Sequence record: PP430346
Source: Escherichia phage vB_EcoM-LTH02
Strand: one strand, 5' to 3'
Length of the DNA stretch: 64,000 nucleotides
Shown here: positions 1 to 64,000 of the stretch, one piece after another
How the letters are laid out: the number at the start of each line of letters is the position of its first letter
Numbering within the stretch: position 1 is the first letter of the stretch
Notes under the pieces: generated by a model
Seen by the model: only the letters and a program-made list of their open reading frames with translations
What the model was told of the DNA's origin: nothing
Database searches by the model: none
Program-made: the position numbers and the translations under genes

Positions 1-1262
1 GAAAAGTCAACTGGAGATTCGTACCTCCAAAGGGAAAAGAGCAAGACCCTAAAATGCTTGAAAGAGCAGACTTCTTTAATTCTTTAATGGATGACATGGA
101 GCATGATTGGGCAGATTTTATTAACTCTGTAATGTCATTCTGCACTTATGGGTTCTGTGTTAACGAAAAGGTTTATAAGAAACGTCAGGGTAAAAAAGGA
201 AAGTACCAGTCAAAATTTGATGATGGTCTAATTGGGTGGGCTAAATTACCAATCAGAAACCAATCAACACTTGATAAGTGGTATTTTGACGAAGACTTTA
301 GAAAAGTTACTGGTGTCAGACAAAATCTAAGAAATGTTTCACATATTGCTGGAGCAATTAATCTTGGAGAAAGACCACTAACAAGAAAACTCCCACGAGC
401 TAAATTCATGCTGTTTAAGTATGATGATGAGTATGGTAACCCAGAAGGTCGTTCACCATTACTTAACGCTTATGTACCGTGGAAGTATAAAGTACAGATT
501 GAAGAGTATGAAGCTGTTGGTGTTTCAAGAGACTTAGTAGGTATGCCAAAGATTGGTTTACCACCAGATTATCTGGATGAAAATGCAGAACCTGAAAAGA
601 AAGCTTTCGTACAATACTGCAAAACTGTTGTTAATGATATGATTGCTAACGATAGAGCAGGTTTAATCTGGCCTAGATATATCGACCCAGATACTAAAGA
701 GGATATTTTTGAGTTCTCATTAGTTTCTAGACAGGGTGCTAAAGCATATGACACAGGTTCTATTATTGACAGATATTCCAAGCAAATTATGATGGCATTT
801 ATGTCAGATGTTCTTGCTATGGGTCAGTCAAAATATGGTTCATTCTCTCTTGCAGATTCTAAGACAAGCCTATTAGCTATGTCAGTAGATATTCTGCTGA
901 AGCAAATTAAGAACGTAATTAACCGTGATTTAGTTGCACAGACTTATGCTCTTAATATGTGGGATGATGAAGAACATGTTCAAATCACATATGATGATAT
1001 CGAAACTCCAGACCTTGAAGCAATTGGTTCTTATATTCAGAAGACTGTTGCAGTAGGTGCTTTGGAAGTTGACAAAGAGCTATCTAACAAACTTAGAGAG
1101 CATATTGGTCTTCCTCCTGCTGATGAGTCTCAGCCAGTATCTGAAAAGCTTTCTCCAAATAGCCAAAGCCGTTCAGGAGATGGTTATAAGACCGCTGGAG
1201 AAGGTACTGCAAAGACACCTTCAGCGAAAGACCCAAGCACAGCAAATAAGGCAAATAAATAA
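1..1262 (+). CDS. Portal protein, 5' partial (frame open to window edge; first in-frame ATG at 54)
   Basis: No stop in this frame between nt 3 and 53, so the gene likely starts upstream of the window; large ORF immediately upstream of prohead protease and capsid genes. Assignment is positional. Confidence 0.5.
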   Translation, partial: KVNWRFVPPKGKEQDPKMLERADFFNSLMDDMEHDWADFINSVMSFCTYGFCVNEKVYKKRQGKKGKYQSKFDDGLIGWAKLPIRNQSTLDKWYFDEDFRKVTGVRQNLRNVSHIAGAINLGERPLTRKLPRAKFMLFKYDDEYGNPEGRSPLLNAYVPWKYKVQIEEYEAVGVSRDLVGMPKIGLPPDYLDENAEPEKKAFVQYCKTVVNDMIANDRAGLIWPRYIDPDTKEDIFEFSLVSRQGAKAYDTGSIIDRYSKQIMMAFMSDVLAMGQSKYGSFSLADSKTSLLAMSVDILLKQIKNVINRDLVAQTYALNMWDDEEHVQITYDDIETPDLEAIGSYIQKTVAVGALEVDKELSNKLREHIGLPPADESQPVSEKLSPNSQSRSGDGYKTAGEGTAKTPSAKDPSTANKANK

Positions 1263-1762
1263 TGGCTGAAGTTATCTCTATTTCAAATGCTACACGAGTG
1301 CATTCGTATAGAGGTGTCCTTATCATTACTGATAAACTATCTGTAGAGGCTGGCTCAAGGGTCAGCCTTTCAGGTTATGTTAGTGATGGTGGAGTCTCTG
1401 ACGTTTTCACTATTTGTAGGTTACTTGATGCACCAATGAGTGGAAAACCGTTTATTTCAGGAAATTGTAGTGAAATTGTTAAAATTCCATTTGACAGTTC
1501 ATGCCTTTTGGGTGTAAAGTTATATAACTGCGAGAATAAACGTATCAATGTTAATAGCATTGAAGCCGCTTTCATTACCCTCGACACTGCATTTCAATCT
1601 CCAATGGCAGTTAATAAAGAAACAAACAGACTTGAATACATTTTTTCACAAAATGATTACAAAGTACTTGTCAAAGGTAAAGTATATGATATGATTGTAA
1701 ATGTGGTAGATGAATCTGGTAACCATTCAACAGTCCTTAAACAAAAAGTAAGGTTTAATTAA
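1262..1762 (+). CDS. Hypothetical head-module protein
   Basis: ORF start overlaps portal stop (ATGG/TAATGG coupling); same strand and operon; no motif recognised. Confidence 0.35.
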   Translation: MAEVISISNATRVHSYRGVLIITDKLSVEAGSRVSLSGYVSDGGVSDVFTICRLLDAPMSGKPFISGNCSEIVKIPFDSSCLLGVKLYNCENKRINVNSIEAAFITLDTAFQSPMAVNKETNRLEYIFSQNDYKVLVKGKVYDMIVNVVDESGNHSTVLKQKVRFN

Positions 1763-2094
1763 TGGGAACATTAACTATTGATGGTAAGAATAAAATCCTC
1801 GCCACGCTAACCCCAACGACTATTATTTTACACAATGTAGACCCAACGGCAGACCCTACAGCAAATAAGGTTACTCAGCCAGTGGCTATTTATTTTTCTG
1901 AACCGGATAATGGCTTAATTGCCTCAGAAGACACAGTTAATATTACTGTTCCAGCTTCTGCAACGGTCTCACACTATAGCTTGTGGGATGCTAACGATAA
2001 ATGCGTGGCAACTGGTGCTCTTAGCAAACCTCAATTCTTTGCTGAAGAAGGTATCTATGTTATCTCTTCAGTCTCTGTAGATTTAAACAAATAG
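1762..2094 (+). CDS. Hypothetical protein
   Basis: Translationally coupled to the previous ORF (TAATG); no motif recognised. Confidence 0.35.
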   Translation: MGTLTIDGKNKILATLTPTTIILHNVDPTADPTANKVTQPVAIYFSEPDNGLIASEDTVNITVPASATVSHYSLWDANDKCVATGALSKPQFFAEEGIYVISSVSVDLNK

Positions 2095-2105
2095 GGTGAG
2101 TAAAA

Positions 2106-3452
2106 ATGAGTTCGAATATCTTCAGACTTGCTGATAGATTATTCAACCAACCTTTACTAGCCACTGAATCATTAGCTCACTCAGCAGCAACTTATGTGAA
2201 TAACAGATTGCTGGGTGATGTCCAAGCAGCAGTAAACTTTGATAAACCCAAAGGTGAAGCAAGAAGTCTTTTAAAAGTAAAAGATGACATTGCTATTATC
2301 CCTATTATGGGTGGTTTAACTCATCGTATGACATTCATTGATGCAATGTGTACAGGTGGTCTAAGCTCTTATGAAGGTTTACGTAGAGGCTTTGACGAAG
2401 CTTTAGCAGATGAGTCAATCAAGACTATTGTTCTGCATATTGATTCTGGTGGTGGTGAAGCTTCAGGTTGCTTTGAATTAGCACGTCACATTATGGCTTC
2501 AAGAGGCCAAAAGAAAATTATTGCTTATGTAGATGAGTTCGCTTGTTCCGCTGCATATGCTCTTGCATCTTCTGCTGAAGAAATTATTGCATCACCAGAT
2601 GCAGATGTTGGTTCTATTGGTGTAATCATGGTTCATCAGGAATTAACTAAGGCATTTGAAAAGAATGGCGTAACAATTAACGTCATCAAAGCTGGTGAGT
2701 TTAAAGGTATGGGTTCACCATTCCAAGCACTTTCAGAAGAAAGCAAAGAAAGACTTCAAAAGAGAATTAATGATACCTACGCAACCTTTACAGGTTTTGT
2801 AGCCGAATCTCGTAATCTCTCTGAAGAAGCTGTAAAGAATACTGAGGCGAATGTTTATTCTGCTCAGGAAGCTCTTGAACTTGGTTTAATTAACTCAATC
2901 ATGTCTCAAGATGATTTCTTAAATTACTTACAAGGTTCTGAAGAGGCTCCTGTAAGTTTAAACGTTAACAATTCAGGTGAAGAAATGACTGAACAAGAAA
3001 AGCAAGAACTAGAAGCTTTGCGTCTTCAGGTTGCTCAAATGAAAGCTAAAGAACAGGAAGCTGCTTTGTCAGATTTGACTAATAAGATTTCTGCTTCTGC
3101 TGAAGCTTTTGGATTTGATGCAAAAGAAGCTGCAACGACTATTTTAGGTGCTGGTCTTGATAACCCTCTGAGTGTTCTGTTTATGAATGCTATGGAAGGT
3201 GCTAACCAGAAACTTAATGAAACTATCGCATCCCATGCTTCTGCAATGGAAGAAAAAGAATCAGAGATTACCAAGCTGAAAGAAACTGCTGGTGCTGTTC
3301 TTGAACATTCCAACGCTATGGAAGAAATGGGTAATGACGGCGAAGCTGATTTGGTTGAAGAAGAAAAAGAACCAGCTAAGAATGCTTCCGAAGACACCGC
3401 TGAACAACGCAAACTGGCTCTCCAGAATGCTCTAAAATCTCTTATCAAATAA
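2106..3452 (+). CDS. Prohead protease (S49/ClpP-fold) with C-terminal scaffold-like domain
   Basis: Segments GGGEASGCFELARH and AYVDEFACSAAYALAS resemble the Ser-protease core of SppA/ClpP-type phage prohead proteases; C-terminal ~150 aa is E/A/K-rich and coiled-coil-like; sits between portal and capsid. Confidence 0.6.
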   Translation: MSSNIFRLADRLFNQPLLATESLAHSAATYVNNRLLGDVQAAVNFDKPKGEARSLLKVKDDIAIIPIMGGLTHRMTFIDAMCTGGLSSYEGLRRGFDEALADESIKTIVLHIDSGGGEASGCFELARHIMASRGQKKIIAYVDEFACSAAYALASSAEEIIASPDADVGSIGVIMVHQELTKAFEKNGVTINVIKAGEFKGMGSPFQALSEESKERLQKRINDTYATFTGFVAESRNLSEEAVKNTEANVYSAQEALELGLINSIMSQDDFLNYLQGSEEAPVSLNVNNSGEEMTEQEKQELEALRLQVAQMKAKEQEAALSDLTNKISASAEAFGFDAKEAATTILGAGLDNPLSVLFMNAMEGANQKLNETIASHASAMEEKESEITKLKETAGAVLEHSNAMEEMGNDGEADLVEEEKEPAKNASEDTAEQRKLALQNALKSLIK

Positions 3453-3463
3453 GGAACACAATA

Positions 3464-3841
3464 ATGGCATATCAAGGTTTTACTAAGTTAGGTAAAAGAG
3501 AACCTCTGAATGATATCATTCTTTGGGAACAGGTTACCCCAACAGGCCACTCTCGTAAAGAGTACACCCCAGTTGCTTCAACAGAATACCGTGTAGGTGA
3601 AGTTCTGAAAGCAGACGGTACTAAAGTTACAGCAGGACAAGAAGCTCAGGCTGATTCAGTATGTATCGTTAATTTCTACGCAGACCTGCAACTGTCTTAC
3701 CACGGTCAGTTGAAAGTTGTTGGTATCCACCGTGATGCAGAACTAAAAGACCTGCTAATTCTTGAATCAAGCGTTGATGCTGATGAAGTCAAGAAAGCTC
3801 TGGCTGCTAAAGGCATTGATTTCGTACCAACTGGCCTGTAA
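3464..3841 (+). CDS. Putative head decoration / minor head protein
   Basis: 125-aa ORF between protease/scaffold and major capsid gene, the position occupied by decoration proteins in lambda-like head modules. Confidence 0.35.
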   Translation: MAYQGFTKLGKREPLNDIILWEQVTPTGHSRKEYTPVASTEYRVGEVLKADGTKVTAGQEAQADSVCIVNFYADLQLSYHGQLKVVGIHRDAELKDLLILESSVDADEVKKALAAKGIDFVPTGL

Positions 3842-3874
3842 TAACAATAATAAGACATTCTGGAGAATTTTACA

Positions 3875-4981
3875 ATGTTGACTAATTCTGAAAAAAGCAG
3901 ATTTTTCCTTGCTGACCTGACTGGTGAAGTCCAGTCTATCCCAAATACTTATGGGTATATTTCCAACTTAGGTCTGTTCCGTTCAGCACCAATCACCCAA
4001 ACTACTTTCCTTATGGACTTGACTGATTGGGATGTTAGCTTGCTTGATGCGGTAGACCGTGATAGCCGTAAAGCAGAGACTAGCGCACCTGAGCGTGTTC
4101 GTCAAATCAGCTTCCCAATGATGTACTTCAAAGAAGTTGAAAGCATCACTCCTGATGAAATTCAGGGTGTACGTCAGCCAGGCACTGCAAACGAGCTTAC
4201 TACTGAAGCTGTAGTACGTGCTAAGAAGCTGATGAAGATTCGTACCAAGTTCGATATTACTCGTGAGTTCCTGTTTATGCAAGCTCTGAAGGGTAAAGTT
4301 GTCGATGCTCGTGGTACTCTGTACGCTGACCTGTACAAGCAGTTCGATGTTGAGAAGAAGACTGTTTACTTCGACCTTGACAACCCTAATGCGGATATCG
4401 ACGCTTCTATTGAAGAACTGCGTATGCACATGGAAGATGAAGCTAAGACTGGCACTGTAATCAACGGTGAAGAAATTCACGTAGTTGTTGACCGTGTGTT
4501 CTTCAGCAAGCTGACTAAACATCCTAAGATTCGTGATGCTTATCTTGCACAGCAGACTCCGCTGGCTTGGCAACAGATTACTGGTTCTCTGAGAACTGGT
4601 GGTACTGACGGCGTTCAGGCTCATATGAACACCTTCTACTACGGTGGTGTTAAGTTTGTCCAGTACAACGGTAAGTTCAAGGACAAGCGTGGTAAGGTTC
4701 ACACTCTGGTGAGCATTGATAGCGTAGCAGATACTGTTGGTGTTGGTCATGCTTTCCCTAACGTTTCTATGCTGGGTGAAGCAAACAACATCTTCGAAGT
4801 GGCATATGGTCCATGTCCTAAGATGGGTTATGCAAATACACTTGGTCAGGAACTGTACGTATTCGAATACGAAAAAGACCGTGACGAAGGTATTGACTTT
4901 GAAGCTCACTCTTACATGCTGCCATACTGTACTCGTCCTCAGTTGCTGGTAGATGTTCGCGCTGACGCCAAAGGTGGCTGA
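3875..4981 (+). CDS. Major capsid protein
   Basis: 368-aa ORF after protease/scaffold and decoration genes; good spacing to upstream AGGAGA-like RBS; size and position typical of HK97-fold capsid proteins. Confidence 0.65.
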   Translation: MLTNSEKSRFFLADLTGEVQSIPNTYGYISNLGLFRSAPITQTTFLMDLTDWDVSLLDAVDRDSRKAETSAPERVRQISFPMMYFKEVESITPDEIQGVRQPGTANELTTEAVVRAKKLMKIRTKFDITREFLFMQALKGKVVDARGTLYADLYKQFDVEKKTVYFDLDNPNADIDASIEELRMHMEDEAKTGTVINGEEIHVVVDRVFFSKLTKHPKIRDAYLAQQTPLAWQQITGSLRTGGTDGVQAHMNTFYYGGVKFVQYNGKFKDKRGKVHTLVSIDSVADTVGVGHAFPNVSMLGEANNIFEVAYGPCPKMGYANTLGQELYVFEYEKDRDEGIDFEAHSYMLPYCTRPQLLVDVRADAKGG

Positions 4982-5001
4982 TAAACTTAGGAGGGTTATG
5001 A

Positions 5002-5451
5002 ATGTGTTATACAGGCGACCCAGCCAATAACCCTCTTGATAGAGTAAGAATCCTCTGCACAGACACCAATAATGACGAAATTCTTATTGAGCAGTCTGTG
5101 CTAGAGTGGTTCTATCTAGAATCTGGAAAGGATGAAAAGAAAGCAGCCATCAAAGCTCTTAAATATTTACTCTTTCAAGTAGCCAAGATGGGAGATGAGA
5201 AGGTTGGTGGTGTTTATTTACGTAACTCTTCCAGATTCAAATCTCTGAAAGCTGTTTATGATGACCTTGTTAAAAGCTCTGTTTCAGGACTACCCTATGC
5301 AGGTGGTATTAATCAGTGTGATATTGACATGCGTCGTCAGAATCCTTGCTCTGTCAAGAAATACACAGAATATGGTGATGCTGCCAGATACGAAGGCAGA
5401 GATTACTGCAACCGTGTTAATGGCGTATTTATTATCGAGCGAGATGAATAA
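5002..5451 (+). CDS. Head completion / head-tail adaptor (putative)
   Basis: First ORF after the capsid gene, RBS AGGAGGG upstream; positional assignment only. Confidence 0.35.
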   Translation: MCYTGDPANNPLDRVRILCTDTNNDEILIEQSVLEWFYLESGKDEKKAAIKALKYLLFQVAKMGDEKVGGVYLRNSSRFKSLKAVYDDLVKSSVSGLPYAGGINQCDIDMRRQNPCSVKKYTEYGDAARYEGRDYCNRVNGVFIIERDE

Positions 5452-5933
5452 TGGTTAAAAGGGTTATTCACCCCGCTAGAGCAAAATTAGTCGGGGCTAT
5501 GAAGAACTTGCAAACGGCTAATGCTCAAGTTGGGTATTTTCAAGAACAAGGTCAACATAGCTCTGGTTTTTCTTATCCTGCTTTAATGTATTTACAAGAA
5601 GTTATTGGGGTTCCTTCAGCTTCTGGTAAAGTATATCGTAGGTTGTTTGAAATCACTATGATGCTAAACAAACAGGCCTTGTTAGAGCAGACTAAGAAGA
5701 ATCTATATAAGCAACTTAGCAGTCTCAACACAGACCCTTCAAATACCTTAGAAGCATTTGCAAAGAATGCTCAAAAGGCAATTAAAAGAGGTTTTGGTAA
5801 TTCTGCTATCCTCCCTCCTAACGCACCTTCCACAGTCAAGAAAAAAGGCTTTAATGCACCTCTTGTTGAGACAGGTGACTTAAGAGATAACCTTGCTTAT
5901 AAAATTTCTACTAAGAAGGGTATTAAAAAATGA
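5451..5933 (+). CDS. Head-tail joining protein (putative)
   Basis: Translationally coupled ORF in the neck region. Confidence 0.3.
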   Translation: MVKRVIHPARAKLVGAMKNLQTANAQVGYFQEQGQHSSGFSYPALMYLQEVIGVPSASGKVYRRLFEITMMLNKQALLEQTKKNLYKQLSSLNTDPSNTLEAFAKNAQKAIKRGFGNSAILPPNAPSTVKKKGFNAPLVETGDLRDNLAYKISTKKGIKK

Positions 5934-6331
5934 GACTCTTAAACAGACACAGCTTTGTAGTAAAGCGTAAAGTCTCTGAAGACGGTTATTATAATGATGA
6001 TGGTGATTGGGTAGCTTCACAAGATATTGTAGAGGTTAACTGTAAAGGTAATATCCAGCCATACATCAAAGGTTCTGTAAAGAATGGTACACAGATTGCT
6101 TTACCGGAAGGTGTTAGGCTTACCGATACAAGAATCCTGTATACCACATATAAACTTAGAACTTCAGATGATGTAGAGTGGAATGAGTCTGACATTGTTA
6201 TGATTGATGGTCATGAGTATGAAGTATTTATGACTATGGATTGGTCACAGCAATTAGCCCATACGTCCCATTATGAATATATCATTATTAGAAGGGATAA
6301 AATGAATGCAGTTAGAAACAGCAGAACTTGA
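5930..6331 (+). CDS. Neck / tail completion protein (putative)
   Basis: Overlapping start/stop (ATGA) with the previous ORF; positional. Confidence 0.3.
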   Translation: MRLLNRHSFVVKRKVSEDGYYNDDGDWVASQDIVEVNCKGNIQPYIKGSVKNGTQIALPEGVRLTDTRILYTTYKLRTSDDVEWNESDIVMIDGHEYEVFMTMDWSQQLAHTSHYEYIIIRRDKMNAVRNSRT

Positions 6332-6905
6332 AAAAGGTCTAGTTAGAACCTTAGTGGATGTTATTGGTCACAGACTAGCTCGTGATAAGAATAATAGACC
6401 AAATGTAATTAGAGCTTACCCTTCTGATAACTCAAATGACAAAGGTTTAAAACCTGACCAGCCATTTATTACCGTATATTGTCAAGATGCTGCAACACCT
6501 TATGGTTGGGTTCTTGATAAGTTTGTTGAGGATGATGTAGTTTGCTACAGAATTGCTTTTCAGATTCCAGTATTAATTACGGTAAATGGTAAAGGTGCTC
6601 ACAGCATTATGCTTGAGCTTAAACAACGATTAGAGATGAGTTCAGTCAGAGATTTAATTCTTGAAGAGACAGGAGCTACAGTTCTAGATACTGGAGCTAT
6701 CCCAAATGACTATACTTATCTTAATACAGATTTCGAAAATTCTGCACCTCTTGTTGTAACTCTTGTAAAAAATTCAGTCCTGAAAGATGAACGTGGAAGT
6801 ATTATTGAACGTGTCATCGTTGATGGTGAATTAGTTTACGAAGAAGGACAAGAGCCACCAGAATATACTATCCATCTAGATGTAGACTCCAAAGGGGTAA
6901 AATAA
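6306..6905 (+). CDS. Tail completion / sheath terminator (putative)
   Basis: ORF immediately upstream of the putative sheath gene; positional. Confidence 0.3.
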   Translation: MQLETAELEKGLVRTLVDVIGHRLARDKNNRPNVIRAYPSDNSNDKGLKPDQPFITVYCQDAATPYGWVLDKFVEDDVVCYRIAFQIPVLITVNGKGAHSIMLELKQRLEMSSVRDLILEETGATVLDTGAIPNDYTYLNTDFENSAPLVVTLVKNSVLKDERGSIIERVIVDGELVYEEGQEPPEYTIHLDVDSKGVK

Positions 6906-8258
6906 ATGTGGAATCCAATTGTTAATGTAGATATTACATTGAACACCGCAGGAACTACAAGAGAAGGTTTTGGGCTACCACTATTTTTAGCTTCAACAGA
7001 TAACTTTGAAGAAAGAGTCCGTGGTTACACTTCCTTAACTGAAGTTGCTGAAGATTTCGATGAGAATACTGCTGCATATAAGGCTGCTAAACAACTTTGG
7101 AGTCAAACTCCTAAAGTAACTCAGCTTTATATTGGTAGACGTGCTATGCAGTACACTGTATCAATTCCTGATGCCGTTACCGAAAGTACAGACTACTCAA
7201 TTACTGTAGCTGCTGGCGGTGGAATTTCTCAACCATATCAGTATACAGCAATAGAGTCAGATACTGCTGAAAAAGTATTGCAACAGTTTAAGACACAGAT
7301 TGAAGCTGACCCAACAATCAAAGATAAGGTTTCTGTGAACGTAACTGGTAGTGGTGCTTCTGCCACAATGATTATTACCAAAGCTGGTGATAATGACTTT
7401 GTGAAAGTAACAACCACAGCACAGACTGTATATATTGCAAGCACAACTGCTGATACAGCATCAACTGCTCTGGCAGCTATTGAAGCTTATTCAACTGACT
7501 GGTATTTCATTGCAGCAGAAGATAGAACTCAACAGTTTGTCTTAGCAATGGCTTCTGAGATTCAGGCTCGTAAGAAAATCTTCTTCACTGCTAACTCTGA
7601 TGTAGCAGCACTGCAAGGCACAGAATTAAACAGTGCAAATGATGTTCCAGCACAGCTTGCTAAGAACATGTACACCCGTACAGTTTGCTTGTGGCATCAC
7701 ACAGCAGCAGAAGACTATCCAGAGATGGCATACATTGCTTATGGTGCTCCATATGATGCAGGGTCAATTGCTTGGGGTAATGCTCAGTTGACTGGTGTAG
7801 CTGCTTCTCTACAGCCAGCTAATAAGAGACCTCTGACAAGTATTCAGAAGTCTGCTTTAGATGCACGTCACTGTAACTTTATTGACCTTGATGGTGGTGT
7901 TCCAGTGGTTCGTAGAGGGATTACTTCTGGTGGGGAATGGATTGACATCATCCGTGGTGTTGACTGGTTAGAATCAGACCTGAAAACTTCTCTGAGAGAC
8001 TTGCTAATTAACCAGAAGGGTGGTAAGATTACTTATGATGATACTGGTATTACTCGTATTCGTCAAGTCATTGAAACCTCTCTACAAAGAGCAGTCAACA
8101 GAAACTTCCTGTCATCTTACACAGTTAATGTTCCTAAAGCCTCTCAAGTTGCTTTGGCAGACAAGAAAGCTCGTATCCTGAAAGATGTTACCTTCGCAGG
8201 TATCTTAGCAGGTGCTATCTTGGATGTTGACTTGAAAGGTACAGTGGCTTACGAATAA
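6906..8258 (+). CDS. Tail sheath protein
   Basis: 450-aa ORF followed by a ~150-aa ORF, a chaperone pair and the tape measure gene: the canonical contractile-tail order sheath-tube-chaperones-TMP. Confidence 0.5.
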   Translation: MWNPIVNVDITLNTAGTTREGFGLPLFLASTDNFEERVRGYTSLTEVAEDFDENTAAYKAAKQLWSQTPKVTQLYIGRRAMQYTVSIPDAVTESTDYSITVAAGGGISQPYQYTAIESDTAEKVLQQFKTQIEADPTIKDKVSVNVTGSGASATMIITKAGDNDFVKVTTTAQTVYIASTTADTASTALAAIEAYSTDWYFIAAEDRTQQFVLAMASEIQARKKIFFTANSDVAALQGTELNSANDVPAQLAKNMYTRTVCLWHHTAAEDYPEMAYIAYGAPYDAGSIAWGNAQLTGVAASLQPANKRPLTSIQKSALDARHCNFIDLDGGVPVVRRGITSGGEWIDIIRGVDWLESDLKTSLRDLLINQKGGKITYDDTGITRIRQVIETSLQRAVNRNFLSSYTVNVPKASQVALADKKARILKDVTFAGILAGAILDVDLKGTVAYE

Positions 8259-8273
8259 TAGAGGTAAATTGGA

Positions 8274-8720
8274 ATGGCTATGTATCAGCAATATTCCCCT
8301 AAAGACGTTGTATGTAGCTGGAATGGTATTGCCATTGAAGGCTTTGCCCCAGACTCATTCTTACGTCTACAGAGAACATCACCGCTTATCACACCAGTTG
8401 TAGGTGCGGGTGGTCAGGTTGCTCTGACAAGAAATGCAGACAAGACAGGTACTATTGAGATTGAGCTAATGCAGACTTCTCTCTCTAATCAGATGCTTTC
8501 TGCAATTCAAGCTAAACAAGACAATATGGAACTTGAAGAAGATATCTCTTCTAACTTCGTAATCTACGACCCATCAGGCTCTGTTCTGGCAACTGGTATC
8601 AATGCTTGGTTGCAGGAACTACCACAGATTGAACTTGGTCGTGACCAGAACTCTAAAACTTGGATTTTTGGTTGTGAGAAGCTAGACTACACTTCTACAA
8701 TTCCAGCGTCAAGTGTTTAA
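8274..8720 (+). CDS. Tail tube protein
   Basis: 148-aa ORF directly after the sheath candidate, followed by a strong terminator; positional. Confidence 0.5.
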   Translation: MAMYQQYSPKDVVCSWNGIAIEGFAPDSFLRLQRTSPLITPVVGAGGQVALTRNADKTGTIEIELMQTSLSNQMLSAIQAKQDNMELEEDISSNFVIYDPSGSVLATGINAWLQELPQIELGRDQNSKTWIFGCEKLDYTSTIPASSV

Positions 8721-8732
8721 TAAATCCTATAA

Positions 8733-8766
8733 GGGGGAGACTTTAAAAGGTCTTCCCCTTTTTTGT
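8733..8766 (+). terminator. Rho-independent terminator after tail tube gene
   Basis: GC stem GGGGAGAC/GTCTTCCCC with loop TTTAAAAG followed by TTTTTTGTTTCTTTT. Confidence 0.55.
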
Positions 8767-8793
8767 TTCTTTTAAAAGTATTAAGGAATCACA

Positions 8794-9192
8794 ATGAAAA
8801 CAGAATCTAGAGTAATTAATGGTAAGAAAGTAAATATCGTTCTGCTTGGGGCAAGAGATGGTATTAAGATGTCTATGAAGTTGGGTAAAATTGTTGTTCC
8901 AACTTTTGCACAGATGCTATCAAGTCTGACTGATAAAGATAAGAAAGAAGCTCCAATGGTTCCATTTAAAGAACTTGTTGAAGCTTGTTTTGACAGAATT
9001 GAAGAAATTAACCTTGAAGAAATGGCTACCCTGTTATTTCAAGGGGCAACTGTTGATGACTTCCCACTTAATATTGATACATACTTCCAAGCAAACTATG
9101 GTGAATTTATTGATTACTTAGCATTTGCGCTGGAGGCAAATTTCGGAAGTTTTTTCGAAGCAAGCATTTTCAAAAGCCTAACTTCTCAGTAA
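8794..9192 (+). CDS. Tail assembly chaperone (frame-0 product, G-like)
   Basis: 132-aa ORF between tube and tape measure genes; contains slippery heptamer near its 3' end. Confidence 0.55.
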   Translation: MKTESRVINGKKVNIVLLGARDGIKMSMKLGKIVVPTFAQMLSSLTDKDKKEAPMVPFKELVEACFDRIEEINLEEMATLLFQGATVDDFPLNIDTYFQANYGEFIDYLAFALEANFGSFFEASIFKSLTSQ

Positions 9193-9433
9193 ACATGGGT
9201 AACACTCTACAGACACCACTGACTGATGCTGCTGTAGAGGCAACCTATGAAGAAGCAGACGAGATGAAATTTGTGCTTGCTATTTATGGTATGGAAGGGT
9301 GTAAAGAAACACTTGACCAACTCTTTGCTATGACATTCTCTGATTTATTATCATTGAGACAATTTCTTGAAATTCAGAGGTCGTATAAAGAGGAAATTGC
9401 TTACAACGAACTTAGAAGAGCAGGAAAAATGTA

Positions 9434-9434
<1 letters not shown>
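8794..9434 (+). CDS. Tail assembly chaperone -1 frameshift fusion product (GT-like), join 8794..9156 + 9156..9434
   Basis: After a -1 slip at T_TTT_TTC (9150-9156) the reading frame runs without stop into the downstream 79-aa ORF (9195-9434), which ends 1 nt before the tape measure start. Confidence 0.5.
9150..9156 (+). other. Programmed -1 ribosomal frameshift slippery site T_TTT_TTC
   Basis: Heptamer is in the X_XXY_YYZ register of the upstream ORF (codons TTT 9151-9153, TTC 9154-9156); -1 frame is open to 9434. Confidence 0.5.
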
Positions 9435-17450
<8,016 letters not shown>

Positions 17451-17452
17451 TA

Positions 17453-18640
17453 ATGGCAGTAGGTGAAATTCAAATTAGTGCCTTGCCTCAAGCAGCCTTA
17501 CCAATTGACCTTAGTGATATCTTCCATCTTAAGCAGGGTATTGAGGATAAGAGATGTACTCTTGAGCAATTACTTGCTCCACACTCAAGCCTAAAAAATA
17601 ACCCTCATGGTGTTACTAAAACACAAATTGGTTTAGATAATGTTATTAATGCTCTTCAGTTAGTCGCTGCAAATAACTTATCAGATATTGTTAATGTAGC
17701 TGAGGCAAGAGCAAATCTACAGATTATGTCTTCAGAAGAGGTTAATAACCTTGTCCAGCAACATATCAAGGACAAGAGTAACCCACACAATACAACTAAG
17801 GCACAGGTTGGTTTAAGTAATGTCCAGAACTGGACAACATCTAATCTGTATAACGAAGATGCAGATAAGTATGCTACAGCAAGAGCAGTAAATAACTTGT
17901 ACAAGGCTGTTCAGGCTTCTTATCCAGTAGGTACTATCCATCTTTCTATGAACTCTGCAAACCCCTCTACATACTTAATTTGTGGAGGTACTTGGGAGTT
18001 GGTTTCAAAAGGTAGGGCATTGGTTGGTTATGACTCTGATACAAGGCCAGCAGGTTCTGTATTTGGTGCTTCAACTGTCACTTTGTCAGTTAATAACATG
18101 CCTCAACACTCACATTCTGTGTCTCTTAGTGGTGGCGGTCACACTCATAATGCAACTGTTTCAATTTCAGCTTTTGATTATGGAACTAAGACTACCAACT
18201 CTTTTGACTATGGAACAAAGACCACTAACACAACTGGTAACCATAATCACGTTGGCAGTGGGTCAACAAGTGCTGCTGGTGCTCACAACCACAGATTGAC
18301 CTATGAAGCAGGTGGTGGTCTATCGGAAAGACCTGCAATGGTCTGGTCTACAAGGAATGACCAATCATGGTACTCAGCAGATGCTGTCTGTGAAGTCGCT
18401 GGTTCGCACACCCACTCTTTTAGCGTTACCACTAATACAACTGGTAACCATAATCATACGGTGGGTATTGGTGCTCATAGCCATACAGTTGGTATTGGTT
18501 CACACACACACAATGGTACTGTGGCAGTTTCTTCTTCTGAGCATACACATAGTGGAAACACTAATAGTGTTGGTGGTGGACAAGCTTTCAACATTGAACA
18601 GCCATCATTCGTACTGTATGTATGGCAGAGAACAGCTTAA
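17453..18640 (+). CDS. Tail fiber protein with His-x-His-rich C-terminal tip
   Basis: 395 aa; C-terminal third contains about nine H-x-H motifs (HSHS, HTHN, HNHV...) and a duplicated FDYGTKTTN unit; ends in WQRTA, homologous to the C-terminus of the next ORF. Confidence 0.6.
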   Translation: MAVGEIQISALPQAALPIDLSDIFHLKQGIEDKRCTLEQLLAPHSSLKNNPHGVTKTQIGLDNVINALQLVAANNLSDIVNVAEARANLQIMSSEEVNNLVQQHIKDKSNPHNTTKAQVGLSNVQNWTTSNLYNEDADKYATARAVNNLYKAVQASYPVGTIHLSMNSANPSTYLICGGTWELVSKGRALVGYDSDTRPAGSVFGASTVTLSVNNMPQHSHSVSLSGGGHTHNATVSISAFDYGTKTTNSFDYGTKTTNTTGNHNHVGSGSTSAAGAHNHRLTYEAGGGLSERPAMVWSTRNDQSWYSADAVCEVAGSHTHSFSVTTNTTGNHNHTVGIGAHSHTVGIGSHTHNGTVAVSSSEHTHSGNTNSVGGGQAFNIEQPSFVLYVWQRTA

Positions 18641-18650
18641 TTTCTTTACA

Positions 18651-18670
18651 GGGGCTTTATAGCCCCTTTT
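18651..18670 (+). terminator. Rho-independent terminator after first tail fiber gene
   Basis: GGGGCT-TTAT-AGCCCC hairpin followed by TTTT. Confidence 0.55.
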
Positions 18671-18686
18671 AAGAGGAAAATTTATA

Positions 18687-21071
18687 ATGGCAGATTACAA
18701 ATTGAGTGAATTAAACTCAATCGACACAATCCGTTCAGATGACCTTCTTCATGTCAGAGTTAAAAAGAGACCTGAAATGCTGGGTGATGAAGACCGTCGA
18801 ATGACCTATCAAGATTTCTTAGCATCTTTTAAGCTTGAGAGATTTGTTCAGATTATTGGTAGTACCATGACGGGTGATTTAGGTATTGTTAAGTTACTTT
18901 ATGGTGGTAAGACAGTATTTGACCCTACAGGCTCTTCTGAGATTAATATTGGGGATGTTTTAAAGACTTTTAAAATTAACGCAAATGGTCTTAAGCTAAC
19001 TATTGCAGATGCTTCAAGGTCGGCAACTGTTTATCATACCCTGAATAAACCAAGTCCTAATGAGCTTGGGATGAGAACTAATGAAGAGAATGATGCAAGA
19101 TACTCAAGATTAGCTGCAAATAACATCTTTACCTTCCAACAGGTTATTCAAGCAAACGGTGAAGCCATTAGGTTAAAAAACTCTTCTGAGAACTCACCGC
19201 TGTATATTAGAGGTCAGGATAGCACTGGTGCTAATAGGTGGTATGTAGGTAATGGTTCAGGGAATGATGATGTTATTATCCACAACTACAAGACAGGTTG
19301 TGAAGTTAATCTGTCTAGTGTTGCTGCTATTAGCAAAACACTAAGAATCACTGGTCAAGTTCAACCATCTGACTTCTCTAACTTAGATGCTAGATATTTT
19401 ACTCAGACAGTAGCTAATCAGAGATTTGCACAGTTAGCTGCTAATAATAATTTTACTGGAACAAACACGTTTAGTAGAAACCTACTTATCATCAGTGACA
19501 GTGCTGCTTTAAGGTTGAAAAATACTGTAGCAAATGCTGCGCTATACGTTAAAGCCGAAGCTAATGATGGTTCTGGTAAGTGGTATGTAGGAAATGGTGA
19601 TAATACATCTGCTGTATTCCTCAGCAACTATGTATATGGTTCTTATCTTAGACTTGACAATGGACATGTCGCAGTCAACCAGAACTTCAGAATCACTGGT
19701 CAAGTTCAACCTTCAGATTGGGCTAACATTGACTCTAGATACATCCCAGCCGCAACTTTGAGTAACCTACCTAAACTTAATGTTGCTAACACATTTGTGA
19801 ATGTGCAAACTATTGTATCAAATAATGAAGGCGTAGTATTGAGGAACTTAACACAGGGACAGCCACAATATATCCGTGGTGTTGATACTGCGAATGTATC
19901 TAGGTGGTGGGTAGGTGTTGGTGGCACAAATTCTACTGATGTAGCATTAAACAACAGCTACTCTGGGACTCAAATTACTCTTATGTCCTCAGCGATTAAA
20001 GCTAATAAGAATCTAACCATTACTGGTCAAGTACAACCATCTGATTGGTCTAACTTAGATGCTAGATACTTTGTTAAGACTCAGTTATTAAATCAATCCT
20101 TGATGACTGTATCTGTAGATAATCTTGAAAACCCTTCAGCATTTAATCTTGGGTATTCAGGTTTTGTCAGAAACAACAGTGTGACTAGTGGTCTGAAAGA
20201 GTTGGCAATTCATGTTGCTCACTCTAATAAGTCTGCTGCACACGCAAGGGGTATCTCTTTTGTATACGGTTCAAACGGTTTGGCAACATTCACCTATGCC
20301 TATGACAAAAATGGTGACTATGCCGGAGAGGCACAGCTTTACACAACTGATTTTAAACCAACCCCTTCAGATATCGGTGCATACACTAAAGCTGAGACTG
20401 ACCAGAAGATTGCACAGGCAGTAAGTGACTCTACAGACCTTAATAAAATCTACCCAGTTGGTATTGTAACGTGGTTTAACAGTAATGTTAACCCTAACAC
20501 AGCGTTGCCTGGGTTAACTTGGACGTACCTGAACAATGGTGTTGGTAGAACTATCAGAATCGCAGCAGCAAACGGTTCAGATGTTGCTACAACTGGTGGT
20601 TCAGACTCTGTAACTTTAGCTGTTGGTAACTTACCATCACACACTCACAGTTTCTCTGCTACCACTTCATCTTTTGATTATGGTACGAAGGGCACTAATA
20701 GTACTGGTGGTCATACTCACTCTGTAAGTGGTACAACAAGTGCTGCTGGTAACCACGCTCACCACTTAGGTCTGCTATTGGTTAATGGTGGTGATGCTTT
20801 GTACGGATATACAACAGTTGGTAACAGCCTCCCTAGAACGCTTGACTGGCTTGATAGAAGAGATAACAAGTTCCCTAACACTAACACAACTGGTAACCAT
20901 ACACACACATGGTCTGGTACTACAAGCGGTGCTGGCGACCATTCCCACTCTGTAGGTATTGGTGCTCACAGCCACACAGTTAGTGGTAACACTGGTAGTA
21001 CAGGTTCTGGTTCGGCATTTAGTGTTACTAACCAGTTCTACAAGTTAATGGCTTGGGTAAGAACTGCTTAA
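18687..21071 (+). CDS. Long tail fiber protein
   Basis: 794 aa; three tandem ~115-aa repeats each containing RWYVGNG...ITGQVQPSD(F/W)SNLDARYF; C-terminal 190 aa paralogous to the preceding fiber ([28 protein letters not shown], ends WVRTA). Confidence 0.65.
19150..20100 (+). repeat. Three tandem ~345-bp coding repeats inside the long tail fiber gene
   Basis: Near-identical cores ATCACTGGTCAAGTTCAACC(A/T)TC(T/A)GA at 19347, 19692 and 20040. Confidence 0.6.
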
Positions 21072-21078
21072 TCCCTTG

Positions 21079-21133
21079 TTGACTGATTGTCAAGATGGTG
21101 TTAATATTTTTTATGGGTATTCTCACCATCTTG
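21079..21133 (+). promoter_or_regulatory. Palindrome TTGAC-N5-GTCAA plus 10-bp perfect inverted repeat in the 5' leader of gene 21151
   Basis: TTGACTGATTGTCAA at 21079-21093; CAAGATGGTG (21091-21100) and CACCATCTTG (21124-21133) are exact reverse complements with a 23-nt AT-rich loop; RBS GAGGTG follows. Confidence 0.35.
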
Positions 21134-21150
21134 GCTGATGAGGTGATTAA

Positions 21151-21348
21151 ATGCCTACAATCCTAGCAATTCTTCTAAAAAATCTAGGTAGCTTCTTCTG
21201 GAAACTCATTTTATCCCTTCTAAGTGAATACATGATTGAGAAAGTGTTCTTTAGGCTTGCAAGATACCTTGCGAGTAAAACAGACACACCTATTGATGAT
21301 GAGTTCGTAGATAACTTAGAAAAAGCTTTTAAGGGGGAGAATAAATGA
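21151..21348 (+). CDS. Small membrane protein (holin-like?)
   Basis: 65 aa with hydrophobic N-terminal segment ILAILLKNLGSFFWKLILSLL. Confidence 0.35.
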   Translation: MPTILAILLKNLGSFFWKLILSLLSEYMIEKVFFRLARYLASKTDTPIDDEFVDNLEKAFKGENK

Positions 21349-21716
21349 AGTGGCTAGAGGAAGCTTTTAAAAATAATATTGGTGCAATTGTAGTTGGTAT
21401 TTTTAGTGTTATTGGGATGTATACCACCATGCAAGTCTCGGATGGTAAGCAAGAAGTGTCTATCACAACAAAGTTACAGCAGTTAGATAATTATTCCAAA
21501 AGTAATTATTCAGCTATTCGTGATTTACAGTCTGATATGAGGCTGCTTCAGCTAGGGATGGAGAACCAGAAAGTCCAGTTAGAGAATGTTAAGGGTGAGA
21601 ACGCAAAACTTACTAAGACTCTTGATAAATTCTCTGATAGTGTGAACAATCTGGCTCAATCAGTATCAGCCCTCCAAGCTATTACTGAAAAGAACACAAA
21701 GAATACTGAAAAGTAA
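21345..21716 (+). CDS. Membrane-anchored coiled-coil protein
   Basis: N-terminal TM helix (IGAIVVGIFSVIGMY) followed by a Q/L-rich helical domain; start overlaps the previous stop (ATGA). Confidence 0.35.
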   Translation: MKWLEEAFKNNIGAIVVGIFSVIGMYTTMQVSDGKQEVSITTKLQQLDNYSKSNYSAIRDLQSDMRLLQLGMENQKVQLENVKGENAKLTKTLDKFSDSVNNLAQSVSALQAITEKNTKNTEK

Positions 21717-21723
21717 AGTTTAA

Positions 21724-21749
21724 GGCTCCTTTTTACGGGAGCCTTTTTT
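21724..21749 (+). terminator. Rho-independent terminator closing the late/structural operon
   Basis: GGCTCC-TTTTTAC-GGGAGCC followed by TTTTTTGTTTT. Confidence 0.55.
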
Positions 21750-21752
21750 GTT

Positions 21753-22652
21753 TTATTTACCTACTGACAAAGGTGCTTCAATCTTTCCTGCATGTTGGTA
21801 ATTGTTAATACCACCGATAAAGTCACTTGCAGTGAGATGTTTTAAGTCACTTAAAGTGTTAAGCTGTAAACCAATCTCAAAAGTCGGTGCATGAAACTCT
21901 TCATTGTTCATCAGTTCATAAACCTGCTTCATATGATTCTGATAAATCTGAGTATCTCCAAAAACACCTATCAAGTACCGTGGAGTGTATCCAGTCATCT
22001 TACAAAGAACTTCCAGAATAAATCCATAAGATGCAATATTAAACGGAAGTCCTAAAAAGGTGTCTACAGAACGCTGATACCATTGTAAGTCAACTTCACC
22101 CTCGTTAGTGATATAAATCTGAAACAGAACATGACAAGGTGCTAGAGCCATTGAGTTTGCTGCAATATCTGCTGCATTCCAAGCATTAACAAGCATGTAA
22201 CGGTCTGTGATATCACCCTTCATCTTCGTTACTAAGGTCTCTAACTGGTCTACAACACAGCCGTTATGACCTTCAAAGTTTCTCCACTGAACCCCATAAA
22301 TCCTTCCACCTGCATCTTCTAACCAATCTTGCTCAGAAGAGTAATTAGAGCTTAACCAGCGTTTAAAATCATCTGACCAGATTGTCCAACGTTCACCATC
22401 ATTTTCACCCCAAGTACGGTAACGGAGTTCACCAAGCTTATTCTCACCGTTCAGGAACCATAAAGCTTCCCCAATAACTTGCCGTGTAAACACCTGTTTA
22501 GATGTTAAGAGAGGGAAACCAGTTCGCATATCAAAACGAAACTGAGGTGGAGCAAATGCAGAGATAACATCTCCAGTTCGTGTAGTACGCAGTTCACCAA
22601 CTGATAAAACATGGTTCAGGATATTTTTGTAACTTGAATCTGCTTGTGACAT
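21753..22652 (-). CDS. thyA: Thymidylate synthase
   Basis: Contains the catalytic PCH motif (LAPCHVLFQ) and DMRTGFPLLTSK folate/dUMP-binding region typical of ThyA. Confidence 0.85.
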   Translation of the reverse strand: MSQADSSYKNILNHVLSVGELRTTRTGDVISAFAPPQFRFDMRTGFPLLTSKQVFTRQVIGEALWFLNGENKLGELRYRTWGENDGERWTIWSDDFKRWLSSNYSSEQDWLEDAGGRIYGVQWRNFEGHNGCVVDQLETLVTKMKGDITDRYMLVNAWNAADIAANSMALAPCHVLFQIYITNEGEVDLQWYQRSVDTFLGLPFNIASYGFILEVLCKMTGYTPRYLIGVFGDTQIYQNHMKQVYELMNNEEFHAPTFEIGLQLNTLSDLKHLTASDFIGGINNYQHAGKIEAPLSVGK

Positions 22653-22653
22653 A

Positions 22654-23199
22654 TCAAAAGTGTCCTTTTACTTGTGGAACATAAATTTCAAAAGTTGCTT
22701 TACCATCCTCTGATGGTTTTGATTGTACCTTTGTAAATACACGGTTATCATACAGCTTCTCAAAGAAGTTTTCAAAAGGTAAATGCACAGTGGCCTCTTC
22801 AGTAACTTTATGGAAAACTGTATGGAACACCACACCAGCATACGGTAAAGCATTGACAAGGACACCTGCACCACCAATTACAAAGACATCTTCATCAATA
22901 GAGCTATCAAGATACTTCAAAAATGCTCCAAATGAATCTTTACTGGCTTTAGCATACATTACATCATCTTTGCCAAAGTCTATACCTAAGTATGGTACAG
23001 AATTTGTTAAGATGAGGTTTGCACGTTCTGGTAAAGGTTTACTACCCAGAGTCTTAAAAGTCTCATTACCCATCACTACTAAGTTATTTTTAGTGAGTCT
23101 CTTAAACTCTTGCATATCCTGTTTATGTCGAGGCCACGGCATACCAGTTGGAGTACCAAACTCACCATTTTCACCACTTGCAAAGATTAATTTAATCAT
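22654..23199 (-). CDS. frd: Dihydrofolate reductase
   Basis: N-terminus MIKLIFASGENGEFG...GMPW and internal VIGGAGVLVNALPYA match the DHFR fold signature; sits directly upstream of thyA as in T4-type td-frd pairs. Confidence 0.75.
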   Translation of the reverse strand: MIKLIFASGENGEFGTPTGMPWPRHKQDMQEFKRLTKNNLVVMGNETFKTLGSKPLPERANLILTNSVPYLGIDFGKDDVMYAKASKDSFGAFLKYLDSSIDEDVFVIGGAGVLVNALPYAGVVFHTVFHKVTEEATVHLPFENFFEKLYDNRVFTKVQSKPSEDGKATFEIYVPQVKGHF

Positions 23200-23456
23200 T
23201 TTGTAAACCCTCTCTTAATGAACCAGTTGATAACAGTCTTCACAGCTTTATTGCTATGATAGATTAAGTGTGGTGTAGGTTGGTATGAACCATAAGCCCA
23301 GAATGATAGGTGCTCACCACAACCAACACATGTAGTACTCTCTTCAGCTATATGACCATTAACAATCATATGAACTTCACCTTGTAAGTCTGTACATCCA
23401 CAATGTGGACAACGAATGGGTGTTCCATCAGACTCATAGCAGTGTTCAATTTTCAT
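23196..23456 (-). CDS. Zinc-ribbon protein
   Basis: CPHCGC...CVGCGEH pairs of CxxC; start overlaps DHFR stop. Confidence 0.4.
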   Translation of the reverse strand: MKIEHCYESDGTPIRCPHCGCTDLQGEVHMIVNGHIAEESTTCVGCGEHLSFWAYGSYQPTPHLIYHSNKAVKTVINWFIKRGFTK

Positions 23457-23972
23457 TTATTTAACCTCAAAAACTGGTTCAAGAACCAATATAAAGTCTA
23501 CACAGTCATCTTCTTCATCCAGAATACCATCAAAGTTCTTAGGAACGAAGTCGAAGAGGCTCATAACAAAGCAGTCAGAAGTAACTCTAATAGTGCCTCC
23601 CATATTCTCTACAGTCAACACTGTACGACTTTCTTTTACCTCTCTCAGAAGATTACTCACAAAGTCATCTAAGAAGTACTTCATCAGTGACTTAAAACCT
23701 TTAGGGTAATCTGTACCAGAGTATGTTTCAATCTGAGGTACAAGCTTAACATTTATACTAGTCTTTGCTAAGAACGTGCTAGAGAACATACTATCAGGTA
23801 ACTTGCAAACAGTCTTTCCAGTGCCTTCATGCTCAATCTCAACAAAACCAGCTTCATCACCACACGTAACTATTTTAAAAGATGCTTCATTCTCATACTG
23901 TGAAGCCATGAACTTTTTAAGCATCACTTTAAGGAAATCTGCATGAGCATCTTGTAAGTAGATATCAATCAT
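23457..23972 (-). CDS. Hypothetical protein
   Basis: 171-aa ORF in a tightly packed minus-strand early-type block. Confidence 0.4.
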   Translation of the reverse strand: MIDIYLQDAHADFLKVMLKKFMASQYENEASFKIVTCGDEAGFVEIEHEGTGKTVCKLPDSMFSSTFLAKTSINVKLVPQIETYSGTDYPKGFKSLMKYFLDDFVSNLLREVKESRTVLTVENMGGTIRVTSDCFVMSLFDFVPKNFDGILDEEDDCVDFILVLEPVFEVK

Positions 23973-23985
23973 AATTCATCACCTA

Positions 23986-24345
23986 TTATGGGAACAGACA
24001 CTTGATGTCATCATTTTTGAAAACAAAGCTTGTGTAGTTGTGACCGTCAACATCCAACCAAACAGCCTGAACATCTACACCATCAAGATTCTGGTAAAGC
24101 TCTTTGATGAAGTGGTCTTTCACAATCTGACTGCTAGTTGTTTCCAGCTTAATGTTTGAGATTGCTGAACCTACAGCCATATAACCCATGACGCGTTTCT
24201 TCTCAGTATGCTTAATCTTACCATCTTTGTAGGCCATAATGAGATTGGAAAGAATCTTCACACCATAATACTTTTCAAGGTGAGTTGGTACACCATAAAA
24301 GCCTAATGCGAAGTTTTCAGAGTGGATAATGTTTTCACGTTTCAT
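23986..24345 (-). CDS. Hypothetical protein
   Basis: 119-aa ORF, same block. Confidence 0.4.
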   Translation of the reverse strand: MKRENIIHSENFALGFYGVPTHLEKYYGVKILSNLIMAYKDGKIKHTEKKRVMGYMAVGSAISNIKLETTSSQIVKDHFIKELYQNLDGVDVQAVWLDVDGHNYTSFVFKNDDIKCLFP

Positions 24346-24346
24346 A

Positions 24347-24676
24347 TTAATCTGCCAACCTTAAATTAAAATTAACACCAAATTTTTCACATACTTCCAA
24401 CATAAACTCAAGAGAGACATTACCAGTGAGGTTGATTATGTTGGATACACGAGCCTGAGAGATACCACAAATTTTAGCAACTTGCTCTTGAGAAAGACCT
24501 CTGGATTTAATCTCTCTCTTAAAACGATGTGCAACGAAGTCTCTCATTTCGTCTACATCCATTGGACAAATATAACTCTCCATTTCAGCCTCTCTGTCAG
24601 CCTCCCAATCATCTTGTGGAGCATAAGGGTCAAAAACCTCATTCATCTTTCTTCTTCCGTTTTCGTGAAGTGTCAA
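24347..24676 (-). CDS. HTH (XRE/Cro-C1 type) DNA-binding protein; possible alternative start at 24646
   Basis: LSQEQVAKICGISQARVSNIINLTGNVSLEFMLEVCEKFGVNFNL is a classic helix-turn-helix XRE signature. Confidence 0.55.
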   Translation of the reverse strand: MTLHENGRRKMNEVFDPYAPQDDWEADREAEMESYICPMDVDEMRDFVAHRFKREIKSRGLSQEQVAKICGISQARVSNIINLTGNVSLEFMLEVCEKFGVNFNLRLAD

Positions 24677-24851
24677 TCAATGAATCTATGTTTGTAGCCC
24701 TAACCTTTTCACGTTCATCGTTAAGATAATCATCAAGAGCCTTTTCAATCTGTGAATCATCTTGACAGATAACTGTAAAGACTGTAAAGCCGTCTGTATC
24801 GTCAATTATCTTACCATAACCGCTTCTGGGATGTAACTTTTTAAGAGCCAT
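24639..24851 (-). CDS. Small protein partner upstream of the HTH gene
   Basis: 70-aa ORF overlapping the start of the HTH gene on the same strand. Confidence 0.35.
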   Translation of the reverse strand: MALKKLHPRSGYGKIIDDTDGFTVFTVICQDDSQIEKALDDYLNDEREKVRATNIDSLIDTSRKRKKKDE

Positions 24852-24852
24852 A

Positions 24853-25236
24853 TCAAATACCTGTGCAGCTTCTGTTTTCTAAGAAATACTCAACACCATA
24901 CATAGCTTTTTGCATCAAATCTTCTTTAAACTGAATACGATGATTGAGCATAGCCTGTACATCAATATCATCAGGGTGCTTCTCTTTAATATTTGCAGAT
25001 TGCAGGAAATACTCTGCAAGAACACGATACTGATAGTCAGTTACCTTATCAGTCATCTCTGTTAAAGACTCTTCAGAGATTGGTTTAAGTAACTCACCAT
25101 TAGCTAGAGCAACACCTTTAACAATCTGGCAAGTATCTTCTGGAACACCTGATAAGTCCACATTTGGAAGTTCTGTTGCATTGACTGGTAAATTCATTGC
25201 CATAACCATTGCAGCAGCTAATAAAATCTTTTTCAT
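24853..25236 (-). CDS. Secreted/periplasmic protein with Sec signal peptide
   Basis: N-terminus MKKILLAAAMVMAMNLPVNA-TE has the n/h/c-region layout of a signal peptide with an AxA-type cleavage site. Confidence 0.45.
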   Translation of the reverse strand: MKKILLAAAMVMAMNLPVNATELPNVDLSGVPEDTCQIVKGVALANGELLKPISEESLTEMTDKVTDYQYRVLAEYFLQSANIKEKHPDDIDVQAMLNHRIQFKEDLMQKAMYGVEYFLENRSCTGI

Positions 25237-25280
25237 AATGACCTCAAAGTTATATTAAATTTTGTATTACGTTGAGTATA

Positions 25281-25309
25281 AAAATAAGCTATAACACCTG
25301 ACTTGTCAA
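25281..25309 (-). promoter_or_regulatory. Candidate sigma70-like promoter for gene 24853-25236
   Basis: On the minus strand TTGACA (25309-25304), 17-nt spacer, TATTTT (25286-25281). Confidence 0.3.
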
Positions 25310-25327
25310 CAGATTTTATAGCTTATT

Positions 25328-25374
25328 TTGGCAGATTTTTTTATAAGGCTACTGCCATCCTTCCATACATTACC
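25328..25374. repeat. Conserved 47-bp block X, copy 1
   Basis: TTGGCAGATTTTTTTATAAGGCTACTGCCATCCTTCCATACATTACC; identical to 26863-26909; contains inverted repeat TGGCAG/CTGCCA. Confidence 0.7.
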
Positions 25375-25576
25375 TTACCACACCCTACCATACCTAACCA
25401 AACTACACCATACAATACCTTGTTAAAAGACCTTGTTTAAATGCCTTTTAAAAAGGTAAGTCTCATTTTAATGTAGCTGAGACTAACTACCCATACATTA
25501 CCTTACCATACCAGACCTCACCCTACCTTAACTTACCTTACTCTATCCTACCAAACACCACTTAAAAACCCTCTTA
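25355..25576. repeat. G-free CA/T-rich tracts of degenerate TACC-like units (island 1)
   Basis: Plus strand has no G at 25355-25421 and only one G (25514) across 25482-25576; built of TACC(A/T)-like units. Confidence 0.65.
25423..25492 (-). terminator. Conserved module Y copy 1: minus-strand intrinsic terminator with conserved downstream leader
   Basis: On the minus strand, hairpin GGUA..AGUCUCA-loop-UGAGACUUACC followed by UUUUU; 70-bp block differs from copy at 26968-27037 at 2 positions. Confidence 0.5.
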
Positions 25577-25594
25577 GAAGACTCTTAAGTGATG
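25559..25594. repeat. Conserved block Z copy 1 (CACTTAA...TTAAGTG inverted repeat)
   Basis: CACTTAAAAACCCTCTTAGAAGACTCTTAAGTGATG; repeated with one indel at 27144-27180; followed by a second hairpin with loop TTTTTATGTAGC. Confidence 0.55.
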
Positions 25595-25697
25595 TAATCG
25601 GATTTTTATGTAGCTCCGATTAACTACCCATACCAAGCCTAACCTGACCGCACCAAACTTTACAACACCACACCATACCTGACCATACCAAACCTCA

Positions 25698-25749
25698 TTA
25701 AAAGACCCTCTTAAAGACCTTTTAAAAAGGAGCCTCCGAAGAGGCTACC
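25698..25749 (-). terminator. Y-like module copy 3: terminator directly downstream of gene 25758-26198
   Basis: Same leader TTAAAAGACC(C)TCTTAAAGACCTTTTAAAAAGG joined to a different hairpin (GGAGCCTC-CGAA-GAGGCT); on the minus strand the hairpin is followed by UUUUU. Confidence 0.5.
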
Positions 25750-25757
25750 TAGTCAAC

Positions 25758-26198
25758 TTAGAAAGGCTTTCTACGTTGCTTGTTAATGTTAGCTTTCATA
25801 GCAGCTAAGTGGTTTTGCTGTTCAATTAGTCGTGAACGTTCTTGGTGGCTAAGTGCCATAGTGTTCACATTCTCAATCGCTTGAGTGGCTTGCTTTAAAG
25901 CACGACCAATCTTACCAGACATTTTACGTTTTGCAATAGTTGCTTGATGTTTAGGTTCAACCACACGATAACCAACACCCATTGAAGCAACCAGATAAAT
26001 CTTCTCTTCTTTAAGAAGTTTTTCAATGAACTTCTCAAGCCGGTTTAGACGTGTAAGCGCATAAGCCTTCATCTCATCTTCGTACTTAACAATGTCGCCT
26101 TGATAAGTTGGCTTCACAATACCTAAGAAGGTATCCATCTCAGAGTGTGATACAGTGTCACCGTAACTAAACTTTGCTGCTAATGCTTTTGTATTCAT
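25758..26198 (-). CDS. Hypothetical protein (cassette gene 2)
   Basis: 146-aa ORF; ATG at 26198; flanked by structured non-coding islands. Confidence 0.45.
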   Translation of the reverse strand: MNTKALAAKFSYGDTVSHSEMDTFLGIVKPTYQGDIVKYEDEMKAYALTRLNRLEKFIEKLLKEEKIYLVASMGVGYRVVEPKHQATIAKRKMSGKIGRALKQATQAIENVNTMALSHQERSRLIEQQNHLAAMKANINKQRRKPF

Positions 26199-26200
26199 AA

Positions 26201-26806
<606 letters not shown>

Positions 26807-26862
26807 TTAGTTGATTGTTAAGTTGTTTGTAAAGAACCCTCAACAGAAGACTCTTTAGAAAC

Positions 26863-26909
26863 TTGGCAGATTTTTTTATAAGGCTACTGCCATCCTTCCA
26901 TACATTACC
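26863..26909. repeat. Conserved 47-bp block X, copy 2
   Basis: Identical by eye to 25328-25374. Confidence 0.7.
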
Positions 26910-26967
26910 AAACAGTACTGTGCCACAACACACCATACCCAACCCCACCTAACTCTACCACACCTCA

Positions 26968-27037
26968 TTAAAAGACCTTGTTTAAAGACCTTTTAAAAAG
27001 GTAAGTCTCATTTTAATGTAGCTGAGACTAACTACCC
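26968..27037 (-). terminator. Conserved module Y copy 2: minus-strand terminator downstream of DNA ligase
   Basis: Same hairpin (stem AGTCTCA/TGAGACT, loop TTTTAATGTAGC) and leader as 25423-25492. Confidence 0.5.
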
Positions 27038-27143
27038 TTACCAGACCTAGCCTTGCCTTACCATACCGTACTTTACCTTACCGTACCGTACTTTACCCTA
27101 CCGTACCGGACAATACTTAACCCGACCTCGCCCTACCGGACAT
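27027..27143. repeat. G-poor TACC/CCG-rich tract (island 2) including a 20-bp tandem direct repeat at 27066-27105
   Basis: CCGTACTTTACCTTACCGTA followed by CCGTACTTTACCCTACCGTA (1 mismatch). Confidence 0.6.
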
Positions 27144-27180
27144 CACTTAAAAACCCTCTTAGAAAGACTCTTAAGTGATG
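27144..27180. repeat. Conserved block Z copy 2
   Basis: CACTTAAAAACCCTCTTAGAAAGACTCTTAAGTGATG followed by hairpin GGTGAGTAC...GTATACTCACC. Confidence 0.55.
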
Positions 27181-27245
27181 CTGGTGAGTACCCGTTGGTT
27201 TATGCTGCTCAGTATACTCACCAAATTTTCTATGTCAACAACTTT

Positions 27246-28346
27246 TTATTCGTAGTCTCGAATAACTAACCCAACAGGGAACTGTAAAGAACCTTTACGA
27301 GTCATCTTCTGGAACTGAACCGTCAAAGGTTTCCCGATAAACTCTTCAGGATGTTCAGCAAGATACTGTTTCTTCTCATGAGTAGTCTTCCATGAGACAT
27401 CCACAAAGACGTTAGGAAGAGTCTCTACAACAAACTTGCCATGACCACGCTTATCAGTCTTTACACCAGTCACTTTAAACTCTTCAGTGTGCATCTTCTT
27501 GTGCTTAATCAAGAAGTATGAACGGTGACAACACTCATAGAAGGAGTCTTCAGAGATTGAACGGTACATTGCACCTTCAAACTTAGCTTCAACCCACTTA
27601 TCATGAGCTTCATCAAACTCTTCCCAAGAATTTACACGACGAGACTTAACAGGGACAACTTTGCAGCCATCTCTAAAGTCATTCAATGGTGAAGTCTCAA
27701 TAATATCTCTACGCTCAGGCCACGTTTTAGTACTGTCACAGATATCATACCAGTAGAACTGGAGTAGATGTCGGTCTGGATTGTCAGCATTCTTAATCAT
27801 AGACACAATATCTTCTAAGTCCCAACCATGAGCATAAATCTCACCATCAAAATCTTCGACCTGTGGATGCAATTTAAGCAACAAAAGTAAATCTGGGATT
27901 AGTTCTGCTGGGACGTTGTAAACAGTATTCTCACGAGAATAAGCCGTGAAGCTAACTGAATCAGCATCCCTTGAAATTCTACAACGGACACCATCAAGTT
28001 TTGGTTGAGCATCAGCAGGGAACTTCAAATACTTTGCATGACTAACCTTTGCAGCATCATGAGCAAGCTGTACACCTACCTTTTCAGTGTTCTGTGCAGA
28101 CTCTTTTGTGTAAGCATAACCTTTACGGTCAACTTGCTTTTTATACTTAGCAGCAACTTCAAAGAGAGCTTGCTGTTCAGCATTACGCCCATTCTTTTTA
28201 CCGATGTTCTTCGGTTCTGCTGTATACTCTTCAAACATCATCTTGCCATTTTCTTTACCGTAGGTTGTAATAACTTTGTCACCTACAGCAACGCATGACC
28301 AGACGTTAAAAGAGCCGTCTTTATTTTGTTTGTACAGTATTGTCAT
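27246..28346 (-). CDS. ATP-dependent DNA ligase (T7-like); ATG at 28346 preferred over 28382
   Basis: Adenylation motif KLDGVR (PKLDGVRCRI); GAGGA RBS 6 nt upstream of the ATG at 28346, which also removes overlap with the upstream ORF. Confidence 0.75.
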   Translation of the reverse strand: MTILYKQNKDGSFNVWSCVAVGDKVITTYGKENGKMMFEEYTAEPKNIGKKNGRNAEQQALFEVAAKYKKQVDRKGYAYTKESAQNTEKVGVQLAHDAAKVSHAKYLKFPADAQPKLDGVRCRISRDADSVSFTAYSRENTVYNVPAELIPDLLLLLKLHPQVEDFDGEIYAHGWDLEDIVSMIKNADNPDRHLLQFYWYDICDSTKTWPERRDIIETSPLNDFRDGCKVVPVKSRRVNSWEEFDEAHDKWVEAKFEGAMYRSISEDSFYECCHRSYFLIKHKKMHTEEFKVTGVKTDKRGHGKFVVETLPNVFVDVSWKTTHEKKQYLAEHPEEFIGKPLTVQFQKMTRKGSLQFPVGLVIRDYE

Positions 28347-28347
28347 T

Positions 28348-28539
28348 TTATTCCTCTGAGTGATACCAAGTATTGCAAGCATTACATGCGTAAAGCTCTA
28401 AGTCATTTTTATCTGGTTTATGAAAACAGTTTGCTCCGCAGTGGCAACGAAACGGCTTTCCACCAACTGTCAGGATGAAGGATTGAACCTTTCCATCAGG
28501 AGTCCGTACAGCATTTTTATGCTTGTCTTCTTTATTCAT
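28348..28539 (-). CDS. Small zinc-finger protein
   Basis: 63 aa with CHCGANC...CNAC cysteine/histidine cluster. Confidence 0.35.
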   Translation of the reverse strand: MNKEDKHKNAVRTPDGKVQSFILTVGGKPFRCHCGANCFHKPDKNDLELYACNACNTWYHSEE

Positions 28540-28695
28540 TTGTGATATTGCCTTTGTCAGATTTCATATAGGACATGTTACTATGCCTTTTAATAAAATG
28601 TACAACGCATTTTGGTGTATCTTTTGTGTCTTTGATGTGCAATCTATCGAAACTGTGTACTGTGAAGGTTGCATCTGTCATTGTTTGCTTAGGTT

Positions 28696-29001
28696 TCATT
28701 TTCTCTTACCACCAATCTCTACGTCAATAACTTGAACATCACCAGCAACATCAAACTTATGAATGATGCTTTCCACAGTGTAAGTCCAACCCTCGATTCG
28801 AACCAACTCACCTTCTCGTGGGACGATTGGGTTACGTTGGGCTACCGTTGTAGTGGAGTGAACAGTATCATAACAGTAGATATAGTTTACTAGAACTTCC
28901 ATCTTGAACACCTCACTCAATAACAGTAGTGTGTGATTGACCATTTTTACCATAGCTATAAGATGTTGTTGTTTGAGAGTTTGGACATCTGACAACAACA
29001 A
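28696..29001 (-). CDS. Hypothetical protein (start uncertain)
   Basis: ORF on minus strand; internal Met may be the true start. Confidence 0.3.
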   Translation of the reverse strand: MLLSDVQTLKQQHLIAMVKMVNHTLLLLSEVFKMEVLVNYIYCYDTVHSTTTVAQRNPIVPREGELVRIEGWTYTVESIIHKFDVAGDVQVIDVEIGGKRK

Positions 29002-29173
29002 TGTCTCTGCTTATGGCATCACCATGTAACTTATAGACTTTGCAATCTTGCATCTCTGGTGGGAGGCTATAAGAAGCGTTTTTGTCCTCGTAAGAGGGAT
29101 TACAGCCAGATAGAAAGATAACACTAAGCACAATTACTGCTTTCCACATAATACTTCTCCTGTTACTGTTCAC
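28913..29173 (-). CDS. Lipoprotein
   Basis: Signal peptide plus lipobox: MWKAVIVLSVIFLSGC (L-S-G-C). Confidence 0.45.
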   Translation of the reverse strand: MNSNRRSIMWKAVIVLSVIFLSGCNPSYEDKNASYSLPPEMQDCKVYKLHGDAISRDIVVVRCPNSQTTTSYSYGKNGQSHTTVIE

Positions 29174-29318
29174 GATGTTCTACTTCTCTGTACGTTCGTC
29201 GATAGTTTATAATAAGCTGTGCTAACTCGTTGCTTTTAACATCTGAACGTAGGAGTTGCCAATCAAAACCTTTACCGACTCTTCCATATAAACTAAAGAA
29301 TTTTAGTTTGCGTTTCAT
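29163..29318 (-). CDS. Small ORF (51 aa) not in the supplied track
   Basis: ATG at 29318 preceded by GGAGA; MKRKLKFFSLYGRVGKGFDWQLLRSDV...; below the track length cutoff. Confidence 0.3.
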   Translation of the reverse strand: MKRKLKFFSLYGRVGKGFDWQLLRSDVKSNELAQLIINYRRTYREVEHREQ

Positions 29319-29335
29319 TTTGGTATCTCCAATAC

Positions 29336-29563
29336 TCAGATGTCAATGCTAATACGTTCACCCTTAAGGACTCCTGTACGGTCCCTTGCAATCTTACCGT
29401 CAACAATAAGGATATGTGCAGACCTTAAAGATTCGCCATTAAAAGCTTTTACGAACTTACAAGGCATTACCACAATAGACATCTCCTGAATCAACTCTGG
29501 AGTATAGCAATTGTCGTGAAGTTGCTGAATAACGTCTGCAAGTGTCATTTTTGATGTCTCCAA
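29336..29563 (-). CDS. Hypothetical small protein
   Basis: 75-aa ORF upstream of 29163-29318 on the same strand. Confidence 0.35.
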   Translation of the reverse strand: METSKMTLADVIQQLHDNCYTPELIQEMSIVVMPCKFVKAFNGESLRSAHILIVDGKIARDRTGVLKGERISIDI

Positions 29564-29754
29564 TATTCAATGTCAATAAGTTCTTGTGCAATGCTTTTCA
29601 GATTGCCTTTCAAGAAAACCTTCTCAGAACCTGAAAGAGATGAATTGTCAATTAGCCTGTTCATTCTCTCAAACAACTTCTGCTTACGATTCTTGATAGT
29701 CTCCTTTGAAGCACCTTTCATCATCGCTGCATGGGTTCTTCCACGGTGGCTCAT
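29545..29754 (-). CDS. Hypothetical small basic protein
   Basis: 69-aa ORF overlapping the next gene start. Confidence 0.35.
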   Translation of the reverse strand: MSHRGRTHAAMMKGASKETIKNRKQKLFERMNRLIDNSSLSGSEKVFLKGNLKSIAQELIDIEYWRHQK

Positions 29755-29815
29755 AAGCCCTCCTATATAAGATATTGTATAAGGTACTCTTCCATGAGCA
29801 CCTTGTCAATACTAA

Positions 29816-32515
29816 TTAGTGTACCTCAAGCCAGCTTTTACCAACCTTACCAGTACCTGTAACAAGTGTTTCTTTCTTAAGACCTAAGTTCTTAGAAGCT
29901 TGTCCATAATACCAGTCAGTAACTGCTTTCACTTCTGCCGTCATACTCTCTGGACATTCCCAACTTGTTTCATCGTGATATGCACAGAGCAAACGAGCAC
30001 CAATAGCTGGTTGACGACCATTTAACTTCATTAAACCTTCGTCAATCATACGACGACAAGCGAGGTTAATTGCCTCATTTTGAATCTGAGCCTCTGAACC
30101 CATCAAAAGATAGTTCAACAGTTTGTGTGGAGATTTACACCACAACCAAGCTCCAGCAACCTTTACAAATCCCCCTTTAGAAATTGCAGCAGTCTTACCA
30201 AACACCTCTTCAAGTGCCTTTTTAGTCGCTTTGTAGTCAGCTTCCAAGTCATCTAACAGCTTCTTAATTTTAGGCAAACGAATAAAGTAAGTCTGTTTAG
30301 TCAGTGCACCTTCCTGAGTAGTTGCAGCTTTAATTGTCTTAGCAAACTTCTCATCCCCTGCACCGAACAGTAGCGCATAGATACCATTCTTAGCTTTCTT
30401 ACGACCCTTACTAATCTCATGAAGAAGATTCTCATCCTGAGTAGCTCGACAAGTCAAGATATCCTGCTCATCATTCAAGCTAAAGTAAATACTGTTCAGT
30501 GTGTGTGCATCAGTCCCTGAATAGACAACGTAAAGGTCATTCTCAGAGTCATAGCGAAGGTACTTATCAATCTCTGGATTGAGGTACTCATCAAAGTGTT
30601 TGCAATAATAGCGTCCATCTTCTTGACGAATAAACTCAATCTCTTCTTTACCTTGCGTAACCGCTTTGGTGAAGTCTTTGTCACCCATAAAGTTACAAAG
30701 AAGAACTAGCTGGGCTGAGTTCATGTCTACAGAGACAACGTTAGTACCTTCTTCACAAATCCACACTGCCCTCATTGGTTCCCCATAGACAGCAGCACCA
30801 GACGGTACGTTTACAATACCATATTGTGTCATACGTCCAGTTGAAGTACCAAATACCATTGCACCAGCACTAAGGCGACCATCAGGACGAATCTGGTTCA
30901 ACCAACCTTTTTCATCATCCTTTGAGTTCTCAATAGTTCTACGTCGGTGCATCAAAGTATAGTATCTCGCAATCTTCTGTCCAAGCTCACCTTCAATCGT
31001 ATCATAAGATGATTCAGTAAGTTTTGGTGAAGTACGGATTAAGCAAGGCTCAAGCAAATCTGTGTACTTCTTCACAGACCAGTTATGTTCAATGTACTGG
31101 ACACCTTCGTGTTCAACATAACTCAAACCACACCGCTCCACCATCTCATCCCACTTAGGATGTTTTGTAATCATCTTTTTGTTGTCTTTGAAACGACAAA
31201 CCTTAACAGGACGACCATCTGAGTCTTTCTTATAGTTCCAGTCATCTGGAATCCAACCAACTGATTTTAAGTAGTCTTTAACAACTGCTACCTGAGTCAT
31301 ACGAGAAACTTCGAACTCAATTGGTGTATAAGGTGCATCAATCAAACCTGTGTAGCGACTTGACTCAAGCTCAAAGTGATTAACAACATGGCTGTTATAG
31401 TACTTCACAGTTTTAACTGTTTTTACTGGCTTCCAGTCTTTGCATTTCTTACCAATCTTTGCATTCAACTCATTACAAATTGCACGAGCATCCTTCATTG
31501 CTACAAAACCTTCCTTGTACTCTTCACCAGTTACAGAGTTGGTTGGTGTATAGCAATTCCGCTTTTCAATGTTAAAAATCTTTGTAGTTGGCTTACCAAA
31601 TGGCTTGATTTCATATGTCTGCATCTCACCGTTACGTACCTGTTGACGATACTTTGTCTTAGGGTACTTGGTAATTCTCTTCAGCCCATCTGCATGACCG
31701 AATGCTTCAACATACTCATTCCAAGCTTTTGCAAACTCTTCTCCAGTAACTTTACCTTTGGTCTTAATAGTTGGTGGAAGGTGTGGTTCAACTTCCGAAG
31801 CAAGCTCATTAGTCAACTTGTCAAGTTCCTTTACATGGAACTCCATAAGCTCTTTATCAGCTTTCCAACCATTGATAGCCTGTTGACTCATCCAGAAAGA
31901 TGTTTCTTTAGCTCGCATGTAGGTTTCATAAGTATCTACGCCACACTTCTTTAGCTTGAGATATTCATTATCCAGTGCGCGTTTAGTTTTGGCGTTAATA
32001 CGGATATCTTCCACAACACGAGTGAAGATTTCTGCATTCCACACACCCCAATGTTCAATCTCTGGTTTACGTACACCAACACGAGCACCCCATGCAGCCA
32101 AGCCATGAGCACCTTTATAACCTTTTGGAGTTGGTCTATCCATCCACTGAACACGGGACTGGATAAGAGAATCCTGAAAGAAATTACTCCACGGCTTACA
32201 CTTTGGATTATCAAAGTTCCACAAATCAGGTGCAATGTGATTGAAAACCCACCAGTCATACCCTAGACCATTATGGATGCAAAGCCGTTTTGCCTTTAAC
32301 GCAAACTCAACACCTTCACGCAAACCACCCTTAATGTACTTGGTATACTTGTGACCGAGGATAGGCTCATCTGTAAAGACCCATACAGGTGGCTCTTCAT
32401 CGTCAGATTTATAGTCTGCGAAAGCCATTACGTGTACTTTAGTGAACTCAAGGAGTAAACCATCAGTTTCTGTATCACCAACTAAATGTAAGTTTTTAAA
32501 ATCTACGTTTTCCAT
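29816..32515 (-). CDS. DNA polymerase, family A, with 3'-5' exonuclease domain; ATG at 32515 preferred (track start 32545)
   Basis: Exo I motif DTETDGL; Pol A motif A (DMNSAQL), motif B (KGRKKAKNGIYALLFG) and motif C (YHDE); strong GAGGGAG RBS precedes the ATG at 32515. Confidence 0.85.
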   Translation of the reverse strand: MENVDFKNLHLVGDTETDGLLLEFTKVHVMAFADYKSDDEEPPVWVFTDEPILGHKYTKYIKGGLREGVEFALKAKRLCIHNGLGYDWWVFNHIAPDLWNFDNPKCKPWSNFFQDSLIQSRVQWMDRPTPKGYKGAHGLAAWGARVGVRKPEIEHWGVWNAEIFTRVVEDIRINAKTKRALDNEYLKLKKCGVDTYETYMRAKETSFWMSQQAINGWKADKELMEFHVKELDKLTNELASEVEPHLPPTIKTKGKVTGEEFAKAWNEYVEAFGHADGLKRITKYPKTKYRQQVRNGEMQTYEIKPFGKPTTKIFNIEKRNCYTPTNSVTGEEYKEGFVAMKDARAICNELNAKIGKKCKDWKPVKTVKTVKYYNSHVVNHFELESSRYTGLIDAPYTPIEFEVSRMTQVAVVKDYLKSVGWIPDDWNYKKDSDGRPVKVCRFKDNKKMITKHPKWDEMVERCGLSYVEHEGVQYIEHNWSVKKYTDLLEPCLIRTSPKLTESSYDTIEGELGQKIARYYTLMHRRRTIENSKDDEKGWLNQIRPDGRLSAGAMVFGTSTGRMTQYGIVNVPSGAAVYGEPMRAVWICEEGTNVVSVDMNSAQLVLLCNFMGDKDFTKAVTQGKEEIEFIRQEDGRYYCKHFDEYLNPEIDKYLRYDSENDLYVVYSGTDAHTLNSIYFSLNDEQDILTCRATQDENLLHEISKGRKKAKNGIYALLFGAGDEKFAKTIKAATTQEGALTKQTYFIRLPKIKKLLDDLEADYKATKKALEEVFGKTAAISKGGFVKVAGAWLWCKSPHKLLNYLLMGSEAQIQNEAINLACRRMIDEGLMKLNGRQPAIGARLLCAYHDETSWECPESMTAEVKAVTDWYYGQASKNLGLKKETLVTGTGKVGKSWLEVH

Positions 32516-32575
32516 TTTTACTCCCTCTAAAATCATTAACCTCATACATTACTGCAAAAAATTATAAAAAGCAAG

Positions 32576-32605
32576 TTGACAATGTACTTGACAAGGTGTT
32601 AATCT
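32576..32605 (+). promoter_or_regulatory. Candidate promoter in divergent intergenic region
   Basis: TTGACA (32576-32581), 18-nt spacer, TAATCT; second TTGACA at 32588. Weak -10. Confidence 0.3.
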
Positions 32606-32772
32606 TTGCGAAGTGGGTTTTTACTTAAAAGGTTACTTAACAGTTTAACTATACAGATACTTTAAAACTCTTAAAAGATTATTTAATAGCTTTTAAAAAG
32701 CTTTAAAGTATAACGTATAGAATACGTTAAGATAAGAGATTAAAACTTAATAGTTACTTAAAAGAGGCTTAC

Positions 32773-33195
32773 ATGCAGAAAATGTTTGTTCACCCAGACA
32801 TAGCTGACTTTGTTAGAGCTTTGCAGAAGTTGGAAGAACTTGACATTGCTGCTCAACGGGAATATGCTCACCATCACAGGAGAATGGTTGATATACAACA
32901 TGAAATAGAGTTGTCTGAAAACTATGAAGATGACTTAAAATGCTCTGTGTTTGAGCATATGAAAGATGTTGCTACAGCGAGACGTAAAGCTAAAGACACA
33001 GTTGCTTTACTAGATTCTCTTAAAAAGAGGTTGCAAAGTGGTACAGACCTGTGTAATCTAGCATCACTGATTAATGATGTTGAAACTTCTTGGGATAGAC
33101 ATTACTATCCACGTTCTGAAAAGACACTTGACTTTTCTTCATCCGAAAACTTAAAATGTTCTAGAAAGAAACTTAACCAACTGAGAGAGAAATAA
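32773..33195 (+). CDS. Hypothetical protein
   Basis: 140-aa ORF, first gene of the plus-strand block. Confidence 0.4.
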   Translation: MQKMFVHPDIADFVRALQKLEELDIAAQREYAHHHRRMVDIQHEIELSENYEDDLKCSVFEHMKDVATARRKAKDTVALLDSLKKRLQSGTDLCNLASLINDVETSWDRHYYPRSEKTLDFSSSENLKCSRKKLNQLREK

Positions 33196-33196
33196 T

Positions 33197-34009
33197 ATGA
33201 ACACTACTGTAGACCAGATGCTTGAAGAAAAAGGTATTGATGAAGCATTCTTAATCAATGCCGTAGAAAGCATGGCTATGATTCTTCGTGGAAACAACTA
33301 CACAGAACAGTTTATGCCTGCAAGCTATAACCTGCCTAAAGACAAGTCTGATAATGGTGCTTTTGCAGAACAGGTTAATATGATGCTGTGTGACAAAAAA
33401 CTTGCTTTAGCATCTATTGTTGTAGGTGTTGATGCTCTTGCAGAGTTCATTTTTTATGAGATGCAGAAAAATGACTATATTGCCATGACCTCTGAAGAAA
33501 AAGACTCGTTACTGCTCTTAGGTTATGATGAGCTAGTTGACCTGTTAATTTCGTCAACGAGTGCTGTTATGGCTGCTCTTGAGAAGCGCATGGAAGAGAA
33601 GTTGTCACGATATGAAAAACTTGATTGGGGTGTAGAAGAGTTAAGCCCACGAATCAAAGAGATTATCCAGCAAACCAAAGACTCTTTAGCAGAAGCTGTG
33701 AAAGATGATTCTGTAGCTGATGTAGAACCACTACAGGTGAAGGTTGCTTTGATGATTCCAGCTATCTCTACGATGATGAATATCGTTGCACTAATCCAGC
33801 TTTCACAGATGATGGGTGCAAGCATTGAGTTCATTGAGAGCATGACTGGTGGTGTGAGTATGCAAGCAATCAATGATGTTTTGGTAAGCATCGGTGCTTC
33901 AATCATTGAAGAGAAGCTGCGCATTAACTTTGGTGATGATTTTGTGAAGCAAATCTCAGCTATGGCTGAAAAAGAACACTCACAGATTACCAGTGACCAA
34001 CTGCACTAA
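33197..34009 (+). CDS. Hypothetical acidic helical protein
   Basis: 270-aa ORF, 2 nt after the previous stop. Confidence 0.4.
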   Translation: MNTTVDQMLEEKGIDEAFLINAVESMAMILRGNNYTEQFMPASYNLPKDKSDNGAFAEQVNMMLCDKKLALASIVVGVDALAEFIFYEMQKNDYIAMTSEEKDSLLLLGYDELVDLLISSTSAVMAALEKRMEEKLSRYEKLDWGVEELSPRIKEIIQQTKDSLAEAVKDDSVADVEPLQVKVALMIPAISTMMNIVALIQLSQMMGASIEFIESMTGGVSMQAINDVLVSIGASIIEEKLRINFGDDFVKQISAMAEKEHSQITSDQLH

Positions 34010-34027
34010 GTCTTTATAAATCTTACA

Positions 34028-34051
34028 AGCCTCCTTAGTTGGGGGCTTTTT
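34028..34051 (+). terminator. Rho-independent terminator
   Basis: AAGCCTCC-TTAGTT-GGGGGCTT followed by TTT. Confidence 0.5.
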
Positions 34052-34070
34052 AGTAATTAAGGGAGATAAA

Positions 34071-34814
34071 ATGAGTAGTATTATCGCATTTACTGGAAAG
34101 GCACGTTCTGGAAAAGATACCTCATGCTCTATTGTTAAGAATATTCTAGAAGATGAGTATGGCTACAATGTTGCAGTAATGGCCTATGCAGACAATCTTA
34201 AGCTATCTGCATCAAAGATATTTGACTTGACGTGGAATGACCTGTACGGTGAAACTAAAGAGACTCCACAGGTTTTTGATTTATCATACTCTGAACTTAT
34301 GCCTAAAGTTACAGAAGCTATGGAGTTTACCTTCAGAGATGAACGTTACCATATGGACTTCAAGCTTATATCAGAGTTAACCGGACGATTAATCATGGAA
34401 CTTAAGAAGGTAGCTAAACCGACTCTATTGACACGTCTAGGGTTTAGTAAAAAGTATAAATTCTCGTCAAGGCAAATTCAACAGATTTGGGGTACTGAAG
34501 TTATCCGTAAAGTTATGGGTGACAAATTCTGGGCTAAAGACCTTGAAAAACGAATGGCTCGCTTCTTTGAATCTTGTTCACTTATGAATCAAGAGGGTGT
34601 TGTTTTAATCAGTGACTTAAGGTTTGACTCTGAAGCTGAGTGGCTGAGTAGATTTGCACACCAGACTATTGAAGTAAAAAGAGACAATGTGGACAAGGTT
34701 TCATCACATGTTTCAGAAAATGGAATTTCTACCAAATATGCGCGTGACATTATCCATAATAATGGTACTCTTGCAGACCTTGAAAGTAAGCTAAGAGCTA
34801 TCCTGAAAATTTAA
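34071..34814 (+). CDS. Deoxynucleoside monophosphate kinase-like P-loop kinase
   Basis: N-terminal Walker A FTGKARSGKDT closely resembles the T4 gp1 dNMP kinase start (SGVKRSGKDT); GGGAGA RBS. Confidence 0.6.
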   Translation: MSSIIAFTGKARSGKDTSCSIVKNILEDEYGYNVAVMAYADNLKLSASKIFDLTWNDLYGETKETPQVFDLSYSELMPKVTEAMEFTFRDERYHMDFKLISELTGRLIMELKKVAKPTLLTRLGFSKKYKFSSRQIQQIWGTEVIRKVMGDKFWAKDLEKRMARFFESCSLMNQEGVVLISDLRFDSEAEWLSRFAHQTIEVKRDNVDKVSSHVSENGISTKYARDIIHNNGTLADLESKLRAILKI

Positions 34815-34822
34815 AAGAGAGA

Positions 34823-35023
34823 ATGAAGATGAGAGTAAAAGATAATTTTAAGGTTATTGACCATCGTTTAGTGGAACTCTCATCTCTTTCCAATGAGGTA
34901 ATGATTGAACGTCTTAAGAGAGTTGAATCACGAAGGAAAGAGATTGCAGATGAGATTCATGAACTGGACAAGATTGAAAATGGATTGAAGGCAGAACTAC
35001 AACGAAGAGGTGCTAATGTCTAA
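34823..35023 (+). CDS. Small coiled-coil protein
   Basis: 66-aa ORF overlapping the primase-helicase start. Confidence 0.3.
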   Translation: MKMRVKDNFKVIDHRLVELSSLSNEVMIERLKRVESRRKEIADEIHELDKIENGLKAELQRRGANV

Positions 35024-37001
35024 AGGTCGTAAATTGAAAGAGGCTGGTCAGTTTATTGGTCATTGTGCATGTCCACGTTGTGGTTCATCAGATGCTGGTT
35101 CAATCTACCATCATGACGATGGTTCTTATTCGATGACTTGCTTTAGCTGTAACAAAGGTTTCCCAGAGTGGGATTTTGATAAAGGACAAATCGTGAGCAC
35201 TTATTCTACTGGTTCAGATAATAAAAACCGTACTTTCCGTGGAATGGATTTAGATGATGTAAAAGAAAACCTAGAAGCAATGGATTTGAAAGACAGGAAG
35301 ATTCCTGCAAAAGTCCTTGAGCGTTTAGGTATTAAGGTTGACATTGATAGTGACGGTGAAATTGATGCGCATTTCTATCCAACTTACAAACGTAATGAAG
35401 ATGGCAAGCTAGAACATGTTGGCTACCGTGTTCGTCACCGTTACCCAGAAGACCATCCAAAAGAACACCTACGTGGCAAGTTAAAAGACTTTTCAGGTGG
35501 TGTTGGGGATATTAAAGGTGAACTGGCAATGTTCGGTTCATGGATTGCTCCAGAAGGTGGTAACCGTTTATTCATCTGGGAAGGTGAGATGGAATGTGCT
35601 ACAGCAATCTACATGACTTCTCTGGCAATTAAAGATAAGTCTCGTCGTAAGAATTACTGTCACGTATCTGTACCATCAGGTGCAAACATTAAGTCTATCA
35701 AAGACAACTATCAGTACATTACATCATTTGACGAGATTTACTTGTGCTTTGATAATGATGAAGCAGGTGCTAAAGCAACAAAAGAGGCTGCTGGCATCTT
35801 ACCTATTGAGAAGGTTCGTTTGTTCCAGTATCCAGAAGGTGTAAAAGACCTTAATGAATGGTGGACAAAGTTCTATAAAGAGAAAGACACAGTTCTGGAA
35901 GGATTTAAGCAGCGTATCTACAATGCACCTCGTTACTGCCCTGCTGGTATCAAGAATTTCGCAGACGGTTTTGAGGCAATGAAGAATCGTGGTCAGATTC
36001 CATTGATTCCTTTCCCAGAGTCTTTCGGGGATTTGAACAGGCTGACTTATGGTGGTTATGGTTTAGGTGAGATTACAACTATTGCAGCACCATCTTCAGT
36101 AGGTAAGTCAGCTTACACTCGTGAGATGATTTATTCAGCTTGGAAAGAAACTGATTACAATATCGGTGTAATTCCTGTAGAAGACACCTATGAAGAGTTG
36201 ATGGAGATGCTCTGTGCAATTCACCTAAGCAAGCAGATTTCTGAGATTCCTTATGACGAACGTAATTGGGATGAATTAAAGGAAGCACACGCAGAACTAT
36301 CTAAAGGTCGTCGTATCCACATCGTAGACCATCAAGGGGCAATTGACCAAGATAACCTGCTTGAATTTGTTGACTATCTTGTTAACAGTTTAGACTGTAA
36401 GATTATTATTCTTGACCCTATTACGTTGGCTCTGTCACGTTCAGATACGGATGAAGAGGAAGTTTTGTCTGAACTATTGCGTCGTTGCAAACGCTATCAG
36501 TATGCACAGGTTAACGTCTGTCACGTTCGTAAGAGTGCAGGTGGTCAGAAAGCTAACTCTGAAGGTGGAGATATCTCTGAAGAGGATATTAAGGGTTCTG
36601 GTGCATACTTCCAGATTTCCATGAACAACATTCTGTTAATGCGTAACAAGGTTGACCCAGACCCTGTTAAGAAAAACTTGACAAAAATCAAGTTAACTAA
36701 GTGTCGTCGTCATGGTAAGTCAACAGGTATCGCTGGTCATACTTGGTACAATCCAGACACAGGACGTCTTATCAAAGCTTCTGGGTGTGGTGTTGACATT
36801 GATGGTGCAGCAGAGAATATTCGTCAACAGTTTGGTATTGGTGAAGCTGAAGACCATTATGATGACTCTTTACCTCATTACGAGGATGAAGTGTTTGACC
36901 GTGAGACTGGTGAAGTTTATACTGAAGAACAGCGTCAAAGCTCAACGATTCCACCTGTATTAAGTGAGGATGCAGATGACTGCCCATTCGAAACTGAGTG
37001 A
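35010..37001 (+). CDS. Bifunctional primase-helicase (T7 gp4-like)
   Basis: N-terminal Cys4 zinc ribbon (CPRCGSS...CFSCNKG), central TOPRIM-like acidic region, C-terminal DnaB-type Walker A (APSSVGKSAY). Confidence 0.8.
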   Translation: MLMSKGRKLKEAGQFIGHCACPRCGSSDAGSIYHHDDGSYSMTCFSCNKGFPEWDFDKGQIVSTYSTGSDNKNRTFRGMDLDDVKENLEAMDLKDRKIPAKVLERLGIKVDIDSDGEIDAHFYPTYKRNEDGKLEHVGYRVRHRYPEDHPKEHLRGKLKDFSGGVGDIKGELAMFGSWIAPEGGNRLFIWEGEMECATAIYMTSLAIKDKSRRKNYCHVSVPSGANIKSIKDNYQYITSFDEIYLCFDNDEAGAKATKEAAGILPIEKVRLFQYPEGVKDLNEWWTKFYKEKDTVLEGFKQRIYNAPRYCPAGIKNFADGFEAMKNRGQIPLIPFPESFGDLNRLTYGGYGLGEITTIAAPSSVGKSAYTREMIYSAWKETDYNIGVIPVEDTYEELMEMLCAIHLSKQISEIPYDERNWDELKEAHAELSKGRRIHIVDHQGAIDQDNLLEFVDYLVNSLDCKIIILDPITLALSRSDTDEEEVLSELLRRCKRYQYAQVNVCHVRKSAGGQKANSEGGDISEEDIKGSGAYFQISMNNILLMRNKVDPDPVKKNLTKIKLTKCRRHGKSTGIAGHTWYNPDTGRLIKASGCGVDIDGAAENIRQQFGIGEAEDHYDDSLPHYEDEVFDRETGEVYTEEQRQSSTIPPVLSEDADDCPFETE

Positions 37002-37253
37002 TAGTTATAAAAGAGAGGGGTTCATACCCTTCTTTGAAGAAAAAAGTTTAAATGAATTTCAGGAAGAGTGTTTGACAAAGGTTGATAGGTTCTATAGAAT
37101 GCTCTACATGAAATGTGATGGAGGCGTTGAGGTAGAAGAAAAGTTCCATCACAGCATAATCACAGTCACTATTACTATACCTAAACATAATATTGGTTGG
37201 CTGTTTATAATTAAAGAAAATGTGTTTGAATATCAAGTATATCGGAGAATATC

Positions 37254-37403
37254 ATGAAACACTCTAAAGCATTTGAACAAGTTTTTGGGGATTCCTTAAA
37301 AGCCACTGCTGGTAAACCAGCAAAATACTATGAAGAGAAGCGTGTAAGAACTGGAAAAACTGCACGTAAAGCAGCTTCTAAAGATAAGCACAACTTCCAG
37401 TAA
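37254..37403 (+). CDS. Small basic ORF (49 aa) not in the supplied track
   Basis: ATG at 37254 with GGAGA 8 nt upstream and ATGA overlap with the previous ORF stop. Confidence 0.3.
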   Translation: MKHSKAFEQVFGDSLKATAGKPAKYYEEKRVRTGKTARKAASKDKHNFQ

Positions 37404-37410
37404 TTAATAT

Positions 37411-37439
37411 TTGACAATAGAGTATCAACAAATTAGAAT
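37411..37439 (+). promoter_or_regulatory. Sigma70-like promoter upstream of SSB
   Basis: TTGACA (37411-37416), 17-nt spacer, TAGAAT (37434-37439). Confidence 0.5.
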
Positions 37440-37475
37440 TGGTACTCTTCATAAATTGAGATAGAGGTTTAAATA

Positions 37476-38333
37476 ATGTCTAAAGTTGTTAAAATGAAAG
37501 CTCCGGTAGAGAAGTACAATGGTACTGAACGTCAAACTCTGCGTTACCTTCTGAAAGATGTCTGGTTTTATTACCTGAACACTTCACCACGTCCGGGAAA
37601 AGGTAAATCCATTGATAAGAAATTCCCAGGCAAAGACTGTAACTACAGTGTTTCAATTCTGGCAGAAGATGGTAACAAGCTGTTTAAAGAGTTTACTAAG
37701 TCTAAGAAAAACCCAGAAGGTTGGGATAAAGTTACTACTGAAGCAGTTGATGCAGATGACTTCGAAGAGAAGTTTGGTTGCAAACCACCATTTGAAGCAG
37801 ACACTTACTACATCTTGAAAGTAAGTCGTGCAGCAGCTTATAAAGATGGTGCTGTGTGGACAGCTAAACAGTCATTCCCTGTAATGCTGATTGAAGAAGT
37901 AAATGGTAAGCGTGTAGCTGTTAAACAGCCGATGAAGAAAATCAAAGCTCAAGCATCTGACAAACATGAAGATGACAAGAACTATGATGTAATTCATCCA
38001 GATATTGCAGTCGGTAATGGTTCTTTTGGTAGTGTGATTCTTTCTACTCACTTCTACACTTTTGAGAACAATGTTCTGACAAAACCTATTCAGGAACAGT
38101 TTATCATTGATACCCTTGTACCTTACACTGGTGGTAACGGTACTAACGGTGAACCTGAACTGGATGAAGACGAACTGGCTATGCTTGGTCTTGATGGTGT
38201 TGAAGATAACGGTGAAATCACTGAAGAAGACGCAAAAGACCACAAACCTGCTAATGATTCTGATGATGGTGACGATGAAGACTTGCCAGACCCAGATGAC
38301 GAAGAAGATGAAGACTTCGATACAGAAGACTAA
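37476..38333 (+). CDS. Single-stranded DNA-binding protein (T7 gp2.5-like)
   Basis: 285 aa with strongly acidic C-terminal tail ending DEEDEDFDTED, the hallmark of gp2.5-type SSBs; located between helicase and FEN genes. Confidence 0.6.
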   Translation: MSKVVKMKAPVEKYNGTERQTLRYLLKDVWFYYLNTSPRPGKGKSIDKKFPGKDCNYSVSILAEDGNKLFKEFTKSKKNPEGWDKVTTEAVDADDFEEKFGCKPPFEADTYYILKVSRAAAYKDGAVWTAKQSFPVMLIEEVNGKRVAVKQPMKKIKAQASDKHEDDKNYDVIHPDIAVGNGSFGSVILSTHFYTFENNVLTKPIQEQFIIDTLVPYTGGNGTNGEPELDEDELAMLGLDGVEDNGEITEEDAKDHKPANDSDDGDDEDLPDPDDEEDEDFDTED

Positions 38334-38351
38334 TCTCTAAAAGTTACTTTA

Positions 38352-38379
38352 AAGCCCTGTACTTAGTATGGGGCTTTTT
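38352..38379 (+). terminator. Rho-independent terminator after SSB
   Basis: AAGCCCT-loop-GGGGCTT followed by TTTT. Confidence 0.5.
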
Positions 38380-38395
38380 CATATGGAGAGCCACA

Positions 38396-39436
38396 ATGGA
38401 GAAGTATACACTAACAAAACTTCCCGATTCAGTTACACATGTCTTTATCGACTCTGACAGTATTGCCTATAAAGGTGCTTGTGTAGTTGAGAAAGCAAAA
38501 TATAAGTATGTCAATAAACTCACAGCAGAAGAATCTGAATCATTTGATAATGCAAAAGATGCTGCAAGATGGTTAGCAGACCAGAGAATCCTTGTAGAAG
38601 AACTTGGCCTAACATTTGATGAAGATGAATGGGAAAGACAGACTTGGAAAGAAGCTAAGAGTGAAAAAGAAGCTATCATGGCTACTCAGCAGGTTCTTCA
38701 GGAATGGCTTAAGGTTGTTGGTAAAGAAAGAACTTGGGTAGGTTACTTGACAGAGAAGGGTGTACATAAGCATAAAGACGTTAAAGGTCTTGAACACCAA
38801 TATCAAGGTAACCGTAAAGATGCTGTCACACCAACGCACTTAGTTGCTTGTCGTGAATATCTTTTATCCAGACCAGAGTTCAAACTCTTAAAGGGTGGAT
38901 TCGAAGCTGACTCAATCGTAATTGCTAAAGCTGAAAAGATGGGTAAGAAAGCTGCTCTTATGAGTATTGACAAAGACCTTCGACAAGCTGAAGGAACCTA
39001 TTGTATTGATATGACTTATGAAAAATCACCACTAATTTTTATCGCTGATAATAATGTTGGTGATATCTGGGATTGTCCTATCAAATCAAAACCAAAAGCT
39101 GCAAAAACAGTTGGTGTAGGTTTTAAATTCTTGTGTTATCAGGCTGTTGCTGGAGATAATGCAGACAACTACTTCGGCCTTAAAGGTGCTGGAAAAGTAG
39201 CTGTGATGAATGCTTTAGATGGTAAAGAGACCTATAAAGAGTGTCTTGATGCTATCTATGAACTCTATGCTAAAAAAGAGTCTTACACCTATGTGTCATG
39301 GGATGGACAGACTGTCACAAAGACACCATTAGAGCTAATGGAACAGCATTTCTGGATAGCATATCAAGAGAGAAATCCAAAAGATAATTTCTCTTTTAAG
39401 AAATATAATTGGGAGCCGTGTATGAATGAAGATTAA
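38396..39436 (+). CDS. 5'-3' exonuclease / flap endonuclease (RNase H-like)
   Basis: N-terminal VFIDSDSIAYKGA resembles the T4 RNase H/FEN metal-binding start; downstream GDNADNYFGLKGAGKVAV fits the acidic cluster plus H3TH motif. Confidence 0.6.
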   Translation: MEKYTLTKLPDSVTHVFIDSDSIAYKGACVVEKAKYKYVNKLTAEESESFDNAKDAARWLADQRILVEELGLTFDEDEWERQTWKEAKSEKEAIMATQQVLQEWLKVVGKERTWVGYLTEKGVHKHKDVKGLEHQYQGNRKDAVTPTHLVACREYLLSRPEFKLLKGGFEADSIVIAKAEKMGKKAALMSIDKDLRQAEGTYCIDMTYEKSPLIFIADNNVGDIWDCPIKSKPKAAKTVGVGFKFLCYQAVAGDNADNYFGLKGAGKVAVMNALDGKETYKECLDAIYELYAKKESYTYVSWDGQTVTKTPLELMEQHFWIAYQERNPKDNFSFKKYNWEPCMNED

Positions 39437-39923
39437 AGGATTTGGCAATTGTCCTACCTATGGTCATTGGGTATCTTTATGTGGGGAAGTTGACCCCACT
39501 AAACATTTTGGTTTTGTCTATTTAGTACACTGTAAGAAAACCGGGCAATATTATATTGGAAAGAAACAGCTTAATAGCGTGACCAAAAGAAAAGTTGCTG
39601 GCAAGACTCGGAAGAAGGTAGTCACTAAGGAGAGTGATTGGATGACTTATGAGACTTCTTCTGAGTATATTAAAAAGGATATTGAGAGCTTTGGAAAAGA
39701 ATTTTTTGACTTTTACATTATCCAAACCTACTACACAAAAGGCGGTCTAGTTTATGGCGAAGCAAACCTTCAACATAAATTCGATGTCATGACAAAAAGG
39801 ATTGACTCTAAGCTCAGACTCTTCTACAATGCCAATATTGCAGCAATTAAGTTTATTACTAAAGAAACTTATGAAGATGCTGAAAAAAGAATCCATAAGG
39901 TAATGAAAGCAAGCTGTGCTTGA
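39426..39923 (+). CDS. GIY-YIG nuclease-domain protein (homing endonuclease-like)
   Basis: FGFVYLVHCKKTGQYYIGKK matches the GIY...YIG signature with the following conserved Arg region; free-standing between replication genes. Confidence 0.5.
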   Translation: MKIKGFGNCPTYGHWVSLCGEVDPTKHFGFVYLVHCKKTGQYYIGKKQLNSVTKRKVAGKTRKKVVTKESDWMTYETSSEYIKKDIESFGKEFFDFYIIQTYYTKGGLVYGEANLQHKFDVMTKRIDSKLRLFYNANIAAIKFITKETYEDAEKRIHKVMKASCA

Positions 39924-39944
39924 TAACTATTGAGAGAGAATAAA

Positions 39945-40175
39945 ATGTTTAACAAAAGTAAAGCTGTGAGTCATGTAGCAAAGGTTGACAGCAAGATTGA
40001 AGAACTTGAGCGCATTCTTGCAAATGCCAGAGAGTCAATAATTAAAGAAGTTGAAGCTGTTGAATCTCAAATGCAGCACCTAATGCTTAAACGTCAAGAG
40101 TTACGTGAGCATCTGGAATATATTGAAACACGAGAGCTAAAAGTTAATAGATTTTTAAGGAGTCCGAATGTTTAA
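39945..40175 (+). CDS. Small coiled-coil protein (track start 39930 is TTG; ATG at 39945 preferred)
   Basis: RBS GAGAGAGA upstream of the ATG at 39945. Confidence 0.35.
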   Translation: MFNKSKAVSHVAKVDSKIEELERILANARESIIKEVEAVESQMQHLMLKRQELREHLEYIETRELKVNRFLRSPNV

Positions 40176-40923
40176 CTCAAGAGAATCAGTAAAAAACTGG
40201 AATCTTCGTTGCGGAAACACCCAAAAGCAACCTTACAGTGATGAGTATTGGGAATCTTTGAAATCCCAGTCTCTGTGTATGCTTGAAGAAGCAAAAGAGC
40301 TTGTAAAAGCAATTGAAGAGAAAGACCCCATTGAGACACTGGATGCTCAGGCAGATTTGCAATATGTTCTTGACGGTCTGATTTATCTGTCACAACATGA
40401 CCACAATGGTGCTATGGAAGCTGTTTGCCATAATAATGACCTGAAGTACACAGATGACTATGAAGAAGCTTTAAAGCGTCTTGCAGATGTTGAGAAGCGT
40501 ACTGGTCAAGAGTGTATCATCAGAATGTCAGTGGTTGATGGTAAAGAGTGGTATGCGATTGTCCGTGCAGCCGATGGGAAGATTATGAAGCAATCAAATC
40601 TCCCTAAAGTACAGCTTGGTGAATACATTGTAGAGCTTGAAAGCCAAGAACTTTTTGTGGTAGTATCTGAGACATGCGTTATCTGCAAAGGTATTGTAGG
40701 TAGCTTAAAGGATTTGGGTGTAGATGGTTTTGTAGAAGTTAATCCAATTACCTCTAAAGCAGATAAAGATTTCTGTAAAGAGAATGGACTATGGATTGCA
40801 GATATTGTCTACTATGATGGTGAGCAGTTCCATGTAACCTCATACCCGAAACTGAATTATGATGCTAATAACCTGAAGTGCTGGTTAAAAGGGGTTGGTT
40901 ATAATGGATTCACAGAACATTAA
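40168..40923 (+). CDS. Protein with N-terminal MazG-like NTP pyrophosphohydrolase motif
   Basis: LEEAKELVKAIEEKDPIETLDAQADLQYVLDGL resembles the EExxE...E/D-x-x-D all-alpha MazG metal-binding helices. Confidence 0.35.
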   Translation: MFNSRESVKNWNLRCGNTQKQPYSDEYWESLKSQSLCMLEEAKELVKAIEEKDPIETLDAQADLQYVLDGLIYLSQHDHNGAMEAVCHNNDLKYTDDYEEALKRLADVEKRTGQECIIRMSVVDGKEWYAIVRAADGKIMKQSNLPKVQLGEYIVELESQELFVVVSETCVICKGIVGSLKDLGVDGFVEVNPITSKADKDFCKENGLWIADIVYYDGEQFHVTSYPKLNYDANNLKCWLKGVGYNGFTEH

Positions 40924-41227
40924 TAAAGAAGGTGTGGCTCAGAAGAGCCACTTCTCAAACTACAATATCTCTATGACGGTATTTATGAATGACCCGTTAC
41001 TTGAGAAGTATGGTGAGACTCCAGATACACTTCTGGATAATGAACAAGTTTTAAAAGCAGTCCTGTACAAATATGGGATTGATATCGAGAAAGAGTATTC
41101 CTTTGAAATCTGCCTACACAGAAATACTTTTGGGAAAGTTGTGATGGCTCCACTCTTCATGGGTGTAGAAAGAACTGACTATGGTTGGTTATATCTAAAA
41201 AGAAACTTGGAGAAATACCGTGTCTAA
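40904..41227 (+). CDS. Hypothetical protein (track start 40895 is TTG)
   Basis: In-frame ATG at 40904. Confidence 0.3.
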   Translation: MDSQNINKEGVAQKSHFSNYNISMTVFMNDPLLEKYGETPDTLLDNEQVLKAVLYKYGIDIEKEYSFEICLHRNTFGKVVMAPLFMGVERTDYGWLYLKRNLEKYRV

Positions 41228-41558
41228 AGCAAAAAAGCTATCTTATGATGACATTATCTCAGGTGCTAAATTAGGTGTTGATAGTATCGGACAAGATGTT
41301 AAGCACGGAGACACAGTTATGTACTGTGATGACCGAAGAGGGAGAAGTGCAATCTTGTTTGGAAGAATTGTTTGCAAGATGCGAGGTAATTACGTTGTTG
41401 CAGACATGGATGTGAACGTTACACAAAAACTTGAAACACTTATGGATGATAATACATCATCATGGTTCTCCCTGAATTGTATGCACACTTCTTCAGTCAC
41501 AAAAGTAAGTGATAAGTTTTACGATATGTGGCAGAATGAGCAAATTTTCAAGATTTAA
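41220..41558 (+). CDS. Hypothetical protein (GTG start)
   Basis: GGAGA 8 nt upstream of the GTG at 41220. Confidence 0.3.
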   Translation: MSKAKKLSYDDIISGAKLGVDSIGQDVKHGDTVMYCDDRRGRSAILFGRIVCKMRGNYVVADMDVNVTQKLETLMDDNTSSWFSLNCMHTSSVTKVSDKFYDMWQNEQIFKI

Positions 41559-41564
41559 ACTAGG

Positions 41565-41586
41565 GAGCCTCTTCGGAGGCTCTTTT
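41565..41586 (+). terminator. Rho-independent terminator
   Basis: Perfect 7-bp stem GAGCCTC-TTCG-GAGGCTC followed by TTTT. Confidence 0.6.
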
Positions 41587-41604
41587 CATCTGTAGGATTC
41601 AAAA

Positions 41605-43839
41605 ATGATTAAGACAATTAAAAAATCAAATGGTACAGTAGTAAACTTTGACCCAGAAAGACTGAATAAGTGGGCATCATGGGCAGATAAGCGTGGAATT
41701 ATCTGGTCAGAAGTCACTATGGAAGCCATGAAACGTGTCTATGAAGGTTGCACTACAAAAGAGATGCACCAAGCCATGATTGATGTTTGTGTTGATAAAC
41801 AAACTCAAGAGTACTCAGATATGGCTGGACGGCTACTTCTAGGAATTATCTACAAAGAAGCCTTTGGAGGCTTTACTAAGGTTCCTACACTGGTTACCTT
41901 CGTTAAAAATATGGAGAGAGCAGGACTTTGGGAGAAGATGGACTACTCTCAGGAAGAGCTTGAATATCTGCAAGGGTACATTGTGCACTCAAAAGATATC
42001 TCTTACGGTTATGCAGTCTTGAAACAGTTTAGAGACAAGTATGGTATCCGTGATATTAAAACTGGAAGATTATTTGAGTCACCACAGTTTATGTTTATGG
42101 GTATGGCTATGAAAGCCTTTGAGAAGCAACCAAAGCACCGTAGGCTGCAAGATGTTATCAAACTGTACACTTACCTATCTGACCTGAAGATTAATGCTCC
42201 TACGCCTTATCTGAATGGTTTAAGAGCTACTAAATCAGGTTATGCGTCATGCTGTTTGATTAAGGCGAATGATACTGCTGAATCACTCGGTATTGCTGCA
42301 AAGGTTGCTTATGATATGACTACAAAGCAAGCTGGTATTGGAATGCTGATGGAGACTCGCACTATTGGTGATGGTATCCGTCAAAATACTATTGAGCATA
42401 TGGGTAAACTACCTTATTACAAGCTTGTACGTTCATCTGTAGAGGCAAACAAACAGAAGAGCCGTGGTGGTTCAGCTAACAACTTCTACACTGCTCTAGA
42501 CCCGCAGATTGAAGATTTACTGCGTTTGAAGCACCCTACAACGGTTCCTTCTAAACGTATTAATGAGATGGACTACTCATTCGGTACAAATGATTATTTT
42601 TGGCAGTGTGTTCAATATGATACAGACTGGTTGCTATTCTCTTACAAGGATGCACCAAAGCTCTATGACATGTTCTACACAGCATCTGCTGATGAGTTTG
42701 CTATGGCAGTTGGTCACGCAGTACATTCAGGTGTTAAGCACAGACGGGTGAAGGCTCGTGAAATTGCTAAACTGTTTATCCAGCAGCGTTATGCAACAGG
42801 TCGTGTGTATCCATTCTTCACAAATAATGCAAACACACATACACCATTTAAAGAACCTTTGAAGATGTCAAATCTTTGTATGGAAATTGTGTTGCCAGTG
42901 TATGGCTTTGAGAAGGAGACAGACCTTTACAGAGATGATGCTGTGAAAGAGGATGGTGAGGTAGCTCTTTGCTTCCTAGCTAGTTTGGTTGCAGGGAGAA
43001 TTTCAGAAGATGAATACGCTGACGTTGCTTATTATGCTCTTGCAATGGTTGACTCCGTTATTGACCTTATGGATTATCCGTATCCGTCGATGCGCAACCA
43101 TGTTCAGAAGCGTCGTTCTGTTGGGATTGGCCTTACAAATGTGGCTCATTACCTTGCAAAAAACTACGTGAACTACTCTTCAAGAGCAGGTAAGACGAAG
43201 CTTCATGAGCTTGCTGAAATGCACTCTTACTACTTACACGAAGCTTCTTTAAGACTTGCTAAAGAGCGTGGTGTACCTGAGTATATGCAGTTCACGAAGT
43301 ATCCTGAAGGTTGGGTTCCTCCAAAGACAGCTAACAGGAAGATTGATGAGAAGCATGATGCAAAACTTCGTTATGATTGGGATGACTTAGCACAACGTAT
43401 TAAAGAAAATGGTGGAATCCGTAACTCTGTATTAGAAGCTTACATGCCTAATGAGAGTTCTTCACTGGCAACTAATACGACAAACGGCTTGTATCCAATT
43501 CGTGACTTTATTTTAACTAAAAAGTCTGCAACTGGTAACGTACTATTTATTGTTCCAGATTACGAAGAGTTGAAGTATGTCTATGAAATTGCTTGGGATA
43601 TTGACACCTTTGACCTGATTGATTGTTATGCAATTGTTCAAAAGTTCACTGGTCAAGCTATCTCTTCAGATTTCTATGTTGACTACGCAAAAGCTAAGAA
43701 GGTATCATTGGCTCAAGCTTTGAAGTATATGATTTATGCCAACTCAGTCGGTATGAAAACCATGTACTACCTCAACAGCCGCATTGGTGTAGGTAAGTCT
43801 GCACTGCAAGATGCTTATTGCGAGGGTTGTGGTGTTTAG
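41605..43839 (+). CDS. nrdA: Ribonucleoside-diphosphate reductase large subunit (class I)
   Basis: Active-site motif NLCMEI and C-terminal redox cysteine pair (YCEGCGV). Confidence 0.85.
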   Translation: MIKTIKKSNGTVVNFDPERLNKWASWADKRGIIWSEVTMEAMKRVYEGCTTKEMHQAMIDVCVDKQTQEYSDMAGRLLLGIIYKEAFGGFTKVPTLVTFVKNMERAGLWEKMDYSQEELEYLQGYIVHSKDISYGYAVLKQFRDKYGIRDIKTGRLFESPQFMFMGMAMKAFEKQPKHRRLQDVIKLYTYLSDLKINAPTPYLNGLRATKSGYASCCLIKANDTAESLGIAAKVAYDMTTKQAGIGMLMETRTIGDGIRQNTIEHMGKLPYYKLVRSSVEANKQKSRGGSANNFYTALDPQIEDLLRLKHPTTVPSKRINEMDYSFGTNDYFWQCVQYDTDWLLFSYKDAPKLYDMFYTASADEFAMAVGHAVHSGVKHRRVKAREIAKLFIQQRYATGRVYPFFTNNANTHTPFKEPLKMSNLCMEIVLPVYGFEKETDLYRDDAVKEDGEVALCFLASLVAGRISEDEYADVAYYALAMVDSVIDLMDYPYPSMRNHVQKRRSVGIGLTNVAHYLAKNYVNYSSRAGKTKLHELAEMHSYYLHEASLRLAKERGVPEYMQFTKYPEGWVPPKTANRKIDEKHDAKLRYDWDDLAQRIKENGGIRNSVLEAYMPNESSSLATNTTNGLYPIRDFILTKKSATGNVLFIVPDYEELKYVYEIAWDIDTFDLIDCYAIVQKFTGQAISSDFYVDYAKAKKVSLAQALKYMIYANSVGMKTMYYLNSRIGVGKSALQDAYCEGCGV

Positions 43840-43894
43840 TTTTAATAACTATGAGGGTCGTAAAAGACCCTCTAAAATTAACTTTGGAGAGACT

Positions 43895-44152
43895 ATGAAA
43901 GACTTAATAGCAAATCACGAATGGCCCATATACTTGCTCCACAAACCTCGGAAAACGATGTACTATGTGAGTAGCACAGACATGATGATAAAACAAAATG
44001 ATGACTCATGGGTCGATGGTGTCTCTTACATCTCTACAGCAGATGGTAAAATCTATGCAAGACCTTATGACATGTTTAACAAAGAAAATTGGGAAGTTTT
44101 AGACAGAAAACAAGCCTTAGAGATGATAAAGAAAGGAGAAATCACGCTATGA
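43895..44152 (+). CDS. Small protein between nrdA and nrdB (track start 43811 lies inside nrdA)
   Basis: ATG at 43895 preceded by GGAGAGA. Confidence 0.3.
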   Translation: MKDLIANHEWPIYLLHKPRKTMYYVSSTDMMIKQNDDSWVDGVSYISTADGKIYARPYDMFNKENWEVLDRKQALEMIKKGEITL

Positions 44153-45222
44153 TTAACCAACACCCAATCTTTTTAGGTGGTGAGAGGAAGACATTTGACT
44201 CACTTAACAAGCACTACCCAAAAATCTTTGAACTCTATAAACAACAAAAAGCACAAGACTGGTCAGAAGATGAGTTCCCTTTTGAACAATCACGTCTTGA
44301 TTTTGAGAGTGTACCAGCATCAATGTCAGGTGTAATGCTTGAGATTCTTAAGTGGCAGTGGGAAGCAGATACCCAAGTTGCTAAGAGTTTAGCGTTTGCT
44401 TTTGCACCATTCATCTCTGATGACATTTATGCAACTGCAATTATGAAGCAGTCTGAGATTGAAAACCTACATGCTCTTACTTACTCGGAGATTGTAAGAC
44501 AGTGTATTAAAAATCCTGAAACAATCTTAGATGAGATTAACCAGAACATTGCTGTACAAGACCGATTAAAAACTGTGAATCGTGTTCTTGAAGAATTACT
44601 GGATGAAGGTATAAACTATCGACTGAGTTATGTCCGTGACTCACTTCTGGATAAAGACCCTTTGCACTTCCATAAAGTGATTCTAAAAGGTCTATTTGCA
44701 GTGACTGCACTGGAAGGTATATCTTTTATGGCATCCTTTGCATGTACTTTTGCACTCGATGCTCAAGATAAATTTCAGGGTATTGCTCAAGCTGTCCAGA
44801 AAATTATGCTTGATGAAATCCTTCACACTAAAATTGATATTGAAGTTTTAAAAGAAACTTTAAGAGATGATGAGTGGCAAAAAGCTTTCCAACAAATTCT
44901 TCCAGAGATTAAAGTAATCTTAGATGAAGTAGTTGAAAGTGAAGAAAAATGGTCGTATTATATCTTCTCCGAAGGACGTGCTGTAGTTGGTTTAAATACA
45001 AAGCTTCTTCATGAGTGGGTTTACTATAATGCTGCCCCACTGTATGATATGTTTGGCATTCCCAGAGATTTTGTAGCTCCTAAAGAACCACCTTTGAAGT
45101 ATATGATTAAGAAGATGGAAATTGATAAAGAGCAGAATGCTAATCAGGAGCAACAGAACGGTGCGTATTTATTGAATACTGTTGTAGATGATTTGAATAG
45201 TGGATTTTTAGAGGTTCCTTAA
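44149..45222 (+). CDS. nrdB: Ribonucleoside-diphosphate reductase small subunit (class I)
   Basis: Ferritin-like helical protein directly after nrdA; ATG at 44149 preceded by AAAGGAG (track start 44089 is TTG). Confidence 0.8.
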   Translation: MINQHPIFLGGERKTFDSLNKHYPKIFELYKQQKAQDWSEDEFPFEQSRLDFESVPASMSGVMLEILKWQWEADTQVAKSLAFAFAPFISDDIYATAIMKQSEIENLHALTYSEIVRQCIKNPETILDEINQNIAVQDRLKTVNRVLEELLDEGINYRLSYVRDSLLDKDPLHFHKVILKGLFAVTALEGISFMASFACTFALDAQDKFQGIAQAVQKIMLDEILHTKIDIEVLKETLRDDEWQKAFQQILPEIKVILDEVVESEEKWSYYIFSEGRAVVGLNTKLLHEWVYYNAAPLYDMFGIPRDFVAPKEPPLKYMIKKMEIDKEQNANQEQQNGAYLLNTVVDDLNSGFLEVP

Positions 45223-45464
45223 TGACTTATGTAATTTACTCCAAAACTGGATGCCCTCAGTGTGAGACTGCAAAGAATTTTGCAAAGGCTCGTGGTATTG
45301 ACCATGTTGTGAGAATGTTAGGGCAGGATTATGAGTTATCAGACCTGATGGATATTGCACAGATGCCAGTTCGTCAGATGCCATTCATCATGAGAACTGA
45401 TGGTCAAAATCTAAAACCTGTTGGAACACTACAGAATTTTATGGCAGAGGTGAATAATGCTTAA
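45222..45464 (+). CDS. Glutaredoxin/NrdH-like redoxin
   Basis: 80 aa with CPQC active site in thioredoxin-fold context; translationally coupled to nrdB (TAATG). Confidence 0.6.
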   Translation: MTYVIYSKTGCPQCETAKNFAKARGIDHVVRMLGQDYELSDLMDIAQMPVRQMPFIMRTDGQNLKPVGTLQNFMAEVNNA

Positions 45465-45663
45465 ACGCCTTTGGGAAGGTTTGGTTGTTGATGCGCCAGC
45501 TATTGTGATTGGTATGCTTGTTGTTAACCTATTTACTGATTTTGAACAAGGTTCATTGTTTGGAGCCATGTTACTATGGGTTATCTTTGAAATATTAGAG
45601 ATACAGCTAGGCATTACTGAAAAACTAAGAAAACTCGTTTCAAAGTTTTCTAAAAAGATTTAA
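45457..45663 (+). CDS. Small membrane protein
   Basis: Hydrophobic 68-aa ORF; RBS AGAGGTG. Confidence 0.3.
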   Translation: MLKRLWEGLVVDAPAIVIGMLVVNLFTDFEQGSLFGAMLLWVIFEILEIQLGITEKLRKLVSKFSKKI

Positions 45664-45671
45664 AATGAAAG

Positions 45672-45692
45672 GGTCTCTTCGGAGACCTTTTT
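45672..45692 (+). terminator. Rho-independent terminator
   Basis: GGTCTC-TTCG-GAGACC followed by TTTTT. Confidence 0.6.
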
Positions 45693-45711
45693 AGCATGTA
45701 AAGGGGCAATA

Positions 45712-47856
45712 ATGAACAAAGTACAGATTATTAAAAAGAATGGCTCACTTGAAGAACCTGATATCAAAAAAGTTTTAGCAGCAGTAACTAAGTCAGCTAA
45801 CAGGGTTGGGTATAAAGAACTTCCACCAGATGTTACCCAAGCTCTTGAGTCAGCATTTATGAGGATTCTGGTAAAGTCCACTAAGCAGAATAATTTGCTC
45901 ATCTCGGTAAATGACATTCACAGTATTGTTGAAGGTGCTTTGGCAGAAGTCAACCACGAGATTTACGAGTCTTACTCAACATATAGAAATTACCGTAAAG
46001 AGGTTGCTCAAAATTGGGATGAGCTTTACCAAAAGACTAAAGACACACTCTTCTTAGGTGACCGTGAAAATGCTAACTTTGACAGCAGTTTAATTTCTAC
46101 AAAAGGTTCAATTATTCGTGGCTATCTGACTAAAGAAATCTTTAAACAATACCATTTAACACCAGAGGAACTCGAAGCCATTGAAAAAGGGTTTATCTAC
46201 ATCCATGACTTAAGAGACCTAATTTTTGGTGGTATCAACTGTTGCCTGTTTGACATCGGTAAAGTACTGAAAGGTGGCTTTGAAATGTCTGGCATTGAAT
46301 ACTGTGAACCGAAGTCTGTGCTGTCAGCCTTACAGGTTATTGGTGATGTAGTTCTTTCAGCAACTGCACAGCAATTTGGTGGATTTACTTTAGCAGAGAT
46401 TGATAAGGTGCTTGTACCGTATGCTAAGAAGTCTCTACGCTATCATGCTGAGAAAGCAGCATCTTACGGTATTCCTAAAGAACATTACCATAACTATGTC
46501 ATGGAGCAGCTACAGATTGAATTAACTCAAGGCTTCCAGTCACTAGAGATGAAGCTAAATACTGTACCTTGTAGCCGTGGTGATTTCGCATTCACAACTT
46601 TAACATTTGGTTTACTTGACTCAGATATGTCTAATGAAGACAACCGACTACAATACATGATTGCAAACACTATTCTTGATGTTCGCATGAATGGACAAGG
46701 TAAGAGCAAGAAGCCTGTTGTATTCCCTAAGCTGGTTTATATTCATGACCAGAAGAGACACGATGAGAATATCTGTCAAGGTCAACTGTACAGTAAAGCT
46801 ATTGATTGTTGCTCTAAAGCTATGTATCCAGATTTCTTAAGTGTATCTGGTCATGGTGCTGTAGCAGAGGCTTTTGAGCGTTCTGGCAAGGTAATTTCAC
46901 CGATGGGTTGCAGAGCTTTCTTATCCCCATATCTTAACGAGAATGGAGAAGAGTTCTACGTTGGTCGTGCTAACATTGGTGCTGTATCTTTGAACTTACC
47001 AATGATTTACCAGTATTCTAAAGAGAGTGGTTTAGATTTCTGGAAAGAGCTTGATAAGTACCTAGAGATGATTCGCAGCTTCCACAAGAAACGCTACGAG
47101 ATGATTGCTAATATGCCAGCAAGTTCTAACCCTCTTGCATTCACACAAGGTGGTCTGTACAAAGGGACTAAGAAGCCTACTGACAAGGTTGGTTGGGATA
47201 TCGTGAAGTCTTTCACAGCTTCTTTTGGGGTTACTGCTCTTGATGAACTATCTGTTCTTGCTGAGGGTAAACGACTTCATGAAGTTGGAAGCTGTAGTTT
47301 TGCATACGATGTTCTGGCATACATTAACATGAAAACTGAAGAGTTTAAGAATGAAGATGGCTTCTTATATGCGGTATATGGCACTCCAGCAGAGTCATTG
47401 TGTGGAACTCAGTTAAAACAGTTCAGAGATATGTTTGGCGTTATCAAAGGCGTTTCTGATAAGGAATATTTTACAAACAGTTTCCATATGAATGTTGCAG
47501 CAGATATCTCACCATTTGAGAAGCAGGACTTAGAAGAGCCATTCTTCCATATCTGTAGAGGCGGCAGAATCCAGTATGTGAGGGTAGCTAACCCAGAAAA
47601 CTTACCAGCACTTAAAAGTTGTATTACAAGAGGGATGTTGAAAGGCTTTTATCAGGGACTTAACTTTGACTTAGCAATCTGCGAACATTGTGGCAACAGA
47701 CCAAAGGCTGATGTTGAAGAATGTGAGGTTTGCCATTCACATGACATCTCTGTGATTAACAGAGTGTGTGGGTATCTTGGGTGGACTAAGATTAAAGGTG
47801 AATCCCGAATGAATGATGCAAAAATTGCTGAGATTCGTGACAGGGTTTCTATGTAA
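45712..47856 (+). CDS. nrdD: Anaerobic ribonucleoside-triphosphate reductase (class III)
   Basis: C-terminal glycyl-radical motif RVCGYLG preceded by zinc-ribbon cysteines (CEHCGN...CEVCHS). Confidence 0.8.
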   Translation: MNKVQIIKKNGSLEEPDIKKVLAAVTKSANRVGYKELPPDVTQALESAFMRILVKSTKQNNLLISVNDIHSIVEGALAEVNHEIYESYSTYRNYRKEVAQNWDELYQKTKDTLFLGDRENANFDSSLISTKGSIIRGYLTKEIFKQYHLTPEELEAIEKGFIYIHDLRDLIFGGINCCLFDIGKVLKGGFEMSGIEYCEPKSVLSALQVIGDVVLSATAQQFGGFTLAEIDKVLVPYAKKSLRYHAEKAASYGIPKEHYHNYVMEQLQIELTQGFQSLEMKLNTVPCSRGDFAFTTLTFGLLDSDMSNEDNRLQYMIANTILDVRMNGQGKSKKPVVFPKLVYIHDQKRHDENICQGQLYSKAIDCCSKAMYPDFLSVSGHGAVAEAFERSGKVISPMGCRAFLSPYLNENGEEFYVGRANIGAVSLNLPMIYQYSKESGLDFWKELDKYLEMIRSFHKKRYEMIANMPASSNPLAFTQGGLYKGTKKPTDKVGWDIVKSFTASFGVTALDELSVLAEGKRLHEVGSCSFAYDVLAYINMKTEEFKNEDGFLYAVYGTPAESLCGTQLKQFRDMFGVIKGVSDKEYFTNSFHMNVAADISPFEKQDLEEPFFHICRGGRIQYVRVANPENLPALKSCITRGMLKGFYQGLNFDLAICEHCGNRPKADVEECEVCHSHDISVINRVCGYLGWTKIKGESRMNDAKIAEIRDRVSM

Positions 47857-47864
47857 AACTTGAC

Positions 47865-47906
47865 AAGGTGGTGTGAGTCTTGATAGGCTTACATCACCTT
47901 TTTTAT
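47865..47906 (+). terminator. Rho-independent terminator after nrdD
   Basis: 15-bp stem (AAGGTGGTGTGAGTC/GGCTTACATCACCTT with G-U wobbles), loop TTGATA, then TTTTTTATT. Confidence 0.55.
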
Positions 47907-48010
47907 TGGATGTTAGATATGGCAGAGAGCATCATTGGCCTGTTCATAGGTTCTGTCTTACTGGGGTTCTTTTTAGGACTCTCTTATTGTGAGTTGAGAG
48001 ATAAGTTAAA

Positions 48011-48211
48011 ATGTTTAAAATATCAAAAACGTTGATATACATACTTCACATTCTAATCTTCTTCTTTGGAGTTAGTGTTATGGTATGGGGTTTTTCAGAC
48101 CCACAATGGAGTTTCACATATCATGGTCAGATGGATTTATGGTCATGCTTCAAACCATTTTTAGGGTTAGCTATAGCATTCAGTGCATTACCAACTAAGG
48201 TGAAATTATGA
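48011..48211 (+). CDS. Small membrane protein
   Basis: 66-aa hydrophobic ORF. Confidence 0.3.
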   Translation: MFKISKTLIYILHILIFFFGVSVMVWGFSDPQWSFTYHGQMDLWSCFKPFLGLAIAFSALPTKVKL

Positions 48212-48603
48212 TTAAGTTGAACAAAAAACAGTTAGAGTGGATTAAAGATTACGCCTCAGAGTGTGGCTCTTGCGAAAAGAATCACGTAAGATACTCAACA
48301 TTCCATACGGTCTTCACATTGCACATAGGTGACAACGTTCTAAGTGATTCCGTAGAAGACGGTGTAGCGTTACCTAATGAATTACTTGACAAATTAGCTG
48401 TAGTCACTGGAACTTGGTCTGAAGAAGATGGTCATGAACTATCTGGTGATGTTGTCTTCTACACCCTTGAAAACATCATGAATCCAGAGTACATTATGCT
48501 AATGACTTGTGCACAAGACTGTGTGCCACTACAGGACTTCATTAAAGAACACTGTGAAGAATTTATTACTAAACAAGTTCCTTGTCAGGTGGTATTTGAA
48601 TGA
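48208..48603 (+). CDS. Hypothetical protein
   Basis: 131-aa ORF coupled to the previous one (ATGA). Confidence 0.35.
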   Translation: MIKLNKKQLEWIKDYASECGSCEKNHVRYSTFHTVFTLHIGDNVLSDSVEDGVALPNELLDKLAVVTGTWSEEDGHELSGDVVFYTLENIMNPEYIMLMTCAQDCVPLQDFIKEHCEEFITKQVPCQVVFE

Positions 48604-48638
48604 GTAAAAGGCTTAAATAATATTGGTGAGGTAACTAG

Positions 48639-49124
48639 ATGAATTACATGGAGATTCGACCATTTGACACAGCTAATGGTGAAGGGGTTCGTGTAAGCCT
48701 CTTCGTAGCTGGCTGTAAACATCACTGTGAAGGCTGCTTTAACAGGGAGTCTTGGAAGTTTAATGCTGGTAAAGTGTTTACTTATGCAAACCTTTACGGC
48801 ATCATTAAGTTAATGGATGATAATGCTATCAGTGGGCTGTCAATACTTGGTGGGGAGCCTCTGGATGACAGAAACATTCAAGAGGTCACCAACATATGCA
48901 AGCGTATCAAAACTGTTTATCCAGAAAAGTCTATATGGCTTTGGACAGGTTTTCAGTTACATGAAAAAATCCACTTAGATGTGATGAAATATGTTGACGT
49001 GGTGGTTGATGGTAAGTATGATTCTTCTAAACCAACAGTTAAACCATATCGTGGTTCTGATAACCAAAACCTCTGGAGAAAAGAGTATGGGTGGCAAGGT
49101 GACTGTCAATGGCGAGCAGAGTGA
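48639..49124 (+). CDS. nrdG: Anaerobic RNR activating enzyme (radical SAM)
   Basis: CxxxCxxC cluster (GCKHHCEGCFN) near the N-terminus; adjacent to nrdD. Confidence 0.75.
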   Translation: MNYMEIRPFDTANGEGVRVSLFVAGCKHHCEGCFNRESWKFNAGKVFTYANLYGIIKLMDDNAISGLSILGGEPLDDRNIQEVTNICKRIKTVYPEKSIWLWTGFQLHEKIHLDVMKYVDVVVDGKYDSSKPTVKPYRGSDNQNLWRKEYGWQGDCQWRAE

Positions 49125-49161
49125 ATCTCGTCGTAAAATTGGCTACGGAAAAGGTGAGATA

Positions 49162-49464
49162 ATGATTATCTCTTTTAATAGTGCTTTATTAGGCACTTAT
49201 AAGGTTAAGACTGAACTCCTTAATGAGTGGAAAAAGTATACAAACTCACTTTTTGGTAATGTTGGAATGGAAGCCTTAGCAGAGATTGAGAAGGCTGGAA
49301 CATTCGAAGTTGTTGGTAAAGGCCACTTTACAATGTTCTACAAAACAAATTTAAACGTTGGTGACAGTGTTGTTGGTGTCACTGAAGAAGAACTCAAAAC
49401 ATTTTGTGAAAAGATTGAGAGAGATACTAAATGGGAATCTGGAATAGTTTTAAATCAAAAGTAA
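49162..49464 (+). CDS. Hypothetical protein (track start 48991 lies inside nrdG)
   Basis: ATG at 49162 preceded by AAGGTGAG. Confidence 0.3.
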   Translation: MIISFNSALLGTYKVKTELLNEWKKYTNSLFGNVGMEALAEIEKAGTFEVVGKGHFTMFYKTNLNVGDSVVGVTEEELKTFCEKIERDTKWESGIVLNQK

Positions 49465-49688
49465 AAGCAGCACTGGCATCACTAGGTATGCTTACTGGTG
49501 TGGATGTGACTCATCTAATGCAGAACTTCAAGATGGATGAGAAGCTGGCTAATGAGATTATGAAAAGCATCTATGTAGGTCGTGGAAAAGGTGGTAAAAA
49601 ACAAGCACATCGACCAACTGGTGCAGCAGCAATTAAACGTGCAGCTAAAAAAGCTCGTAACCGTAAACGTAACAAGAAGGCTAAATAA
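49431..49688 (+). CDS. Small protein with highly basic C-terminus
   Basis: C-terminus KRAAKKARNRKRNKKAK. Confidence 0.3.
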   Translation: MGIWNSFKSKVKAALASLGMLTGVDVTHLMQNFKMDEKLANEIMKSIYVGRGKGGKKQAHRPTGAAAIKRAAKKARNRKRNKKAK

Positions 49689-49690
49689 TC

Positions 49691-50011
49691 ATGAGCAAAG
49701 TTTATAACACTCGTAAATTACAGATTTTCGTACTGTGCCAGTTTATGGCTAAAGAGTATAACTTTTATTACTGTGGCACAGGATTCATTAGTGATGATGA
49801 CGGTTCATACCTCCCATTCAAAGAGGCTGTAAAACTCTTCAATGAAGAGAAAAGCTCTAAGAAAGATATTGAAAAGGTTAAGCTAACCTACAGCAAGAAA
49901 GATAAGAAGATTATCTGCCTAGATAACTTTGTAAAAGTTACTGGAGAAGCAAAAGAGTTTATGGATGAGAGTGAGATTTCATTCACAAGCATCTTGAAAG
50001 TAGCTCAGTAA
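49691..50011 (+). CDS. Hypothetical protein
   Basis: 106-aa ORF followed by hairpin and T-run. Confidence 0.35.
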   Translation: MSKVYNTRKLQIFVLCQFMAKEYNFYYCGTGFISDDDGSYLPFKEAVKLFNEEKSSKKDIEKVKLTYSKKDKKIICLDNFVKVTGEAKEFMDESEISFTSILKVAQ

Positions 50012-50024
50012 ACAGATACTATAA

Positions 50025-50053
50025 GGGGACTGTAAAGGTTCCCTTTTTATTTT
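50025..50053 (+). terminator. Candidate terminator
   Basis: Short stem GGGGA/TTCCC followed by TTTTTATTTT; weaker than the others. Confidence 0.35.
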
Positions 50054-50062
50054 GGAGATAAA

Positions 50063-50578
50063 ATGTATCTGTCAAACCTGAAACGTTCGGCTGCAATGTC
50101 AGTTCTAAGACTCAGCTTTGAGGAACGTCAAGAGTTCATTGACTCCCACCAATACGACCCTTCTAACTCAAATCATATGGTTCTCTGGAATCGTGAGAGT
50201 ACTCGTGAAAGAGCACTATTCCGCTATTACCCACACTACACTATAGATAACCTGTATGAATGTTTTGTTGTGAAGAACACCATTACAGTTCTCAATAAAC
50301 TTTGCAGATACACAGGTAGTCAATCCTTCACATTAGGTCACCACAAGCCTGTTACAAAAGGTGGTGAACATCACTGCGCAAACTGGTTTATCCAAACTAA
50401 AGCTGATAACCAGAAGCAAGGAGATAGCCTTCTAAGTACTCCTAAGATGACCTATGAAGAGCAAGAGAAATATATCAAAAATAATATGCCAGATGTGCTT
50501 GACAACAACTATACAGATTTGGCAATATCTCTCCTGTTGAAGTTTGAGACAGTTTATAGGGCAACTTACAATGGCTAA
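50063..50578 (+). CDS. HNH endonuclease-like protein
   Basis: GHHKPVTKGGEHHCANWFIQTKADNQKQGD fits the HNH His-His...Asn...Asn core. Confidence 0.55.
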   Translation: MYLSNLKRSAAMSVLRLSFEERQEFIDSHQYDPSNSNHMVLWNRESTRERALFRYYPHYTIDNLYECFVVKNTITVLNKLCRYTGSQSFTLGHHKPVTKGGEHHCANWFIQTKADNQKQGDSLLSTPKMTYEEQEKYIKNNMPDVLDNNYTDLAISLLLKFETVYRATYNG

Positions 50579-50849
50579 AGAGAAGTGGGAGATTCTACCA
50601 TTAGTGAGTGAAGGTGGTAACGGCTGTGAGATGTACATGATACGTGGTCATGTCCCAGAACCAATTGCACTTGAGATGGTAAACAATTTTACAGATGGCT
50701 CTTACAAAGATTTAGGAGAGCCAACTATAAAGCATCAATGGGTCAAACCTGTACCAGACAGCACAGGTAACTGTAGTGTACTTTATCACGTTGTAGACCC
50801 TGCAAAATGCAAATCTGCAATGGCAGTAACAAACATAACCTTTGATTGA
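50571..50849 (+). CDS. Hypothetical protein (track start 50544 is TTG)
   Basis: ATG at 50571 overlaps the HNH stop. Confidence 0.3.
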   Translation: MAKEKWEILPLVSEGGNGCEMYMIRGHVPEPIALEMVNNFTDGSYKDLGEPTIKHQWVKPVPDSTGNCSVLYHVVDPAKCKSAMAVTNITFD

Positions 50850-50860
50850 GAGAGAAAACT

Positions 50861-51742
50861 ATGAAAACTGTTATTGAAGTCGTTGTCACCGCACAAGAGA
50901 AATTCTTCCACACAGAAAAATTTAATATCATCCAATTCCCATCTGGAGAAATTGGTGGAAACTTCTCTGAAGATTTTGTTAAGTTTACTGAGCGTAATGC
51001 TGGTAATATTGACAATGTTATACTTACTGTGCAGGGATATGATAAAGATACACTGTTTGCATTAGCTTTGGCTAAGGATGCCGTTGACAGCCTTGTTCCA
51101 CATAAATCAGCGATGAAAACCGTTGTTTTCGGGTTCTTACCGAATGCTCGATATGACCGCCATATGTTCAAAGGCGATTCAGCAGCACTAAAAGCTTTTG
51201 CCAACCTCGTTAATGCAATGGGCTTTGATGCAGTATGTGCTCTTGACCCTCACAGTAATGTTGCAGAAAACTTATTTAAGTGCTTCCAAAGCATGAAGCA
51301 AAAAGATGTGGCAGCACACTTCGCAAGTGACCCACGCATTGATTTCTTGGTAGCCCCAGATGCAGGTGCAGCTAAGAAGACTGAAGAGACTGCTAAAGAG
51401 GTGGATAAACCATACATCACAATGTCTAAAGTGCGTAACCTTAAGACTGGTGAAATTACTGGTATGCGAATCCTTGATGATGTTGATTTGACCGATAAAA
51501 CTGTCATGATTCTCGATGATATCTGTGATGGTGGTCGAACCTTCATAGAGGCAGCTAAACATCTTCGTGAAGCAGGTGCAAAACGTGTGGAACTCTATAT
51601 AACTCATGGCATTTTCTCTAAAGGTGTTGAAAACTTACTTGACAATGGTATTGACCATATCTACACTACAAACTCTTTAGGAGAAGCTAAAGACCGTGGC
51701 TTAACACATTATGCCCAAGTTACTGTAATTACCATTGATTGA
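50861..51742 (+). CDS. prs: Ribose-phosphate pyrophosphokinase-like enzyme (Prs homolog; candidate ADPR-pyrophosphate synthetase)
   Basis: PRPP-binding loop motif ILDDICDGGRT and overall Prs-like length; ATG at 50861 with purine-rich RBS (track start 50846 is TTG). Confidence 0.75.
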   Translation: MKTVIEVVVTAQEKFFHTEKFNIIQFPSGEIGGNFSEDFVKFTERNAGNIDNVILTVQGYDKDTLFALALAKDAVDSLVPHKSAMKTVVFGFLPNARYDRHMFKGDSAALKAFANLVNAMGFDAVCALDPHSNVAENLFKCFQSMKQKDVAAHFASDPRIDFLVAPDAGAAKKTEETAKEVDKPYITMSKVRNLKTGEITGMRILDDVDLTDKTVMILDDICDGGRTFIEAAKHLREAGAKRVELYITHGIFSKGVENLLDNGIDHIYTTNSLGEAKDRGLTHYAQVTVITID

Positions 51743-51751
51743 AACTTTATA

Positions 51752-51772
51752 GGGGCTTCAAAGCCCCATTTT
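51752..51772 (+). terminator. Rho-independent terminator
   Basis: GGGGCT-TCAA-AGCCCC followed by ATTTT. Confidence 0.5.
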
Positions 51773-51787
51773 GAGAGAGATTAAAAG

Positions 51788-53569
51788 ATGACTAAATCAC
51801 TTTATGCAGTACCAGCAGGTTTAAATGCAGATGCTTACAAATCTGGTCACATTTACCAGTATCCTAGTGCAACAGAATACTTGATGTTCAACCTAACACC
51901 ACGTAGTGATAAATGGTTTAACAGCCCTTTATCAATTGACGGTGTAGTGGCTTTTGGTATTCAACGTTTTGTTAAAGATTACCTGATAGACCACTGGAAT
52001 GCCACCTTCTTTGAACGTGACAAAAAAGAAGCAATTGACGAAATCTTAGAAGTCATGAACGGTGTTCTGGGTAAAGATGCTATTGGTCGAGAACATTGGG
52101 AAGCACTCCATGACTTAGGTTATCTACCAGTTGAAGTATACGCTGTAGAAGAAGGCACAGTTGTTCCTATGCGTGTACCAATGATTGTCTTCCAGAATAC
52201 TGTTTCAGGTTTCCATTGGGTAGCTGGGTATCTGGAAGATGCTTTCTCTGCTGAGATTTGGAAGGCTTGTACCATTGCAACTATTGCATTGCACTACAAA
52301 CGTATCTGTAAGAAGTGGTCTGACCTTACTTGTGACAACGACTTGCATTTGCCTTATCAGTGCCATGACTTTGCTATGCGTGGTATGTCCGGCTTTACCG
52401 ATGACGCATTTAACGCTGTAGGCCACTTAACCAGCTTTAAAGGAACTGATAGCTTCCCTGCTGTGTATACAGCTAAACGCATCTATGGACAGTCCTACCC
52501 AATCTCTGATATTGGTAGCTCTGTACCAGCCACTGAACACTCTGTAATGTGTGCAAACATTGCTTGGGAAGGTGGTAGTGAGTTGATTGAAGAAGAAAGA
52601 CGCTTTAAAGGTGAGTTACAAACCTTCCGTCGTTTCTTAACAGAAACTTACCCAACTGGTATTGCAAGTGTTGTTTCAGACACTTATAACTTCTGGAGAA
52701 CTGTATCAGTCATATTACCAGAACTCCGTAAAGAGATTATGGAACGTAATGGCAAACTAGTAATTCGTCCTGACTCTGGAGACCCTGTACATATTGTCAC
52801 AGGCTATAAAGCAATCCATTTAGAGTGTGCTAAAAAGGCTTATTACGAACACTTAAGCAAGCTGGAAGCCAGCGACACAATGTTGAATGCTGTTCTGAAC
52901 ATGAAGCTTGAAAACATCAATTATGGTATTGCTGGATGGCTACTGTCAGAAGGCTACGAAATGGTTGTTGACAGAGAAGACTTTGAAGTTGCTGATACAG
53001 TGCTGTTGAAAAACGCTTATATGGTTGGTTCTGCAAACGTTGTAACACGTCCTGTAGCGGAGATTGATGGAGCTATTAAGACACTGTATAACATCTTTGG
53101 GGGGGCTATCAACTCTAAAGGCTTTAAAGTACTGGATGAGCATATTGGACTTATTTATGGCGACTCTATCACGTTGGAACGTGCAAATGAAATACTGAAG
53201 CGTTTGTATGAAATGGGTTTTGCAAGCTCTAACGTAGTGTTTGGTGTAGGTTCTTACACTTACCAGTACATGACTCGTGACACCTTTGCATTTGCTGTCA
53301 AAGCAACCCTTGCAAGCATTGGTGGTAAAGAGATTATGCTTGCAAAAGACCCTAAAACAGATAGTGGTGTTAAGAAGTCTGCTTTTGGTGGTGTAGCACC
53401 TATGTGGGATGGTGAAAATCTGAAAGCTGTAGATGGCTATGGGTTCCAGAGCTTTGCAGATGCACTTGAACATCCAGCTTGTGCTTTACGTCTAGTCTTT
53501 AGCGACTCTGAGCAGTTCGGCTACACAACTCTTGGTGATATTCGAAATAATATTGACAAGCAGCTTTAA
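51788..53569 (+). CDS. nadV: Nicotinamide phosphoribosyltransferase-like enzyme (NAMPT/NadV homolog)
   Basis: Type II phosphoribosyltransferase motif RPDSGDP plus NAMPT-like length; immediately downstream of the Prs-like gene. Confidence 0.75.
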   Translation: MTKSLYAVPAGLNADAYKSGHIYQYPSATEYLMFNLTPRSDKWFNSPLSIDGVVAFGIQRFVKDYLIDHWNATFFERDKKEAIDEILEVMNGVLGKDAIGREHWEALHDLGYLPVEVYAVEEGTVVPMRVPMIVFQNTVSGFHWVAGYLEDAFSAEIWKACTIATIALHYKRICKKWSDLTCDNDLHLPYQCHDFAMRGMSGFTDDAFNAVGHLTSFKGTDSFPAVYTAKRIYGQSYPISDIGSSVPATEHSVMCANIAWEGGSELIEEERRFKGELQTFRRFLTETYPTGIASVVSDTYNFWRTVSVILPELRKEIMERNGKLVIRPDSGDPVHIVTGYKAIHLECAKKAYYEHLSKLEASDTMLNAVLNMKLENINYGIAGWLLSEGYEMVVDREDFEVADTVLLKNAYMVGSANVVTRPVAEIDGAIKTLYNIFGGAINSKGFKVLDEHIGLIYGDSITLERANEILKRLYEMGFASSNVVFGVGSYTYQYMTRDTFAFAVKATLASIGGKEIMLAKDPKTDSGVKKSAFGGVAPMWDGENLKAVDGYGFQSFADALEHPACALRLVFSDSEQFGYTTLGDIRNNIDKQL

Positions 53570-53584
53570 AAGTATATGATAAGA

Positions 53585-53605
53585 GGCTCCTACGGGAGCC
53601 TTTTT
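53585..53605 (+). terminator. Rho-independent terminator
   Basis: GGCTCC-TACG-GGAGCC followed by TTTTT. Confidence 0.6.
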
Positions 53606-53622
53606 AATTTCTGGAGAAGATT

Positions 53623-53958
53623 ATGAAAATCAAAGAAATGAACATCAACATTGTCTTAGAAGAACGCTGGGAGAACATCAAGAAGCCTGAAAATGGTCAT
53701 AAGTTCCTCAACAAAATCTTAGTAGCAGCTAAAGAAGAACTGACTGGCAAGGTTGCAGCAGCAATCACAATAAAGGTGTGTGTAAAGGGTCTTCCAGACA
53801 ATCACCAATTTGCACTTGACGAGTTTAAAGAAAGCTTCTACAATCCAAACAAACAGATGCTTGAAAGTAACTTTGCAGTGTCTACAAGTATCGTCCATGA
53901 CAGAAGCTTTATCCTTTACAAGAATATGAGAGGTGAGTCATGCAAGCATATTGGATAG
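53623..53958 (+). CDS. Hypothetical protein
   Basis: 111-aa ORF with GGAGAAG RBS. Confidence 0.35.
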   Translation: MKIKEMNINIVLEERWENIKKPENGHKFLNKILVAAKEELTGKVAAAITIKVCVKGLPDNHQFALDEFKESFYNPNKQMLESNFAVSTSIVHDRSFILYKNMRGESCKHIG

Positions 53959-54116
53959 AAATTTTACTGTCACTTGGTAGTGTAGCAGTGCTTGTTTACC
54001 TTCTTTGTAAGTACTTTGCAGAGCACAAAAAATGTGAATACTGCAACGGAGAGGGGTACATAAGGGCAGGTTGTTGCCCTATGTGTGGTGGTTCTGGTAA
54101 AATGTTTAATAAGTGA
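53940..54116 (+). CDS. Small membrane zinc-ribbon protein (58 aa) not in the supplied track
   Basis: ATG at 53940 after GAGGTGAG; N-terminal hydrophobic helix then CEYCNG...CPMCGG. Confidence 0.35.
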   Translation: MQAYWIEILLSLGSVAVLVYLLCKYFAEHKKCEYCNGEGYIRAGCCPMCGGSGKMFNK

Positions 54117-54144
54117 TTTAAAAGAAAACTAAGAGGAAAGTATT

Positions 54145-56511
54145 ATGCGCATGGTAAACGACCACGCAGAAGTGATTAAGAGTTCAACTTCTTTAGAGAC
54201 GTCTCAAGCACAGATTACAATGACGCCTGAAATGTTCAGTCTTTTGAGTTCTGGTGTATACACCTTTAAAGAAAGGGCAGTGATTCGTGAACTGTCATGT
54301 AACGCAGTAGATGCTCAGAAAGAAGCTGGAAAAGAGAATATCCCGTTCCATGTGCATTTGCCTACTCGTTTTGAGCCTTACTTTGAAGTTCGTGATTTTG
54401 GAACTGGATTGACTCATGATAAAGTTATGAGTTTGTACCTAAATTACGGGGCTTCTACGAAGAATGACTCTAATGACTACATTGGTGCAATGGGTATCGG
54501 TTCAAAATCTCCATTTGCAATTGCTCAGTCATTCACAGTATCTAGTTATGTTGATGGTGTTGTTAATAAGTACTCTGTTTACCTTGAGAATGGTATCCCT
54601 CAAGTAACTAAGCTGACCACCAACCCAACAAAAGAACCTAATGGTTTAGCTGTACGTGTAGCAGTTGCTGACCATCGTATCTCAAAGTTCTTTGAAGAAG
54701 CTGGTCACGTATACTCATACTTTGCTGTAAAACCGGAAAGTAATATCGAGTATGACGATGTATTAGCAGATATGAATGTCATTGCCCGTGAAGAAGGTGT
54801 TTATGATGCCATGATTCATAAGCATAGCTGGCGTTCAAGCAGCAATAGAACAGAGTTTAACGTGGTTATGGGTAATATTGCCTACCCAGTTAATATGGAG
54901 GCATTACTTGGTGATGATTTCTTCAAAGTCTTGCCAGAATTTTTCCGTAGGAGCGTAGACCTTGTAAACATCTACATGCCTATTGGCTCAGTTGCTATTG
55001 CAGCTTCTCGTGAAGCATTGCAGATGAATGATACGACAAAAAATGTTATCATTGAGGCTACTAAAAAGATAACTGAAGCGATTACAAAGGATGTTATCAA
55101 GAAAGTTAATAGTCAACCTACACTCATGGATGCTGCACAGGCTTATGCTGAGTTACGCTTGAACTCACGAGAGATGTTTAATGCTGTGTGTCCAAAGCTA
55201 GAGTGGGGAGGTGTTAAACTTGATTCTCTGGAAGAAGAATTACTAAACATTCGTCGTGGAATTATCTACGCAGAAGACGGCTCAGTCATTTACGAACGTG
55301 ACGGTAAAGGCAATATTAAGGTTGATAGGAACGGGAACAATATACCTAAAGTAGACTATCTTTATGACCCAGTTGCTTATGTCAAGTTCAACTCTTTAGA
55401 GAGTAAGATTCGTGCAACATCGCTTTCCTACACTCAAGAGGCAAGTATGTTCAATATCTTTGGCGCAATGCGTAAAAGCCAAATTGAACAGTTTTTGTTT
55501 GTTATAAACGACCGTCGCAATAAAAATGGTACTGAGAAGACTGTAGGACGCAATCAGATTCTGCGTGGTGCATGTCGAGACTATGCCAGTGAGTCTAGTC
55601 TGTTTCACAGATACAATGGTATCGTCTTTGTATTCTCGACTGAAAAAGAGTTAGACAACCTAATCAATCTGCACAAACTTGATAAAAGCTTGTTAAAGAT
55701 TGTGAAGATGTCTGATAAGGAACATCATTATCAGCGCAAAGAAGCTGTAAGAGGTGTTGTAAAACTCTGGAAAGCTGTTCCAGCAGAAGGTGTAGCTTCA
55801 TACAAAGAGGTGTCAGAAGACTTAGATACGATTGAAGAGCCTCAGCTTTATATTAAGGCAGTAGGCGACACAGTTGATGGCGAATGTTTTTGCTCATCTC
55901 CAGAAGATGTAGCTAAGTCAGTTGCCAATGTCATTGGAAAGACAGTTTATGTTTTCCGAAAAGCAAATTGGAAAAAGATACCAGAAGACTGGATTGAAGT
56001 AGATGAGAAGCTCTTGAACGATAGCTTAACTGATGTTCACTGGATTAATCATAACAGGTATATGACACGTATCTATATGAATGGTGTCCTAGACCTGACA
56101 AGCAGTTGGATTATTGCCAGAAACTTTACGTTCAATAACAGGAAGATTTCTCGTGGTTATTGTTATTCACGAGATACAAACAAAACTATCTTCTTAGAAG
56201 GTAATGAAGATGCTGTTGAGGCAATGTTTGGTAAAATCCAATACGTTGCTGCACCGTTTGCATACACCTACACTATTAGTAGGTTGCAAACTTTGAAAGA
56301 TTGCCTTGACAATGATACAAAGCTGTACAAGAAAATTAAGAAAGCTGGTGACCGTATGGTCATCAAGGTGACAAACTATCTTTCAAAAAGAAAACAAGAA
56401 AACTTCTTGCTTTCTCATTTAGATTGGAATAAAGTGTCACCTATTGAAGTGAGTAAGTTCTTAGGCTTTGATGTGAAGTGTGTTCCAGAAGGGACTACAA
56501 TTTACGATTAA
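54145..56511 (+). CDS. rIIA: rIIA-like protein (GHKL ATPase fold)
   Basis: Bergerat-fold motifs: N-box ELSCNAVDA, G1 box VRDFGTGL, G2 box GAMGIGSKS; followed directly by an rIIB homolog. Confidence 0.7.
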   Translation: MRMVNDHAEVIKSSTSLETSQAQITMTPEMFSLLSSGVYTFKERAVIRELSCNAVDAQKEAGKENIPFHVHLPTRFEPYFEVRDFGTGLTHDKVMSLYLNYGASTKNDSNDYIGAMGIGSKSPFAIAQSFTVSSYVDGVVNKYSVYLENGIPQVTKLTTNPTKEPNGLAVRVAVADHRISKFFEEAGHVYSYFAVKPESNIEYDDVLADMNVIAREEGVYDAMIHKHSWRSSSNRTEFNVVMGNIAYPVNMEALLGDDFFKVLPEFFRRSVDLVNIYMPIGSVAIAASREALQMNDTTKNVIIEATKKITEAITKDVIKKVNSQPTLMDAAQAYAELRLNSREMFNAVCPKLEWGGVKLDSLEEELLNIRRGIIYAEDGSVIYERDGKGNIKVDRNGNNIPKVDYLYDPVAYVKFNSLESKIRATSLSYTQEASMFNIFGAMRKSQIEQFLFVINDRRNKNGTEKTVGRNQILRGACRDYASESSLFHRYNGIVFVFSTEKELDNLINLHKLDKSLLKIVKMSDKEHHYQRKEAVRGVVKLWKAVPAEGVASYKEVSEDLDTIEEPQLYIKAVGDTVDGECFCSSPEDVAKSVANVIGKTVYVFRKANWKKIPEDWIEVDEKLLNDSLTDVHWINHNRYMTRIYMNGVLDLTSSWIIARNFTFNNRKISRGYCYSRDTNKTIFLEGNEDAVEAMFGKIQYVAAPFAYTYTISRLQTLKDCLDNDTKLYKKIKKAGDRMVIKVTNYLSKRKQENFLLSHLDWNKVSPIEVSKFLGFDVKCVPEGTTIYD

Positions 56512-56516
56512 AGTGT

Positions 56517-56546
56517 TTGACAAGGGGCTTCAAAGCCCCTTAGAAT
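56517..56546 (+). promoter_or_regulatory. Candidate promoter with GC hairpin in the spacer, upstream of rIIB
   Basis: TTGACA (56517-56522), 18-nt spacer AGGGGCTTCAAAGCCCCT, TAGAAT (56541-56546). Confidence 0.4.
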
Positions 56547-56590
56547 AGCTTTACAAAATGATTTATTAACTAACAAGAGAGAGTAATAAG

Positions 56591-57700
56591 ATGACTACTA
56601 AAACTAAAGCACAGATTGACGCAGAAATTTACAAACTGGTTAAAGAAGGCAAGCTGACTAAAACAGCTATTGCACAGAAGTTCAATACTTCAACCCGTTC
56701 AGTTGGTCGTGCTGTAGAGCGTCATGAAGCAACCTTAAAAGGTAAGAAAAAGGCAACTTCTAAGCCAGCTACAAAGACTTTGAAGCAAGTTGCTAAGTCA
56801 GTTAAAAAGAAAGCTGGCAAACCAGTTGAAAAGGTTGTTAAAGACACTGTACAGAAAGTTCCAGTAAATAAACTACACGAAGCTATGCAGAATGGTGACC
56901 GAATTGAGTATATGATTACTGGCGACTCTGTTATCATGACTTTCGGTGCAGATTCTGAAATCGTTGAGTCTACCCATCCGAACTACAAAGAAATTGTAAT
57001 GGCTGTTGTAGGTGGTGAGTACAAGAAAGCTTTCGAACTGATGAACATTCGTAAGTCTATCGAAAACTTCACTCAGGGTGCTATCACAATCAAAGGTGAT
57101 AAGTTGTTCTACGGTGCTGTTGAGATGCGTTCTACTCTGGTTGACCGCATTCTTCACATGATGAAGACTGGTGATAAAGGTTTTGAACGACTTGTAATGT
57201 TCTTCGAAAAACTGATGGAAAACCCATCTAAAGACTCTGTAGAACAACTTTGGGGATTTGTATCTCACCTTGATGTTGAAATTGATGAAGAAGGTTACAT
57301 CATTGGTTGGAAGAAAGTCTCTACTCGTGAAGGTAAGCTTGTTGACTCCCACACCTACAAAGTACCTAATGATTTGGGTAACATTGTAGAAATGCCACGT
57401 TGGATGGTTGATAACAACCGTAACGTGACTTGCTCTCAGGGTCTTCATGTTGGTGCTTGGGATTATGTTCGTTACTTCTCAGGCGATACAATCCTGAAGG
57501 TTCGTGTCCATCCACGAGATGTTGTATCTGTTCCGACTGATTACAACGATATGAAGATGCGTTCATCCCGTTATGAAGTTGCAGCAATCGTTGATAATCA
57601 GCGTAAAGTACTGAAAGCGTGGGATGGTAAGACTGAGGCTTTGCATGTCATCGTTGGCACTGCTGGTGAACTCATCTCCCAACGTAAACGTGAAATCTAA
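56591..57700 (+). CDS. rIIB: rIIB-like protein
   Basis: C-terminal half (LFYGAVEMRSTLVDRIL...HPRDVVSVPTDYNDMKMRSSRYEV) closely parallels T4 rIIB (LFYQNIELRSGLVDRIL...HPRDVVSIPIDYNDAKMRTCQYEV). Confidence 0.75.
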   Translation: MTTKTKAQIDAEIYKLVKEGKLTKTAIAQKFNTSTRSVGRAVERHEATLKGKKKATSKPATKTLKQVAKSVKKKAGKPVEKVVKDTVQKVPVNKLHEAMQNGDRIEYMITGDSVIMTFGADSEIVESTHPNYKEIVMAVVGGEYKKAFELMNIRKSIENFTQGAITIKGDKLFYGAVEMRSTLVDRILHMMKTGDKGFERLVMFFEKLMENPSKDSVEQLWGFVSHLDVEIDEEGYIIGWKKVSTREGKLVDSHTYKVPNDLGNIVEMPRWMVDNNRNVTCSQGLHVGAWDYVRYFSGDTILKVRVHPRDVVSVPTDYNDMKMRSSRYEVAAIVDNQRKVLKAWDGKTEALHVIVGTAGELISQRKREI

Positions 57701-57717
57701 TAAGTAATTTCTTAAAA

Positions 57718-57739
57718 GGCTGCTTCGGCGGCCTTTTTT
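57718..57739 (+). terminator. Rho-independent terminator after rIIB
   Basis: GGCTGC-TTCG-GCGGCC followed by TTTTTT. Confidence 0.6.
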
Positions 57740-57740
57740 A

Positions 57741-57769
57741 TTTGTATTTTGTGCAGAGTGCTGTATAAT
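57741..57769 (+). promoter_or_regulatory. Candidate promoter upstream of gene 57801
   Basis: TTTGTA, 17-nt spacer, perfect TATAAT (57764-57769). Confidence 0.4.
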
Positions 57770-57800
57770 TGTGGTCACGATAAACTAAACAGGAGAACCA

Positions 57801-58349
57801 ATGAAGAAGTTGATTCTAGGTTTGTGCTTAATGTTTACAGCACACTTATCTTATGCAGTTGACTGCCCAGAGCTATCAATTAGCCAAAAAGTAAACATGT
57901 TAAAAGCTTACCAGTATGGTGAGAATAATATGGGTAAAGGTTGGGGTATCACTCTAGCTGCTATAGCCTTACAAGAGTCAGAGTTAGGTCTGAAGGTAGA
58001 GAATAAAAAGACCCATGACTATGGTATTTTCCAGAATCACTTGAAGACTGTTGTAAAGCGTAACAAAATTAGTCCTAATGTGGCTAAAAAGAAACTCTTA
58101 AAAGACTTTGACTATGCTGCAAAGGAAACACACAAAGAGCTTGAGTTTTGGACGAAGGTACATGGTCAACCAAAGTCAAAGAAGACTTTACAAAAAGTTT
58201 TAGCGTCATATAATGCTGGGTATTCTTACAAAATCCCTAAAGCTAAGAAATATTCTCAGGATGTCTATAACAATATGAAAGTCATCGCTCAATGTGAATT
58301 TGCAACAAACATTTCTAAGGTAAATCATGAAAAAATTAAGAAAGTCTGA
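57801..58349 (+). CDS. Secreted lytic transglycosylase-like protein (candidate signal-peptide endolysin)
   Basis: Signal peptide MKKLILGLCLMFTAHLSYA; AIALQESELG...DYGIFQ resembles the catalytic E-S and GLMQ-type motifs of Slt-domain transglycosylases. Confidence 0.45.
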   Translation: MKKLILGLCLMFTAHLSYAVDCPELSISQKVNMLKAYQYGENNMGKGWGITLAAIALQESELGLKVENKKTHDYGIFQNHLKTVVKRNKISPNVAKKKLLKDFDYAAKETHKELEFWTKVHGQPKSKKTLQKVLASYNAGYSYKIPKAKKYSQDVYNNMKVIAQCEFATNISKVNHEKIKKV

Positions 58350-59022
58350 TGAAGTACTGTGTCATGCTTACGACTTGCATCCTCATGAGTTAGGTCTTGA
58401 TTCCTGTGTATGGACTCCAGAACAGTGCAGAGACTTTGAAGATACTGCAAGAGAAGTTGTATGTTCACTTGAAGAGTTCCACACATCAGAACCAATTGTG
58501 AACGTTGTGGACAAAGAGACTGGACAATTTATAGGTGTAAGACGTGACAGTTTAGTCATAGTCAATAAAGACCTTGTAGAAAAAGGTAACCTCATCTTAG
58601 CAGATATTGATGGTGTTCTTACAAATTTTAATCACGAAGATTGCTCAACGGAATTGACTGATGGGTCATTCTCACAGTACACTAATCTTCTTGACTCTGT
58701 AACAGCAAAACCAACGTATGTTTTTAGTATTATTGATGCAATCGCTAATCATGCTGCCATTGGACTCTTGACAGCAAGAGGTGAATCTCAGAGAATACCT
58801 ACTGAGATGTTTTTAAGGCATAACATAGAGCATGACTACATGCTTTTTATGCGTGGTTTTGGAACAAACTCTATAAGTGCAGAAAGTTTGAAAGTGAGGA
58901 TGATTCAGTCTTGCATTCTGCCTTACTTTAATATAGTATGCTTTATAGAAGATACAGAGATGAATGTTCAGAAGGTAAACAGAATCCTTCCACACATTAA
59001 AACCATGTTAGTTAAACATTGA
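58327..59022 (+). CDS. HAD-like hydrolase (putative phosphatase/nucleotidase); start uncertain
   Basis: LILADIDGVLTNF (motif I DxDG), GLLTARGES (motif II-like), FIEDTE (acidic motif IV-like). Confidence 0.3.
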   Translation: MKKLRKSDEVLCHAYDLHPHELGLDSCVWTPEQCRDFEDTAREVVCSLEEFHTSEPIVNVVDKETGQFIGVRRDSLVIVNKDLVEKGNLILADIDGVLTNFNHEDCSTELTDGSFSQYTNLLDSVTAKPTYVFSIIDAIANHAAIGLLTARGESQRIPTEMFLRHNIEHDYMLFMRGFGTNSISAESLKVRMIQSCILPYFNIVCFIEDTEMNVQKVNRILPHIKTMLVKH

Positions 59023-59032
59023 GAGAAAACTT

Positions 59033-59497
59033 ATGAACAATATCATTACGGTAGCACTGGACGATACGACAAACAAATCTGTAGTAGTTCGTAAATTGAT
59101 TCAAGGTAACTTTGAAGGTAAAATTTTTCGTGCTGTTAATGTAAAAGCTGATGGCAGCATTCGTGAATATCGTGCATTGTTGAATGTTAAAAAGCACGTA
59201 AAAGGTGCTGGTTCAACGACTGCACACAAAGAAAACCTGATGACTATTTATGATATGGGTAAGGCTTCAGAGTTAGGTGCTGAAGGTATCGTTAAAGAAG
59301 GTGCTCCGTATCGCTCTTTCAATCTGGAAACTACTCTTATGCTTTCCTTTACAAGTGGTTCTAAAACAATCACTTATCTCTTTACTGATGCTGCAACGGT
59401 ATCTGCTATTAAGGATGGCACTGTCAAAGCTGGCGTAGTTGCTGCTGCAAAAGCTTCTTCGATGGCTGCGAATATCCTTGCTAAAGTCCTCAGTTAA
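59033..59497 (+). CDS. Hypothetical protein
   Basis: 154-aa ORF followed by strong terminator. Confidence 0.35.
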   Translation: MNNIITVALDDTTNKSVVVRKLIQGNFEGKIFRAVNVKADGSIREYRALLNVKKHVKGAGSTTAHKENLMTIYDMGKASELGAEGIVKEGAPYRSFNLETTLMLSFTSGSKTITYLFTDAATVSAIKDGTVKAGVVAAAKASSMAANILAKVLS

Positions 59498-59509
59498 GGT
59501 TAAGATACA

Positions 59510-59530
59510 GGCTCCTTCGGGAGCCTTTTT
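59510..59530 (+). terminator. Rho-independent terminator
   Basis: GGCTCC-TTCG-GGAGCC followed by TTTTT. Confidence 0.6.
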
Positions 59531-59549
59531 CATTTCAGGAGATTGTTAA

Positions 59550-59897
59550 ATGACATTTAAAGAGTTCTGCCAAGCTACTTTCATAATTGTTTTCTTAGTT
59601 GGGGCAGGTGTCTGGGGAGGATACTCTTACAGAGACTACCAAGTTGCTGAAGCTGAGTTAAGCAATGAGAAACTAATAAGTGTTGCTAAAGATGCTTATC
59701 AGGAAGGTTTAGCCACACTCAGCACCAATTACAAAAATGATTTGAAAGATGTGCTTGCTAAGAATAAGCACACAAAAGAGGTACTAACATATGAAAAAAC
59801 TAAGCCAGAGTTTTATAATGTTTGTGTTACTGATAATTATGTCAGGGTGTTCAACGAACAAAGTGAACAGTACATTCAAAAACTCCCAAGTAAGTGA
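59550..59897 (+). CDS. Inner-membrane spanin-like protein (i-spanin candidate)
   Basis: N-terminal TM helix (ATFIIVFLVGAGVWGGY) then charged helical periplasmic domain; 3' end overlapped by an out-of-frame lipoprotein ORF. Confidence 0.45.
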   Translation: MTFKEFCQATFIIVFLVGAGVWGGYSYRDYQVAEAELSNEKLISVAKDAYQEGLATLSTNYKNDLKDVLAKNKHTKEVLTYEKTKPEFYNVCVTDNYVRVFNEQSEQYIQKLPSK

Positions 59898-60060
59898 GAG
59901 TGATAAGTACACTCAAGAAGAGTCAAGATTCACTATCAAAGGTAATACCGGCAGTGATGTGGCAGCAGCCCTTGAGTTTTATCGTGATGGTTTTTACCAG
60001 TGCACAATAAAAGCTAATAACCTTATTGATATGATTTTATTAGGGAACAAACAGCAATGA
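59791..60060 (+). CDS. Outer-membrane lipoprotein spanin-like protein (o-spanin candidate)
   Basis: Lipoprotein signal with lipobox (MFVLLIIMSGC); starts inside the previous ORF in another frame and extends past it. Confidence 0.45.
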   Translation: MKKLSQSFIMFVLLIIMSGCSTNKVNSTFKNSQVSESDKYTQEESRFTIKGNTGSDVAAALEFYRDGFYQCTIKANNLIDMILLGNKQQ

Positions 60061-60326
60061 CAGAGAATGAAGACACTTTCTATGTAGAAGGGTACTTACT
60101 GCTACCACGACCAAAAGAAACTTATATGCGGATTGATTTCTCACCAACCATTATGGATAATGTGATGTGTCATATTTTTATGCAAGGTATCACAGCACAA
60201 CTAAAGCATGTTGGTAAAGAGTGCAAAATAAAGGTTGACACTCATCCAGAAATCAAAGAGAATCACTACACATGGTTCTTACCAGACTCTAAAGAAATCT
60301 TAGCAGTTCTTAAAACGAGGAAATGA
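60057..60326 (+). CDS. Hypothetical protein
   Basis: 89-aa coupled ORF (ATGA overlap). Confidence 0.3.
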   Translation: MTENEDTFYVEGYLLLPRPKETYMRIDFSPTIMDNVMCHIFMQGITAQLKHVGKECKIKVDTHPEIKENHYTWFLPDSKEILAVLKTRK

Positions 60327-60637
60327 TTATGCAATTCCAGCCAACAAATCGTGGATTTTCTTATGCAGAATTTAAAGATGCTAAAGGGGAAATTTGTACT
60401 TTACAAGAGAGTTCATCATATGAACCATGTATCTGGTTAGGTGCTAAAGAGGTCTCTGTTCAGTACCTAGATGGTGGCTGGAAAACACTTGATATCCCAG
60501 CATTAGTAGGTAAAGATTTTGTAGGTAACCAAAGAATGAAACTCAATCAAGAACAGGTAAAAGAACTGTTGCCGTACCTTCAATACTTTGCTGAAAATGG
60601 TGAATTACCAACAGAGGAACTTACAAATGCAGATTAA
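60323..60637 (+). CDS. Hypothetical protein
   Basis: 104-aa coupled ORF. Confidence 0.3.
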   Translation: MIMQFQPTNRGFSYAEFKDAKGEICTLQESSSYEPCIWLGAKEVSVQYLDGGWKTLDIPALVGKDFVGNQRMKLNQEQVKELLPYLQYFAENGELPTEELTNAD

Positions 60638-60953
60638 TGGAAGAGACTTTGTAGCCGTTTACTATGAGAAAGGTAAAGAAGTTGGCGTAGCACAATTGTC
60701 TTATGGCAATGGTAAGTGGTTATATGGAACAATCGCAGTAGTCGGGACAAGAAGTGATACAAAAACTTTTAAAGATTGTGTTGACCTTCTTGAAGAATCC
60801 ATCCACAATCATTGGTGTCTGATATGGATGACCGCCGACGAAGTGAAGGAGCGTTTCAAAAAGATTGGTATCAACATTGACAGTGTTGAGCATGTTGATT
60901 TATATGAGCTAACTGAGAAGGTAAATTATGAAAGTAATACTAGCCAGAGATAA
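60627..60953 (+). CDS. Hypothetical protein (ATG at 60627 preferred over 60588)
   Basis: In-frame ATG overlapping the previous stop. Confidence 0.3.
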   Translation: MQINGRDFVAVYYEKGKEVGVAQLSYGNGKWLYGTIAVVGTRSDTKTFKDCVDLLEESIHNHWCLIWMTADEVKERFKKIGINIDSVEHVDLYELTEKVNYESNTSQR

Positions 60954-61161
60954 AAAGACTCGTAAGATTGTAAGTTCAGCAGTATTCAAAGGGAGACATA
61001 AAGTCGTCCCGTTTGCAGGAGAAGACGTGTTAACTTACAAGAAGGTGATGAAACGTGAGTGCAGTAACAATTTCCGTGACTTCTTCTCTGAACCATTAGA
61101 AGATTTTAAAAGTCGTTGTGGTAAAGGCATCATCATTCAAGAGGCAATTATTCATGGCTGA
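60928..61161 (+). CDS. Hypothetical protein
   Basis: 77-aa ORF. Confidence 0.3.
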   Translation: MKVILARDKKTRKIVSSAVFKGRHKVVPFAGEDVLTYKKVMKRECSNNFRDFFSEPLEDFKSRCGKGIIIQEAIIHG

Positions 61162-61354
61162 CTTCTGCAAAGATTGTGCTATCGAAATGTTCGGACGTGA
61201 TACAGGTGACTTAAAAGGTCTTATCACTGAAGATGACTTTAAAGCTGGCTATGCAATGCCAGTAATCTGTGAAGGTTGTGGATGTATCTGGGTAGACCAT
61301 GAAGGGCAACGTGTAAAACCTTCAGAAGACAAAGAATCTTGGGAGAGATGTTAA
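61154..61354 (+). CDS. Small zinc-ribbon protein (ATG at 61154 preferred over 61118)
   Basis: CKDC...CEGCGC cysteine pairs; ATG overlaps the previous stop. Confidence 0.3.
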   Translation: MADFCKDCAIEMFGRDTGDLKGLITEDDFKAGYAMPVICEGCGCIWVDHEGQRVKPSEDKESWERC

Positions 61355-62140
61355 ATGGGTATTGTAAAAATTATCAATGGTGATATCTTTGACGCATTTG
61401 ATAAAGGTAAGTTTGACATTATTGGTCATGGTTGCAACTGTATGAATTTCATGGGTGCAGGTATTGCAGCAACTATTTCTAAGCGTTATCCAAAAGTGTA
61501 TGATACTGATACAGAAGTTTACCTGTTTGCAGGTGGCATTCGTCACAAACCCTGTGAAAATTTACTAGGTAATTTCTCTGTAGCACGTTTAAAACAAGGT
61601 CGTATAGCTAACCTTTACACCCAACTTCATACTGGTAAAGATGCCCGATACAGTGCTTTAGAGTCATCTTTGAAGCAGCTTAACAGATACTGTGAAGTTA
61701 ATCAGTTGAAGAAAGTTGGCTTACCTATGATTGGTGCAGGTATTGGTGGGTTGGACCCTCAAGCCGTCACAGTTATCATCAATCAGGTTATGAAGAGTGT
61801 AGATGTCTATCTATATGTCTATGAAGGAGAAATGTACCACAAGTTACGCTCAGGTTGGAAGAACTACTGTGAACCAGAATACTTTGCAGGTGTAGTTGTG
61901 TTCACAGATGATACAGTTACCCTCTTCAGACGAAGAAAAGGTAAGATACATCAAAGTAACCCTCCGGTTGAGAAGATGTCTCTGAGTAACGCTCTAGTTA
62001 CCCACCTGTCGAAGAGCAATCACAGGATAGCCGTAACATTTGGCAGTGATGCAGATACATATATCTATGCAAGAACTGATGAGGATATCGAGACGGTCTT
62101 CTCTTCACCGGAAGTTACCTTCTTAGACGCAAAGAACTAA
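61355..62140 (+). CDS. Macro-domain protein (ADP-ribose binding/hydrolase fold)
   Basis: GDIFDAFDKGKFDIIGHGCNCMNFMGAGIAATI parallels the macro GDIT...IVNAAN...GGGVxGAI segment; LPMIGAGIGGLDP parallels the AFPAISTGIYGYP ribose-binding loop. Confidence 0.5.
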   Translation: MGIVKIINGDIFDAFDKGKFDIIGHGCNCMNFMGAGIAATISKRYPKVYDTDTEVYLFAGGIRHKPCENLLGNFSVARLKQGRIANLYTQLHTGKDARYSALESSLKQLNRYCEVNQLKKVGLPMIGAGIGGLDPQAVTVIINQVMKSVDVYLYVYEGEMYHKLRSGWKNYCEPEYFAGVVVFTDDTVTLFRRRKGKIHQSNPPVEKMSLSNALVTHLSKSNHRIAVTFGSDADTYIYARTDEDIETVFSSPEVTFLDAKN

Positions 62141-62210
62141 GAAACTCTGTATAATATTCACAATAGACCAAGCCTTTCTTATCTGGTAAATTTTTCAGGT
62201 AAGGAGGGCT

Positions 62211-62410
62211 TTTTCATTTCAGGATTGTGCAGGTAGAGTTCTGGACAGAAATCTGTAGAGAAAATTTTGAACTCCAAAGAGAAAATTCATTTTCAAACTG
62301 TGCAGGTAATCTCCAAAGAGCTTTTTCATTTTCAAAACGTGCAGACCCCGCTCAGGTCGGGCAAGAAAAATCATTTTAGAATTGTGCAGGTAGGTGGGTG
62401 CAGGTGGGGA
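62211..62410. repeat. Iteron-like direct repeats (4 clear + 1 degenerate copy, 40-45 bp spacing)
   Basis: TTTTCATTTCAGGATTGTGCAGGTA (62211), ATTCATTTTCAAACTGTGCAGGTA (62285), TTTTCATTTTCAAAACGTGCAGAC (62323), AAATCATTTTAGAATTGTGCAGGTA (62368), degenerate copy near 62250; followed by GTGGGTGCAGGTGGGG. Confidence 0.6.
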
Positions 62411-62569
62411 TGTCGCCATTTCTCACAAGGCTACCACATCTGAAAAGAAAAGTCAACAGAAAAATTTGTAGCGGGTTGAAAAATAATTCTTGATTGTAGT
62501 TCTGTTTTGTGGTAGTCGCGTGCGCCCGTTTCATTACAGTTTTTTGCAAAAATATTTTTAAAATTCCTA

Positions 62570-62598
62570 TTGACTCTCTGACTATGGTTATTTAGTAT
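62570..62598 (+). promoter_or_regulatory. Candidate sigma70-like promoter for the 3' small-gene array
   Basis: TTGACT (62570-62575), 17-nt spacer, TAGTAT (62593-62598); 5'-UTR hairpin GGGGAGGGAATGAACTTCCCC at 62609-62629. Confidence 0.45.
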
Positions 62599-62664
62599 TT
62601 GCATCAACGGGGAGGGAATGAACTTCCCCACTAAACAAAATCCTTAAACTAGGAGATTCAAAAA

Positions 62665-62871
62665 ATGATTTACAGCCGTGAATTGATGGTCACAACTAAC
62701 GTTAACACAAAGGTAAAACGTTTTTATATGCAAGTATGCGGCGCATGGCGTAGAATATCAGAATCTGACTATTGCAACTATGTAGAAACGGCTATTAATT
62801 CTAATTGCTATCTTACAAGAAACACTAAGAAATTTACAAGGCAGACAGCGATTTACTACTACGACAAATAA
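62665..62871 (+). CDS. Small protein 1 of 3' array
   Basis: 68-aa ORF with GGAGA RBS; stop codon forms the start of the downstream palindrome. Confidence 0.4.
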   Translation: MIYSRELMVTTNVNTKVKRFYMQVCGAWRRISESDYCNYVETAINSNCYLTRNTKKFTRQTAIYYYDK

Positions 62872-62957
62872 AGTACTTTACAGGGGGCTTAAAAGCTGAT
62901 ATCTTAAGCCCCAGATAAAGAGCTTTACCACTAAATCCTAAACTGGAGAACTTAAAA
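62869..62957 (+). promoter_or_regulatory. Repeated leader cassette A: palindrome TAAAGTACTTTA - GC hairpin - TAAAGAGCTTTA - RBS
   Basis: Palindrome 62869-62880; stem GGGGCTTAA/TTAAGCCCC (62884-62912); second half-palindrome 62916-62927; GGAGA then ATG at 62958. Confidence 0.6.
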
Positions 62958-63341
62958 ATGGCATACCGTGCACCTAAATTCATCAACAAAGACAACTTTC
63001 GCAACGCACTGGAGAAGTCACTTGATGAAAATTTTAAAGGTAACATTATCGTTGTTCACGCATTCAATTTTAAGTATGATGTAAACGGGAATAGAATCAA
63101 CCATTACACAGCAACCATGTTAGATGGTACGCTATCAAGTGAAAAAGCTGTACTGAATGCACTTGCAGGACGTGGTAAAAACCTGATAAGATGCGATAAG
63201 AGACGTTATCAGGGTGGCGCATATGGTTATGATGATGCTGTTTATCATCTTGAAAATATGGGCTATTCAGTGGAAAAAGCTGGAGCATCACAAATCATCG
63301 GCAGCGATGGTTATGTAACTATCTTCAAAATTAACAAATAA
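62958..63341 (+). CDS. Small protein 2 of 3' array
   Basis: 127-aa ORF between cassettes A and B. Confidence 0.45.
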   Translation: MAYRAPKFINKDNFRNALEKSLDENFKGNIIVVHAFNFKYDVNGNRINHYTATMLDGTLSSEKAVLNALAGRGKNLIRCDKRRYQGGAYGYDDAVYHLENMGYSVEKAGASQIIGSDGYVTIFKINK

Positions 63342-63426
63342 AGTACTTTACAAGGGGCTTATAGTTCGATAAAGTAAGCCCCAGATAAAGAGCTTTACCA
63401 CTAAATCCTAAATTGGAGATTCAAAA
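63339..63426 (+). promoter_or_regulatory. Repeated leader cassette B (same architecture, different hairpin loop)
   Basis: TAAAGTACTTTA 63339-63350; stem GGGGCTTA/TAAGCCCC with loop TAGTTCGATAAAG; TAAAGAGCTTTA 63386-63397; ATG 63427. Confidence 0.6.
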
Positions 63427-63684
63427 ATGGCTATTATCAAAAACGTTGTAATTACCGCAAAGACTCGTGATGACGCTCGTATCATGGCTAAAAAGTTATG
63501 CGGGAAAGTGGTTGACAACGGAAAACAATCTGCTGTAAGGTGGGGCGTGAAGGTTGATAAACAGTTAACTTTAAAACGCAGTTCAAACAACCTTTTTAAA
63601 GGTGTAAAAACACTCGGTAAAGTGAACGTGTTCACTAAACAAGGTTACAAAATGCACTTATCTTTAACTGGCAATTTAATCTGA
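63427..63684 (+). CDS. Small protein 3 of 3' array
   Basis: 85-aa ORF between cassettes B and C. Confidence 0.45.
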   Translation: MAIIKNVVITAKTRDDARIMAKKLCGKVVDNGKQSAVRWGVKVDKQLTLKRSSNNLFKGVKTLGKVNVFTKQGYKMHLSLTGNLI

Positions 63685-63772
63685 TAAAGTACTTTACAAG
63701 GGGCTTAAAAGCTGATATCTTAAGCCCCAGATAAAGAGCTTTACCACTAAATCCTAAACTGGAGATTCAAAA
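63685..63772 (+). promoter_or_regulatory. Repeated leader cassette C
   Basis: Same palindromes and a hairpin (63700-63728) identical to cassette A; ATG 63773. Confidence 0.6.
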
Positions 63773-63943
63773 ATGAAAACTGTAGACGCTACCTTTGAAG
63801 TTGTAAAAGAAAAATTTTCCATCATTTACGAAGCTGTTAATTGCTACGAAGCAAGCCATAACCTTGATAATTGGGAATTTACAGACAACCATCAAGGCGG
63901 TGTTACTGTTAAAAATCCTATTTATCAGCGTAATGAGTTTTAA
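63773..63943 (+). CDS. Small protein 4 of 3' array (56 aa, not in track)
   Basis: ATG preceded by cassette C RBS; open to TAA at 63941-63943. Confidence 0.4.
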   Translation: MKTVDATFEVVKEKFSIIYEAVNCYEASHNLDNWEFTDNHQGGVTVKNPIYQRNEF

Positions 63944-64000
63944 TATGCAATCCCTTTACATTACAGCCTGAAACAGCTTTCGAGTGACTATGCAAAACAA

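What the first reader, a model, noticed from the sequence alone, without database searches (positions are those of the whole stretch)
50861..53569. Prs-like + NAMPT-like gene pair: candidate phage NAD+ reconstitution module (NARP1-type counter-defence)
A ribose-phosphate pyrophosphokinase homolog (PRPP-binding loop ILDDICDGGRT) sits immediately upstream of a nicotinamide phosphoribosyltransferase homolog (RPDSGDP motif), each with its own terminator. The phage otherwise encodes no NAD biosynthesis, so a two-gene unit is more plausibly a self-contained pathway. From established knowledge, this pairing matches the phage NAD+ reconstitution pathway in which a Prs-like enzyme pyrophosphorylates ADP-ribose and a NAMPT-like enzyme joins it to nicotinamide to regenerate NAD+, countering NAD+-depleting immunity (Thoeris, DSR, SIR2-type systems). 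That function here is inference from homology and synteny.
Basis: partly seen in the sequence, partly recalled or inferred. Interest (0 to 1): 0.85.

Follow-up and report, generated by a model that had tools for sequence, protein, structure and literature searches.

The report
Known phage NAD+ rebuilding gene pair
These two adjacent phage genes are near-identical copies of the published NARP1 pair (Adps and Namat), which rebuilds NAD+ from the fragments left by NAD+-destroying bacterial defences, so the reading is right but not new.

Summary
Window 50861-51742 (+) encodes a 293-aa Prs-like protein and 51788-53569 (+) a 593-aa NAMPT-like protein, with the quoted motifs present.

The window is a Felixounavirus. 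The two proteins are 95% and 97% identical, without gaps and at equal length, to bas63_0079 and bas63_0080 of phage Bas63. That is the operon in which NARP1 was discovered. Its deletion sensitises Bas63 to SIR2-HerA, and ADPR-PP appears in infected cells.

The catalytic Lys of Adps is present. So are the Namat catalytic core and both parts of the adenine "selectivity clamp" (GSYTYQYMTRD; K42/W43). An AlphaFold2 model matches the Namat crystal structure best.

One detail is only partly right: a strong terminator follows Namat, while only a short hairpin with four U lies between the genes.

Side observations:
- An ~90-aa, confidently folded insertion subdomain in this Namat has no recognisable fold relative.
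- A Macro-domain gene 7.8 kb downstream (61355-62140) is homologous to the NARP1-associated phosphatase Adpp. Published surveys scanned only ±2 genes and would have missed it.

The parts
50861..51742 (+). adps: ADP-ribose pyrophosphokinase (ADPR-PP synthetase), Prs fold, 293 aa
   Evidence: ORF. Pfam PF00156 and PF14572. 95% identical over the full length to Bas63 bas63_0079. K190 aligns with the SpbetaL1 Adps catalytic K162.
51752..51767 (+). Short GC hairpin (6 bp, UCAA loop) followed by AUUUU in the 45-nt gap between the genes. Probably a weak or partial terminator, or an RNA-stability element.
   Evidence: Fold: -12.6 kcal/mol for the 45-nt spacer, z -2.4. Not called by the terminator scan. 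Annotated as a terminator in AYO145A.
51788..53569 (+). namat: nicotinamide ADPR-transferase, NAMPT fold, 593 aa
   Evidence: ORF. Pfam PF04095 and PF18127. 97% identical to Bas63 bas63_0080. Catalytic and clamp residues conserved. AF2 model pLDDT 93.7. Best PDB match is the Namat crystal structure 9w5x, TM 0.95.
52799..53071 (+). Lineage-specific insertion subdomain inside Namat (aa ~338-428), lying between the RPDSGDP strand and the GLIYGDS strand. It is absent from the crystallised SpbetaL1 Namat.
53581..53604 (+). Strong intrinsic terminator closing the unit
   Evidence: 10-bp stem, -17.2 kcal/mol, followed by UUUUUAAUUU.
50023..50045 (+). Upstream intrinsic terminator. Together with 53581-53604 it bounds a four-gene unit.
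   Evidence: Annotated at the same place in AYO145A.
50063..50849 (+). Two small upstream genes inside the same terminator-bounded unit. They are homologues of bas63_0077 (171 aa, 50063-50578) and bas63_0078 (92 aa, 50571-50849). This is context, not part of the enzymatic pathway.
   Evidence: 97% identical to bas63_0077. PHROGs 3500 and 4726, function unknown. Bas63 gp77 is reported as a counter to retron Ec67.
61355..62140 (+). Unlinked Macro-domain protein (261 aa). It is a candidate accessory enzyme only and is not shown to belong to the pathway.
   Evidence: Pfam Macro 5.3e-7. 29% identical (E 5e-16) to the Macro gene lying between adps and namat in Vibrio phage Luma, which is 98.7% identical to the validated Adpp of phage Gary. 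Both fall in phrog_335.

Best explanation
The pair is the two-enzyme NAD+ reconstitution pathway 1 (NARP1) of a Felixounavirus.

Proposed mechanism:
1. An NAD+-depleting defence (SIR2, TIR or SEFIR type) cleaves NAD+ into ADP-ribose and nicotinamide.
2. Adps (50861-51742) uses ATP to pyrophosphorylate the free ribose C1'' of ADP-ribose, giving ADPR-PP.
3. Namat (51788-53569) displaces that pyrophosphate with nicotinamide and regenerates NAD+ directly.
4. The NAD+ pool is held high enough for the phage to finish replication.

What is shown in the 95-97% identical Bas63 orthologues:
- The counter-defence phenotype.
- Partial rescue of NAD+ levels.
- Appearance of ADPR-PP in infected cells.
- Independence from host NMN salvage.

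What is shown only with the SpbetaL1 homologues (31% and 46% identical to the window's proteins): the two reactions in vitro and the structural basis of ADPR-PP preference.

That the window's own proteins do the same is inferred from orthology and conserved functional residues.
For: - Identity to the Bas63 NARP1 proteins is 95% and 97%, with no gaps and identical synteny.
- In Bas63, deleting genes 79-80 gives about 20-fold fewer plaques on SIR2-HerA and deeper NAD+ depletion. ADPR-PP (m/z 720.010) appears only with both the operon and the defence present. [quoted passage not shown]
- Single deletions of g79 or g80 give 1e4-1e6 lower plating on Sir2-HerA, restored by complementation.
- Adps K190 aligns with the catalytic K162 of SpbetaL1 Adps.
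- Namat D15, Y17, F195, R198, D221, H251, R327, D329, G458, D459, G488, S489, T496, R497 and D498 match the NAD+-contacting residues of the crystal structure.
- The clamp helix motif GSYTYQYMTRD fits the published Namat signature GSxPhixPhixPhiTRD, with aromatics at positions 3 and 7. True Nampts have GAQTYQRNTRD (H. ducreyi NadV) or GGALLQKVDRD (Xanthomonas).
- The clamp loop has K42-W43, the Bas63-type arrangement described in the paper.
- The AF2 model (pLDDT 93.7) is closest to Namat 9w5x (E 1.8e-53, TM 0.95), ahead of NadV and human NAMPT.
- All 120 best database homologues carry the Namat-type motif.
Against: - No enzyme assay exists for this protein pair. Even the Bas63 proteins 'did not purify well', so all in vitro chemistry comes from SpbetaL1.
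- This Namat carries an ~90-aa insertion, a ~14-aa insertion after the catalytic His and a longer clamp loop. None of these is in the crystallised enzyme, so substrate preference has not been measured for this architecture.
- SpbetaL1 Namat can also make NMN from PRPP in vitro, so some Nampt-like activity is not excluded.
- Generic libraries (Pfam, PHROGs, NCBIfam) still score the pair as ordinary Prs and NAPRTase above their cut-offs.
Confidence: 0.93

Rival explanations
1. A conventional salvage booster. Gene 1 would be a true PRPP synthetase and gene 2 a true Nampt making NMN. The host's NadR or PncC would then finish NAD+ synthesis, giving a NARP2-like logic without a phage NMNAT.
For: Pfam, PHROGs and NCBIfam name them this way, above the curated cut-offs (TIGR01251 135 bits vs 113; NF006629 465 vs 405). 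SpbetaL1 Namat can make NMN from PRPP in vitro.
Against: [quoted passage not shown]
- ADPR-PP accumulates in vivo, and SpbetaL1 Adps gave no PRPP-type product.
- The adenine clamp residues that Nampts lack are present.
- No NMNAT is annotated in the Bas63 genome.
Confidence: 0.04
2. A nucleotide-pool module. The Prs-like enzyme would raise PRPP for phage nucleotide synthesis, alongside the neighbouring ribonucleotide reductases, with no role in counter-defence.
For: The pair lies just downstream of the nrdA/B/D/G genes, and thymidylate synthase, DHFR and dNMP kinase are also encoded in the window.
Against: - The genes are dispensable without a defence system but strongly needed on Sir2-HerA hosts.
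- The tight pairing with Namat (97% of Adps-clade genes) is not explained by PRPP supply.
Confidence: 0.02

Closest known systems
NARP1 of Escherichia phage JohannRWettstein (Bas63), genes bas63_0079 and bas63_0080 (Osterman et al., bioRxiv 10.1101/2024.02.11.579819; from my own knowledge, published in Nature in 2024)
   Same: The genes are orthologous:
- 95% and 97% protein identity.
- Equal lengths (293 and 593 aa).
- The same 45-nt spacer architecture and the same flanking genes (nrdG upstream, rIIA/rIIB downstream).
- All mapped catalytic and clamp residues are identical.
   Different: There are 14 and 18 amino-acid substitutions, none at mapped functional residues. The window lacks one small ORF that Bas63 has just downstream of namat: Bas63 has both bas63_0081 and bas63_0082 there, and the window has a single 111-aa ORF.
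NARP1 of Bacillus phage SPbetaL1 (biochemically and structurally characterised Adps and Namat; PDB 9w5w and 9w5x; PMC12774641)
   Same: The same two-gene order, the same fold, and the same catalytic residues and clamp logic.
   Different: - Only 31% (Adps) and 46% (Namat) identity.
- The window's Namat is 102 aa longer, through an ~90-aa insertion subdomain, a ~14-aa insertion after the catalytic His and a 4-aa longer clamp loop.
- It uses Lys42-Trp43 where SPbetaL1 uses Arg40.
NARP1-AP (Adps-Adpp-Namat) of Vibrio phage Gary (bioRxiv 10.64898/2026.01.28.702374)
   Same: Adps and Namat homologues are present. The window also encodes a Macro-domain protein of the same PHROG as Adpp.
   Different: In Gary and Luma the Macro gene sits between adps and namat. 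Here it is 7.8 kb away, carries a ~100-aa C-terminal extension and is only 29% identical, so no operon link exists.
NARP2 (Nampt plus bifunctional Nmnat/Nudix) of Vibrio phage KVP40
   Same: It includes a NAMPT-family enzyme and has the same goal of restoring NAD+.
   Different: NARP2 uses PRPP and goes through NMN, needs a phage NMNAT, and has no Adps. The window has Adps, a Namat-type clamp and no NMNAT detected.
Bacterial Prs (E. coli b1207) and Nampt/NadV (H. ducreyi 9ke8, Xanthomonas 7yqo, human NAMPT)
   Same: Shared folds and the core phosphoribosyl-transfer chemistry.
   Different: - 24% identity to E. coli Prs.
- The flexible-loop motif is SKVRN instead of DKRRPR.
- The PRPP loop is DDICDGGRT instead of DDMIDTGGT.
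- Nampts lack the aromatic clamp residues.

Membership tests
NARP1 - Adps | Prs-type fold (PF00156 / PF14572) | tested here: met
   E 8.7e-12 and 3.1e-9, both above the gathering scores. Prs structures are the best PDB sequence matches.
NARP1 - Adps | Belongs to the phage Adps clade, separate from cellular Prs. Bas63 Adps was one of the clade-defining queries. | tested here: met
   95% identity to Bas63 Adps. Only 24% to E. coli Prs, against 29-35% to the SPbetaL1, FADO and Luma Adps. I did not build a tree.
NARP1 - Adps | Namat homologue within 10 genes (true of 97% of the clade) | tested here: met
   namat starts 45 nt after the adps stop codon.
NARP1 - Adps | Catalytic Lys equivalent to SPbetaL1 K162 / B. 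subtilis Prs K197 | tested here: met
   K190 aligns with K162.
NARP1 - Adps | Converts ADPR + ATP to ADPR-PP and does not make PRPP | not testable with these tools
   Shown in vitro for SPbetaL1 Adps. ADPR-PP was seen in Bas63-infected cells.
NARP1 - Namat | NAMPT fold with conserved catalytic core (SPbetaL1 F189, R192, D215, R306, D308 and the catalytic His) | tested here: met
   F195, R198, D221, R327, D329 and H251. Pfam. Model and Foldseek.
NARP1 - Namat | [quoted passage not shown] | tested here: met
   GSYTYQYMTRD at aa 488-498, with Y490 and Y494. The last Phi is Met rather than the commoner Asn/Val, but this exact motif is the commonest among the 120 best homologues.
NARP1 - Namat | Selectivity-clamp loop with Arg, or Lys/Tyr plus a following stacking residue, after the TPR motif | tested here: met
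   TPR-SD-K42-W43, the Bas63-type arrangement described in PMC12774641.
NARP1 - Namat | Prefers ADPR-PP over PRPP and makes NAD+ directly | not testable with these tools
   Shown only for SPbetaL1 Namat.
NARP1 (system) | Loss sensitises the phage to NAD+-depleting defences | not testable with these tools
   Shown for Bas63, whose proteins are 95-97% identical.
NARP2 | Nampt without an adenine clamp, plus a phage NMNAT, and no Adps | tested here: not met
   Adps is present and the clamp is present. No NMNAT appears in the Bas63 annotation or among the 18 window proteins scanned. Not every ORF of the window was scanned.
NARP1-AP (with Adpp phosphatase) | Macro-domain gene inside or within two genes of the NARP1 operon | tested here: not met
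   The neighbours at 49691-50849 and 53623-54116 have no Macro domain. A homologous Macro gene exists 7.8 kb downstream.
NARP1 with RyDEP | RyR-domain (PF02026) gene in the NARP1 locus | tested here: not met
   No PF02026 hit in the eight neighbouring proteins scanned at E <= 1.

The most novel reading that the evidence does not exclude
Felixounaviruses may run a dispersed three-enzyme version of the pathway. The unlinked Macro-domain protein at 61355-62140 would dephosphorylate ADPR-1''-phosphate, or otherwise liberate ADPR from modified forms. This would feed Adps and Namat and extend protection to RES-type (aRES) NAD+ phosphorylases.

This protein belongs to the same PHROG as the validated phosphatase Adpp. 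Published surveys would have missed it because they scanned only two genes either side of NARP1.

A second unexplored element is the ~90-aa orphan-fold insertion subdomain in this lineage's Namat. It has never been assayed.
Probability: 0.2. Interest if true: 0.45.

Novelty: already known. Interest (0 to 1): 0.15.

Why it matters
NARP1 is an important counter-defence. It lets phages undo NAD+ depletion by SIR2-, TIR- and SEFIR-type systems using chemistry (ADPR-PP) not known before 2024. This window adds nothing to that story, because it is a close orthologue of the phage in which the pathway was found.

The practical value is in annotation. Pfam, PHROGs and NCBIfam still call these genes Prs and NAPRTase, so hundreds of Felixounavirus records, many of them phage-therapy candidates, are mislabelled.

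The two side observations are cheap, testable extensions of a known system:
- The insertion subdomain in Namat.
- The unlinked homologue of Adpp.

Tried and rejected
- **Accessory genes in the operon.** I looked for a Macro (Adpp) or RyR-domain (RyDEP) gene inside the operon and found none.
- **Named profiles.** I looked for a curated Adps or Namat model in NCBIfam release 20. None exists; only generic Prs and NAPRTase models hit.
- **NARP2.** I considered a NARP2 reading and rejected it: Adps is present, the clamp is present and no NMNAT is found.
- **Two transcription units.** I tested the idea of 'two separate terminators, hence two separate transcription units'. The intergenic hairpin is short, has only four U, and failed the scan. 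The discoverers treat the pair as one operon.
- **Insertion outside Namat.** I searched for the insertion sequence outside Namat genes in phage genomes. It occurs only inside Namat of Ounavirinae-type phages.
- **Function of the Macro protein.** PDB and NCBIfam hits point equally weakly to OARD1/TARG1 (5e-6), the DarG macrodomain (1.6e-14, far below its cut-off) and Poa1p (0.018). No specific activity can be assigned.
- **Not done.** I did not build an Adps/Prs tree. I did not scan every ORF of the window against Pfam.
Full report
**Observation.**
Window 50861-51742 (+) encodes 293 aa from the ATG; the mechanical ORF begins at a TTG 15 nt upstream. Window 51788-53569 (+) encodes 593 aa. The quoted motifs are present: ILDDICDGGRT at Adps aa 217-227 and RPDSGDP at Namat aa 327-333.

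Pfam gives Pribosyltran (8.7e-12) and Pribosyl_synth (3.1e-9) for the first protein. It gives NAPRTase (2.1e-33) and NAMPT_N (2.5e-5) for the second. PHROGs gives 4.6e-98 and 2.7e-200. Both genes are preceded by a GAGAGAG Shine-Dalgarno-like run. The antisense ORFs overlapping them lie against the uniform + strand coding direction of this region, and I treat them as shadows.

**What the window is.**
A megablast of 50700-53700 finds 257 phage records, 234 of them covering at least 80% of the query. Nearly all are Felixounavirus and relatives from Escherichia, Salmonella, Shigella and Citrobacter. The best is phage AYO145A at 97.6%.

The literature search showed that NARP1 was discovered in the BASEL phage Bas63 (JohannRWettstein), genes 79-80. 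Its accession, MZ501086, came from a second paper.

The Bas63 record has a 'ribose-phosphate pyrophosphokinase' of 882 nt and a 'nicotinamide phosphoribosyltransferase' of 1782 nt. These are exactly the window's lengths, in the same neighbourhood: nrdG upstream and rIIA/rIIB downstream. BLASTP gives 279/293 (95%) and 575/593 (97%) identity with no gaps. The window's pair is therefore an orthologue of the founding NARP1 operon.

**What is known about that operon.**
- Deleting genes 79-80 from Bas63 gives about 20-fold fewer plaques on SIR2-HerA hosts and deeper NAD+ depletion. [quoted passage not shown]
- Untargeted mass spectrometry found ADPR-pyrophosphate (m/z 720.010) only when both the operon and the defence system were present.
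- The Bas63 proteins did not purify well, so the homologues from Bacillus phage SPbetaL1 were used. Adps converts ADPR + ATP to ADPR-PP. Namat converts ADPR-PP + nicotinamide to NAD+. Namat can make NMN from PRPP but chooses ADPR-PP in competition. K162A (Adps) and R306G (Namat) kill the pathway.
- An independent knockout screen found that single deletions of g79 or g80 lower plating on Sir2-HerA by 1e4-1e6, with rescue by complementation. Effects on retron Ec86 and hhe were weaker.
- Crystal structures of SPbetaL1 Namat define an adenine 'selectivity clamp'. It consists of a variable loop after beta1 and a helix with the signature GSxPhixPhixPhiTRD.

**Residue-level membership test.**
I fetched SPbetaL1, FADO, Vibrio phage Luma and E. 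coli prs. I aligned them and mapped residues.

Adps K190 aligns with SPbetaL1 K162.

In Namat, every NAD+-contacting position is conserved or conservatively replaced:

| Element | Window residues |
|---|---|
| Nicotinamide and ribose contacts | D15, Y17, F195, R198, D221, A248, R327, D329 |
| Catalytic His | H251 |
| AMP-side contacts | G458, D459, S460 |
| Clamp helix | G488, S489, Y490, Y494, T496, R497, D498 |

The clamp helix reads GSYTYQYMTRD. The bona fide Nampts in the PDB read GAQTYQRNTRD (H. ducreyi NadV, 9ke8) and GGALLQKVDRD (Xanthomonas, 7yqo). The clamp loop is TPR-SD-K42-W43. This is the 'Lys followed by a stacking residue' arrangement that the structure paper describes for Bas63.

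An AlphaFold2 model built on 56 homologues has pLDDT 93.7 and pTM 0.91. Its best PDB matches are the Namat crystal structures (E 1.8e-53, TM 0.95 on the target), ahead of NadV and human NAMPT.

All 120 best homologues in the 5.8-billion-protein database carry a Namat-type motif. The window's exact motif is the commonest, in 31 of 120.

**Transcription signals.**
Strong intrinsic terminators lie at 50023-50045 and 53581-53604.

Between adps and namat there is only a 6-bp GC hairpin (51752-51767) followed by AUUUU. It failed my scan, but the annotators of AYO145A marked it as a terminator. I read it as a weak or partial terminator, or a stabilising hairpin. The discoverers treat the genes as one operon.

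The unit bounded by strong terminators holds four genes: homologues of bas63_0077 and bas63_0078, then adps and namat. Bas63 gp77 (97% identical) was reported as a counter to retron Ec67. That paper calls it GIY-YIG; my scans gave only a weak HNH-type PHROG hit.

**How this Namat differs from the characterised enzyme.**
It is 102 aa longer than SPbetaL1 Namat. Most of the difference is an insertion of about 90 aa (aa ~338-428) between the RPDSGDP strand and the GLIYGDS strand. There is also a ~14-aa insertion after the catalytic His and a 4-aa longer clamp loop.

- The structure paper, which aligned and modelled Bas63 Namat, does not discuss the large insertion.
- The insertion sequence occurs only inside Namat genes of 253 Ounavirinae-type records.
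- It is alignable across ~590-610-aa forms down to about 46% overall identity, for example in Yersinia, Pectobacterium and Salmonella phages.
- Other Namat lineages carry unrelated insertions at the same site. The spacer ranges from 48 to 128 aa.
- Modelled alone, it folds confidently (pLDDT 92.3, pTM 0.81) as a small alpha/beta subdomain.

The insertion is evidently compatible with function in Bas63. Its role is unknown and untested.

**Accessory genes.**
Two 2026 preprints describe genes inserted into NARP1 operons. One is a Macro-domain ADPR-1''-phosphate phosphatase (Adpp, giving NARP1-AP) that rescues the pathway from RES-type NAD+ phosphorylases. The other is an RyR-domain glycosidase (RyDEP) that converts cyclic ADPR signals to ADPR. 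Neither domain is found in the genes flanking the pair.

However, the ORF at 61355-62140 has a Macro domain (Pfam 5.3e-7); this gene is annotated 'putative phosphatase' in Bas63.
- Its first ~155 aa are 29% identical (E 5e-16) to the Macro gene lying between adps and namat in Vibrio phage Luma. That gene is 98.7% identical to the validated Adpp of phage Gary.
- Both fall in phrog_335 and share the same weak PDB neighbours.
- The published survey scanned only two genes either side of NARP1. It would not have counted this gene.

Caution is needed. The same family is present in about 2,700-3,000 phage records, including many T-even phages. From my own knowledge, phage T4 has no NARP1, so linkage to NARP1 is not implied. 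NCBIfam's closest model is the DarG macrodomain, well below its cut-off.

**Other context.**
The nearest non-phage homologues of this Namat (47% identical, 496 aa, from Klebsiella, Cronobacter and others) follow a Prs-like gene. They sit divergently from a NUDIX plus WHD_NrtR regulator gene, in a housekeeping chromosomal context. This fits earlier remarks that some bacteria carry NARP1 outside mobile elements.

**Verdict.**
The system is already known, and this very gene pair is essentially the type example. Confidence that it functions as NARP1 is 0.93. The remaining doubt is that no in vitro assay exists for the Felixounavirus-type proteins. Interest is low, at 0.15. The most novel reading not excluded is a dispersed NARP1-AP using the unlinked Macro protein, and/or a functional role for the insertion subdomain. 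I put its probability at about 0.2, with moderate interest if true.

Noticed in passing
window 61355-62140 (+): A 261-aa Macro-domain protein, annotated 'putative phosphatase' in Bas63. It is homologous (29% identity, E 5e-16, same phrog_335) to the NARP1-associated ADPR-1''-P phosphatase Adpp of Vibrio phages. It lies 7.8 kb from the NARP1 pair and has an extra ~100-aa C-terminal region with no Pfam domain of its own (it matches only phrog_335). Published surveys scanned only two genes either side of NARP1. A DarG-like or OARD1-like activity is equally possible.
   Followed up: partly
[not shown]
   Followed up: yes
window 50063-50578 (+): A 171-aa protein in the same terminator-bounded unit as NARP1, 97% identical to Bas63 gp77, which a knockout screen reported as a counter to retron Ec67. 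That paper calls it GIY-YIG. My scans gave only a weak HNH-type PHROG hit (8.7e-5) and no Pfam domain above threshold.
   Followed up: partly
window 54145-56511 and 56591-57700 (+): ORFs with the same lengths and positions as Bas63 rIIA and rIIB. These were reported as counters to the QatABCD defence, so the region around NARP1 looks like a cluster of counter-defence genes. I inferred identity to Bas63 from synteny only.
   Followed up: no
window 34071-34814 (+): A deoxynucleotide monophosphate kinase (Pfam DNMK, 5.4e-22). A phage dNMP kinase of this class is the trigger of the NAD+-depleting Kongming system, which NARP1 from SPbetaL1 was shown to neutralise. This phage may therefore carry both a trigger and the antidote.
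   Followed up: no
L008 4217-7491 (Klebsiella chromosomal contig): The closest non-phage Namat homologues (47% identical, 496 aa, Namat-type clamp motif) follow a 284-aa Prs-like gene. They sit divergently from a NUDIX plus WHD_NrtR regulator gene, between crp/prkB and kefB/slyD. This is a chromosomal NARP1-like pair beside a regulator of the ADP-ribose-responsive NrtR type.
   Followed up: partly
window 53570-53960, compared with L001 15455-16193: Bas63 has two small ORFs (bas63_0081 and bas63_0082) between namat and the small membrane-protein gene. The window has only one (53623-53958, 111 aa). The NrdD gene (45712-47856) appears as one continuous ORF here, whereas in Bas63 it is split by a homing-endonuclease insertion.
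   Followed up: no
window 40168-40923 (+): A 251-aa protein with a MazG/PRA-PH-type pyrophosphohydrolase domain (Pfam 6.4e-6). Its role is unknown.
   Followed up: no

Follow-up and report, generated by a model that had tools for sequence, protein, structure and literature searches.

This locus raises the question of what a macro-domain protein does in a phage that also encodes a pathway leading from ADP-ribose (ADPR) to NAD+. The window, i.e., the whole stretch of 64,000 nt that was analysed, stems from a Felixounavirus (Felix O1-like), and the gene in question (61355..62140, + strand) is a complete coding sequence with an ATG start, comprising 261 amino acids and a stop codon. In the best explanation, to which we assign a probability of roughly 85%, its product is an active ADP-ribose C1'' hydrolase that is used against host NAD+/ADP-ribose-based immunity and that would be expressed, as an accessory gene, from the early-gene region. 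The gene is not unannotated, as databases already carry it as 'phosphatase' or 'macro domain protein'. Orthologues are a 'phage conserved protein' in Felix O1 and gp014 ('phosphatase') in AYO145A, and g95 of Bas63 ('putative phosphatase'), which was dispensable in laboratory hosts in the PhageMaP Bas63 screens, is very probably the orthologue in that phage. Other records name the gene 'O-acetyl-ADP-ribose deacetylase' or 'high-affinity ADP-ribose binding module'.

The transcription unit is closed by a terminator-like hairpin (62170..62211, + strand; 17 pairs, six of them G-C, followed by a T-run) that begins 30 nt past the stop codon, and AYO145A has an annotated rho-independent terminator at the equivalent place. 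Beyond the hairpin lies a repeat-rich spacer, and no convincing gene begins before 62665, so that the gene is indeed the last one before the repeat-rich non-coding region, as the initial annotation had stated. Just upstream lies an ORF for a Cys-rich protein of 66 aa (61154..61354, + strand; CxxC...CxxC). As its stop codon abuts the ATG of the macro gene, translational coupling of the two is suggested. The Cys-rich ORF is 98–100% conserved even where the neighbouring macro allele has been swapped, and a partnership of its product with the macro protein is only a lead.

The initial annotation had described the 261-aa product as a macro-domain protein. The reading frame and the motifs on which this was based (GDI at aa 9–11, IIGHGCNCMNFMGAGIAATI at aa 22–41 and LPMIGAGIGGLDP at aa 123–135) are present, but the macro domain is limited to aa 1–157 (61355..61825, + strand), and a β-rich C-terminal domain of six strands and a short helix (aa 158–261; 61826..62137, + strand) had been missed. 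The N-terminal macro domain itself is confirmed. Pfam Macro (PF01661) matches aa 25–141 with 30 bits (E = 5.3e-7; cut-off 22 bits), PHROG 335 'phosphatase' matches the protein with 4.5e-115, and fold prediction recovered the macro fold, the AlphaFold2 model (pLDDT 89.3, pTM 0.88) matching TARG1, Thermus aquaticus DarG and yeast Poa1p in Foldseek with E-values of 1e-9 to 7e-9 and target-normalised TM-scores of 0.75–0.84.

The set of ADP-ribose-binding and catalytic motifs is likewise intact. The loops M33-G34-A35-G36 and G127-A128-G129 (G-x-G phosphate-binding loop of the macro superfamily) are invariant in the homologues, and invariant in the family are H25, G26, N28, C29, M33, G36, A38, P46, D52 and G72 as well as N86-L87-Y88-T89-Q90, P124 and G127-A128-G129-I130. 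H25 and N28 are unchanged in all 23 homologues compared, the most distant of which shares 27% identity, and the two allele classes of the gene agree in them as well, while Gln90 takes the position of the Lys that is catalytic in DarG, TARG1 and PhiKZ AdfM, as seen in HMMER, MAFFT and BLASTP alignments. Judged from these alignments, the active site is of the Poa1p type (His/Asn/Gln) and not of the DarG/TARG1 type (Asn/Lys), and the domain belongs to a His-type, Poa1p-like phage clade that includes Adpp and Tk.4. The markers of this clade are the His and Asn of H-x-C/A-N-C and a Gln (Ser in Poa1p) that replaces Lys in N-x-Y-T/G-Q, and both were found (H25/N28 and NLYTQ with Q90). MacroD-type proteins carry the motifs Nx6GG[VLI]D and G[VIA][YF]G; on direct reading these are absent from the window protein, which has N28-CMNFM-G34-A-G-I-A without the Asp and G129-I-G-G without the aromatic residue.

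As the required residues vary neither among the 23 homologues nor between the two allele classes, the site appears to have been retained as an enzymatic one. The macro domain would bind the ADP-ribose moiety of its substrate, and His25 and Asn28, with Gln90 at the place of the DarG/TARG1 Lys, would cleave off the group that the distal ribose carries at C1''. A protein that only binds or sequesters ADP-ribose, without catalysis, or that serves as a decoy for a host defence protein, would fit the hypervariable C-terminal domain and the dimorphic alleles described below, which suggest a protein–protein arms race, and sponge proteins are an established phage strategy. The invariance of residues that are catalytic in the Adpp, Poa1p and AdfM-type relatives argues against this possibility, which we regard as very unlikely.

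The strongest match among characterised proteins is Tk.4 of phage T4 (33–34% identity; tblastn E = 1.1e-20 with 33% over 160 aa, covering the whole macro domain; the sequence compared was the T2 copy, which is 100% identical to that of T4). Adpp of Vibrio phage Gary (8e-13) and PhiKZ AdfM (2e-3) were weaker tblastn matches. According to the HIDEN-SEQ preprint, in which Tk.4 was termed AdfM (anti-DarT factor macrodomain), tk.4 is the only gene that T4 conditionally requires on DarTG2, and its clean knockout sensitises the phage (10.1101/2025.11.20.689424); T2 and T4 resist DarTG2 naturally. Tk.4 and the window protein share HGCNC, MG-x-G, NLYTQ and P-x-IGAGIG as well as the Gln at the position of the DarG Lys, and both genes are early and accessory, with a hypervariable allele between conserved flanks. 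They differ in that Tk.4 is a single domain of 155 aa, whereas the window protein has an additional orphan domain of 104 aa; in that T4 lacks NARP1, the NAD+ pathway that is present in the window phage; and in the residues after the GG loop, where Tk.4 has a Trp (GNW/GDW) and the window protein GLDP. The DarTG2 genetics belong to Tk.4, to which the window protein is linked by homology.

By analogy with Tk.4, the main job of the window protein may be the reversal of DarT2 modification of phage DNA. ADP-ribose would then be taken off thymidines in phage single-stranded DNA and replication would be shielded from DarT2-type toxins. This tentative reading, which narrowly ranks first and is compatible with an Adpp-like role, would bear out the suggestion of the initial annotation that ADP-ribose marks are removed. 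It is favoured by Tk.4 being the best match and by the Tk.4 motif states, by the match to the DarG model (PADLOC DarG HMM against the macro part of the protein: 9.7e-15) and by TARG1 and DarG being the top structures. Further points are N28, which corresponds to the required Asn of PhiKZ AdfM and DarG, an allele pattern as at the Tk.4 locus, and the dispensability in laboratory strains, which is to be expected of a conditional anti-defence gene. No published DarTG2 test of a Felixounavirus was found in the literature, and the PhageMaP panel included neither DarTG nor aRES.

The comparison with the established DarT2 antagonists, the two-domain DarG2 and the phage-encoded PhiKZ AdfM (gp104), is less straightforward. 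The macro fold of DarG (PDB 5M3E, 5M3I) superposes on the window model with TM-scores of 0.79–0.81, and the active-site Asn of DarG and PhiKZ AdfM (N22 and N23, respectively; PMC13309987) equals N28. However, both carry a catalytic Lys (TaqDarG K80, PhiKZ AdfM K78; PMC13309987) within FPTK and no His at the H25 position, whereas the window protein has Gln90 and H25. PhiKZ AdfM matches Mtb DarG with 9e-25 and the window protein with 1e-5 (25% identity). The replacement of the Lys of DarG2, TARG1 and PhiKZ AdfM by Gln90, and of TARG1 D125 by Gly131, counts against reversal of DarT2 modification, as does the fact that the identity to Tk.4 is no higher than that to some Adpp proteins encoded within NARP1 operons (phiPsa374, 36%). 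Tk.4 also has the Gln, and its support is genetic and not biochemical (10.1101/2025.11.20.689424). The layout of DarG2, where a macro domain is joined to one for toxin binding, recalls that of the window protein, but the C-terminal domains are unrelated.

TARG1/OARD1 (PDB 4J5R) is the top match in both sequence and structure (profile E = 8.7e-16, TM 0.83). This, together with the 'O-acetyl-ADP-ribose deacetylase' record names, would fit a different ADP-ribose conjugate as substrate, such as a MARylated protein, ADP-ribosylated RNA (CmdT-like toxins), O-acetyl-ADP-ribose (sirtuin-type) or cyclic ADPR signals. The macro superfamily as a whole acts on all substrates with a 1'' or 2'' linkage, and a macromolecular substrate would be in keeping with the additional domain. 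Yet TARG1 K84 and D125, its established catalytic residues, correspond to Q90 and G131, so that this dyad is absent together with the MacroD-type motifs, and no homologue of the His-type clade is known to act on such substrates. We treat these conjugates as a residual category and as an unlikely one.

The second major candidate role arises from the NAD+ module of the genome, which consists of Adps (Prs-like; 50846..51742, + strand; Pribosyltran and Pribosyl_synth domains) and Namat (Nampt-like; 51788..53569, + strand; NAPRTase and NAMPT_N domains), enzymes 1 and 2 of NARP1. They are orthologous to g79-80 of Bas63, the Felixounavirus in which NARP1 was discovered and validated, so that the candidate ADPR-to-NAD+ pathway of the initial annotation is this validated system. 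Adpp (KNV71_gp137 in Vibrio phage Gary) is the ADPR-1''-phosphate phosphatase of the extended pathway NARP1-AP; it turns ADPR-1''-phosphate into ADPR for NARP1, whereby aRES is overcome, and mutation of H24 or N27 abolishes its anti-aRES activity (10.64898/2026.01.28.702374). These two residues align with H25 and N28, the position of the DarG Lys is Gln in both proteins, and the identity of the window protein to Adpp proteins is 25–36% (Gary 28%, phiPsa374 36%). Adpp is biochemically characterised, whereas the activity of the window protein is predicted.

A related site is found in Poa1p of Saccharomyces cerevisiae (PDB 6LFQ/6LFR; TM 0.75, profile E = 8.8e-15), which shares the CNC motif and, like the window protein, has no catalytic Lys. 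Its His23, mutated by the PDB depositors, equals His25. Poa1p is about 26% identical to the window protein, where its S30 and F152 are not conserved (F32 and G131); it has a long stretch inserted ahead of the P-loop-like strand and is a cellular tRNA-splicing enzyme, not a viral one. The full Poa1p sequence behind these comparisons was verified solely through the named mutants H23A, S30A and F152A. Because Poa1p and Adpp are distant members of the clade and both are ADPR-1''-phosphate phosphatases, this activity is plausibly clade-wide and can be expected here as well. The same active site would then also dephosphorylate ADPR-1''-phosphate, and the resulting ADPR would be usable by the phage's own NARP1.

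Building on this, the protein could act as Adpp in trans, as part of a NARP1-AP pathway that is split over the genome. RES-type defences (e.g., aRES) would phosphorolyse NAD+ to nicotinamide and ADPR-1''-phosphate, which Adps cannot use, and the macro protein would supply ADPR for conversion to NAD+ by Adps and Namat. The proposal of the initial annotation that ADP-ribose is fed into NAD+ reconstitution finds its support, by analogy, in this homologue. The genus has a validated NARP1, which by itself is defeated by aRES; aRES has been cloned from E. coli, Klebsiella and Enterobacter; and with RyDEP there is another known case of NARP1 being supplied by accessory enzymes. Within the Ounavirinae, Namat and the full-length macro gene co-occur (260 vs. 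256 records). The genomic position is less favourable. While Adps and Namat are present in the genome, as in Adpp genomes, Adpp lies inside the NARP1 operon, defined for NARP1-AP as within two genes, and the macro gene does not: it starts 7,786 bp beyond the end of Namat at 53569 (the '8 kb downstream' first noted), 13–14 ORFs away. It belongs to a different transcription unit, terminators and promoters being annotated between the two in AYO145A. The scan of the Adpp authors covered ±2 genes around NARP1, and their Table S1 lists no Escherichia or Salmonella phage (10.64898/2026.01.28.702374), so that an unlinked case such as this one would have been missed. On the other hand, among coliphages the macro family far outnumbers Namat (997 vs. 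191 Escherichia records), which implies that most of its members function without NARP1. Moreover, the approximately 129 in-operon Adpp proteins are all single-domain, the allele dimorphism (39% identity) would be unexpected for a metabolite phosphatase while Namat is 97.8% identical, and the phage panel used for aRES contained no Felixounavirus (10.64898/2026.01.28.702374). We consider this role possible but somewhat doubtful, and Adps and Namat would be functional partners of the macro protein only if it holds.

Two features that might separate the roles of Tk.4 and Adpp were of little help. Most in-operon Adpp proteins have HQxNC, NxYGQY and IGCGL and a longer loop (Gary NVYGQ), whereas the window protein shows the Tk.4-like states HGCNC, NLYTQ and IGAGI; however, the in-operon Adpp of Acinetobacter phage phiAbaA1 also has HGCNC, YTQ and IGAG. 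In a neighbour-joining tree of 33 macro domains (200 bootstraps) the Ounavirinae clade alone was robust (100%), the deeper nodes were unsupported and the identities to both groups overlap. Sequence alone does not choose between the two roles.

Poa1p, the enzyme on which the clade was founded, clears an RNA-repair by-product in yeast, and such a role was considered here as well. ADPR-1''-phosphate would in this case derive from the Appr>p that a 2'-phosphotransferase of the Tpt1/KptA type forms when cleaved tRNA is repaired. A PHROG 'polynucleotide kinase' is encoded 2.3 kb upstream of the macro gene (58327-59022), and for Bas63 gp107 the PhageMaP work noted a 'slight' resemblance in structure to the NAD-binding domain of RNA 2'-phosphotransferase. 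Against this, neither a Tpt1 nor a cyclic phosphodiesterase was identified within the window, Pfam has no match for the Pnk-like protein, and the by-product has no known toxicity that would suffice to maintain a core gene by selection. T4-type RNA repair is also not known to make 2'-phosphate junctions. We rate this explanation as highly improbable.

The C-terminal domain is separate from the macro domain, makes up about 40% of the protein and is its fastest-diverging portion. Database searches found it restricted to macro proteins of the Ounavirinae. Run exhaustively against 1.84 billion representatives, phmmer returned two matches, both from Ounavirinae, and a BFVD search returned the SUSP2 orthologue alone. 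Pfam gave only a PH match with E = 0.07, PADLOC gave none (including the DarG C-terminal domain), and no similar fold was found among solved structures. An apparent standalone homologue of 114 aa from a profile search (P0025) proved to be a frameshift-split gene of the type found in phage finno, on a contig of 1.4 kb. DNA binding via the basic hairpin RRRKGK was dismissed, as the second allele has YQLVDGK at this place and the pI is 6.5, and a DarG-like toxin-binding function has neither sequence nor structural support. The absence of a DarT-binding domain of the DarG2 type is a further point against the DarT2 reading. Under that reading, this hypervariable, lineage-specific domain would serve as a substrate- or partner-recognition module.

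Between the window and AYO145A the macro gene differs by 19 synonymous and four non-synonymous codons, and it is under purifying selection. At the same time the locus is dimorphic. A second allele (type B, present in finno) is 39% identical, its C-terminal domain 23%, whereas the flanks of the two alleles are 90–100% identical (window vs. finno) and Namat is 97.8% identical in genomes whose macro alleles differ to this extent. The Tk.4 locus likewise carries divergent alleles between near-identical flanks (T2 vs. Shfl2: Tk.4 58%, flanks 93–99%). These observations also allow for a bifunctional two-module factor, in which the macro domain would both repair DarT2-modified phage DNA and convert ADPR-1''-phosphate to ADPR, Bas63 effectively being a NARP1-AP phage with the pathway split over 8 kb. 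The C-terminal domain would serve recognition or as a decoy by engaging a host defence protein that varies, much as DarG2 uses its toxin-binding domain, and frequency-dependent selection would keep the two ancient allele classes in the genus. This combined scheme appears improbable as a whole.

The Ounavirinae-specific C-terminal domain and the dimorphism are new here, and together they single this locus out as a hotspot of the arms race, in a phage group that is used in therapy and in the typing of Salmonella and E. coli. The analysis also connects three reports from 2025–2026 that do not cite one another in the texts searched. On the evidence of the alignments, Adpp and the 'AdfM' of T4 (Tk.4) are one His/Asn/Gln macro clade, while the 'AdfM' of PhiKZ is a true Lys-type homologue of DarG. 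The shared clade of Adpp and Tk.4 implies either that the His-type site is promiscuous, accepting phosphate as well as thymine at C1'', or that one of the two assignments needs revisiting. As Bas63-type Felixounaviruses are the model phages for NARP1, the answer also matters for that system: if the macro gene supplies Adpp activity, operon searches limited to ±2 genes would undercount the extended pathway, and the published failure of NARP1 against aRES would not apply to Bas63-type phages.

The macro gene of the window, a Felixounavirus sequence, occupies 61355-62140 on the + strand, starts with ATG and encodes 261 aa, exactly as claimed in the initial annotation, whose quoted peptide motifs were also found in the product. 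A GGAGA Shine-Dalgarno sequence lies ahead of the ATG, which abuts the stop codon of a Cys-rich ORF of 66 aa (61154-61354; CxxC...CxxC; PHROG 2210, unknown function). Past the gene come a terminator-like hairpin (17-bp stem, 62170-62211), a spacer rich in repeats and, at 62570-62598, a promoter-like site, so that the gene closes a transcription unit. The product matches Pfam Macro over aa 25-141 (30 bits against a gathering threshold of 22 bits, E 5.3e-7) and PHROG 335 'phosphatase' (E 4.5e-115). The 19 synonymous and 4 non-synonymous codon differences to the macro gene of phage AYO145A argue for a real gene under purifying selection. The 66-aa ORF is 98-100% identical even in phages with a divergent macro allele and could be a partner of the macro gene by translational coupling, or just the edge of a recombination block.

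The non-coding spacer past the terminator contains four to five copies of a unit of about 28-34 nt (…TTCATTTTCAAA-N-GTGCAG…) at 62205-62390, with weaker copies up to 62549 and a spacing of 39-73 nt, upstream of the promoter-like site. These repeats account for the region previously described as 'iteron-like'. Further downstream, a 92-nt intergenic cassette occurs three times at 83-100% identity (62868-62959, 63338-63429 and 63684-63775), and phage finno, another Felixounavirus, holds many more copies. Within each cassette, which precedes a small ORF, a hairpin (GGGGCTTA…TAAGCCCC) is combined with a conserved leader, Shine-Dalgarno sequence and ATG. The cassette looks like a terminator/promoter-leader module of the early small-gene array.

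About 200 Felix O1-like phages of the genus Felixounavirus (hosts Escherichia, Salmonella and Shigella) match the window DNA at 92-97% identity, and their records name the macro gene variously as macro domain protein, phosphatase, putative phosphatase or hypothetical protein. The 'NAD+ module' of the initial annotation, a Prs-like gene (Adps, 50846-51742) and a Nampt-like gene (Namat, 51788-53569), is NARP1, the NAD+ reconstitution pathway that was discovered and validated in genes 79-80 of the Felixounavirus Bas63. The macro gene begins 7,786 bp past Namat, which agrees with the distance of 8 kb given before. One small ORF, rIIA, rIIB and ten further small ORFs of the early region lie in between, and the AYO145A annotation places promoters and terminators between NARP1 and the macro gene. 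Counting from Bas63 g79-80, g95 matches the macro ORF. In PhageMaP, this 'putative phosphatase' had positive fitness scores, meaning that it was dispensable, in laboratory strains and also across the shown part of the 33-system panel, with DarTG and aRES lying outside this panel. By the same gene count, the SLT-like ORF at 57801-58349 (182 aa) is g84 and the 231-aa 'polynucleotide kinase' at 58327-59022 (PHROG 3970; no Pfam match) is g85; according to PhageMaP, g84 and g85 counter the defence system qatABCD and are co-essential for this.

The AlphaFold2 model of the full-length protein (pLDDT 89.3, pTM 0.88) comprises a macro domain (residues 1-157) and a separate β-rich domain (158-261). Foldseek against the PDB retrieved TARG1 (E 1e-9, TM 0.83), T. 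aquaticus DarG (E 1.6e-9, TM 0.80), Poa1p (E 5e-9, TM 0.75) and M. tuberculosis DarG (E 2e-8, TM 0.79), and a sequence profile recovered the same TARG1/DarG/Poa1p set (E ~1e-15), so that the macro fold proposed at the outset was borne out. Among 23 aligned homologues, H25, G26, N28, C29, M33, G36 and A38 as well as N86-L-Y-T-Q90, P124 and G127-A-G-I130 are invariant. In the HMMER alignment to TARG1, catalytic K84 stands opposite Q90 and D125 opposite G131. The motifs H-x-C-N-C, N-x-Y-x-Q and P-x-I-G-x-G are common to the window protein, yeast Poa1p (His23), Adpp of Vibrio phage Gary and T4 Tk.4. Together with Q90 at the Lys position they assign the protein, on sequence grounds, to a His/Asn/Gln ('Poa1p-like') clade and not to the Lys-type DarG/TARG1 group.

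PhiKZ gp104, an AdfM biochemically validated against DarT2 that strips ADP-ribose off DarT2-modified ssDNA (PMC13309987), is Lys-type and DarG-like (FPTK motif; E 9e-25 to Mtb DarG). In its alignment with the window protein (25% overall identity), N28 lies opposite the active-site Asn and Q90 opposite the Lys. T4 Tk.4, in contrast, is His/Gln-type and Poa1p-like (HGCNC, NLYTQ) and shares its clade with the ADPR-1''-P phosphatase Adpp. The two phage proteins termed 'AdfM' in papers from 2025-2026 (T2/T4 Tk.4, L003:1498-1962; PhiKZ gp104, L004:12518-13006) thus differ in macro subtype. A metagenomic homologue of 339 aa (P0018) combines a His-type macro domain with a different C-terminal region containing Pfam PF20274, which is another independent domain accretion on this clade.

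We consider it very probable (about 0.85) that the window protein is an active ADP-ribose C1'' hydrolase acting against host NAD+/ADP-ribose-based immunity. Activity on other ADP-ribose conjugates appears unlikely, and both a clearance of RNA-repair by-products and a role as non-catalytic binder are highly improbable. Ranked first, albeit tentatively, is an AdfM-like reversal of DarT2-type thymidine ADP-ribosylation. tk.4 is the sole T4 gene conditionally required on DarTG2 and its clean deletion sensitised the phage; its authors named it AdfM, with DNA de-ADP-ribosylation being inferred, not assayed (10.1101/2025.11.20.689424). Both T2 and T4 are naturally resistant to DarTG2. In pairwise tblastn searches of the window with characterised proteins as queries, Tk.4 (T2 sequence, 100% identical to that of T4) scored best (33% identity, E 1e-20), followed by Gary Adpp (28%, E 8e-13) and PhiKZ AdfM (24.5%, E 2e-3). 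The AdfM-like reading is further based on motif states matching Tk.4, on a shared evolutionary mode and on the extra domain, which would be more natural for a macromolecular target. Where most in-operon Adpp proteins show HQxNC, NxYGQY with a longer loop, and IGCGL, the window protein has the Tk.4 state, as does the in-operon Adpp of Acinetobacter phiAbaA1. In the trimmed alignment, identity to the window protein is 34% for Tk.4, which falls within the 25-36% of the Adpp proteins, and a neighbour-joining tree gave 100% support for the Ounavirinae clade but did not support deeper nodes.

Ranked second, and somewhat more doubtful, is a function as Adpp in trans with the phage's own NARP1. About 15% of NARP1 operons have a macro gene at most two genes from Adps/Namat. 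The RES-domain defence aRES phosphorolyses NAD+ to ADPR-1''-phosphate, which Gary Adpp turns into ADPR so that NARP1 can rebuild NAD+; the H24A and N27A mutants lost the phenotype (10.64898/2026.01.28.702374). In favour of this reading, these essential residues are conserved as H25 and N28, the clade is bracketed by two ADPR-1''-P phosphatases, Poa1p and Adpp, co-occurrence with NARP1 is universal, and the host genera contain aRES. Table S1 of the aRES study lists no Escherichia, Salmonella or Klebsiella phage, and its phage panel includes no Felixounavirus (10.64898/2026.01.28.702374). Within Ounavirinae, 260 records have Namat at >=60% identity and 256 have the macro protein at full length, both being core genes. 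As a discriminator between the roles, this genome-level association is ambiguous. Family-wide, 2,984 phage records have the macro protein, about 1,000 of them from Escherichia phages, whereas Namat is found in 191 Escherichia records, which means that most members work without NARP1. The AdfM-like and Adpp roles are compatible, since either reaction ejects a leaving group from C1'', and in-vitro ADPR-1''-P phosphatase activity is rather to be expected whichever role dominates. The NARP1-AP operon (NARP1 plus Adpp; Prs-like, macro and Nampt-like genes) of Vibrio phage Luma (L002, 1-8468) lies between genes with the annotations 'RNA ligase/tail attachment protein' and 'RNA ligase 2', a neighbourhood that hints at a link of NAD+ reconstitution with RNA repair.

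The macro locus is dimorphic. Window 57301-64000 and phage finno are collinear, with a DNA identity of 86-94%, yet similarity disappears over about 61497-62190 (counterpart L006 4001-4780). Protein identity is 90-100% in the flanks (100% for the abutting Cys-rich ORF, 95% for the next ORF downstream), whereas the whole macro protein shares 39%, with the C-terminal domain (23%) more diverged than the macro domain (50%). The finno-type allele was found in 13 records at >=95%, followed by a gap down to about 42%. FSL SP-107 carries this allele, yet its Namat is 97.8% identical to that of the window, and VpaE1 and the record 'VpaE1_ev035' have opposite types. Catalytic motifs and the two-domain layout are all kept in both alleles. 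The T4-type locus is alike in having divergent alleles inside conserved flanks, as Tk.4 of the Tequatroviruses T2 and Shfl2 (L007) is 58% identical between flanks of 93-99%. A protein that engages variable host factors is expected to show such fast allele turnover while its active site stays fixed, a pure metabolite phosphatase less so. Between T2 and Shfl2, regB, vs.1 and vs are 99%, tk.3 93% and tk.2 just 56% identical. Upstream of the macro gene, about 280 bp (60334-60613), most of a 104-aa ORF (60323-60637), have no finno counterpart although both sides are collinear, and a 77-aa ORF (60928-61161) is only 70% identical, which points to more small-gene flux.

The C-terminal domain (158-261), made up of six strands and one short helix, is predicted confidently as part of the full-length protein (block pLDDT 78-92) and adequately when modelled by itself (pLDDT 76.5). 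When 1.84 billion representatives were searched exhaustively with phmmer, solely Ounavirinae macro proteins were matched, and the domain is absent from all in-operon Adpp proteins and from Tk.4. A 'standalone' 114-aa protein from the profile search was rejected as a frameshift-split gene.

Public records already annotate the macro domain, and counter-defence by phage macro proteins is now of a known kind. In the texts searched, the papers on Adpp, Tk.4 and PhiKZ AdfM do not refer to one another's proteins. What appears new is the recognition of the T4 and PhiKZ 'AdfM' proteins as different active-site types, the orphan C-terminal domain, the discrete allele dimorphism at the macro locus and, for the genus, the linking of a Felixounavirus core gene to both Adpp and Tk.4/AdfM.

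Follow-up and report, generated by a model that had tools for sequence, protein, structure and literature searches.

Arrays of repeated sites, of the iteron or the operator kind, have been described in phages and plasmids. Among the multi-site arrays are the p4 sites of phi29, the 'stoperators' of mycobacteriophage L5, which are asymmetric and orientation-dependent, and the C1 operators of P1, which are asymmetric as well. Tandem repeats of about 40 bp with a protein-binding core make up sopC of the F plasmid, where the units measure 43 bp, and parC of plasmid R1; and the repeats of type III antitoxins recur with periods of 34 to 45 nt. The origins of T7 rely on promoters, not on iterons, and in T4 replication becomes recombination-driven.

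In this work, we analyzed a repeat array in a stretch of 64,000 nucleotides of Escherichia phage vB_EcoM-LTH02 (record PP430346; hereafter, the window), where a preliminary description had noted direct repeats in a non-coding region between a macro-domain gene and an array of small genes, correctly on all three counts. The array is a real, deeply conserved and apparently undescribed cis element. We found no description of it in the literature, and its repeats are annotated in none of the phage records inspected, including that of wV8, in which nine other repeat families are annotated and these are omitted; the Felix O1 paper considers only direct repeats of at least 24 bp, all of them located elsewhere. 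Classic tools of Salmonella typing, Felix O1 and its relatives are also in wide use for biocontrol and therapy, and the Felix O1 genome paper states that transcription timing and replication start sites were not known. Identification of its binder would give a direct handle on early-gene control or replication initiation in Ounavirinae, and would tell phage engineers if the gap at 62.1-62.7 kb is a safe insertion site.

Anatomy of the array and of its intergenic gap

The region around the array shares 92-96% identity with many Escherichia and Salmonella Felixounavirus genomes, and by its sequence the window is a Felixounavirus (Felix O1-like phages, subfamily Ounavirinae); it starts within the portal gene, at the equivalent of position 2046 of the complete relative Bas63. 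The array lies in a non-coding gap of 524 bp (62141-62664), whose features and flanking genes are collected in Table 1. The ten proteins encoded around it matched only the Macro domain and PHROGs of unknown function, and a tRNA scan of the window found no tRNA.

Table 1. Features of the array-bearing gap and its flanking genes (window coordinates)
Feature	Position	Strand	Description
Macro-domain ('phosphatase') gene	61355..62140	+	Pfam Macro PF01661, E = 5e-7; phrog_335 'phosphatase'
Intrinsic terminator of the macro-domain gene	62170..62220	+	Hairpin 62170-62211, then TTTTTCATTT; 17-pair stem by terminator scan
Repeat unit 1 (T-type)	62209..62235	+	TTTTT-TCATTTC-AGGATT-GTGCAGGTA
Fifth-unit relic	about 62240..62266	+	TCTGGACAGAAATCTGTAGAGAAAATT; 5' flank kept, core lost
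Repeat unit 2 (A-type)	62282..62308	+	AAAAT-TCATTTT-CAAACT-GTGCAGGTA
Repeat unit 3 (T-type)	62321..62347	+	TTTTT-TCATTTT-CAAAAC-GTGCAG, then ACC in place of GTA
Repeat unit 4 (A-type)	62366..62392	+	AAAAA-TCATTTT-AGAATT-GTGCAGGTA
Variable segment	62394..62454		G-rich GGTGGGTGCAGGTGGGG in the window's lineage
Highly conserved AT-rich block	62447..62497	+	AAAAGTCAA.AGAAAAATTTGTAGCGG.TTGAAAAATAATTCTTGATT; three-genus alignments
GC-rich block	62511..62528	+	GTAGTCGCGTGCGCCCG / GGTAGTCGCGTGCGCCCG
UP-like AT-rich tract, sigma-70-type promoter and leader hairpin GGGGAGGGAATGAACTTCCCC	62546..62629	+	Promoter scan
First small-array gene	62665..62871	+	68 aa; phrog_5293, a PHROG of unknown function

A scan of both strands of the 64-kb window for TCATTTY-N6-GTGCAG with zero mismatch returned positions 62214, 62287, 62326 and 62371, all on the + strand, and no further occurrence on either strand, so that 180 bp hold all the exact copies, four in number and oriented alike; the element TGTGCAGGTA occurs exactly at 62226, 62299 and 62383 only. 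A unit profile made from 54 distinct units of 31 loci, the window's own units included, matched the window four times with E values between 6.5e-10 and 2.7e-7, the next best match having an E value of 0.25, and the motif was not found in the remaining 23 kb of Bas63. The exact matches and the profile thus bear out the direct repeats of the preliminary description; its uniform interval of 40-45 bp does not hold, as the units are spaced by 73, 39 and 45 bp.

Each unit is composed of five T or A, TCATTT, seven variable bases and GTGCA, mostly followed by GGTA, and its motif is two-part and asymmetric, with 18 bases. T-type and A-type units alternate along the array. Of 118 units taken from 31 distinct loci, 116 have 13 nt from TCA to GTG, and the seven bases between the half-sites vary without a 3-base periodicity; this combination marks a recognition site in two parts rather than codons. 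The inter-unit stretches (12-46 bp) are conserved between genera and the units are non-identical, which does not correspond to a CRISPR array.

Between units 1 and 2, the stretch 62240-62266 fell below detection by the unit profile. In Erwinia phage M7, an intact unit (unit B) occupies exactly this position, and on these grounds we accept the stretch as the relic of a fifth unit. The earlier count of five copies, one of them degenerate, therefore comprises four exact copies and a degenerate one for which the comparison with M7 provides the only support.

The remainder of the gap is of mixed character. The T-tract of the macro-gene terminator doubles as the T5 of unit 1. The sequence of this terminator is that of terminator t13 of Felix O1, with a dG of -21.8 kcal/mol (PMC3185647), and manual base-pairing of the aligned arms suggests compensatory changes in its stem in two loci, L128 and L028. 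The variable segment 3' of the units is 28-48% identical to relatives, as compared with 86-97% for the units (Erwinia phages excluded). The G-rich element previously noted here is present (62390-62409) but lineage-specific, and in most relatives it is replaced by a C-rich CCCCTCTCCCCC...CCCC tract that constitutes a canonical G-quadruplex motif on the - strand (G4 scan). The highly conserved AT-rich block includes a shortened unit-like element, recovered as a 62% copy in the repeat search. The locally GC-rich segment, also pointed out before, was recovered as well; it shows moderate conservation across three genera, Felixounavirus, Suspvirus and Mooglevirus, and is absent from the Erwinia phages. 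Further downstream, the promoter that serves the first small gene consists of TTGACT (62570-62575), a 17-bp spacer and TAGTAT (62593-62598), of which TTGAC and TA.TAT are kept in 15 of 15 aligned sequences from four genera. The AT-rich tract at 62533-62600 ranks among the 0.3% of 40-60-bp stretches with the lowest stability in the window.

Conservation of the array in Ounavirinae

The comparison with relatives that had been proposed for this locus found the array in all four Ounavirinae genera sampled, in the same layout 3' of the macro-domain gene. This gene precedes the array at every locus where the neighbour was examined, again in four genera, and the synteny is seen in wV8, Moogle, mistaenkt, ESh21, phiEa21-4, Sf17 and locus L128; in the latter and in L028, the upstream gene is a divergent allele of the macro-domain gene. 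Unit spacings are 73-39-45 in Felixounavirus and Suspvirus, 75-41-45 in Mooglevirus, or 77-39-45 in its member ESh21, and, within the Erwinia Kolesnikvirus phages, 74-39 in phiEa21-4 and 37-37-39 in M7.

The 11 fixed bases of the four copies are identical at 44 of 44 positions between the window phage and mistaenkt, ESh21, Moogle and Sf17. Relative to Moogle, the 25-nt units are 86% identical and the inter-unit spacers 65%, and the adjacent macro-domain gene is 76% identical at codon positions 1 and 2 and 55% at position 3. By this measure the non-coding array is under stronger constraint than its coding neighbour, and it is among the best conserved stretches examined, coding or non-coding. 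Copies at the same position in different genera show a likeness of 0.72-1.0, with the single exception of Moogle copy 4 (0.60), which resembles copy 2, whereas different copies inside one genome show a likeness of 0.28-0.68 outside the fixed core. Homogenisation among the copies is thus not seen, and every position retains its own character; the preserved copy order, T/A alternation and spacing fit a structured complex in which each position matters.

The array is restricted to this group of phages. A two-unit pattern searched against 2.9 million viral contigs found 32 loci, 31 of them in Ounavirinae and the other an unrelated tandem repeat; the 16 matches obtained with one genome per bacterial species were all unrelated tandem repeats, and in metagenome contigs true homologues were present only in Ounavirinae-like contigs. 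A single-unit pattern returned mostly chance matches. A BLAST search of the consensus unit against 5,426 E. coli genomes gave no meaningful match, which indicates that the motif is not a copied host site.

Candidate functions of the array

Taken together, the rigid two-part motif, the A/T tracts, the kept order and spacing, the uniqueness of the locus, its position between terminator and promoter and the lack of an RNA fold point towards an array of protein sites. We infer a constraint on the double-stranded DNA itself, binding by a protein and a regulatory role; that the array is a protein-binding DNA array of some function seems probable from its sequence, and the narrower proposal that it serves transcriptional regulation, or acts as an insulator element, through protein binding is put forward tentatively, as the likeliest of the roles considered. 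As a cis-acting DNA element with four functional sites and one relic, each of them bipartite and asymmetric (W5 tract, TCATTT, seven variable bases, GTGCA(GGTA)), the array would be occupied by a sequence-specific DNA-binding protein building a multi-protomer complex. This complex would occupy the gap that separates the macro-gene terminator from the first small-gene promoter, where it could block read-through from the upstream operon or, alternatively, modulate the sigma-70 promoter 180-350 bp downstream through looping or bending. The position between terminator and conserved promoter is consistent among the phages compared. About 180 bp separate the nearest unit from the -35 element downstream of it, a long distance for a classical operator, and the unit spacings of 37-45 bp do not amount to whole numbers of helical turns. 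Protein-binding sites, be they for a regulator, one of the possibilities raised originally, or of another kind, are the best fit to anatomy and conservation, although no binding protein was found.

To our knowledge, the consensus sequences of DnaA, IHF, Fis, CRP, Fur, NtrC/sigma-54, MarA and PhoB do not fit all units, and neither do those of the UP element, the T4 MotA box and the T4 late promoter. A relaxed DnaA box is matched at 8 of 9 positions by the Erwinia-phage units but only at 6 of 9 by the Felix O1-like units, and it was discarded. The sites do not form a class of sigma-70 promoters either: the promoter scan reports nothing inside the units, and the motif is confined to one locus. 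An Xre-type helix-turn-helix protein encoded at 24347-24676 on the - strand, the only sequence-specific regulator that could be recognised, was also considered as the binder. It occurs in 260 records of three genera (Felixounavirus, Suspvirus and Mooglevirus) and is essential in Bas63 according to the PhageMaP screen. However, the Erwinia phages, which do have the array, gave no tblastn match to it at E <= 1e-3, and the syntenic block of phiEa21-4 has no such protein annotated; the candidate was rejected.

The insertion data of the same screen bear on several readings. The array corresponds to 64064-64535 in Bas63. There, 'gene 96' of the PhageMaP knockout screen is an ORF drawn on the - strand at 64142-64297; it covers units 2 and 3 completely, the greater part of unit 1 and the opening bases of unit 4. 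Insertions in gene 96 scored between +0.24 and +0.98 across the conditions examined, like those in neighbouring non-essential genes. PhageMaP barcodes go in at single cut sites and a single insertion spares the other units, so that the screen argues only against an array that is both essential and indivisible; tolerated insertions suit a modulatory element.

Replication-origin iterons had been another of the original suggestions, and an origin, or one of several, whose units serve as iterons for a phage or host initiator is not favoured; we regard it as unlikely. Opening of the DNA would take place at the AT-rich stretches 62447-62497 and 62533-62600, possibly aided by transcription from the adjacent strong promoter. 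At least three clustered direct repeats of one putative protein-binding motif in non-coding DNA, as in iterons, are indeed found (four and the relic), in a same-strand cluster that is unique and lies in a large gap; AT-rich tracts follow 3' of the array, and the layout is kept in four genera. Of these tracts, 62533-62600 is in the least stable 0.3% of the window, but it also holds the UP element and the promoter, and the least stable DNA of the window lies at 32.6-32.8 kb. There, at 32546-32772, this DNA coincides with a palindrome with 27-nt arms in a divergent intergenic region adjoining the gene of a 909-aa DNA polymerase, which on these sequence features is a more classical origin candidate than the array. 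The cumulative GC skew, a check suggested for this locus, peaks near 22 kb and is lowest near 33 kb, and around 62 kb it increases steadily, with no turn at the array; this evidence is weak, since phage skew largely follows the direction of transcription. No initiator-like gene is found among the ten flanking proteins, and the spacing of 37-45 bp differs from the approximately 22 bp of classical iterons. Tolerated insertions in Bas63 argue against an origin as well, although they would be compatible with it if origins were redundant or replication recombination-driven. A further objection is the T7-like replisome, given the promoter-based origins of T7; this type of replisome has been reported for Felix O1 (PMC3185647). 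Overall, the repeat cluster stands, and the skew, the lack of an initiator gene and the insertion tolerance weaken its interpretation as origin iterons.

Somewhat less probable still is a constraint on RNA, by which a transcript with four or five unstructured UCAUUU-N7-GUGCA copies would serve as a sponge or decoy that binds or titrates a nuclease or an RNA-binding protein, much like type III antitoxin (ToxI-like) arrays or the pseudo-ToxI of phage phiTE. This presumes read-through or a middle-phase transcript. All units lie on the strand transcribed in the flanking genes; the array of M7 is a clean head-to-tail one whose period falls inside the 34-45-nt range of type III antitoxins; and the element is dispensable in laboratory hosts, as expected of an accessory anti-defence element. 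In Felix O1, RT-PCR detected RNA over the array stretch ('ORF14') with a peak at 25 min, unlike both flanking ORFs, which peak at 5 min (PMC3185647), and this timing of its own speaks for an RNA-level role, the RT-PCR being probably not strand-specific. On the other hand, an Rfam scan of 61900-62900 with E values up to 10 gave only matches at chance level, and RNAalifold on 11 diverse sequences of about 340 nt returned no conserved fold (-3.1 kcal/mol on the + strand and -1.2 on the - strand); single-sequence folds, with z-scores of +1.09 and +0.52, did not beat shuffled controls on either strand. In addition, the array, which begins within a T-tract belonging to a strong terminator, is not preceded by a conserved promoter, and none of the ten flanking proteins is toxin-like. 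While the M7 period fits a ToxI-like array, the units are 28-68% alike outside the core, with one of them decayed in the Felix O1-like phages, and are thus not homogenised as in the known antitoxin arrays, which have near-identical units. A collection with one genome for each bacterial species contained no similar array, genes 95, 96 and 98 go unmentioned in the main text of the Bas63 screen, and in two of its defence-screen sheets gene 96 scores approximately +0.6 to +1.0.

It is also conceivable, albeit improbable, that the array is an Ounavirinae-specific decoy or sponge, made of DNA or of an unstructured middle-phase RNA, that titrates a host factor. Such a factor, common to Escherichia, Salmonella, Citrobacter and Erwinia, could be a nuclease or toxin of a defence system or a regulator that binds nucleic acid, among others. 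Such a decoy would explain an array that is better conserved than its coding neighbours and yet dispensable in laboratory strains, and it would then be a non-coding counter-defence or host-takeover element, neither an origin nor an operator.

A small repeat-containing protein, encoded by the - strand ORF 62219-62419 or by a + strand ORF, is very improbable. The - strand ORF would read ...YLHNSKMIF...HVLKMKK...YLHSLKMNF..., two of the three - strand frames are open across the core motif, the spacings of 39 and 45 bp are in frame in Felixounavirus, Suspvirus and ESh21, and RNA is detected over this stretch in Felix O1. Nevertheless, the frame is broken by the 41 bp of the Moogleviruses, the 43 bp of wV8, the 37 bp of the Erwinia phages and the 73-77 bp between units 1 and 2. 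Moreover, the would-be third codon positions are invariant in the core and a contiguous block of seven bases varies; start codons and N-termini are not conserved; and annotators choose different strands, as in Bas63 gp96/97, Moogle gp115 and mistaenkt gp18 (- strand) and wV8 gp013 (+ strand), which are probably not genes. As no reading frame is kept over spacings of 37, 39, 41, 43 and 45 bp, the array is non-coding judging from its alignments, and the original observation that the region has no credible ORF is upheld.

A packaging recognition site or terminal-repeat boundary, the remaining original suggestion, is hardly credible. Felixounaviruses have short direct terminal repeats, of 613, 581 and 608 bp in three studies using PhageTerm or run-off sequencing (PMC6454146, PMC8303462, PMC4837284), a size near that of the 524-bp gap, and the draft contigs of FSL SP-010 and FSL SP-107 end near the equivalents of 62630-62665. 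These contig ends, however, fall at promoter and ribosome-binding cassettes that recur in the small-gene array and at which assemblies break, and Bas63 tolerates insertions into the repeat array. The reading is rejected on the mapped termini of the close relative UAB_Phi87, for which Bal31 digestion was combined with run-off sequencing (PMC4837284): its record begins and ends with the same 542 bp, which map to the tRNA cluster of Bas63, at about 85185-85726, so that the terminal repeat of this relative lies some 21 kb downstream of the array. The start positions of the records, which depositors choose by convention (rIIA, the large terminase gene, circular records), were discarded as a clue to the genome ends.

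Comparison with described systems

The protein-site array that we favor shares features with several described systems. Like the origin iterons of lambdoid phages, iteron plasmids and lactococcal phages, it has four or five same-strand repeats in non-coding DNA, each copy conserved, followed by AT-rich DNA. Unlike iteron origins, which have a period of about 20-24 bp, its period is 37-45 bp and no initiator gene adjoins it; it is also distant from the replication genes and from the GC-skew minimum, and it tolerates single insertions. With ToxI, CptI, TenpI and the pseudo-ToxI of phiTE it has in common that the transcribed strand holds head-to-tail units, each of about 37-45 nt, with A-rich stretches, and that it is dispensable in laboratory hosts, but its units have diverged, and it has no adjacent toxin gene, front promoter, Rfam match or predicted fold. 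The tandem direct repeats of about 40 bp, each with a core, recall sopC of the F plasmid and parC of R1; in contrast to these, the annotation examined shows no partition genes, the copies number only four or five, and a virulent phage such as this one does not obviously require partition.

Several asymmetric sites with A/T tracts, oriented with transcription in a regulatory gap, are likewise a trait of the phi29 p4, L5 stoperator and P1 C1 arrays. Whereas the sites of phi29, L5 and P1 overlap promoters or are scattered genome-wide, and have known binders, those of the present array form one block 180-350 bp upstream of the promoter. Altogether, the general kind of element is known from iteron and operator arrays, and what appears unusual in this one is that no initiator or regulator gene adjoins it, together with its long period, its bipartite core and its alternating A/T tracts.

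A candidate origin region beside the DNA polymerase gene

The preliminary description had named replication-origin iterons among the functions typical of repeats like those of the array, and in this respect the divergent intergenic region next to the DNA polymerase gene is a better candidate than the array, either as a replication origin or as an early divergent promoter region. This region contains the lowest-stability DNA of the entire window, an AT-rich palindrome with arms of 27 nt and direct repeats of 23 nt, and it coincides with the minimum of the cumulative GC-skew.

Positions of the features discussed
Feature	Window position	Strand	Remarks
Xre-type helix-turn-helix regulator	24347-24676	-	
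Divergent intergenic region	32546-32772		909-aa DNA polymerase gene (- strand) on one side, + strand genes on the other
AT-rich palindrome	32657-32711		
TATAAT hexamer	62151-62156		
Database ORFs of relatives overlying the array	62219-62419	-	
Database ORFs of relatives overlying the array	62227-62379	+	
C-rich tract	62394-62454		segment of the window corresponding to the tract of relatives; 2807-2837 in the wV8 locus (L001); equivalent site in loci L002, L003, L004, L006, L128 and others
Draft contig ends of two relatives (equivalent position)	62630-62665		KC139526.1 (FSL SP-010) position 2; KC139638.1 (FSL SP-107) position 41613
Cassette before each downstream small gene	62869-62927, 63341-63400, 63693-63721		
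Gene-free stretch of Bas63	outside		70493-72154 (6494-8155 of its locus, L154)
UAB_Phi87 end repeats			1-542 of locus L009; 1463-2004 of locus L010 (JN225449)

Flanks and annotation of the array, and a conserved regulator

In most relatives (wV8-like Felixounavirus, Suspvirus and Mooglevirus) a C-rich tract adjoins the right-hand side of unit 4; read on the - strand, it is a canonical four-run G-quadruplex motif, e.g. GGGGAGAGGGGGAGTAAGAGGGGGAGAGGGG. The Erwinia phages retain a C-rich tract in weaker form. In the vB_EcoM-LTH02 lineage the tract has given way to a segment of unrelated sequence whose + strand contains GGTGGGTGCAGGTGGGG, and no canonical four-run motif was found on either strand of the 64-kb window. 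A Rho-loading site, a G-quadruplex and an i-motif are possible roles of the tract.

The ORFs annotated over the array (gp96 and gp97 of Bas63, gp115 of Moogle, gp18 of mistaenkt, URY12613 of ESh21, gp013 of wV8 and the old ORF14 of Felix O1) differ among relatives in strand and frame; they are probably annotation artefacts that arise from the repeat core being free of stop codons. The macro-domain stop codon is closely followed by a TATAAT hexamer, kept as TAnnAT in Felixounavirus and Suspvirus, upstream of which no good -35 element was seen when the sequence was read by eye. Since a transcript starting there would hold little beyond the terminator hairpin, the hexamer could point to a very small RNA or have arisen by chance.

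The Xre-type regulator is kept across Felixounavirus, Suspvirus and Mooglevirus, and its disruption is strongly deleterious in Bas63 (PhageMaP scores about -1.2). No homologue was found by tblastn in the Erwinia phages, and none is annotated in the syntenic thymidylate synthase-to-ligase block of phiEa21-4.

Genome ends and small-gene cassettes

The first and last 542 bases of the UAB_Phi87 record (87,603 bp) are identical and span the 3' end of one gene plus three tRNA genes (two Gln, one Leu). The published values for this phage are 608 bp for the terminal repeat and 87,669 bp for the genome (PMC4837284). Two independent draft Salmonella Felixounavirus assemblies, FSL SP-010 and FSL SP-107, have a contig end where the promoter and ribosome-binding site of the first small gene lie. 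The most likely cause is that the repeated cassettes interrupted the assembly, not that the genome physically ends there.

The Felix O1 genome paper (PMC3185647) had already described these cassettes as 57-bp repeats. Each consists of a promoter-like TTTACA, a 17-bp spacer and TAnnnT, which overlaps a GGGGCTTA...TAAGCCCC hairpin, followed by a conserved ribosome-binding site. In Bas63, a stretch of 1.66 kb without annotated genes forms the junction of the + strand small-gene array and a - strand gene block. T4-type phages carry mobile promoter-stem-loop cassettes to which those of the small-gene array are similar.

What the first reader, a model, noticed from the sequence alone, without database searches (positions are those of the whole stretch)
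62869..63772. Array of small genes separated by a repeated palindrome-hairpin-palindrome leader cassette
Three consecutive intergenic regions (62869-62957, 63339-63426, 63685-63772) carry the same ~88-bp cassette. It starts with a perfect 12-bp palindrome TAAAGTACTTTA (incorporating the upstream stop codon), then a 9-bp GC stem, then a second near-palindrome TAAAGAGCTTTA, then a conserved RBS. Cassette B keeps the stem but has a different loop, which supports a structure under selection. Two operator-like palindromes flanking a hairpin at every gene junction suggests coordinated control of the small early-type genes by a dimeric DNA- or RNA-binding regulator, and also provides repeats that could drive gene shuffling.
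Basis: seen in the sequence. Interest (0 to 1): 0.75.

Follow-up and report, generated by a model that had tools for sequence, protein, structure and literature searches.

The report
Promoter-in-hairpin cassettes between early phage genes
The repeated 88-base spacer between small genes of this Felix O1-like phage is probably a compact control module: one long RNA hairpin with a host-type promoter built into it, followed by a shared ribosome-binding leader, much like the "PeSL" cassettes that shuffle genes in T4-like phages.

Summary
Three about 90% identical cassettes of about 88 nt sit at 62869-62957, 63339-63426 and 63685-63772, all in gene orientation. The window is a Felixounavirus. In relatives the array continues for 13 or more junctions past the window end.

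The two "palindromes" are not separate operators. They pair with each other as the lower stem of one bipartite sense-strand hairpin: 12 bp, a 3x3 internal loop, 9 bp, an 11-nt loop, about -24.5 kcal/mol. Compensatory changes across three other phage genera support this.

Superimposed on the hairpin is a sigma-70/T4-early-type promoter, TTTACA-N17-TAnnnT. The -10 lies in the loop. The motif is present in all 42 distinct variants (spacer 18 in one), while the three middle -10 bases vary freely. A 30-nt leader with GGAG follows.

A second junction type in the same array is TTGACA-like-N17-TAAATT followed by a hairpin near the predicted 5' end. Genes between cassettes are gained, lost, duplicated and moved among relatives.

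This matches the PeSL design known from T4-like phages, here in the subfamily Ounavirinae. The repeats themselves were already noted, without a function, in the Felix O1 and Mordin genome papers. What the two-turn helix does (RNase III site, 3' stabiliser or attenuator) is inferred, not shown.

The parts
62570..62598 (+). Head-of-array sigma-70 promoter: TTGACT (62570-62575), 17 nt, TAGTAT (62593-62598), preceded by an A/T-rich stretch
   Evidence: promoter scan; one search shows the same layout at all 37 leader-bearing junctions of this type in the window and relatives
62609..62629 (+). Short hairpin GGGGAGG-GAATGAA-CTTCCCC, starting about 3 nt after the predicted transcript start (type-2 cassette hairpin)
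   Evidence: fourth fold
62630..62664 (+). Shared leader ACTAAACAAAATCCTTAAACTAGGAGATTCAAAAA, with GGAG at 62652-62655, before gene A (ATG at 62665)
   Evidence: (family D4)
62665..62871 (+). Gene A, 68 aa, PHROG 5293, function unknown
62869..62957 (+). Type-1 cassette A (stop codon to the base before the ATG)
62869..62880 (+). Cassette A, lower-stem 5' arm TAAAGTACTTTA
62877..62882 (+). Cassette A, -35 element TTTACA (invariant in 42 of 42 variants)
62884..62912 (+). Cassette A, upper stem-loop GGGGCTTAA-(11 nt)-TTAAGCCCC
62900..62905 (+). Cassette A, -10 element TATCTT preceded by TGA (extended -10), lying in the loop and the 3' strand of the upper stem. Predicted transcript start about 62912-62913
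62916..62927 (+). Cassette A, lower-stem 3' arm TAAAGAGCTTTA
62928..62957 (+). Cassette A leader CCACTAAATCCTAAACTGGAGAACTTAAAA, with GGAG at 62945-62948
62958..63341 (+). Gene B, 127 aa, PHROG 4495, function unknown. Absent from Felix O1
63339..63426 (+). Type-1 cassette B: arms 63339-63350 and 63386-63397; -35 at 63347-63352; upper stem 63354-63362 with 63374-63382; -10 TAAAGT at 63370-63375; GGAG at 63415-63418
63427..63684 (+). Gene C, 85 aa, PHROG 5089, function unknown. Absent from Felix O1, duplicated in Michonne
63685..63772 (+). Type-1 cassette C: arms 63685-63696 and 63732-63743; -35 at 63693-63698; upper stem 63700-63708 with 63720-63728; -10 TATCTT at 63716-63721; GGAG at 63761-63764
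63773..63943 (+). Gene D, truncated to 56 aa by an AAA to TAA change. Relatives encode 170 aa (PHROG 4190)
56517..56546 (+). Related promoter-with-hairpin at the rIIA-rIIB junction: TTGACA (56517-56522), an 18-nt spacer that forms the hairpin AGGGGCT-TCAA-AGCCCCT (56523-56540), then TAGAAT (56541-56546)

Best explanation
Each cassette is a composite regulatory module of the PeSL type (promoter-early plus stem-loop plus Shine-Dalgarno), serving one small early-region gene. Read as DNA, it carries a host sigma-70 (T4-early-like) promoter: -35 TTTACA, exactly 17 bp, then -10 TAnnnT. The -35 sits at the foot of the GC stem and the -10 sits in the loop. A transcript would then start near the 3' end of the upper stem (about 62912, 63382 and 63728) and carry a roughly 45-nt unstructured A/U-rich leader with GGAG 9 nt before the ATG. 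Read as RNA, in transcripts arriving from upstream, the same 62 nt fold into one interrupted helix of about two turns (12 bp, a 3x3 internal loop, 9 bp). That helix marks the 3' boundary of the upstream message. Its most likely roles are a processing or stability element (an RNase III-type substrate, or a barrier to 3' exonucleases) or a weak attenuator. Either role would uncouple neighbouring genes. Because nearly identical cassettes flank unrelated genes, they also supply homology for recombination that adds, removes, duplicates and moves gene-plus-cassette modules. Shown here: the repeat, the conserved hairpin with covariation, the conserved promoter geometry, the shared leader, and cassette-bounded differences in gene content. 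Inferred: promoter activity, the transcript start, the fate of the hairpin RNA, and recombination as the cause of the differences.
For: Hairpin: MFE -24.3 to -24.8 kcal/mol, z -3.7 to -3.9, 0 of 200 shuffles as stable. On 29 distinct variants from 4 genera, 91.2% of cells are paired against 54% or less when the partners are slid. The covariation score is 0.139 against 0.063 for shuffles (0 of 500 reach it). Double changes occur at pair 7-58 (GC/UA), pair 20-45 (GC/UA) and pair 27-39 (AU/UA/GC/UG). G.U occurs at 8-57 (22 of 29) and 22-43 (19 of 29). The sense strand is more stable in 29 of 42 variants, p=0.007.

Promoter: TTTACA is invariant. The spacer is 17 nt in 41 of 42 variants and 18 in one. 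T, A and the final T of the hexamer are invariant, while the middle three positions carry 0.6, 0.02 and 0.05 bits. TGn precedes the hexamer in 20 of 42. The consensus scan flags all three window copies. Stem and loop sizes change (7-11 bp, 7-14 nt) without changing the -35 to -10 spacing. The rIIA-rIIB junction has TTGACA-N17/18-TAGAAT with a related hairpin inside the spacer, conserved in Felixounavirus, Mooglevirus and Suspvirus. All 37 type-2 junctions have a 4-6/6 match to TTGACA, exactly 17 nt, TAAATT/TAAAGT/TAATAT/TAGTAT, then 10 nt, then the hairpin. As a control, no -35 is found upstream of the first TAAAGT of the type-1 cassette.

Orientation and confinement: 64 of 64 copies are co-oriented with the genes and lie in the array.

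Shuffling: Felix O1 lacks genes B and C and genes J to M. ECP2307 lacks K. XTG1 has gene E at the head of the array, whereas Mordin has it between M and U. Erwinia phages carry the shared gene families in a different order. Window cassette B is 100% identical over 99 nt to the cassette at an unrelated junction of EF202P1 and ECP2307.

Literature: PeSLs are sigma-70-like promoters plus stem-loops plus a Shine-Dalgarno sequence, with the stem-loop most often between -35 and -10 or overlapping the -10 (PMC2839356). The PST/T4 PeSL promoter consensus is TTTACW-N17-TAYWAT (PMC4122927). By RT-PCR, Felix O1 array genes 16, 20, 21 and 22 peak at 5 min but genes 17, 19 and 23 peak at 25 min (PMC3185647). 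This weakly argues against one uniform polycistronic RNA.
Against: No transcript 5' or 3' end data exist for any Felix O1-like phage in the searched literature, so promoter activity is untested. The -10 hexamers are weak (4-5 of 6 matches to TATAAT), and the final T also belongs to the stem. T34 and A35 could instead be RNA-loop recognition bases. The 3' arm and the internal-loop bases G48 and A49 are more strictly conserved than pairing alone requires, which neither the promoter nor the helix fully explains. Many pairs are invariant, and the structure was derived from these same sequences, so the covariation statistics are supportive but not decisive. There is no U-tract after the hairpin, so a classical terminator role like that claimed for PeSL stem-loops is unlikely.
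Confidence: 0.6

Rival explanations
1. A pure RNA processing signal. The array is one polycistronic RNA from the promoter at 62570-62598, and each long hairpin is a T7-style RNase III site that cuts it into monocistronic mRNAs ending in protective 3' hairpins. The promoter-like bases would then be RNA recognition features.
For: The helix is 21 bp plus a 3x3 internal loop, about two turns. [quoted passage not shown] The lower stem has compensatory changes although the GC stem alone would do for a simple hairpin. A strong promoter heads the array.
Against: It does not explain the fixed 17-nt distance between TTTACA and TAnnnT while stem and loop sizes change. It does not explain the same -35/-10 geometry around a different hairpin at rIIA-rIIB. 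Other junctions of the same array carry clear promoters. Proximal-box and distal-box rules were not evaluated, and no cleavage data exist. The hairpin matches no Rfam family.
Confidence: 0.15
2. One reading: the two palindromes are DNA operators for a dimeric phage or host regulator that switches the whole set of small genes on or off.
For: In the window, TAAAGTACTTTA is a perfect palindrome overlapping the -35, and TAAAGAGCTTTA lies at about +4 to +15. These are sensible positions for a repressor. The 3' arm is more conserved than pairing alone needs.
Against: The 5' arm is a perfect palindrome in only 14 of 42 variants, and the 3' arm in none. Variants lose both the palindromy and the resemblance between arms but keep inter-arm complementarity through mirrored changes. 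G.U pairs and strand asymmetry favour RNA. Type-2 junctions of the same array lack both motifs yet carry the same leader. No candidate binding protein was identified.
Confidence: 0.07
3. An intrinsic terminator or attenuator only: each hairpin stops or damps transcription after each gene.
For: A GC-rich stem sits directly after the stop codon. PeSL stem-loops reduced downstream lacZ expression as strongly as rrnB T1 (PMC2839356). Automatic annotation of XTG1 marks terminators in this array, although those marked features fall on the short type-2 hairpins or on the opposite strand, not on the type-1 cassette.
Against: There is no U-tract after either the upper stem (AGAUAAAGAG) or the full hairpin (CCACUAAAUCC). 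The terminator scan finds none in the cassettes. Full termination would leave downstream genes unexpressed unless a promoter follows, which leads back to the composite model.
Confidence: 0.06
4. A start-associated sequence (SAS/ESAS-like): a translation-initiation-linked motif whose inverted repeats are bound by an unknown factor, as proposed for cluster K mycobacteriophages.
For: The Mordin authors noted a 26-bp repeat before 8 start codons and compared it with SASs (PMC4611695). About half of the SAS-bearing genes in cluster K have an extended SAS, an imperfect inverted repeat just upstream of the SAS (PMC3203893). The leader is nearly identical in both cassette types.
Against: This names an analogy of unknown function rather than a mechanism. 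For ESAS the authors found little support for hairpin formation, whereas here the pairing covaries. There is no sequence relatedness.
Confidence: 0.08

Closest known systems
PeSL cassettes (promoter-early stem-loop) of T4-like myoviruses: RB49/phi1, PST/T4, nt-1/KVP40 (Arbiol et al. 2010, PMC2839356; Comeau et al. 2014, PMC4122927)
   Same: [quoted passage not shown] They have an A/T-rich start, a sigma-70-type promoter with N17 spacing, and a G-run/C-run stem-loop placed between -35 and -10 or over the -10. A Shine-Dalgarno sequence and start codon lie at the 3' end. They are clustered between small genes of unknown function in a variable region, and gene gain and loss are bounded by the cassettes. 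The -35/-10 consensus (TTTACA-N17-TAnnnT) closely matches the PST/T4 PeSL consensus TTTACW-N17-TAYWAT.
   Different: This is a different phage subfamily (Ounavirinae), and sequence homology to PeSLs was not tested. The stem-loop is extended by a second 12-bp A/U-rich helix, formed by the -35 region and bases about +4 to +15, into a two-turn interrupted helix. That feature is not described for PeSLs. There is no U-tract. A second cassette type has its hairpin downstream of the transcript start. Promoter, terminator and mini-circle activities are untested here.
RNase III processing sites of the phage T7 early region (R0.3 to R1.3; R1.1 is the model substrate; Pertzev and Nicholson 2006, PMC1540722; T7 layout from my own knowledge)
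   Same: Hairpins of about 60 nt sit between consecutive early genes. An upper and a lower helix are separated by an internal loop, giving about two helical turns in total. The 3' hairpin left on the upstream message is expected to be protective.
   Different: T7 sites carry no embedded promoter and serve one long transcript. Cleavage here is untested, box rules were not evaluated, and there is no sequence similarity.
Start-associated sequences (SAS) and extended SAS of cluster K mycobacteriophages (Pope et al. 2011, PMC3203893)
   Same: A conserved motif lies immediately upstream of, and including, the ribosome-binding site of many non-structural genes. In a subset, an imperfect inverted repeat lies just upstream. 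The comparison was already made for the Felix O1-like phage Mordin (PMC4611695).
   Different: ESAS arms are 17 bp with a 4-13 bp spacer, and the authors saw little support for hairpin formation. Here the arms are 12 bp, enclose a second stem-loop, covary, and overlap a promoter. Host and sequence are unrelated.
5'-terminal stabilising stem-loops of E. coli mRNAs (ompA type; my own knowledge, not checked here)
   Same: In the type-2 cassette, including the window's array head at 62609-62629, a GC hairpin starts about 3 nt after the predicted transcript start. That is the position at which such hairpins slow 5'-end-dependent decay.
   Different: This applies only to type 2. In the type-1 cassette of the finding, the predicted transcript starts inside the hairpin and cannot form it.

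Membership tests
PeSL (promoter-early stem-loop cassette) | [quoted passage not shown] | tested here: met
   the cassettes span stop to ATG; genes A to D have no Pfam family and PHROGs of unknown function; gene content varies among relatives
PeSL (promoter-early stem-loop cassette) | Sigma-70-like early promoter (-35, N17, -10) with an A/T-rich segment upstream | tested here: met
   TTTACA invariant, spacer 17 nt in 41 of 42 variants, TAnnnT in 42 of 42; flags all three window copies; upstream AATAAAGTAC is A/T-rich. This is a sequence motif only
PeSL (promoter-early stem-loop cassette) | Stable stem-loop with G and C runs, located between -35 and -10 or overlapping the -10 | tested here: met
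   GGGGCTTAA/TTAAGCCCC begins 2 nt after the -35 and the -10 lies in its loop and 3' strand; at rIIA-rIIB the hairpin is wholly inside the spacer
PeSL (promoter-early stem-loop cassette) | Shine-Dalgarno sequence and start codon at the 3' end | tested here: met
   GGAG lies 9 nt before the ATG in all three window cassettes; searches show the same in relatives
PeSL (promoter-early stem-loop cassette) | Measured promoter activity and transcription-damping activity of the stem-loop | not testable with these tools
   needs reporter fusions or transcript end mapping; no such data found
PeSL (promoter-early stem-loop cassette) | Recombination between cassettes causing insertion, deletion or replacement of the flanked genes (and mini-circles) | tested here: inconclusive
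   cassette-bounded presence/absence of B and C, K, and J to M, and relocation of E; identical cassettes at non-orthologous junctions. This is consistent with recombination, but the events were not observed and mini-circles are not testable
PeSL (promoter-early stem-loop cassette) | Described host group: T4-like myoviruses | tested here: not met
   the window is a Felixounavirus (Ounavirinae). This concerns the range described so far, not the mechanism
E. coli RNase III substrate (T7 R1.1 type) | Double helix of about two turns, possibly through stacked shorter helices | tested here: met
   12 bp (one A.A mismatch), a 3x3 loop, then 9 bp; criterion from PMC1540722
E. coli RNase III substrate (T7 R1.1 type) | Internal loop or bulge that limits cleavage to one strand | tested here: inconclusive
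   a conserved internal loop CAN/AGA is predicted, but the cleavage pattern is unknown
E. coli RNase III substrate (T7 R1.1 type) | No inhibitory base pairs in the proximal and distal boxes | not tested
   the boxes are defined relative to the cleavage site, which is unknown here
E. coli RNase III substrate (T7 R1.1 type) | rnc-dependent cleavage in vivo or cleavage in vitro | not testable with these tools
   an experiment is needed
Intrinsic (Rho-independent) terminator | GC-rich hairpin directly followed by a U-tract | tested here: not met
   no terminator-like site in any cassette; the sequences after the stems are AGATAAAGAG and CCACTAAATCC
Paired palindromic operators for a dimeric DNA-binding regulator | Each site keeps dyad symmetry across variants | tested here: not met
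   the 5' arm is perfectly palindromic in 14 of 42 variants and the 3' arm in 0 of 42; changes are compensated between the arms, not within them
SAS/ESAS of cluster K mycobacteriophages | Conserved motif at the ribosome-binding site of many genes, with an upstream imperfect inverted repeat in a subset | tested here: met
   This is an architectural analogy only: there is no sequence relation, the host phylum differs, and here the repeat pairs as RNA

The most novel reading that the evidence does not exclude
The same 62 nt work twice: as DNA they are an early promoter, and as read-through RNA they are a two-turn helix that RNase III (or a phage factor) cuts in the conserved AGA side of the internal loop. 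That cut would fall within a nucleotide or two of where the promoter starts. Primary and processed mRNAs for each gene would then share the same 5' end and leader. Each gene's output would be buffered against its position in the array, and modules could be shuffled freely without changing expression.
Probability: 0.18. Interest if true: 0.55.

Novelty: new member of a known kind. Interest (0 to 1): 0.4.

Why it matters
Felix O1-like phages are widely used for Salmonella typing, for biocontrol and as therapy candidates. Yet their early transcription is uncharted: the genome paper listed only five promoters and left open how transcription gets past the many terminators. Reading these repeats as promoter-in-hairpin cassettes supplies about 15 predicted early promoters per genome and explains why each small gene carries the same leader. 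It also gives a concrete mechanism for the rapid turnover of small early genes, the likely host-takeover and anti-defence genes. Finally, it suggests that the PeSL design is not peculiar to T4-like phages. It may be a convergent or shared solution in large virulent myoviruses that depend on the host RNA polymerase.

Tried and rejected
- Rfam scan of 61000-64000 at a permissive threshold gave only chance-level hits, none explaining the hairpin.
- Classical terminator: no U-tract, and the scan was negative.
- Second promoter using the first TAAAGT as a -10: no consistent -35 upstream (best matches mostly 2-3 of 6). Rejected, and it serves as a negative control for the promoter motif analysis.
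- RegB-like nuclease acting on the conserved GGAG leaders, prompted by an annotation note in Mordin: the homologue at 57801-58349 shows only a weak, sub-threshold SLT (lytic transglycosylase) domain match and no RegB family. Dropped.
- Function of the small proteins: no Pfam family, and PHROGs of unknown function. Not pursued with the large protein searches, because the question concerns the non-coding cassette.
- Literature searches for transcript mapping in Felix O1-like phages found nothing usable. A search for PeSL together with Felix returned only unrelated papers.
- Michonne's fused double cassette with a duplicated gene C was not used as evidence. Its junction (AAAATG|CTTTACA) lacks clear homology, and the record may contain an assembly artefact.
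Full report
**What is there.** The window is part of a Felix O1-like myovirus (Felixounavirus). A megablast of 62100-64000 hits 249 phage records, with the best hits at 92-95% identity. A more sensitive search reaches 306 records, including Mooglevirus, Suspvirus and Erwinia Kolesnikvirus phages.

- The three intergenic regions named in the finding are copies of one element: 92-nt copies at 62868-62959, 63338-63429 and 63684-63775, 83-100% identical to the reference copy.
- A 29-mer from the element occurs exactly three times in the window, against 0.00 expected.
One correction: the third upstream gene ends at TGA, and the TAA of the palindrome is a second in-frame stop.
- A covariance model built from the element finds only these three strong copies in the 64 kb (84-86 bits on the + strand, about 40 bits on the - strand), plus one weak relative between rIIA and rIIB.

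**The surrounding array.**
- The macro-domain gene (61355-62140) ends with a classical terminator (62170-62219). This is terminator t13 of the Felix O1 paper.
- After about 350 nt of repeat-rich non-coding DNA comes a promoter: TTGACT-17-TAGTAT at 62570-62598. Ten nucleotides downstream lies a short hairpin (62609-62629), followed by a leader that resembles the 3' part of the cassettes, and then gene A.
- Genes A, B, C and D follow, separated by the three cassettes. The window ends inside D.
- In relatives that are 94-95% identical (EF202P1, ECP2307) the array runs on for 13 or more junctions.
- There are two junction types. Type 1 is the cassette of the finding. Type 2 is a sigma-70 promoter followed by the short hairpin GGGGAGGGAATGACCTTCCCC. 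Both end in almost the same leader, ACTAAaTaaAgTCCTtAAACTaGGAGATTCaAAAATG.

**The two palindromes are one hairpin.**
- Folding each cassette gives a single structure in which TAAAGTACTTTA pairs with TAAAGAGCTTTA. The result is a 12-bp lower stem with one A.A mismatch and one U.G pair, a 3x3 internal loop, the 9-bp GC-rich upper stem, and an 11-nt loop.
- The MFE is -24.3 to -24.8 kcal/mol, z is -3.7 to -3.9, and no shuffle out of 200 is as stable.
- I collected 62 copies from the window and ten relatives by pattern search, giving 42 distinct 62-64-nt cores. The covariance model then found 61 + strand copies in the ten loci. All 64 copies are in the array and co-oriented with the genes.
- On 29 distinct variants, 91.2% of cells form standard pairs, against 30-54% when the 3' partners are slid by 1-3 columns. 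The covariation score is 0.139, against 0.063 +/- 0.008 in shuffles (0 of 500 reach it).
- Four pairs show changes on both sides: 7-58 GC/UA in the lower stem, 20-45 GC/UA in the upper stem, 27-39 with AU, UA, GC and UG, and 3-62.

Two copies of the same palindrome would be complementary to each other by construction, so pairing alone does not exclude two operators. The informative cases are the variants AGATTTCTTTA / TAAAGAGATTT and AAATTGCTTTA / TAAAGAGATTT. In these, neither arm is a palindrome and the arms do not resemble each other, yet they pair fully, because the change sits at the mirrored position.

- The 5' arm is a perfect palindrome in only 14 of 42 variants, and the 3' arm in none.
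- U.G pairs at 8-57 and 22-43 would be A.C mismatches on the other strand.
- The sense strand is more stable than the antisense strand (-22.8 against -20.8 kcal/mol; more stable in 29 of 42; p=0.007).

Selection therefore acts on a sense-strand fold, most simply the RNA.

**A promoter is written into the hairpin.** Column statistics of the variants give the following:
- TTTACA is invariant.
- The next base is free (0.19 bits).
- Exactly 17 nt later, the hexamer is TAnnnT in 41 of 42 variants. The remaining variant has an 18-nt spacer.
- T, A and the last T of the hexamer are invariant, while the three middle positions carry 0.6, 0.02 and 0.05 bits.
- Seven different hexamers occur: TATCTT, TAAGAT, TAAAGT, TAATCT, TAGTAT, TATGAT and TAGGAT.
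- TGn precedes the hexamer in 20 of 42 variants.

This is the conservation pattern of a sigma-70 -10 element (-12T, -11A, -7T), lying in the loop and the 3' strand of the upper stem, with the -35 at the stem's foot. The generic promoter scan flags all three window copies. Stem and loop sizes differ between variants (7-11 bp and 7-14 nt), but the -35 to -10 distance does not.

Three further observations support this reading.
- The weak model hit between rIIA and rIIB is TTGACA, an 18-nt spacer that forms a related hairpin (AGGGGCT-TCAA-AGCCCCT), then TAGAAT. In Mooglevirus and Suspvirus the spacer is 17 nt, with the same two hexamers.
- Every one of the 37 type-2 junctions has a 4-6/6 match to TTGACA, exactly 17 nt, then TAAATT, TAAAGT, TAATAT or TAGTAT, then 10 nt, then the hairpin. 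This holds even where the -35 lies in the upstream coding sequence.
- As a negative control, the TAAAGT at the start of type-1 cassettes has no consistent -35 upstream. Best scores are mostly 2-3 of 6.

The predicted transcript start of a type-1 cassette is about 7 nt after the hexamer (62912, 63382 and 63728). Its own transcript therefore lacks the 5' half of the hairpin and carries a roughly 45-nt A/U-rich leader.

**What the hairpin RNA does.** Only transcripts coming from upstream contain the whole hairpin. There is no U-tract after either the upper stem or the full hairpin, and the terminator scan is negative, so a classical terminator is unlikely.

The 21 paired positions interrupted by a conserved internal loop amount to about two helical turns. 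[quoted passage not shown] The layout, hairpins of about 60 nt between consecutive early genes, recalls the T7 early region (my own knowledge). The GC stem alone would suffice as a simple hairpin, and the rIIA-rIIB and type-2 elements use just such a stem. That fact makes the covarying lower stem the best argument for a length-dependent reader such as RNase III.

This step is inference. A plain barrier to 3' exonucleases or a weak attenuator fits the data equally well. End-point RT-PCR in Felix O1 shows that array genes 16, 20, 21 and 22 are maximal at 5 min, but genes 17, 19 and 23 at 25 min (PMC3185647). This is weak evidence that neighbouring modules are not simply parts of one uniform RNA.

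**Gene shuffling.** I clustered the proteins encoded in the arrays of eleven genomes. The result shows cassette-bounded differences.
- Felix O1 goes from A directly to D through a single cassette, lacking B and C, and also lacks J to M.
- ECP2307 lacks K.
- SUSP1 has an extra gene after A.
- XTG1 carries gene family E at the head of the array, whereas Mordin and Michonne carry it between M and U.
- The Erwinia phages hold the shared families in a different order (B, D, H, L, F, M, O, K).
- Cassette types are also exchanged between junctions. The C|D junction carries the TATCTT-loop cassette in the window but the TAAAGT-loop cassette in ECP2307.
- Window cassette B is 100% identical over 99 nt to the cassette at the unrelated H|I junction of EF202P1 and ECP2307.
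- All copies within a genus share genus-specific substitutions, including the compensatory G20-C44 to U-A change in Erwinia phages. This indicates concerted evolution.

**Comparison with what is known.** The design matches the PeSL cassettes of T4-like phages on several points:
- a sigma-70-like early promoter with an A/T-rich upstream segment;
- a G-run/C-run stem-loop most often between -35 and -10 or over the -10;
- a Shine-Dalgarno sequence and start codon at the 3' end;
- clustering among genes of unknown function in variable regions;
- recombination between copies (PMC2839356).

The PST/T4 PeSL promoter consensus, TTTACW-N17-TAYWAT (PMC4122927), is nearly the one found here. The differences are the phage group (Ounavirinae), the extra lower helix that makes a two-turn bipartite hairpin, the lack of a U-tract, and a second cassette type with the hairpin placed after the transcript start.

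The repeats were noticed before, without a function being assigned. The Felix O1 genome paper lists a 57-bp direct repeat, which is the core of this cassette, and a 39-bp repeat, which is the type-2 promoter. The Mordin announcement notes a 26-bp repeat before eight start codons and likens it to the start-associated sequences of cluster K mycobacteriophages. I found no paper that reads them as promoter-in-hairpin cassettes or links them to PeSLs.

**Verdict.** Its promoter and hairpin are supported by conservation and covariation, while its activities are untested. It is a new member of a known kind and of moderate interest. The small proteins A to D have no recognisable function.

Noticed in passing
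window 62205-62400 (also 57737-57755): Four to five direct repeats of about 28-34 nt, CTCCAAAGAG..TTTTCATTTTCAAAAcGTGCAGgt, lie in the non-coding stretch between the macro-domain gene terminator and the array promoter. The first copy overlaps the terminator's T-tract. The core TTCATTT-N7-GTGCA is exact at 62213, 62286 and 62325, and has one mismatch at 62370 and at 57737, just after the rIIB terminator. The repeats are conserved in Mordin and, as TTTTCATTTTCAATTTGTGCATAG repeated four times, in Erwinia phage phiEa21-4. They could be a phage-specific promoter class, regulator sites or iterons.
   Followed up: partly
window 63773-63943: The fourth array gene is cut to 56 aa by a single AAA to TAA change at 63941-63943. 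EF202P1, ECP2307, Felix O1 and XTG1 encode a 170-aa protein (PHROG 4190) from the same start. This is either a pseudogene in this phage or a sequencing error.
   Followed up: yes
window 56517-56546: The rIIA-rIIB intergenic region holds a near-consensus promoter, TTGACA-N18-TAGAAT, whose spacer is itself a 7-bp GC hairpin. It is conserved in Felixounavirus, Mooglevirus and Suspvirus, but not in the Kolesnikvirus-like PMBT37, which has a different hairpin there.
   Followed up: yes
L009 (Michonne) 7008-7870; L003 (Mordin) 8918-9060: Michonne has a 430-bp tandem duplication of cassette plus gene C, joined as ...GGAGAATCTAAAATG|CTTTACATGGGG..., so a leader and ATG are fused directly to the next cassette. 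Mordin has two type-1 hairpins in tandem with no gene between them. These are either recombination scars or, for Michonne (record length exactly 90000), possibly an assembly artefact.
   Followed up: partly
L004 (phiEa21-4) 13761-14948: At the distal end of the Erwinia phage array lies a 1.2-kb non-coding stretch densely packed with short repeats (TTCTAA, GTTAA(C/G)A). The equivalent gaps in Felix O1, Mordin and SUSP1 (about 1.5-1.7 kb between the array and the oppositely oriented genes) were not examined.
   Followed up: no
window 57801-58349: The homologue of T4 Vs.1 is annotated in Mordin as 'similar to T4 endoribonuclease RegB'. It shows only a weak, sub-threshold SLT (lytic transglycosylase) domain match and no RegB family. 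The RegB label in that record looks like an annotation slip derived from 'vs-regB intergenic region'.
   Followed up: yes
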